Below, piece by piece: positions 1-40,896 of a DNA stretch of 40,896 nucleotides. How positions within the stretch are numbered: position 1 is the stretch's first letter; the number at the start of each line of letters is the position of its first letter. The notes beneath the pieces are model-generated. The model was given only the letters and a program-made list of their open reading frames with translations. It made no database searches and was not told the DNA's origin. The stretch is from NCBI RefSeq assembly GCF_001194135.2, contig NC_068989.1:85657860-85698755 (forward strand), written 5' to 3'. Origin of the DNA: Octopus bimaculoides. Lineage: Eukaryota. The translations under genes and the position numbers were made by a program.

Positions 1-134
1 TATATATATATATATATATATTTTCAATTAGAGGTTAAATTAGTCTCGTTAAGGGATGGTATCATCCAATGAATTACTGGTTTAATACCTAATATTTGTT
101 GTGAATAATAATAATATTCATAAAACAATAGGTT

Positions 135-322
135 TATATATAAATCATGGTTTATAATCATTCAAAAGAAAGTAAGAAAATGGAGATCTAACATTTAATA
201 AAAATTTATTAACTACAGAAGTCAAACCTGTTTGATTTTTGCAGATAATAAATTTTTATTAAATGCTATATCTCCATTTTCTTACTTTCTTTTGGATGAT
301 TATAAGCCATGATATATATATA
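135..322. repeat. About 188-bp near-perfect palindrome (foldback/MITE-like)
   Basis: 135-227 is the reverse complement of 230-322 with about 9 mismatches; (TA)n at both ends. Confidence 0.9.
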
Positions 323-339
323 TACATACATGTGCACAA

Positions 340-748
340 GCATGTGGTAAGAAATTTTTGTGTTCAGTCTCACCGCATGGCATCTTGGACAAATGTTTTC
401 TACTATAACCCCAGGGGCTGATCAAAACATCATGAGTAGATTTGGTAGACAGAAATTGAAAGCCTGTAGTGTATGTGTGTGTTTATACATACATATATAT
501 GTATATGTGTGTGTGTGTATGTGAGACTGTCTCTTTGCTTTGACATCATATGTTAGTTGTAAGTGATTGTCACTATCATGCAAGGGGCATCCTTTGTTTC
601 CAGTCCTCTGATACATGTCTGCACATGAGGAAATATTACCTTACTTGGAAACAGAAAAGGCATCCAGCTGTAGAAAACCTGCCTCAACAAATCCCATCTG
701 GCCCATACTAGCATGGAAAAGCTGACATTAAAACAATGATAATGAGGA
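340..748 (+). mobile_element. tRNA-derived SINE family A with RTE-type 3' tail; similar copies 6283-6670, 10038-10470
   Basis: Shared head (gtggtaag...gttcagtc...cttgggcaagtgtcttctactatagcc), central (TA/TG)n, tail ggcatccagctgtagaaaa...gcatggaaaa...gatgat. Confidence 0.8.
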
Positions 749-898
749 TCAGTCACACAGCTCGGCCCTTATTTAACTATATCTAGGTAAAGTTAGATGG
801 AAACAGTGTAGTGTTGTACCTTACTCTTAATAGTAAACGATTCGCTAATTGTTAAAGGGATTGCTTAATTTAATGAGTTTTGCTTTGTTCTTTTTTAA

Positions 899-22302
<21,404 letters not shown>

Positions 22303-22459
22303 TGAAGACTTTCACATTAGTTTCTTCCACATTCTCTATTTAGTTTACTTTATTCAAAAAGACTTTTTTTTTTTTTGTAAAACAAGCTCTTCTGTTGTTT
22401 AAATTACTTCTGACCAGTTAAGACCTAAAAACCTTATTTCTAAAACATTCTCAGTCAAG

Positions 22460-22788
22460 ATTAAACTCAAGGCCTAACAGTATTGACAAAGTCTGCCAGT
22501 TGGGGGCCCTTTACCAGCAAGCCATTATAAATAACTGCTTTTACTCTTGGTATACCATGGCTCTACAGTCTTCTGCTGTGGCCCTCAGCTGCAGTTCCTC
22601 CTGTGTCACTTAGAATCACCACAGCTTTGTTGATGTTTTTGTCAGCCTTTGTTTAAAAAGCAGGAACTGTCTGGTTGATAACCTGTCAACTTGGACTCAA
22701 TAGTATTATGCTGTTTCAGTTAGTGTATATTTGCTAGAAAGTTTTATTCCATATGTCATTTCTATGAACCCCTGGATATGAATGTATG

Positions 22789-22846
<58 letters not shown>

Positions 22847-23028
22847 CAAATATATTATTGGATATACTTTAATGATTACACTTCGTGACTTATAGGTTCA
22901 TGGTTTTGCATTATGGGACATTTTTTTAACCATTATCAGACAAAGAACAATCTTTTTGTCTGAAGATTGTTTGGAAAATATTCTGTAACCTGAAACTTAT
23001 AACCACAAAAAATATATAAGTATTTCCA

Positions 23029-23063
<35 letters not shown>

Positions 23064-23205
23064 CATACATACACATACATACATACATACACATACATAC
23101 ATACATACACATACATACATACACGCAGACACACAAGTGGTCAGAAAGAAAACTAGTTCTTTTTTACTCAGTTAATACTAAAATGTATTTTCTTTATTTA
23201 ATAAA
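22460..23205 (+). terminator. Candidate NDUFS1 polyadenylation signals (ATTAAA 22460-22465; AATAAA 23200-23205)
   Basis: Hexamers downstream of the stop codon; the second is followed by T-rich DNA. Usage unknown. Confidence 0.3.
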
Positions 23206-25289
23206 AAATATTGTTCTCTAATGTTAATAATAATAATAATAATAATAAAAACAACAGCAACAATGTTTTCTTTAATGAATTTTCTGTTTTTATTTTGTGT
23301 CATTTTTAGTATTTATGTTTTTTATTAGTCGTGGTTGACCAGGCCTGATTGAACAGCCCTTTTGATCAAAGATGTTACACTTCAGTTAAATCCAGTTTGT
23401 ACATGGTACCAACTGGATTTAATTGGAACTAGTGAACTGTGTAGTTCATGTTAGAAATGGCATCTGGCTTATCTAGAAGGGCAGTAAAAACTGATTAGAA
23501 TCCTGATGATTCCTCCAACTCATGCCAGCATCAAAAACAGGATGTGAATGTCAATGACAGCAATGGTGATGTCTGTTTCCTCTGTGATGACCATCAAAAC
23601 ACAGAACATAGGAGTCAGTCTGGGAGACCCTCTATATGGTTGCTGAATTTGCTTGAAATAACGGACAAATCTTCCTCAGACTGTGCTGTACTATTTTTTT
23701 TCTTCTTTAACAGACACACATTGGAATGATTACAGTATGCCAGTGTCACATAGGGAGCCCTGTGCCAGTGTCACATAGGGAGCCCTGTGCCAGTTCCATA
23801 TAAAAGGCACCCATGCCGGTACCATGTATAAATCATCCAGTATACTCTGTAAAGTGGTTGGCATTAGGAAAGACATCCAGCTGTAGAAGCCATGCCAAAA
23901 CAGACGACTAGAGCCTGGTGCAGCTGACCAGCTCCTATCAAACCATCCAACCCATGCCAGCATGGAAAATAGATGTTAAATGATGATAATGTTTGATTAT
24001 GAGTTTGGTGGATCAGTACTGACCTATGGTTAAACAACACTTAAAAGAATTCTCCATACTAAATGGAGAAAGCTTATGTATTAGTATACAAGATGCATTC
24101 CACATAGTGTTTATGGGTAGAGGGGTATATGCATGACATAATAGGGAGTCAGGACTTATGGGTGAGTGACATAATAAAAGTAGAGAAGTTGTGGTAGAAA
24201 ACAAGAAATGTCATCATCATCATCATCATCCTCGTTTAACGTCTGCTTTCCATGCTATCCAATGTATTATGAGAAATGTCATCAGAGTGAATACTGAGTG
24301 GCAAAACAAAATTGATACTCCATCAGTTATGACAAGTGTTGCAGTTGATCAAATCAATGGAACAGCCTGCTTGTGAAATTAACATGCAAGTGGCTGAGCG
24401 TTCTACAGACACATGTACGCTTAATGTAGTTTTCAGGGAGAGTCAACATGACACAGAATGTAACAAGGCCGGTCGTTTGAAATACAGGTACAAATCATTT
24501 TTGCCAACCTTGATGACCATGATTTCCACTACATATCATTGCAATTGCCTGAGTGGGGCAGAGAATTGCGATTGCTCCCAACTATAGAAACTGCACTGTT
24601 GCAAGTGAAGAAAGTATGGAAATGCCAGTGTAACATTTTTGCAGACAGGCATGATATCTTGACCACCACAAATAAAATCAAGCATTTATTTAGTCCTAGG
24701 AGCTTCATGCCTGTTGGGCCTGAAGTCATGACTTGTGTGTGACCCAGTTTTAAACGGGGTGAATTTTCACAGCATTATTGACTCTGTTGTCTTGAATCTT
24801 CTGGGTCCAGTGGCATGACATGGTCAGGATGGCTGGAGATGGGACTGGACTCAGCAGCTGACAGACTTTACAGAGTTCCACAAGAAACCATGTGTGGGGC
24901 TTTGTTCCAATATTCCTTTCAGATTATTTCCTTTATCCTCCTCTTGTTCCTAGCACTCATAAGACAGAGACACTGTTAGTTGGAGATCTGCCAGTGTCAT
25001 AAAACAACAGAATGTTGAATCCGAAGTTCACCATCTCCTTGGTGGTTATTGTGACTTGGACAAGGAATCCATCACTGCCAGTGGTTCTGTTGCATGTTCA
25101 GTCACCAACTCGACCAATTTCTGTGTAAGATAGCCATTGAATTTGTACTGAGTTTGGTCAGCCTTTTGAGCATCTTGCTTTCATCCTGCTGGGTATTCAG
25201 AGCAGACCCTCCTCATTAGGCTAAGCTGATGAAGGTGCTGGTTTAATTGTTGATGATCTGACCTTACAATAGGTTGAACTGGATTGCAT

Positions 25290-25930
25290 GTTACCAGTAA
25301 CACTCACAAGTGACCTGACAATATTTGAAGTTTAGAGACCTTGTAAAATTCCTTGACAGCATCAGATGTAGAGACCTGTGAAGTGTTACAACAATCAAGT
25401 TAGTAATGGAGACTTTATAACATCATGTGACAGTATCTAATGTAGGTTAGTCCACATTACTTTGCAAGGAGCATAGGGCTGGTTTCTCTAGCATATATAT
25501 TCCTGGAATATATATGCCATTCTGTCGTAGGATTACTCCTTTTTAGCAGCTGAGTGAACTGGAACAATGAGAAATGAAGTGTTTTGCTCAAGAACACAGC
25601 ACATCGCCCAGTTCAGGAATTGAAATCACAATCTTATGACAACAAGTCTTATACCCTAACAACTAATCCATGCACCTCCAGACACATTAGGAAAGGAGGC
25701 TTTTTAACATCACATGAGAGTAGTTAATGTAGAGACCTTTTAAGTATCACAAGACATACGTTAATAATGGAAATATGCTAACACCACATGACAATATTTA
25801 ATGTGGACATCTTTGAAGGATACAAGAGATGTTAGTAACAGAGTTTTTGTAACACCTCATGAGAACATCTAATGTAGACACCATTGGAAAGTCACTAGCC
25901 ATACATTAATAAAAGTGACTTTGTAACACA
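25290..25930. repeat. Degenerate about 72-bp tandem repeat interrupted by a SINE
   Basis: aatgtagagacc...gttagtaatgg...aacatcacatga units on both sides of SINE C 25480-25680. Confidence 0.6.
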
Positions 25931-27294
25931 ACATTATTGGTTGTTGTGCAGAATTTTGCAGTGTCATATCACAATTCAAAGTATGTGGTAGCTTTATTTG
26001 TTTCATATAATTACACTAAATTTCTATATTAACTGTAGAAAACTTTGCTATGTCACATGACAAGATGTTAACAGGTTGCTATGATTTATGGAATATTCTG
26101 GCAACACCAAATTAATTGGAACTGCAAGAGCCACTATTTTTCCTGTGTGATCCAATGCATAGGTCATTGTTAGTGGTGTTTAAAATCATTCTTTCTCTTT
26201 GAAATTGGTGTCCAATTCATAGAAGTGAGTAAAGATCTATTAAATTTGATTGGTTGCTTTGGTGAACTCACCAAAGTGAATTAGTACTTTGTTGTATTTA
26301 AAGGTCAACCATCTGTTTCACCCTATCTGCTGCAACTCATTTTAACTCATTTTTCATTTTCATCTGTTAGTGGAAATGAACCTACATTCTAGATCACCCT
26401 CTTCTTATCTCTTTCTCTCTCCTCATATGTATGTATGTGTGTGTGTGTGTTTGTATATGTATGTGTGTGTGTTTGTATATGTACAGATATATGTATGTGT
26501 GTGTGTATATATAGATATGTGTGTGTATATGTATAGATATATATGTGTGTGTGTCATCATCATCATCATCACCATTGTTAACGTTCGCCTTCCATGGGTT
26601 GGACGATTTGACTGAGGACTGGCGAACCAGATGGCTGCACCAGGCTCCAATCTGATCTGGCAGAGTTTCTACAGCTGGATGCCCTTCCTAACGCCAACCA
26701 ATCCGAGAGTGTAGTGGGTACTTTTACATGCCACTGTCACGGGGGCCAGTCAGGTGGTACTGGCAACGACCATGCTCAAAATGGTGTTTTTTACGTGCCA
26801 CCTGCACAGGAGTCAGTCCAGCAGCACTGGCAATGACCTATATTTATATGTATATGTGTGTGTGTGTATATGTATATATACTTTCATTCATATGGCACAT
26901 GTATATCCATGTGTTTGTGTGTCATCATCATTATTATCATTTAACATCCATTTTCCATGCTGGCATGGGTTGGATGGTTTGACCGGGGCTGGTCAGCTGG
27001 AGAGCTACCTGGACTCCATCTCTGTTTTGGCATGGTTTCTATGACTGGATAAACAAAGCTTGAATGTTTAGGGAATAGGAATAATTAAATAGCCCTAAGA
27101 CTTGACCATTTTGTCTCTTAATAAAAGAAGGAATTTTTACTCTCAAAGCAGCTTCTTATTTCAAACTATCAGTTGATTAGTATTGTTATATAATTTTTAC
27201 TGAAACTTTATTGGAATTTTATTGAAATTTCTAACAAAAGAAATTGTAGTGGGGCCTTATTCTGTTGTACTCTTTTCTGTTATTGGTACAAGGT

Positions 27295-27910
27295 CTGAAA
27301 TATTTAGTAGATGGGGTCTAACCAATTAAATTGGCCCCAGTGCTCAGCTGGTACTTATTTTATTAACCCTAAAAGGATCAAAAGCAAAGTTAACTTTGGC
27401 AGAGTTTAAACTTAGAACGTAAAGCTGGAAGAAATGAAGCTAAGCATTTTGTCTGGCTTGTTAACGATTCTTTTCTACTCTAGGCACAAGGCCTGAAATT
27501 TTGGGGGAGGGGGCCACTTGGTTAGATTGACCCCAGTATGCAACTGCTATTTAATTTATCGACCTTCAAAGGATGAAAGGTAGTTGACCTCAGTGGAATT
27601 TGAACTCAGAACATAAAAACAGACGAAATACTGCTAAGCATTTCGCCCGGCATGTTTCTACCAGTTTGCTGTCTTAAATATTTATTTCTTTGCTGCCCAC
27701 AAGGGGCTAAACATAGAGGGGACAAACAAGGACAGACAAAGGGATTAAGTCGATTACATTTACTCTAGTATATAACTGGTACTTATTTAATCGACCCTGA
27801 AAGTATGAAAGGCAAAGTCGACCTCGGCGGAATTTGAACTCAGAACATAAAGAGAGACGAAACACCGCTAAGCATTTCGCCCAGCATGCTAACGTTTCTG
27901 CCAACTCACT
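27295..27910 (-). mobile_element. Three tandem minus-strand SINE family B copies
   Basis: Reverse-complement matches: aaaggcaaagtcgacctcggcggaatttgaactcagaac...ctaagcatttcgcc. Confidence 0.8.
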
Positions 27911-28710
27911 ACCTTTAGCTATTGTGTCAGAGTTGTTCTCCATTCAGCAGTCGTTTAGTGTGTAGTAGAAGTAGTTGTAGTAGGATGAGCTCTGCTGATG
28001 CAATGCATTTAGAAACTGAGGCAATCTGATAAAACAAACCGAAGAATTAACAATACTTCTACTAAAACTATCTGAAGGGGATACGGTTGTAGTTTAGAGG
28101 CACAGGTGCAGTTGTGTCGTAAGAAATTTGCTTTGCCACCACATGGTACCACGTCCAATCCCACTTTTTCTACCGTAGTCTCAGGCCTTGTGTGTGGATT
28201 TGGCTCATGGAAACTGAGAGAAGCCGATCATACATATACGTGTGTGTCTGTGTTTGTCCCCACCACCGCTTGACTACTGGTGTTGATGTGTTTACATCTC
28301 CATAACTTAGCAGTTTGGCAAAAGAGACTGATAGAATAAGCATCAGCCTTAAAAGAAGTCCTGGGGTCAATTCATTCTGCTAAAATTCTTCAAGGCAATG
28401 CTCCAGCATGGCTGAAACAAGTGAATAAAATACTAATTCAAAAAAGTTGCAACAAAGACAACCCATTTAGATGAGTGGGTCACTAAATTAAAAGAAATTA
28501 ACATGCTGGCTCTCAAGCCCCATTTCTTGTTTTGTCCCAGGTCCCCAATATGACATATTAATTAATTTTGATATGAACAGCATAATATTTTATCACTATA
28601 TCACATGTGAAGCAGGGATCATATAGATAGTGTTTTTTTTACCCATAATGCATTGATGGATTGTGTGGATCTTGCAAACATACAGCCATGACACTCCAGT
28701 TGATCATATA

Positions 28711-29200
28711 CAGGGAAGGTGAAAAGTAGGTAGGCATTAAAAATTGGTAATAAAATCCATATTCCTTTTACAAATTTATTGAAACAAATGATACATGTTC
28801 TTTACTACATGGTAAAATAAAAGTAAATCTTCATATTTCAATGTAAGCACCGGTGGCGTCAACCAGTTTCCTCAAATGGCCAGGGATAGAATAAACAACC
28901 TTCTCAAGGACATTGTCTGGGACATCATTGAGAACCTCTTGAATCCGTGTCTCCAAGTCCTCCTGTGTGAAGGTTTTGTCCTGTACACTTCCTCTTTTGT
29001 GTAACCCCACAGGTAAAAATCACATGGAGTGAGATTTGGACTTCTGAACTTCTGCGGTCAGTGTCTTCAGGTTTTAGCTCCTGCACAAAATGGAGTTTCC
29101 ACAGACGAAAATTCAATTCTTTAGGCAACACCATACGTATTGTGTGTCTTGCTAGTCCACTTTCACAAACTGCTTGACGTGTTGATTTTTACAGGCTGTG
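28711..29200 (-). mobile_element. Internally deleted mariner/Tc1-superfamily transposase remnant with one terminus
   Basis: Minus strand: KSTRQAVCESGLARHTIRMVLPKELNFRLWKLHFVQELKPEDTDRR joined to RSPNLTPCDFYLWGYTKEEVYRTK...EDLETRIQEVL...LVDATGAYIEI* (frameshifts); TA-CAGGG terminus at 28709-28715. Confidence 0.75.
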
Positions 29201-29803
29201 ATTAAACGAAAAGTATGAAAAAATTCTTGATTCTGTAATTCGATTATTTGATTACTAGTGCATAAAGTATACAAGCAGCCCTCAAAAAACTTTCTGCGAT
29301 TAAAGTGGCTTGCACTGTAATTCGAGTTGGCCAGGCCTGGATTAGACATTATTTTTTCCACTCGTCAATATCAATGGAGAGCAGGTGAAGTTTAACAAAT
29401 ACAACTCTCCAGCTTTATGGAGATCATAACAAGCAGTTTTATTTCATTGTGATTTTACTCAGCTTGATGGGTTTTCTTCTCAAGCACAGCTTATTTGCCA
29501 AAGGTTTCGGTCATTTGTCATTGTCTCTATGAGGCCCAACACTTGAAAGGTGCTTTTTACATGTCACCGGCACAGGTGCTAGTTATGTGACACCAGCATC
29601 AGCCACATTGCCTCCATGAGGCCCAACACTCAAAAGGTATTGCATATGTACCACTAGCATGGGTGCCAGTTATGTAACACCAACAATGGCCACAACTCTA
29701 GTTTCACTTGGCTTCACAGGTCTTCTCAAGCATGAAAGGTGAGTGATAGTTTAGCACTGCTGTCCCTTTTGTTGACATAGTTCGATGGTTTTTCAACAAT
29801 ACA

Positions 29804-30240
29804 GGCACGGGAGTGGCTGTGTGGTAAGTAGCTTGCTTACCAACCACATAGTTCTGGGTTCAGTCCCACTGCGTGGCATCTTGGGCAAGTGTCTTCTACT
29901 ATAGCCTCGGGCCGACCAAAGCCTTGTGAGTGGATTTGGTAGACGGAAACTGAAAGAAGCCCGTCGTATATGTGTGTATATATATATATATATAAATATA
30001 TATATGTATATGTATGTGTGTATGTGTGTTTGTGTGTCTGTGTTTGTCCTCCCAACATCGCTTGACAACCGATGCTGGTGTGTTTACGTCCCCGTAACTT
30101 AGCGGTTCGGCAAACGAGATCGATAGAATAAGTACTAGGCTTACAAAGAATAAGTCCTGGGGTCGATTTGCTCGACTAAAGGCGGTGCTCCAGCATGGCC
30201 GCAGTCAAATGACTGAAACAAGTAAAAGAGTAAAAGAGTA
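29804..30240 (+). mobile_element. Best-preserved full-length SINE family A copy
   Basis: Box A 29813-29824, box B 29857-29867, central (TA)/(TG), complete tail ending (gtaaaaga)2. Confidence 0.9.
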
Positions 30241-30519
30241 ATACATTTCACTATTCTTTGTGTGCTTTACCTTCCATCAAGAATAATGCTTGCCAGAGTT
30301 GGCGTTACCTTGGTTTTAAAATACCAATTGATTTTAGACACTGTACCAATGGAAACATTCAACAATCCATCAATTTGCCTTATAACATGAAGCATTTTAA
30401 CTTATTTCCAGCATGGAAAACGAATGTTAAATGATGAGGATGATATCTGCAAAAAAGTAAAACAGAAGGCTATATCATGAAGTGCAAGACATATGTAACA
30501 CATATGAATATATATATAC

Positions 30520-30609
30520 ACACGAGAATAGTTTTGAATTTATTATTGCCAATAGGAAAAAAAATTTAAATAAAAAGTGGTGTCTCCATTATTTTGTCCA
30601 ACCCCTGTA
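30520..30609 (+). mobile_element. Orphan terminus of the same Tc1 family (TIR 30579-30607 plus TA)
   Basis: ggtgtctccattattttgtccaacccctg-ta matches the TIR at 21490 in the same orientation, with different internal sequence. Confidence 0.75.
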
Positions 30610-31084
30610 TACACACACACACACACACAAATATATATACATATACATGTGTGTGTATGCATACATGCATGTATGTATACACATAGACACACACACATGC
30701 ATGCACACACACACACACACACACACACAATCATATCTATCTCACTTTTTCTATCCTGCTCTCTGCTTTGCTAAGAACAACCATCCTAACCCGATCACTG
30801 ACACCTTCTTCTGTTTCCAATACCACCACCACCACCGCTGCTGCCACCACTGCCGTCGCCGCCACCACCACCACTATCACCTCTCTACTAAACTACATCA
30901 CCACATCACTGCTACATCACTTCACCACAAAACCTCTATTACACCACTGTGCCACCTTCCCCTGCCTCTTTCTTCAACCACAGTTACCACTAGCATATCA
31001 CCACCACCACCACTACCACATCCCACTCTGTAGAGGTGTTGGTGGTAGTGGCATTAGTGCAGCTGGTAAGGTCAAATGGCTATC

Positions 31085-31264
31085 GACGTCATTTGTCAGA
31101 AGACTATAAATTGAGCGAGATTCCTCATGTCAAATTGCATTTCGATTCACACTTGATGTGAACAATTGCCTCTCGAGACATCTGCTTTGTCTAAACATTC
31201 AAAGAACTTAGAGCATAAACACCACTGAAATTACTGCTTTTTGGTCAAACAACCGGTCAGCAAG
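31085..31264 (+). promoter_or_regulatory. Candidate promoter and non-coding first exon of the peroxidase-like gene
   Basis: GACGTCA 31085-31091, TATAAAT 31105-31111, AAG|gttcgt donor-like site at 31264/31265 followed by T-rich DNA. An upstream exon is implied by the acceptor at 33680. Speculative. Confidence 0.25.
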
Positions 31265-33680
31265 GTTCGTCTCACAAGATCTCTCTCTTCATTTCAGAAG
31301 TCTTTTTGTTATTTTTTCCTTTCAATTTTTGGTGATTTTTTTCTTTCTTTTTATCATTTCTCTTTCTTTTCTATTTTTAAAGTTTACGTTTTCAATTCCT
31401 TTTGTATATATCTCCCTTAAGTATATATCTTCACAAACATTTAAAAGGAAAAGTATAATTAGTTCTGGGCCTCTTTTATTTTCCATATTTTTATTGTTAA
31501 GAAGTTCACGTTACAATCATGCAGCTTTGGCTTCAGTCCAATGCGTGACACGTTGGGCAAGTGTCTTCTCCAACAAAGTCTTCTACTATAAAGCCTTATG
31601 AATGGATTTAATAGATGGAAACTGAAAGAAGCCCATCATACAGGTAAATTTGTGTGTGTGCAATCGTGCAATCATGTGTGTGTGTCTGAAATTGCACATG
31701 CATGTGTGTATCTTGGTGAAAGGTATCAATGACAACAAAAGCTGCAAAAATCAACATTAACGTATGAACTCCCTTGAGACACATCAAGTTAGATACATTC
31801 CCTTTGCACTTTCACTATCAAAAACACAATTAATCTGTGATTGGCCCTTTAGAAACCAGTGAATATTAATACTATTATTCACATTTTGTACTATAGTATG
31901 TCAACGACCAAGTTATACATCGAGACACACAATTATATCTCTAGATACAGTTGTATGGGGATAAGCAAGCTTTTTTGAGTCATGTCCACTTTGACTCTCT
32001 TTTCTTTTTTACATTTGTCCATGACCATCATCATCATCTTTCATCATTCTTTATTGTCCACTTTTTGATGCTTATATGGTTCAGATAGAATTCATTGAGG
32101 GGAATTTTCTGCAGCTGAATGTCTTTCCTAGTGCCAACCCTTGCATGATTCCAAGCAAGGTAATACTGGAAACTAAAAAAACCTTGCTTTTATGATGGTG
32201 CTGTTCATTTACAACCATCACCTGATTTCTAAAGAAGGGTACACCCAAACACATTTGCATACTTACATATATCATATACATATTTATATATACAATAGGC
32301 TTCTTTCAGTTTCCGTCTAGTAAATCCACTCAGAAGACTTTGGTTGGTTTGAGGCTATAGTAGAAGACACTTGCTAAGCAGTGGAACTGAACCTAAGACC
32401 ACANNNNNNNNNNACACACACACACACACACACACACACAAAGGTATGAGAAGTACTGGTATCCAGAAGACTGAAGGTGGCAGGTAAGGTTATGTAAGAG
32501 CCACTTTCTATACCCATCCCTCCACCTTAGTGCCTTTCATACATATTATTCCACCTCCCACTCTTCCCACATATTCATTCCTTACTTTCTTATCTCTTCC
32601 TATCCCTCTCCTACTCCTATCCCATTCCTCTCATATCTTGACCACCGACTACTCTAGAGTTTCTACATGATTGCTTGGTTTGTCTGAAATAGCATCAAGT
32701 CTCCCTCAGATTACTTCTTAAAATAAGGTTACAATGGACATTGTAAACCAAGAATTTGTAAGATGATAAATATTGGTTGGCGCTGGAAGGGTGCCACACA
32801 ATTCCTTACATCAATGTTTGAGGAAAATTAGCAGAACAAGAAAATATCCGAACATAAAAACAATCCATTTATTCTGTATGTACAAAAATGTAGACCTCAG
32901 GACAATCAGTAACCGGGTCTGGTGTGGAAGCAGCAAAGTCAGAGTCGATCATACTCTGTGAAGGCATTCTTCACACTAGTCCAGCTATAACGGAGCTGGT
33001 CAAATACCGAGCTGGTCAAATAACGGTCAGCAGCAGAGGCGAACAGAGAGCGGCTGAGAATACATCCGCCTAGTTCAGGGGCTGTGTCTTGAGTCTGAGA
33101 TACAAGAGAACTCTGCTGCTGCTGGTTTTCTGCACATGCACATCAGGGACCTTTTGGCAGGCCTTCCAGAAGGTTCCAACCCTGTGCATGCGTGCTGGAG
33201 ACCCTCAAAATGACGTCACTACAAATTAAAATTAGATGGATTGGTCATTCATCTACTCATCAGGGTTAATCTGGGGATGAATATTATTAACTACAAAACA
33301 ACAACAATAACAATAGCATCAATGGTGCCACTATTATCTTCAAGCAGTCTAGAAATATCTACAACACTCCTGAACACGATAACATCGATAATGTTGTTGT
33401 TAACTTCAAACCAGTCTTGAGTGAGCTGACAGTTGATCAAAAACACTCCAGCCTGATATTTTCATGTGTTCAGCAAAGCCAGGGCTACATTATTCAATGC
33501 CATTTCTTTCAGACTAGGATTTGACGTGGATTTGGTAAATATTTCTAGCTAGTCAAGATTATTGATGGTGATAATTAAGTTGATGACAATGATAATTAAG
33601 TTGATGATGATTTATGTTGATAATGATGATGATAATTACCAGTCAACTGCTAATTGACCTGCTCTCTCTTCCCCCCACAG

Positions 33681-33721
33681 GATGTTGTTGCCACAGTTGT
33701 TGCTCATATCTACTTTATTTG
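33681..33721 (+). CDS. Peroxidase-like gene, first coding exon (ATG 33682; [13 protein letters not shown], signal-peptide h-region)
   Basis: ctctctcttccccccacag| acceptor and G|gtaagt donor; hydrophobic N-terminus; phase 1 fits the next exon. Confidence 0.75.
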
Positions 33722-34519
33722 GTAAGTATTCACCCTTTGTTCATTGGGATCACATAACTGCAGGGGGAAGGACTAGAGCTACCCTAGAAAAGCATCTGTA
33801 AGATATGCATGGTCGTGGTGGGGGATTGTGAGGGTATTTTGAGAGATATATTCAGGGTATGTTGGGATTGTGGTGCTCTTGAGAAGTATATTCAGGATGT
33901 GATGAGGCGGTGGTAACACTGAAAGATATATTCAGAGTGTTTGCAGCTGTGGTAGTGTTGAGGGGTATATTCAGGGTGTACCAGGGTGATGGTACCCTTC
34001 AGATATATATTCAGAGTGTGTACTAAGCTGATGATACTCCTGATTAGGTAAATTCAGATGGTGCTGAGATGGTGGTGACTTTGAGAGGTATATTCAGCAT
34101 GTGCTAGGGTGATGGTACCCATAAGGGGTATGTTCAGGGTGTACTGGTGGGATATTAATAAAATTGACGCATATATTCAGGGTGTTGGGTTGGTGGTACC
34201 CTAGAGAAGTATATCAAACATATAGCAGGGTGGTGGCTGTTGTGATGCTGACGACTGATGATGAAAATTATGATGATGGAGAGGATGAGGAGAATAATGT
34301 TTATGAAAGAAATGATGATGATAATGATGGTGGTTATGATGATGGTGGTGATGATGATGTGATGATGATATTTGTTTTTATGTTTTTTGCAGTATGGAAT
34401 ATCCAAGCTGGTTACTAGTAAGTGTTAAAACTAATTCTAATTATTTATTAATTGTAGTTACTCTCTATTATTCTAATTAATTTTGAATCAAAGGGAACTA
34501 CTGCCACCTGTTTAATATA

Positions 34520-34592
<73 letters not shown>

Positions 34593-36002
34593 GCGCATAC
34601 ATACATACATACATACATATATACACACACACACATATATATATATATATACATATAAAAGTTAATAAAGTATTATTACCATTATTAAAAATAACAATAA
34701 TAATAAAGTGGCCAGCAAGTTTAACCTAAATAGCAAAAAAAGTATACAAATAGATTAAGGTACCGAAATACCAGCTTGCTAGAAATAGAAGTCAAAACTC
34801 CAAGGCCACAAATTTCTCACTATTAAGAAACACGCACGGTGAATGTAGCAAATATAAGAAAAATAGGCCTTGCCTTTGCATAAACCACAGAGCAAGAACA
34901 GATATCTTGGTATCAATTGATTTTGCCTTTTGTTCGTTATTACTTAAGGATCATCAATCAAGTTTATTGTATTCATCTATTTTTCAAAATATTCATTTTA
35001 TTATACTATGCGCGTTTATTCACTTGAATGCCGGTGAGACATTCAAAAGGGAGGAAGTGAAATTTAAAATTTGATAAAGATATCTGTTCTTGCTTTGTGG
35101 TTTAAACAAAGGTAAGGCACCTTGGGCAATTGTCTTCTACTATAGCCTCGGGCCAACCAAAGCCTTGTGAGTGGATTTGGTAGACGGAAACTGAAAGAAG
35201 CCCATCGTATACATATGTGTGTGTTTGTGTTTTGTGTTTGTTCTCCCAACATCACTTGACAACCGATGTTGGTGTATTTATGTCCCCAAAACTTAGCAGT
35301 TTGGCAAAAGAGACTGATAGAATAAGTACTGGGCTTACAAAGAATGAGTCCTGGGGTCGATTTGTTTGACTAAAAGTGGTGCTCCAGCATGGCCACAGTC
35401 AAATAACTGAAACAAATAAAAGAATAAAAGAATATATACATATGTATATGACAGGCTTCTTTCAGTTTCCGTCTACCAAATCCCCTCACAAGGCTTTGGT
35501 CAGCCCGAGGTTATGTAGAAGGCACTTGCCCAAGGTGCCACGCAGTGGAACTGAACTCAGAATCAAGTGGGTGGTAAGCAAGCTACATACCCCACAACCA
35601 TTCCTATATTTACTTATCCATACCTGGTGGTGTTGAATAATATTTCCTCTAAGACTTCTACGTTTCATTTATTTCAGCCCAAAGTGTTATGAAGATGAAC
35701 TTACCTTTGTGAATTTTCATGGAAAGCAAAGGGAATTTAGGAGTGCAAATGGTACTTGTAATAATCTGAAGAACAAGTACTGGGGTGCCGCCTATAATGA
35801 ATATTCACGTCTCATTCCACCGGCTTATCATGACGGTCAGTGAAGAAAGACACTCAAATGTCTCCATTTTTTCCTTTCCTGAATTCTGACCGAATTCTCT
35901 ACTCTCTTCTGCTAACTTTTTTGCTCTCTCTCTCTCTCTCTCTTTCTTCTTCTTCTTCTTCTTCTTCTTCTTCTTCTTCTTCTTCTTCTTCTTCTTCTTC
36001 TT

Positions 36003-36033
<31 letters not shown>

Positions 36034-36053
36034 TTATTATTATNNNNNNNNNN

Positions 36054-36117
<64 letters not shown>

Positions 36118-36516
36118 TCCACCTTAGCGAAGGCAGAGGTATTGTTTTCAGTCACGTTTGTTTGTTTGTTTGTTGGTTCGTGGACAAGACATCTCAAGAA
36201 CTGCTGGATGGATTTGGATGAAACTTTCAGGGATGTTTGGCCTCACGACTGGCACAAACTGATTAGATTTTGGGATCAATTCGGTACCAGACAAGGATTC
36301 TTGATTATTTTCCCTGTTTTTTGTTACTTAATTTTTGAGAGCGGTCAGGTTCATTTTTAGTATTCTCATTTGCGAGAGCAGTTGAGTTTATTTTAGATAT
36401 TCTCATTTTAAAAATCATCTCTTCTTAATCGTTGACAGGACGTTGGTGTTGCCTTGGCGGAGGTTTGCGCTCTCCGAGTGCTCTTGTTATTACTATTATT
36501 ATTATTATTATTATTA

Positions 36517-36566
<50 letters not shown>

Positions 36567-37400
36567 GTTATTATCATTACTTTTATTATTATTTTCATTC
36601 TACCTCTTTACTTTTCAGGTTATGACAAACCAAAAATATATGGAAAGAGTGGAGGATTATTACCAAACGCTCGTGTTGTTGGGTGCAATCTATTTAGCGA
36701 ACCTTTCAACGCAAAATGTCTGTCAAAACTGAGTCTTTTTACTGCATTCTTCTCTCAGGCGATTTCCCATGATTTGTCTGACACAAGTCGACCATCAAGT
36801 AAGTTTTTGTTTAAAGAGGACTTTGAGAGAACATAGTGACAATTTGGTTAAGGTTTGAAGGAAAAATATGTGCTTGAAATCTGAAAACCATTTCTTCTTT
36901 ACATAGTTATTTTAGCTTTAATTTACTGTATTTGATGGCATAAAAGACACAAAGGGTATATTAAATGCACCCCAATGCTAGCAGCGCATATTCAAGATAA
37001 CATGTTTTTCTTTCACTAAAGCATTTAATATAGGCTCAACTTTGTATATAGAACCCCAGGTGATATTTTTGAGTTATTCTTTTTTATAAAAAGTTCATCT
37101 TATGTGCCATCAAATACAATAATCCATTATCGTGATGAATGGTCCAAAATATAAGAGCTAACAAAAGTATTCCAAATGCAGGTGCAGTTTGTTAGTTAAT
37201 TTGTCACATGTATTCTATTTCAAGACAGTTATGATTGTGTCATTGCTACTGTTCACTGAAGTGCATTATTCTAGTTGTCTGTCAATTGCTATTGTTGAAA
37301 ATAAAAATAATCAATATAAACTAAATATGATAATTATCAATCAGATATAATCTTAACAGATGAGATATGATCACTGTACATGAAATATAATTCCTAATAA

Positions 37401-37455
<55 letters not shown>

Positions 37456-37574
37456 TATATAAATATTAGATTGGAGCCTGGTGTTGCCATCCGGTTTCAC
37501 CAGTCCTCAGTCAAATCGTCCAACCCATGCTAGCATGGAAAGCGGATGTTAAACGATGATGATGATGATGATGA

Positions 37575-37610
<36 letters not shown>

Positions 37611-40600
37611 TGAGACCAAATATAACTATGACAGATCAAATATACTCACAACCGATCAGATGTGACACAGATCTGTTACAATAAAGAACACTGAAATCCA
37701 TTGGAGATTTTTGATAAAAGATATTTATTTTTATTGAAAACAAAAAAATATTTATGGTACTTAGGAATGACAAATATTGAGATAGTTCAAAGCCCGTGTC
37801 CAGTCTGATGTTTGCCATCTACTGTCTATCAGAAGTGGCTAAAATATGCTGAATATATAGTGGTGGTCTTGCTCAGAAAAAGTGTGCCAAAAAGGAAATT
37901 ACTGTTACATCCAGTTCCATACAAAGTCTTGAATGGTCTGATTTTTTTAATGATGTTGGTAATATTTTAGTAAATCACAATCATATTCTTGAGTTGCTTT
38001 TTGTATTGGATAAAGTGATTTGAGTTCAATTGCTAAATATTCCTGCTACAGAGCAAATGAGATATTGATCGATCAAATAAAACTAATACAGACCAAATAT
38101 AATTACATGAGTATCAAACCCTGAACATTACTGTCTTAAATCCTCAGAATCATAGGATCAGTTATCCTATTTCCATGGTGTATAATGACTAAGAATGCAA
38201 TGTTCCTCCTGTACATGATGTAATTATTAAAATGAAAGATGAAATGACACCACAATAGATCAAATCTAATCACAAGTCTAATAACATAACGGCAGATGAA
38301 ATATTTACATTAAAAAATAACAAACAAACAACAGGGAATTTAATCTGAAATTGAACAAACATTTTTTCAAATTTGTAAAATATGTTTTTACTATTCTTCT
38401 ATGTATTCCACAGATATTGATTGCTGTGGTGGCCCATTGAGGTAAGTGTTCAATTCTTTCTGCATTGCATCTTGTAGCATGGATGTGATTAAGTTTATCC
38501 AGTTGATATTTCTGATGATGACGATGACAACGATGATGGCGACAACAATGACAATGACAACAACGATGGAGAGACACTGAAGATGATTGTTGATGGTAGT
38601 AGTATTAGGATGATGATGTTGAAAATTGTGAAGTTGATTGTGTTGGTGGCAATGGTGATAATATGATGATGATTAGTAAAGTCACTTTGTTGCTGATGAC
38701 AATACTACTGCTGCTTAGCATACAAAGTGAGGTGTATGGCTCTCTCTGGTAGGTATGTTAATTAACCAGACCAAACTGACTATGAATTCATACCAGAGCT
38801 CATCTCTTTCTTGTCAAAGACACTTAACTCTCAAACATGGCTTCCACAGAGAAACAGCAGCATCACAGAAAATACTCAATAACATTTAGTATACATCACT
38901 CTACGTTCAAAGTTCAAATTGTACCAACACCAAACTCATTCGTTTTCCATCTTTGCACTTCATTTTACTTTATTTTATATCATTTTTAAACACTGTTATG
39001 TATATTCTGTATGTTTTAATACTTTTATATATTCGCACTGCATCAATTTTTCTGCAACTGATAATCCAGCATCTCTTTTTAATTTGGACTATTAATAACT
39101 TTTTCACAACCAAGTCTTCACAACACACATTTATTTATTTGTTAGTAACTCATCATGAAGGTAGAAACACTCTTCTTATACATGATTGCAATAATATGAG
39201 AATGCAAACGTTTAAAAATAAATTCAGCACCATATGCTAATATTCTAAAGACCCTTTTTCTCCAAAGAGCAAATGGATAGAGATATCATTACATCCATTG
39301 CAGTGGATGTAAAAAAAAAAAAATTTAAAACTGGTACTCCATTGGTTATGACAATAAAGGTTCTGCTTGTGAAATTAACATGCAAGTGGCTGAGTACTCC
39401 ACAGACATGGATACCCTTAACATAGTTCTCAGGGAGATTCAGTGTGACACAAAATGTGACAAGGCTGGCCCTTTGAATTACAGGTACAATTGGGGTTTTT
39501 TTTTTTTGCCAGCTGAGTGGACTGGGATAATGTGAAATGAAGTGTCTTGCTCAAGGACATAACATGCTGCCAGGAATTGAACTCACAGCCCTATGTCTAT
39601 GAGCTGAATACCCTAACCACTAAAACATGTACCTTCACCAGAGGATACAGTATTCTAGCAGGAAAGGAGAAACAATTAATATTGACATTTTGCAGTTACA
39701 TTTCAAGAGATGGCCTGGCACTGGCATTGAATTTTGTTTTAAGTATTAGCAAATGGCATTAGATTTTGTTTTAGGTATTAGAATAAAGCATTAGATTGTT
39801 TCGACTTTTGCACCTTGATATTATAGTAAAGGGATTGGAAAAATATTTCCAATTTTATAACACAATCATGGCAAATAAACAAAGGTGTGTTGTGAAAAGT
39901 TATTGATTATGTGGTGCCTGTCTGCCAGGAATTTACCAGGAATTGTTATCACATGCCTTCTGTTAATCAAACAAAACAGATCATCTGGCATGGATCTGGG
40001 TCAAGGAATGATAGAAAATTGATGCTGCATCTTTATAATGTTAAAAAAAAAATTATATATATGCATTGTTTTATAGATTTTTAACAATTGTCTTAATTTT
40101 ATGTTTATTTCCAGGAACAAATCAATATGCTTTCCCATAGTTTATAGCAGTCACTGTCACCTGGATAAATGTAGTGGTTACTACTATTCATATTATGGCT
40201 TCCCGAATTACTACCAAAATGGTCGTTATCTTCTTCGTTATCCTTCTCATTATCCACTTCATTATCCAACTCATTATCCACCTCGTTATCCTCTTCATTA
40301 TCCCATTCGTTATCCCCTTCGCTATCCACTTCGTTACCCATTTCATCAACAATCAATTCATATCAGTCAGAAAAACAACCATAACTTAAACTTGCATCTG
40401 AATCAAAATCATCACCACCACCATCACCATGGTGACCATTATCTTGACCTGCACTTTTACAACCAACACTATCCCCATTATTACCCCAGCAAAACCCCTT
40501 ATAATTACCATCTTGGGCCATATGGGAAAAAATTCAGTGAATCTCACAGTCAAACATCACATAGTCACACTCGGGTGTCTCATACTCGCACTCAGGTATC

Positions 40601-40896
40601 TCATACTCATTCACACTTACTGCATCCTTTTGGATTACACAAGCATGTACATTTATTGCACCCTCACTCTCACTTGGCCCATCTCCACACTCACAGTCAC
40701 GCATCACGCAAACATGAGGAGAACTTAGCTTCTGCTCACTTGCACATAACTCATGCTCAATCACATTTAGCACAAGCTCACTCACACTCTTTATATCCTT
40801 ATCGAGGGTTGAGTCCCACTCAAATCCATGCATTGCACCAGCATGTACATTTATTGCACCCTCACTCTCACTTGGCCCATCTCCACACTCACAGTC
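33682..40896 (+). CDS. Secreted animal heme peroxidase-like protein with a His/Tyr/Pro-rich low-complexity region; 3'-partial (about 404 aa visible)
   Basis: join(33682-33721,34393-34417,35678-35835,36619-36798,38414-38441,40115->40896); all GT-AG, phases 1,2,1,1,2 consistent. Translation: [154 protein letters not shown]... This matches the family motifs YRxxDGxCNN, WG, RLLPPxYxDG, LPxARxVS, GQFxDHD and CC..CFPI in order. Confidence 0.9.
33841..34235. repeat. About 40-bp minisatellite, about 10 copies, conserved core TATATTCAG
   Basis: Unit starts at 33841, 33881, 33921, 33960, 34000 and onward. Confidence 0.85.
34393..34417 (+). CDS. Peroxidase-like gene, 25-nt microexon (V)WNIQAGY(Y)
   Basis: gttttttgcag| acceptor, TA|gtaagt donor; supplies exactly the phase 1-to-2 bridge needed and completes a signal peptide ending IQA. 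Confidence 0.75.
34867..35118. mobile_element. MITE-like element with about 49-bp terminal inverted repeats
   Basis: 34867-34916 gccttgcctttgcataaaccacagagcaagaacagatatcttggtatcaa versus the reverse complement of 35071-35118; few mismatches. Confidence 0.75.
35678..35835 (+). CDS. Peroxidase exon PKCYED...[33 protein letters not shown](G)
   Basis: catttatttcag| acceptor, G|gtcagt donor; peroxidase N-terminal motifs; absent from ORF track. Confidence 0.93.
35925..36114. repeat. Compound microsatellite (CT)n(CTT)n(TTA)n spanning a 10-N gap; other long tracts at 13451-13497, 16180-16250, 22800-22845, 23030-23125, 34520-34655, 36490-36580, 37405-37460
   Basis: Seen directly. Confidence 0.95.
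36115..36487 (+). mobile_element. HINE/DINE-1-like non-autonomous Helentron element
   Basis: 5' subterminal repeat acctccacc with partner ggcagaggt, (GTTT)n core, 3' subterminal repeat ttggcggaggt (36454-36464), terminal hairpin gcgctc-tcc-gagtgc; inserted in (TTA)n. Confidence 0.7.
36619..36798 (+). CDS. Peroxidase exon with distal pocket (LPNARVVG...FSQAISHDL)
   Basis: cttttcag| acceptor, A|gtaagt donor; distal Gln (36756), His (36768) and following Asp (36771). Confidence 0.92.
38414..38441 (+). CDS. Peroxidase 28-nt microexon (N)IDCCGGPL(R)
   Basis: gtattccacag| acceptor, AG|gtaagt donor; conserved CC; phase 1 to 2. Confidence 0.82.
40115..40896 (+). CDS. Large exon: NKSICFPI followed by Tyr-rich, (H/R)YPx x9, His7 and His-rich repeats; open to window end
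   Basis: gtttatttccag| acceptor; codons 40116-40895 (260) contain no stop; repeats have periods of 12 and 198 nt (multiples of 3). Confidence 0.85.

Follow-up and report, generated by a model that had tools for sequence, protein, structure and literature searches.

Analysis of a 40,896-nucleotide stretch of the Octopus bimaculoides genome (the window) revealed a gene on the forward strand, whose six exons at 33682-40896 encoded an open model of 404 amino acids (Table 1). The gene is real and spliced, and its 5' part lies in the window. The six phase-consistent exons of the original prediction were recovered: all introns were GT-AG with phases in agreement, every acceptor was AG, the donors were GTAAGT in four cases and GTCAGT in one, and no frameshift or stop was found across the 404 codons. 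A TGA was in frame at 33655, 27 nt upstream of the ATG, and the in-frame TAG at 40074, upstream of exon 6, was intronic. Exon 2 was called from its splice sites (acceptor ttttttgcag/, donor CTA/GTAAGT) and the reading frame, and its length must be 1 mod 3 because exon 3 has to stay in frame. The junctions between exons 3 and 4, 4 and 5, and 5 and 6 were supported because a single Pfam match, which included exon 5, was unbroken across them. At the join of exons 3 and 4, the family alignment was ungapped (YHDG/YDKP versus YEDGFSLP in MPO). Since both this alignment and a primer from Octopus maya crossed the join, the assembly gap in intron 3 hides no coding sequence. The locus was crowded with transposon remnants and SINE-like copies, and introns 1 and 5 contained degenerate (CAT/CAC)-type repeats in the opposite orientation.

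Table 1. Positions of the exons, tail repeats and assembly gap within the window.
Feature	Position	Strand	Description
Exon 1	33682..33721	+	ATG and hydrophobic core of the putative signal peptide; donor TTG/GTAAGT
Exon 2	34393..34417	+	25-nt micro-exon encoding VWNIQAGYY, where the putative signal peptide ends
Exon 3	35678..35835	+	PKCYEDE, WGAA, RLIPPAYHD(G); Pfam, MPO light-chain alignment, primer match
Exon 4	36619..36798	+	GYDKPKIYG, LPNARVV; Pfam and MPO light-chain alignment
Exon 5	38414..38441	+	28-nt micro-exon, (N)IDCCGGPL(R); acceptor ccacag/, donor GAG/GTAAGT
Exon 6	40115..40896	+	acceptor tttatttccag/; open to the window end
Exon 6 start	40115..40139	+	(R)NKSICFPI, final peroxidase-family residues
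Tail (rest of exon 6)	40140..40896	+	252 open codons, low complexity, rich in His, Tyr, Leu, Ser and Pro; runs off the window
[H/R]-Y-P-x array	40224..40343	+	ten tandem 12-nt units
His7	40410..40430	+	(CATCAC)n
21-nt repeat	40556..40609	+	2.6 copies, encoding (V)SHT(H/R)TQ-type HxH units
198-nt-spaced repeat, copy 1	40631..40698	+	66-codon spacing
198-nt-spaced repeat, copy 2	40829..40896	+	96% identity to copy 1; truncated at the window end
Assembly gap (N10)	36044..36053		within intron 3; flanked by (TTC)n 35944-36032 and (TAT)n 36054-36115

The peroxidase-like N-terminus

The protein began with a candidate signal peptide, with the hydrophobic core at residues 2-15 (mean Kyte-Doolittle 1.91) and a putative cleavage site, IQA/GYY, that fitted the -3/-1 rule by eye. 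A Pfam search with the 404-residue model revealed An_peroxidase (PF03098) with an E-value of 8e-24 (84.5 bits; cut-off, 25). The match was one unbroken stretch, in which residues 42-155 of the protein covered positions 1-114 of the 530 in the profile. This profile check on the spliced protein confirmed a secreted-type animal haem peroxidase member at the N-terminus, as had been proposed, and all of the N-terminal peroxidase motifs listed in that proposal were found. The distal Gln-x-x-x-His-Asp motif was present in exon 4, which carried the distal Gln, the distal His and the next Asp, and in the alignment with the MPO light chain SQAISHDL stood opposite GQLLDHDL; the MPO counterparts are Gln91, His95 and Asp96. 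The equivalent of MPO Asp94, the Asp of the haem ester bond, was Ser in the octopus model. The haem-esterifying Asp is of the mammalian and peroxidasin type and is absent from some family members. The retained peroxidase part, about 115 residues long, made up roughly one fifth of a haem peroxidase from its N-terminal side and corresponded to the MPO light chain together with the CC...CFPI strand.

To identify a catalytic core, a regular-expression scan was combined with Pfam on the three frames of exon 6 and tblastn. The results showed no Ca-loop (D-x-S-x-x-YG), no distal Arg/Glu (REHNR-type) and no proximal His (R-F-G-H-type) in the six frames of the 40.9-kb window, and the frame of exon 6 was still open at the window end (40896). 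On the visible evidence, the product in view would be unable to bind haem or perform catalysis. With 114 of 530 profile positions and no core motif in the window, the idea that an enzyme was fused to its own substrate was unsupported as stated, and such a fusion would be a less probable reading. The other idea of the original prediction, in which a structural protein has taken over a piece of a peroxidase, fitted better than the enzyme fusion.

The His/Tyr-rich tail

The His/Tyr-rich frame was found to continue past CFPI within one exon, as predicted. Its 252 residues contained 57 His (22.6%) and 28 Tyr, exactly as counted by hand in the earlier work, as well as 30 Leu, 26 Ser and 20 Pro, with only 3 Asp and 3 Glu; Gly accounted for 3.2% and Ala for 3.6%. 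The computed pI was 9.5 and the GRAVY -1.05, 24 HxH motifs were present, and the computed charge was +64 at pH 5 and +10 at pH 8. Tyr-Pro was constant over the ten units of the [H/R]YPx array, whereas the Pro codon varied at its third base (CCT/CCA/CCC). As the second copy of the 198-nt-spaced repeat was truncated where the window stops, the array probably goes on. No Pfam family was found for the tail in any of the three frames of exon 6. When 1.84 billion representatives, in a library without close relatives of O. bimaculoides, were searched exhaustively with HMMER, no homologue appeared, and the output was limited to 13 weak matches between tetrapeptide repeats (best 3e-6). No fold was predicted by AlphaFold2 (pLDDT 42.7).

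There was moderate support for a coding tail, and its translation is inferred. Its reading frame was free of stops, whereas the other two sense frames contained 10 and 7, and a zero-stop frame appeared in 0.05% of dinucleotide shuffles. This null was too lenient because a control stretch at 30461-31030, apparently non-genic simple-sequence DNA with 190 open codons, 33 His (17%) and 9.5% G, also passed (0/4000), and the control indicated that His-rich open frames can arise at this locus without selection. The control, however, had two stop-depleted frames (0, 2 and 12 stops) and 15% perfect microsatellite, whereas the tail had one open frame and 0% perfect microsatellite. No other 780-nt G-poor window in the sequence had 0 stops. 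The frame of the tail was anchored by the homology-validated acceptor and CFPI. An internal donor near 40432 or 40596 had been named as a possible exit from the exon, but both of these weak candidates (40596 CAG/GTATCT and 40432 ATG/GTGACC) scored below every used donor, the best internal GT sites scoring 1.5 and 1.4 against 2.6-7.6 for the five in use. No donor was found within about 100 codons after CFPI, and no AATAAA poly(A) signal was found in the tail. The repeat periods of 12, 21, 147 and 198 all kept the frame, which was weak evidence because trinucleotide-based repeats were common in the introns of the locus.

The Octopus maya transcript and the nature of the gene

The O. maya transcript TRINITY_DN16362_c4_g6_i1 was annotated as "chorion peroxidase", with RT-qPCR primers in Table 5 (PMC8976471). 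Both primers matched our spliced model at 19/20 bases. The forward primer corresponded to CDS 209-228, across 35835/36619 at the junction of exons 3 and 4, and the reverse primer to 36700-36719 in exon 4; the amplicon on the model was exactly 116 bp, the size reported for O. maya (PMC8976471). The O. bimaculoides gene is best explained, from these primer sequences, as an ortholog or very close paralog of the O. maya transcript, and exons 3 and 4 were thereby shown to be transcribed and spliced at egg-laying in the sister species. According to the same report, the transcript was expressed in the oviducal gland with a peak at fertilisation and egg-laying and a decrease in senescence (RT-qPCR stage effect, P=0.0161), and was among the top differentially expressed transcripts of this gland (PMC8976471). 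Among the tissues guessed in the original prediction, egg cement and the oviducal gland gained independent support from this expression, and no support was found for beak or radula. The best BLASTx/Swiss-Prot match of the transcript was PERC_AEDAE with an E-value of 3.4e-9, compared with 4e-141 for DUOX2 in the same table; this speaks for a short stretch of peroxidase similarity, but the weak score may only reflect a short contig because the assembly N50 was 593 nt (PMC8976471). Possible partners for cross-linking were also listed: a DUOX2-like transcript was tabulated with those that differed most in expression between stages, where the direction was not stated, and PXDN- and PERC-like matches came under the enriched GO term "hydrogen peroxide catabolic process" (PMC8976471).

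Our tentative preference (probability about 0.42) is for a secreted matrix protein of the egg envelope or egg stalk that combines a peroxidase N-terminal relic with a cross-linkable His/Tyr tail. An unlikely alternative is a full-length chorion-type peroxidase, in which the repeats would be an in-exon insertion between CFPI and P-x-x-DP...C-x-x-F-x-RS and the core would resume past 40896. The O. maya authors' annotation as "chorion peroxidase" (PMC8976471) agrees with it, as does the unfinished repeat array at the window end; the conserved distal Gln, His and Asp and the good N-terminal score suggest ongoing selection on a catalytic fold, and a light-chain-like piece alone is not expected to fold. 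Nevertheless, no core motif appeared in any frame of the 40.9-kb window, the equivalent of MPO Asp94 was Ser, and a 530-position domain would normally match PERC_AEDAE far better than the O. maya transcript did, although its contig may be short. An insert of >250 residues in a compact peroxidase core is unprecedented to our knowledge. If the insertion were true, enzyme and cross-linkable substrate would be one polypeptide, the first idea of the original prediction.

The tail could also lie outside the mature protein, if exon 6 were short or alternatively spliced (at 40432, 40596 or a donor beyond the window) and the open frame were a by-product of G-poor, CAY-rich simple-sequence DNA. The control stretch, the (CAT/CAC)-type repeats of introns 1 and 5, the plain (CATCAC)n of His7 and the conceivable donors at 40596 and 40432 all speak for this explanation, but the stop pattern and microsatellite content of the control differed from those of the tail, the other 780-nt G-poor windows were never stop-free, and the region of about 100 codons after CFPI was free of donors. 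Use of the internal sites, weaker than all five used, would still leave 105-160 tail codons, and we regard this explanation as improbable. Very unlikely is a decaying partial peroxidase duplicate without a selected function, either a pseudogene that is still transcribed or a chimera of very recent origin, which a rearrangement in exon 6 would have broken and joined to repeat DNA. The family similarity ended abruptly in the middle of an exon, which points to a break at the DNA level instead of exon shuffling; the tail was without a homologue, one haem-linking residue was gone, and transposon remnants and SINE-like copies were around. On the other hand, the five introns had canonical sites, both micro-exons were intact, the 404 codons were undisturbed, and the O. 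maya ortholog, spliced alike, stage-regulated and a top differentially expressed oviducal-gland transcript, argues for conservation and use.

In the preferred reading of a matrix protein, the gene would be peroxidase-derived with the repeat tail in place of the catalytic body, and the oviducal gland would secrete its product onto the eggs as a matrix or cement protein. In acidic secretory granules, the tail would stay in solution and carry a strong positive charge; at seawater pH, its charge would drop and it could condense through Tyr/His contacts, similar to the GHGxY peptides of squid beak, in which coacervation is driven by His deprotonation and Tyr stacking (PMC11931252). Other peroxidases of full length, supplied with H2O2 from DUOX, might then fix the tail through dityrosine or His cross-links, with metal-His coordination as an added or alternative fixation. 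The relic N-terminal module would be non-catalytic alone. The intact distal Gln/His/Asp triad is odd for such a module. Moreover, a stand-alone relic may not fold because the MPO light chain is not an independent domain. A more speculative and distinctly unlikely version is that a broken chorion-peroxidase gene became an octopus His/Tyr-rich egg matrix protein, a non-homologous functional counterpart of the squid HBPs, whose light-chain-like module would be a leader or docking piece that brings to the tail either active peroxidases or a heavy-chain-like partner encoded by another gene.

Secretions of the oviducal gland harden and cement octopus eggs. If the tail is real, the octopus egg envelope or stalk would have a concrete candidate for its cross-linked matrix, switchable by pH or metal. 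The gene would also exemplify how repeat expansion within an exon can turn the remnant of an enzyme gene into a structural protein, and the [H/R]YPx and HxH repeats would bring a new type of His/Tyr chemistry to work on coacervate and adhesive peptides. The published annotation would also be corrected, since the O. maya "chorion peroxidase (Ptx)" marker may be no enzyme.

Comparison with known systems

The octopus protein resembled insect chorion peroxidases (Aedes PERC, Drosophila Pxd) and other secreted PF03098 peroxidases in the candidate signal peptide, the ordered N-terminal motifs and the distal Gln/His; the O. maya ortholog also had PERC_AEDAE as its best Swiss-Prot match and was expressed in the egg-coating organ at egg-laying. 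It differed from them in covering only profile positions 1-114 of 530, with the Ca-loop, distal Arg/Glu and proximal-His regions missing from the window, in the Ser for MPO Asp94, and in the His/Tyr repeat tail where the family has P-x-x-DP...C-x-x-F-x-RS after CFPI. The MPO light chain (e.g. PDB 1MHL chain A), with 104-114 residues, was aligned end to end with octopus residues 38-134, and the retained piece was almost exactly that module. The MPO light chain is cleaved from a full precursor and remains bound to the heavy chain and haem, whereas no heavy-chain equivalent was visible in the octopus window. Mussel byssal and foot proteins include mfp-1 with the decapeptide AKPSYPPTYK and preCols with His-rich flanks. 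These secreted underwater holdfast materials have Tyr-Pro tandem repeats and His-rich metal-binding stretches comparable to those of the octopus tail; they differ in taxon and organ, and the likeness is a descriptive one.

Peroxidasin and a chiton radular peroxidasin-like protein with a C-terminal chitin-binding domain also join a peroxidase-family part to matrix-interacting sequence and are secreted into hardened material (PMC6351634). These fusions have a complete catalytic domain with folded modules (LRR/Ig/vWC or chitin-binding), whereas the octopus protein had a partial domain with a low-complexity partner; Pfam showed only the partial An_peroxidase and no LRR, Ig, vWC or chitin-binding domain in the 404-residue model. 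The squid HBPs (DgHBP-1/2/3) are Gly/Ala-rich proteins of 15-18 kDa with GHGxY and GAGFA repeats and without a peroxidase module (PMC11931252), whereas the octopus tail had 3% Gly, [H/R]YPx, His7, HxH-rich 7- and 66-residue units and a pI of 9.5, and lacked GHGxY-type composition. HBPs come from the beak and buccal mass, while the expression evidence for the O. maya ortholog was from the oviducal gland. HBPs were not found in O. bimaculoides, and octopus genomes were reported to be without the squid histidine-rich beak proteins and suckerins (PMC9068888). The predicted octopus tail and the HBPs are nevertheless alike in being secreted, disordered and rich in His and Tyr with short tandem repeats, and in a charge set by His deprotonation near seawater pH, for which coacervation followed by cross-linking would be expected (PMC11931252).

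Gene model and the N-terminal peroxidase module

The window was AT-rich animal DNA, dense in microsatellites and SINE-like copies. Joining six exons in consistent phase gave an open model of 404 codons (33682-40896, +), with an in-frame TGA located 27 nt 5' of its ATG. Residues 1-20 look like a signal peptide by rule of thumb, with a hydrophobic core (mean KD 1.91) and an IQA/G site. All of the peroxidase motifs quoted in the original prediction were present in the model, and the profile search proposed there matched An_peroxidase (Pfam PF03098, animal haem peroxidase) at E=8e-24, but over profile positions 1-114 of 530 only. The match was a single stretch (residues 42-155) which crossed the 3/4, 4/5 and 5/6 exon junctions. 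An alignment to solved structures placed the myeloperoxidase (MPO) light chain end to end over residues 38-134. With SQAISHDL of the model over GQLLDHDL of MPO, both distal residues (Gln and His) were retained, as was the Asp that follows the His, and the position of the haem-ester Asp was occupied by Ser. Judged from its sequence, the product belongs to the animal haem peroxidases by these first 114 profile positions only, and the catalytic parts are absent within the window. Two extra AG dinucleotides were found after the pyrimidine-rich start of exon 6, at 40140 (cccatAG/T) and 40150 (tatagcAG/T); that at 40150/40151 is a possible alternative acceptor, which would keep the frame and remove 12 residues.

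Exons of the model and coding features upstream of it
Feature	Position	Strand	Support
NDUFS1 (mitochondrial complex I 75-kDa subunit) exons	908-1237, 17005-17424, 18472-18756	+	Pfam PF10588 E=3.6e-12, PF00384 E=4.8e-28
153-aa ORF, Tc1/Sleeping-Beauty-type transposase helix-turn-helix domains	20937-21398	-	HTH_28 E=8e-6, HTH_SB weak
Exon 1	33682-33721	+	canonical AG/GT sites, consistent phase
Exon 2	34393-34417	+	canonical AG/GT sites, consistent phase
Exon 3	35678-35835	+	canonical AG/GT sites, consistent phase
Exon 4	36619-36798	+	canonical AG/GT sites, consistent phase
Exon 5	38414-38441	+	canonical AG/GT sites, consistent phase
Exon 6	40115-40896	+	canonical acceptor, frame open

NDUFS1 lay upstream of the peroxidase-like gene on the same strand, and its span contained three assembly gaps (13974-14167, 16337-16656 and 16994-17003), the last of which adjoined the ORF with the PF00384 exon. 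Between the two genes, the transposase-like ORF is probably a transposon remnant. A ten-N assembly gap (36044-36053) was located in intron 3 between (TTC)n and (TAT)n runs; the ungapped family alignment over the exon 3/4 join and an O. maya cDNA-derived primer spanning that join show that no coding sequence is missing there. In the same intron, extended (TAT)n/(TTA)n tracts (36054-36115 and 36487-36593) flanked a unique-looking insert (36113-36490, 'CCTCCACCTTAGCGAAGGCAGAGG...'), which has the appearance of a piece of a mobile element inserted into a microsatellite, with the assembly gap at its left edge. Intron 2 contained two inverted-repeat pairs, one of 97 nt with 84% complementarity (35142-35238 and 35418-35514), formed by two opposed SINE-like copies, and one of 42 nt with 90% complementarity (34867-34908 and 35077-35118). 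The SINE-like element, which is very abundant in Octopus genomes, recurred as similar copies in intron 5 (about 39380-39620) and at other sites of the window.

The His/Tyr-rich tail and its coding status

The remainder of exon 6 after the CFPI motif (40140-40896), here called the tail, encoded 252 residues with 57 His and 28 Tyr, exactly the numbers that had been counted by hand. The composition was His 22.6%, Leu 11.9%, Tyr 11.1%, Ser 10.3%, Pro 7.9%, Gly 3.2% and Asp+Glu 2.4%, with 24 HxH and 12 YP motifs, a pI of 9.5, a GRAVY of -1.05 and a computed charge that fell from +64 at pH 5 to +10 at pH 8. No Pfam family was found in the tail, and an exhaustive HMMER search of 1.84 billion representative proteins with the 260-aa last-exon ORF returned no homologue, only 13 weak chance matches to tetrapeptide repeats. 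AlphaFold2 predicted no fold from the single sequence (pLDDT 42.7, pTM 0.15). The tail and exon 4 had no match in metagenome contig scans, nor had literal peptide strings in literature text. A word-indexed protein search with the whole model and with the N-terminal 187 aa gave no match at E<=1e-3 in a database without close relatives. An NDUFS1 exon from the window, used as a search control, retrieved only exon-sized fragments with identity of 86% or less, so these protein-database negatives are uninformative on octopod orthologs.

The frame of the tail was set beforehand by the homology-supported acceptor at 40115 and CFPI, and was not picked afterwards. No stop occurred in the 260 codons of exon 6 in this frame, compared with 10 and 7 in the other two sense frames, which were near the 7.1 expected from dinucleotide shuffles. 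The shuffle probability of a zero-stop frame, about 5e-4, was later downgraded because a non-genic control also passed (0/4000), which showed that the null was too kind to such sequence. This control (30461-31030, +), treated as non-coding simple sequence, ranked second in length among the open stretches of the window (190 codons, 33 His, 9.5% G). It lay about 2.6 kb 5' of exon 1, consisted of DNA based on (AC)n, (ACC)n and (CAC)n, and had no gene context. Unlike the tail, it had two stop-depleted frames (0, 2 and 12 stops by frame), the second being open for 140 overlapping codons (30687-31106), and 15% of it was perfect microsatellite; the tail DNA contained none. The repeat periods of the tail (12/24, 6 and 21) and its spacings of 147 and 198 all kept the frame, which counts for little since trinucleotide repeats are common in introns. 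The ten [H/R]YPx units all kept Tyr-Pro, although their Pro codons differed at the third base. Our estimate is roughly two in three that translation continues through the tail and makes it part of this protein. That the tail never enters the protein is an unlikely reading. The internal donors suggested for this case did exist, but 40596 (CAG/GTATCT, 1.5) and 40432 (ATG/GTGACC, 1.4), the best GT sites within exon 6, scored below all five used donors (2.6-7.6), and no AATAAA was found within the exon.

A complete peroxidase interrupted by a giant insert, with its core beyond the window, appears improbable to a similar degree. The frame was still open at the window end; regular-expression patterns for the catalytic-core motifs of the family matched in no frame of the 40.9-kb window, and neither peroxidase core exons nor paralogous exons were found elsewhere in it. 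The family similarity ended within exon 6, which indicates a DNA-level event inside the exon, either repeat expansion or rearrangement, rather than exon shuffling. The least probable of these readings, and a rather remote one, is a transcribed duplicate in decay; the replaced haem-ester Asp speaks for it, and the canonical sites and open frame kept by the six exons speak against it. A frameshifted peroxidase remnant in exon 6 was rejected, as Pfam was blank in the other two frames.

The antisense strand of exon 6 was also unusually open: it contained a 99-aa ATG ORF, and one of its frames, coding for an acidic, Asp/Glu-rich sequence, had only 2 stops over 260 codons. This openness most likely mirrors the richness of the sense codons in CAY and TAY. 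The ORF (40534-40833, -) was rejected as the real gene, since its region carried two stops, Pfam returned nothing for it and neither splicing nor homology anchored it.

A matching transcript in the oviducal gland of O. maya

An O. maya oviducal-gland transcriptome study (PMC8976471) gives RT-qPCR primers CGGCTTATCACGACGGTTAT and GCATTTTGCGTTGAAAGGTT for TRINITY_DN16362_c4_g6_i1, 'chorion peroxidase', with a 116-bp product. On the spliced model, the forward primer matched CDS 209-228 with one mismatch and spanned the exon 3/4 junction (223/224), compared with three mismatches on unspliced DNA. The reverse primer matched 36700-36719 with one mismatch (38/40 bases for both primers together), and the predicted product was exactly 116 bp. 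As far as these published primers go, an ortholog or very close paralog is thus transcribed and spliced as modelled. The 38 matching bases also suggest an Octopus close to O. maya as the source of the window. In that source, the transcript was among the top differentially expressed ones, up at the fertilisation/egg-laying stage and down in senescence (RT-qPCR stage effect, P=0.0161). Its best BLASTx match in Table S2, where a DUOX2-like transcript scored 4e-141, was PERC_AEDAE at only E=3.4e-9. The latter score fits a transcript carrying just a short peroxidase-like piece, although the contig may simply be short, as the reported assembly N50 was 593 nt. If the transcript has the architecture of the model, the 'chorion peroxidase (Ptx)' marker of that study may not encode an active peroxidase. 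The DUOX2-like transcript was likewise among the top stage-dependent genes, and the GO-term table (supplementary file 1) placed PXDN-like (PXDN_HUMAN, PXDN_DROME) and PERC-like transcripts under the enriched term hydrogen peroxide catabolism. Public O. maya oviducal-gland data include TSA GJEO00000000 and SRR13512014-17 (BioProject PRJNA544090), and other Octopus genomes are also archived.

Proposed product and comparison with known systems

On the best-supported reading, the product would be a secreted oviducal-gland protein that begins with the remnant of a chorion-type peroxidase, devoid of catalytic activity, and continues into a long, disordered tail rich in His and Tyr. Squid beak GHGxY peptides coacervate through His deprotonation and Tyr stacking (PMC11931252), and by analogy with their behavior at seawater pH the tail would condense on release. 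By analogy with insect chorions, which are hardened by peroxidase (cited in PMC8976471), separate full-length peroxidases supplied with H2O2 from DUOX would next fix the condensed tail through dityrosine or His cross-links; metal-His bonds would be the alternative.

The product is not a squid histidine-rich beak protein (HBP): HBPs are Gly/Ala-rich and carry the GHGxY repeat, neither of which holds for the tail; the HMMER search with the last-exon ORF showed no homology to them, and the organ of expression is different. HBPs and suckerins have been reported absent from O. bimaculoides (PMC9068888). In our literature search on beak, radula, egg-case, dityrosine and oviducal-gland His-rich peroxidase fusions, no protein came up that links a peroxidase stump to a His/Tyr repeat. 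Known peroxidase-plus-matrix fusions are peroxidasin and, from the chiton radula, a peroxidasin-like protein that carries a chitin-binding domain (PMC6351634); unlike the model, both keep the entire enzyme and add folded modules to it.

Follow-up and report, generated by a model that had tools for sequence, protein, structure and literature searches.

A probable in-frame (H/R)YPx minisatellite within a large exon of a divergent haem-peroxidase-family gene of Octopus bimaculoides

A tandem array of 12-nt units and the Tyr cluster before it, together at 40176-40343 of a stretch of Octopus bimaculoides DNA, raise the question of whether the peptide that they spell is translated, to which protein it belongs, and what it does there. 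The stretch analysed, referred to here as the window, comprises 40,896 nucleotides of contig NC_068989.1 (positions 85,657,860 to 85,698,755 of the forward strand), and all positions below are counted from its first letter. It consists of animal genomic DNA with runs of N, introns, and SINE-like and Tc1/mariner fragments. Exons of NDUFS1, the 75-kDa subunit of complex I, lie on the plus strand from 899 to ~18750, and a peroxidase-like gene is located downstream of them. If the array is translated, part of a tyrosine-oxidising enzyme family and an exposed, evenly spaced Tyr/His array, which usually occur on separate molecules, would be combined in one. In the structural proteins of marine organisms, arrays of this kind form cross-links and condensates that are switched by pH, and the locus would then be a testable candidate for the hardening or gluing of extracellular material by a soft-bodied animal, with (H/R)YPx as a compact peptide motif for biomaterials work. 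If the array is not translated, it would represent an ordinary low-complexity expansion beside a decaying copy of a peroxidase gene.

The repeat array and the exon that contains it

On the plus strand, translation of 40176-40235 gives the Tyr cluster and, after it, RYLL (40224-40235). The latter is a degenerate tenth unit located directly before nine tandem units of the form CRT TAY CCN NYT, which repeat with a period of 12 nt and read (H/R)YPx (40236-40343). Tandem Repeats Finder placed the array at 40223-40344, with a period of 12, 10.2 copies, 79% matches and a score of 111, and returned a period of 24 as a second reading. Columns 1, 4, 5, 7, 8, and 12 of the unit are identical in all nine copies, and the variation is confined to 6 of the 12 columns, namely 2, 3, 6, 9, 10, and 11. 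Position 2 is G or A and determines the choice between R and H, positions 3 and 6 each contain a single synonymous C, and position 9, the third base of the Pro codon, displays three states. Within the x codon, positions 10-11 vary and the third base is constant.

The frame holding the repeat is open from 40077 to the end of the window, a length of 273 codons. Dinucleotide shuffles of the region typically contained 5-6 stops, and a fully open frame of any kind was obtained in 3 of 5000. Over 40077-40896, no stop was observed in the repeat frame versus 7 and 12 in the other two plus-strand frames. Within this frame a putative exon, denoted exon C, extends from 40115 to 40896 on the plus strand, where it is cut by the window end, with no in-frame stops. 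Its acceptor (tttatgtttatttccag/G, at 40114/40115) scores level with the other acceptors of the gene model described below. The exon begins with NKSICFPI, which carries the conserved CFPI motif of animal haem peroxidases, and then passes into Tyr/His/Pro-rich low complexity. No GT in exon C scores above 0 before 40432 (1.5) and 40596 (CAG/GTATCT, 2.3).

Spectral analysis displayed a clear change at the acceptor. In the preceding intron, the power at period 3 was 0.3-2x the spectral mean; from the acceptor on it increased, with values of 7-13x over 40146-40535 and of ~3x from there to the end of the window. For exon C as a whole, period 3 gave the highest peak of the spectrum (21x the mean). 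The spacings of repeats inside exon C (12, 24, 6, 21, 147, and 198) are all multiples of 3, and Ser, Leu, and Pro are each written by several codon families. Downstream of the array, translation and repeat analysis of the same frame revealed a His-rich continuation (40344-40896) containing a run of seven His residues (40410-40430), a 21-nt repeat (40556-40609), and a 68-nt duplication (40631-40698 and 40829-40896) with copies 198 nt apart. A dispersed-repeat origin of exon C was also considered and was discarded, since no second copy is present anywhere in the window. Stops in every frame, absence of period 3, and arbitrary repeat periods are the marks of a non-coding micro- or minisatellite, and exon C displayed none of this pattern. 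The open frame, the acceptor, the lack of an early donor, the period-3 signal, the spacings in multiples of 3, and the mixed codon usage therefore favour translation of 40176-40343. Judged from these features, the repeat is probably coding, as an in-frame part of a long exon.

The peroxidase-family gene around the array

Two exons upstream of exon C were recognised by the Pfam An_peroxidase profile (PF03098). Exon A (35678-35835, plus strand; acceptor atttcag/CC, donor GACG/gtcagt, phase 1), within an open reading frame at 35637-35840, contains the start of the domain and aligned with profile positions 1-34 at 36.1 bits (E 3.8e-9). Exon B (36619-36798, plus strand; acceptor ttttcag/GT, donor TCAA/gtaagt, phase 1), within an open reading frame at 36429-36833, contains LPNARVV and the distal-His motif and aligned with positions 30-91 at 23.7 bits (E 2e-5). 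A candidate first exon at 34362-34417 on the plus strand is signal-peptide-like, and its donor (TA/gtaagt, phase 2) fits exon A; it is proposed with low confidence. Simple joining of exons A, B, and C carried the alignment as far as profile position 111, with a score of 77.9 bits.

The donor of exon B is in phase 1, whereas phase 2 is required by the acceptor of exon C at 40115. A direct splice between them from the strong donor was rejected, because this mismatch of phase gives a stop after RTNQYAFP. The 3.2-kb gap was scanned for a micro-exon by considering every AG...GT interval between 36.85 and 40.09 kb with a length of 1 modulo 3, an open frame in the register needed, and acceptable splice scores. 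Two candidates were obtained, and strong sites were present in one alone, a 28-nt micro-exon at 38414-38441 on the plus strand (ttccacag/ATATTGATTGCTGTGGTGGCCCATTGAG/gtaagt), which encodes (N)IDCCGGPL(R). It turns phase 1 into phase 2 and so joins exons B and C in frame. Without it the Pfam score was 77.9 bits and with it 87.4 bits (E 1e-24; cut-off 25), compared with 80.1 bits for the other candidate, which served as a control. Invertebrate members of the animal haem peroxidases usually carry a CC pair before CFPI. Two other ways of joining exons B and C, from a weak donor at 36802/36803 (score -8.4) or to an acceptor at 40140/40141 that would skip CFPI, were passed over in favour of the micro-exon. 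With it, the four exons splice into one frame that is open throughout, giving a model of 382 residues.

The spliced product matched positions 1-114 of the 530 in the profile and no others; these are covered by the first ~133 residues from the start of exon A, ending at CFPI. Over exons A, B, and the micro-exon, conservation is ~0.77 bits per profile position, which is typical of the family, and the splice sites are canonical. In the alignment, the distal motif reads FFSQAISHD versus WGQLLDHD in myeloperoxidase: the sequence retains Gln, His, and the Ca-binding Asp, the Asp that forms the haem ester link is replaced by Ser, and the WG of WGQ is replaced by FS. By its N-terminus, the gene belongs to the animal haem peroxidase family, as a divergent member.

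Beyond CFPI the family signal ends, and P..DP and C..F.RS, two stretches that the family usually conserves, cannot be recognised in exon C. The Tyr cluster begins fifteen residues after the end of the CFPI match and is followed by the nine (H/R)YPx units and then by the His-rich tract, so that the Tyr/His/Pro-rich run extends over at least 240 residues, to the end of the window. Profile positions 115-530, which comprise 416 positions with the catalytic Arg, the haem-linking Glu, and the proximal His, lie outside the window, which ends at 40896. The segment may either interrupt the catalytic domain just after CFPI or replace the remainder of the domain as a tail. Its site is close to the position at which the light and heavy chains of myeloperoxidase are cleaved apart. 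To our knowledge, no animal haem peroxidase with such a Tyr/His/Pro segment directly after CFPI has been described, and a gene of the family with this arrangement would, if translated, be new.

Searches for relatives were conducted at several levels. Neither exon C nor exon A returned a match in a collection of 5.8 billion protein clusters, which includes eukaryotic entries of nr and UniRef, and no protein in that collection shared three 5-residue words with the 135-residue spliced N-terminus of the peroxidase. When 1.84 billion representatives were scanned in full with HMMER, 13 weak matches were obtained, consisting of low-complexity tetrapeptide runs or, in one case, a 16-residue match in a Timema protein. 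All 13 were judged to be compositional look-alikes, with no homologue among them. Pfam contained no family for exon C, a search of PDB sequences with the CFPI region alone gave no match, and two metagenome scans found no relative. It follows from the empty protein searches that those collections contain no annotated close relative. Nothing specific emerged when the literature was searched, either on the motif strings or on Tyr/His-rich regions in peroxidases of cephalopods or molluscs.

The absence of a homologue or orthologue from such large protein collections also speaks for a reading in which the array is not coding at all. The locus could be a relic or a partial duplicate, or exon C could end shortly after HCHLDKCS at a weak donor, in which case the repeat would be an intronic or post-genic minisatellite whose frame is open by an accident of its 3n periodicity. 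The end of the peroxidase homology at profile position 114 of 530 and the degenerate catalytic motif are consistent with such a locus, and so is the size of exon C, at least 782 nt compared with 158, 180, and 28 nt for the neighbouring exons. The array by itself is free of stops in all three plus-strand frames. Moreover, the distal third of the exon (40556-40896) consists of low-complexity sequence of CA type, in which a period of ~2.1 dominates and period 3 is weak, and other low-complexity DNA of the window holds a chance open reading frame of 190 codons (30461-31030), which, examined as a control, displayed period 2 and no period 3. Three GT sites in phase 1 are present at 40171-40177. However, these early sites score -1.7 to -3.9, compared with 3.1, 4.7, and 7.8 for the accepted donors of the gene model. 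The intact exons A, B, and micro-exon, with their family-typical conservation, are unexpected for an old pseudogene. A frame without any of the ~5-6 stops expected, a period-3 signal that starts exactly at the acceptor, and 6 of 6 repeat spacings in multiples of 3 likewise argue against an accident. Because relatives are lacking, the family signal ends at position 114, the motif is degenerate, the exon is outsize, and its distal third is of CA type, the reading as a relic, or as an exon cut short by a weak donor, stays a serious rival; it is possible, at a probability clearly below that of translation.

Selection on the repeat units and the remaining alternatives

The original prediction had given the Tyr cluster and its (H/R)YPx array exactly the translation obtained here, and its count of nine units was confirmed. 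It had further attributed the invariance of Y-P to protein-level selection rather than to microsatellite slippage, and this part was borne out to some extent only. Coding is favoured by the frame, CFPI, the splice context, period 3, and the in-frame spacings, but the nine units alone provide no proof of selection. When each of the 17 differences between units was assigned its place independently of the others, a pair of neighbouring codons unaltered at their first and second positions arose in 0.4% (given frame) to 1.2% (any frame) of trials. With the six variable columns as the unit instead, the same figure was 12-34%, and columns are the fairer unit of test because tandem copies share ancestry. 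The third base of the x codon is constant, and the pattern is therefore unlike that predicted for free synonymous drift. Taken alone, the invariance of Y-P over nine units is only suggestive as a sign of protein-level selection.

These observations bear most directly on a second alternative, in which the array is coding but neutral: an in-frame minisatellite expansion that a loop at the protein surface or a tail can accommodate, contributing nothing to cross-linking, adhesion, or condensation, and in which Y and P would look conserved merely because the copies are young. The constant third base of the x codon and the restriction of variation to half of the columns suggest recent amplification, with which the higher-order period of 24 nt is compatible. 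A crude hand count from the columns gave a synonymous versus non-synonymous ratio of ~0.7 over the units. Runs of x(Y/F)P(T/S) occur in unrelated proteins, and a RYPS/RYPI run occurs in an unrelated metagenomic open reading frame. On the other hand, the Tyr/His/Pro bias continues past the array into the non-repetitive region 40344-40555, where period 3 is strong, and the mixed codon families give the composition the appearance of having been maintained at the protein level rather than produced by a single recent expansion. Where function is concerned, neutral expansion is regarded as a genuine contender of low probability. Assignment of the array to another gene or to the other strand, for example through an antisense frame reading an acidic DNEx repeat, is very improbable: antisense open reading frames of 83, 52, and 99 aa share one register, but the antisense frames contain 6, 16, and 58 stops over 40077-40896 versus none in the plus-strand frame, they match no Pfam family, and the plus-strand frame is continuous with CFPI and the acceptor.

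Predicted properties, mode of action, and comparison with known systems

Considered together, the features of the locus moderately favour translation of the repeat, as a 12-nt minisatellite kept in frame within a large exon of a divergent gene of the haem peroxidase family, downstream of NDUFS1 on the plus strand. His accounts for 22%, Tyr for 11%, and Pro for 8% of the encoded segment, in which acidic residues are very scarce. Codons 40116-40895 of exon C specify 57 His, 8 Gly, and 9 Ala in 260 residues. The net charge was estimated as +64 at pH 5 and +11 at pH 8.1, so that the segment would carry a strong positive charge below pH 6 and be close to neutral at the pH of seawater. It is also predicted to be intrinsically disordered. 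AlphaFold2, applied to the single sequence of exon C, gave a mean pLDDT of 43 with no helices or strands of any length across the repeats, to be read as weak evidence. Pro at each fourth residue would favour an extended chain.

If the segment is translated, it may act as a sticky, cross-linkable tether on a secreted protein of the peroxidase family. Tyr residues presented on the Pro-stiffened chain would undergo one-electron oxidation by a haem peroxidase, which could be the domain on the same chain or a partner, and the resulting di-tyrosine bonds would fix the protein in the extracellular matrix. The His residues would serve as a pH or metal switch for condensation. Such a route has precedents: in several invertebrates, secreted proteins of the matrix are linked to one another by haem peroxidases through di-tyrosine bonds (PMC6947537, PMC3704445), and in the His/Tyr-rich GHGxY repeats of squid beak, deprotonation of His and stacking between Tyr residues drive pH-triggered coacervation (PMC11931252). 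The original prediction had named di-tyrosine or DOPA cross-linking, or cation-pi adhesion, as possible roles of the array. Of these, the di-tyrosine idea gains support from the context: the repeat continues directly from the N-terminal portion of a haem peroxidase domain, and since enzymes of this class form di-tyrosine links, a peroxidase route is more plausible than one through DOPA and tyrosinase. Taken on its own, the combination of di-tyrosine cross-linking with a His switch is a tentative proposal, drawn by analogy and of low probability. More speculative still is a secreted haem peroxidase that, carrying its own Tyr/His-rich substrate module, would cross-link itself into the matrix that it hardens, with condensation controlled by His; this is regarded as improbable. 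Were it true, the locus would provide a built-in architecture of enzyme plus substrate that is undescribed for animal haem peroxidases.

Comparison with known systems places the protein in the clearest relation to the animal haem peroxidases, including myeloperoxidase, lactoperoxidase, peroxidasin, chorion peroxidase, ovoperoxidase, and MLT-7. The motifs RxxxGxCNN, WGA, YxDG, LPxAR, Q...HD, CC, and CFPI occur here in this order over four exons. The difference lies in what comes next: in those enzymes, family sequence follows CFPI, whereas here at least 240 Tyr/His/Pro-rich residues stand in its place. The best matches of the HMMER scan (E 3e-6 to 9e-4) were x-(Y/F)-P-(T/S) linker runs in large secreted protist or metagenome proteins (P0001, P0002, P0011, and P0012), which, together with the RYPS/RYPI run in P0010, share the 4-residue period and the aromatic-Pro core of the array. 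Their fourth residue, however, is Thr or Ser, suggesting O-glycosylated linkers; they contain no His, and their flanking domains are unrelated. As the sequences stand, this likeness is compositional and not one of homology.

A resemblance to the YxY motif of extensins and to mussel adhesive repeats had also been put forward in the original prediction. In mussel foot protein-1 and in plant extensins, Tyr is the cross-linking residue, and the array shares with both the position of Tyr beside Pro in an extended, cationic, tandem chain. At the level of sequence the resemblance was not sustained. Mussel foot protein-1 is built of a Lys-rich decapeptide (AKPSYPPTYK) with DOPA and Hyp, whereas the array has a period of 4 aa and no Lys. 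Extensins are characterised by Ser-Pro(3-5) blocks and YxY, whereas the translation contains no SPPP and no run of more than two Pro (one PP, in HYPP), and within the array, where Tyr returns at each fourth position, there is no YxY. The sequence searches detected no similarity. The His-rich proteins of squid beak (DgHBP-1/2/3) also consist of short tandem peptides of His and Tyr with Pro, Leu, or Val, and share disorder and a charge titrated by His, properties that for the octopus segment are predicted from its sequence. No similarity to DgHBP was detected in the protein-collection and HMMER searches. The beak proteins are composed of GHGxY and GAGFA pentapeptides with Gly, Ala, and His exceeding 50% (PMC11931252), whereas the octopus unit is a Pro-containing tetrapeptide in a Gly-poor exon (8 of 260 residues). 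The segment is further set apart from them by its lack of GHG and of Ala-rich blocks, and by its attachment to an enzyme domain. On these comparisons, the Tyr/His/Pro segment is neither an extensin, a mussel foot protein, nor a beak His-rich protein, and it is in residue logic only that it resembles the last of these.

Open frames compared with the repeat

The 190-codon open frame at 30461-31030 (+), which lies in CA/CCA low-complexity intergenic DNA and reads as HTHTH... and HHHH runs, was used as a control for the coding status of the (H/R)YPx repeat. Its dominant period is 2, and it demonstrates that long open reading frames can arise without coding in DNA of this kind. The antisense strand of the repeat, at 40105-40356 (-), reads as an acidic DNEx run; this frame is broken by stops, and no match to it was obtained in the Pfam family search. 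Within exon C, the 16-residue stretch encoded by 40128-40175, immediately before the Tyr cluster, is identical at 10 of 16 positions to FPFSFSRHCQLDLCSG, which is present as six tandem copies in the uncharacterised Timema poppense protein P0009, a match from the protein-collection HMMER scan. This likeness is probably due to chance.

Genomic surroundings of the peroxidase-family gene

The upstream neighbour of the peroxidase-family gene, likewise on the + strand, is NDUFS1 (complex I 75-kDa subunit), within which the window begins. Its exons, at 899-18750 (+), encode NuoG-type Fe-S and molybdopterin-oxidoreductase domains. Three tandem arrays fall inside its span: one at 1323-1471 with a 69-bp unit (2.2 copies), one at 12745-12955 with a 26-bp unit (8 copies) and one at 18240-18418 with a 65-bp unit (2.7 copies). 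A retroelement-like ORF tail at 16781-17200 (+) is fused in frame with an NDUFS1 exon ORF. A Tc1/mariner-like transposase HTH fragment is located at 20937-21398 (-). SINE-like repeats recur at ~7400-7640, 11019-11243, 18101-18535 and 26612-26833. Assembly gaps, seen as N runs, occur at ~16340-16660, ~16990 and ~36040. The last of these interrupts the intron that separates exon A from exon B of the peroxidase-family gene, and long microsatellites of the (TTC)n and (TAT)n types border it.

Micro-exon, candidate first exon and distal haem pocket

The 28-nt micro-exon at 38414-38441 (+), which encodes IDCCGGPL and has near-perfect splice sites, could easily be overlooked by gene finders, in which case the gene would appear frameshifted. 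A candidate at 34362-34417 (+), phase compatible with exon A, is possibly the signal-peptide first exon of this gene. A (GAT)n-type microsatellite immediately precedes it.

The distal haem-pocket motif of exon B, at 36745-36780, reads FFSQAISHD, whereas that of myeloperoxidase is WGQLLDHD. WG is replaced by FS, and the Asp that forms the haem ester link in myeloperoxidase is replaced by Ser. The gene product may be a peroxidase of non-canonical type, or one that is not catalytic.
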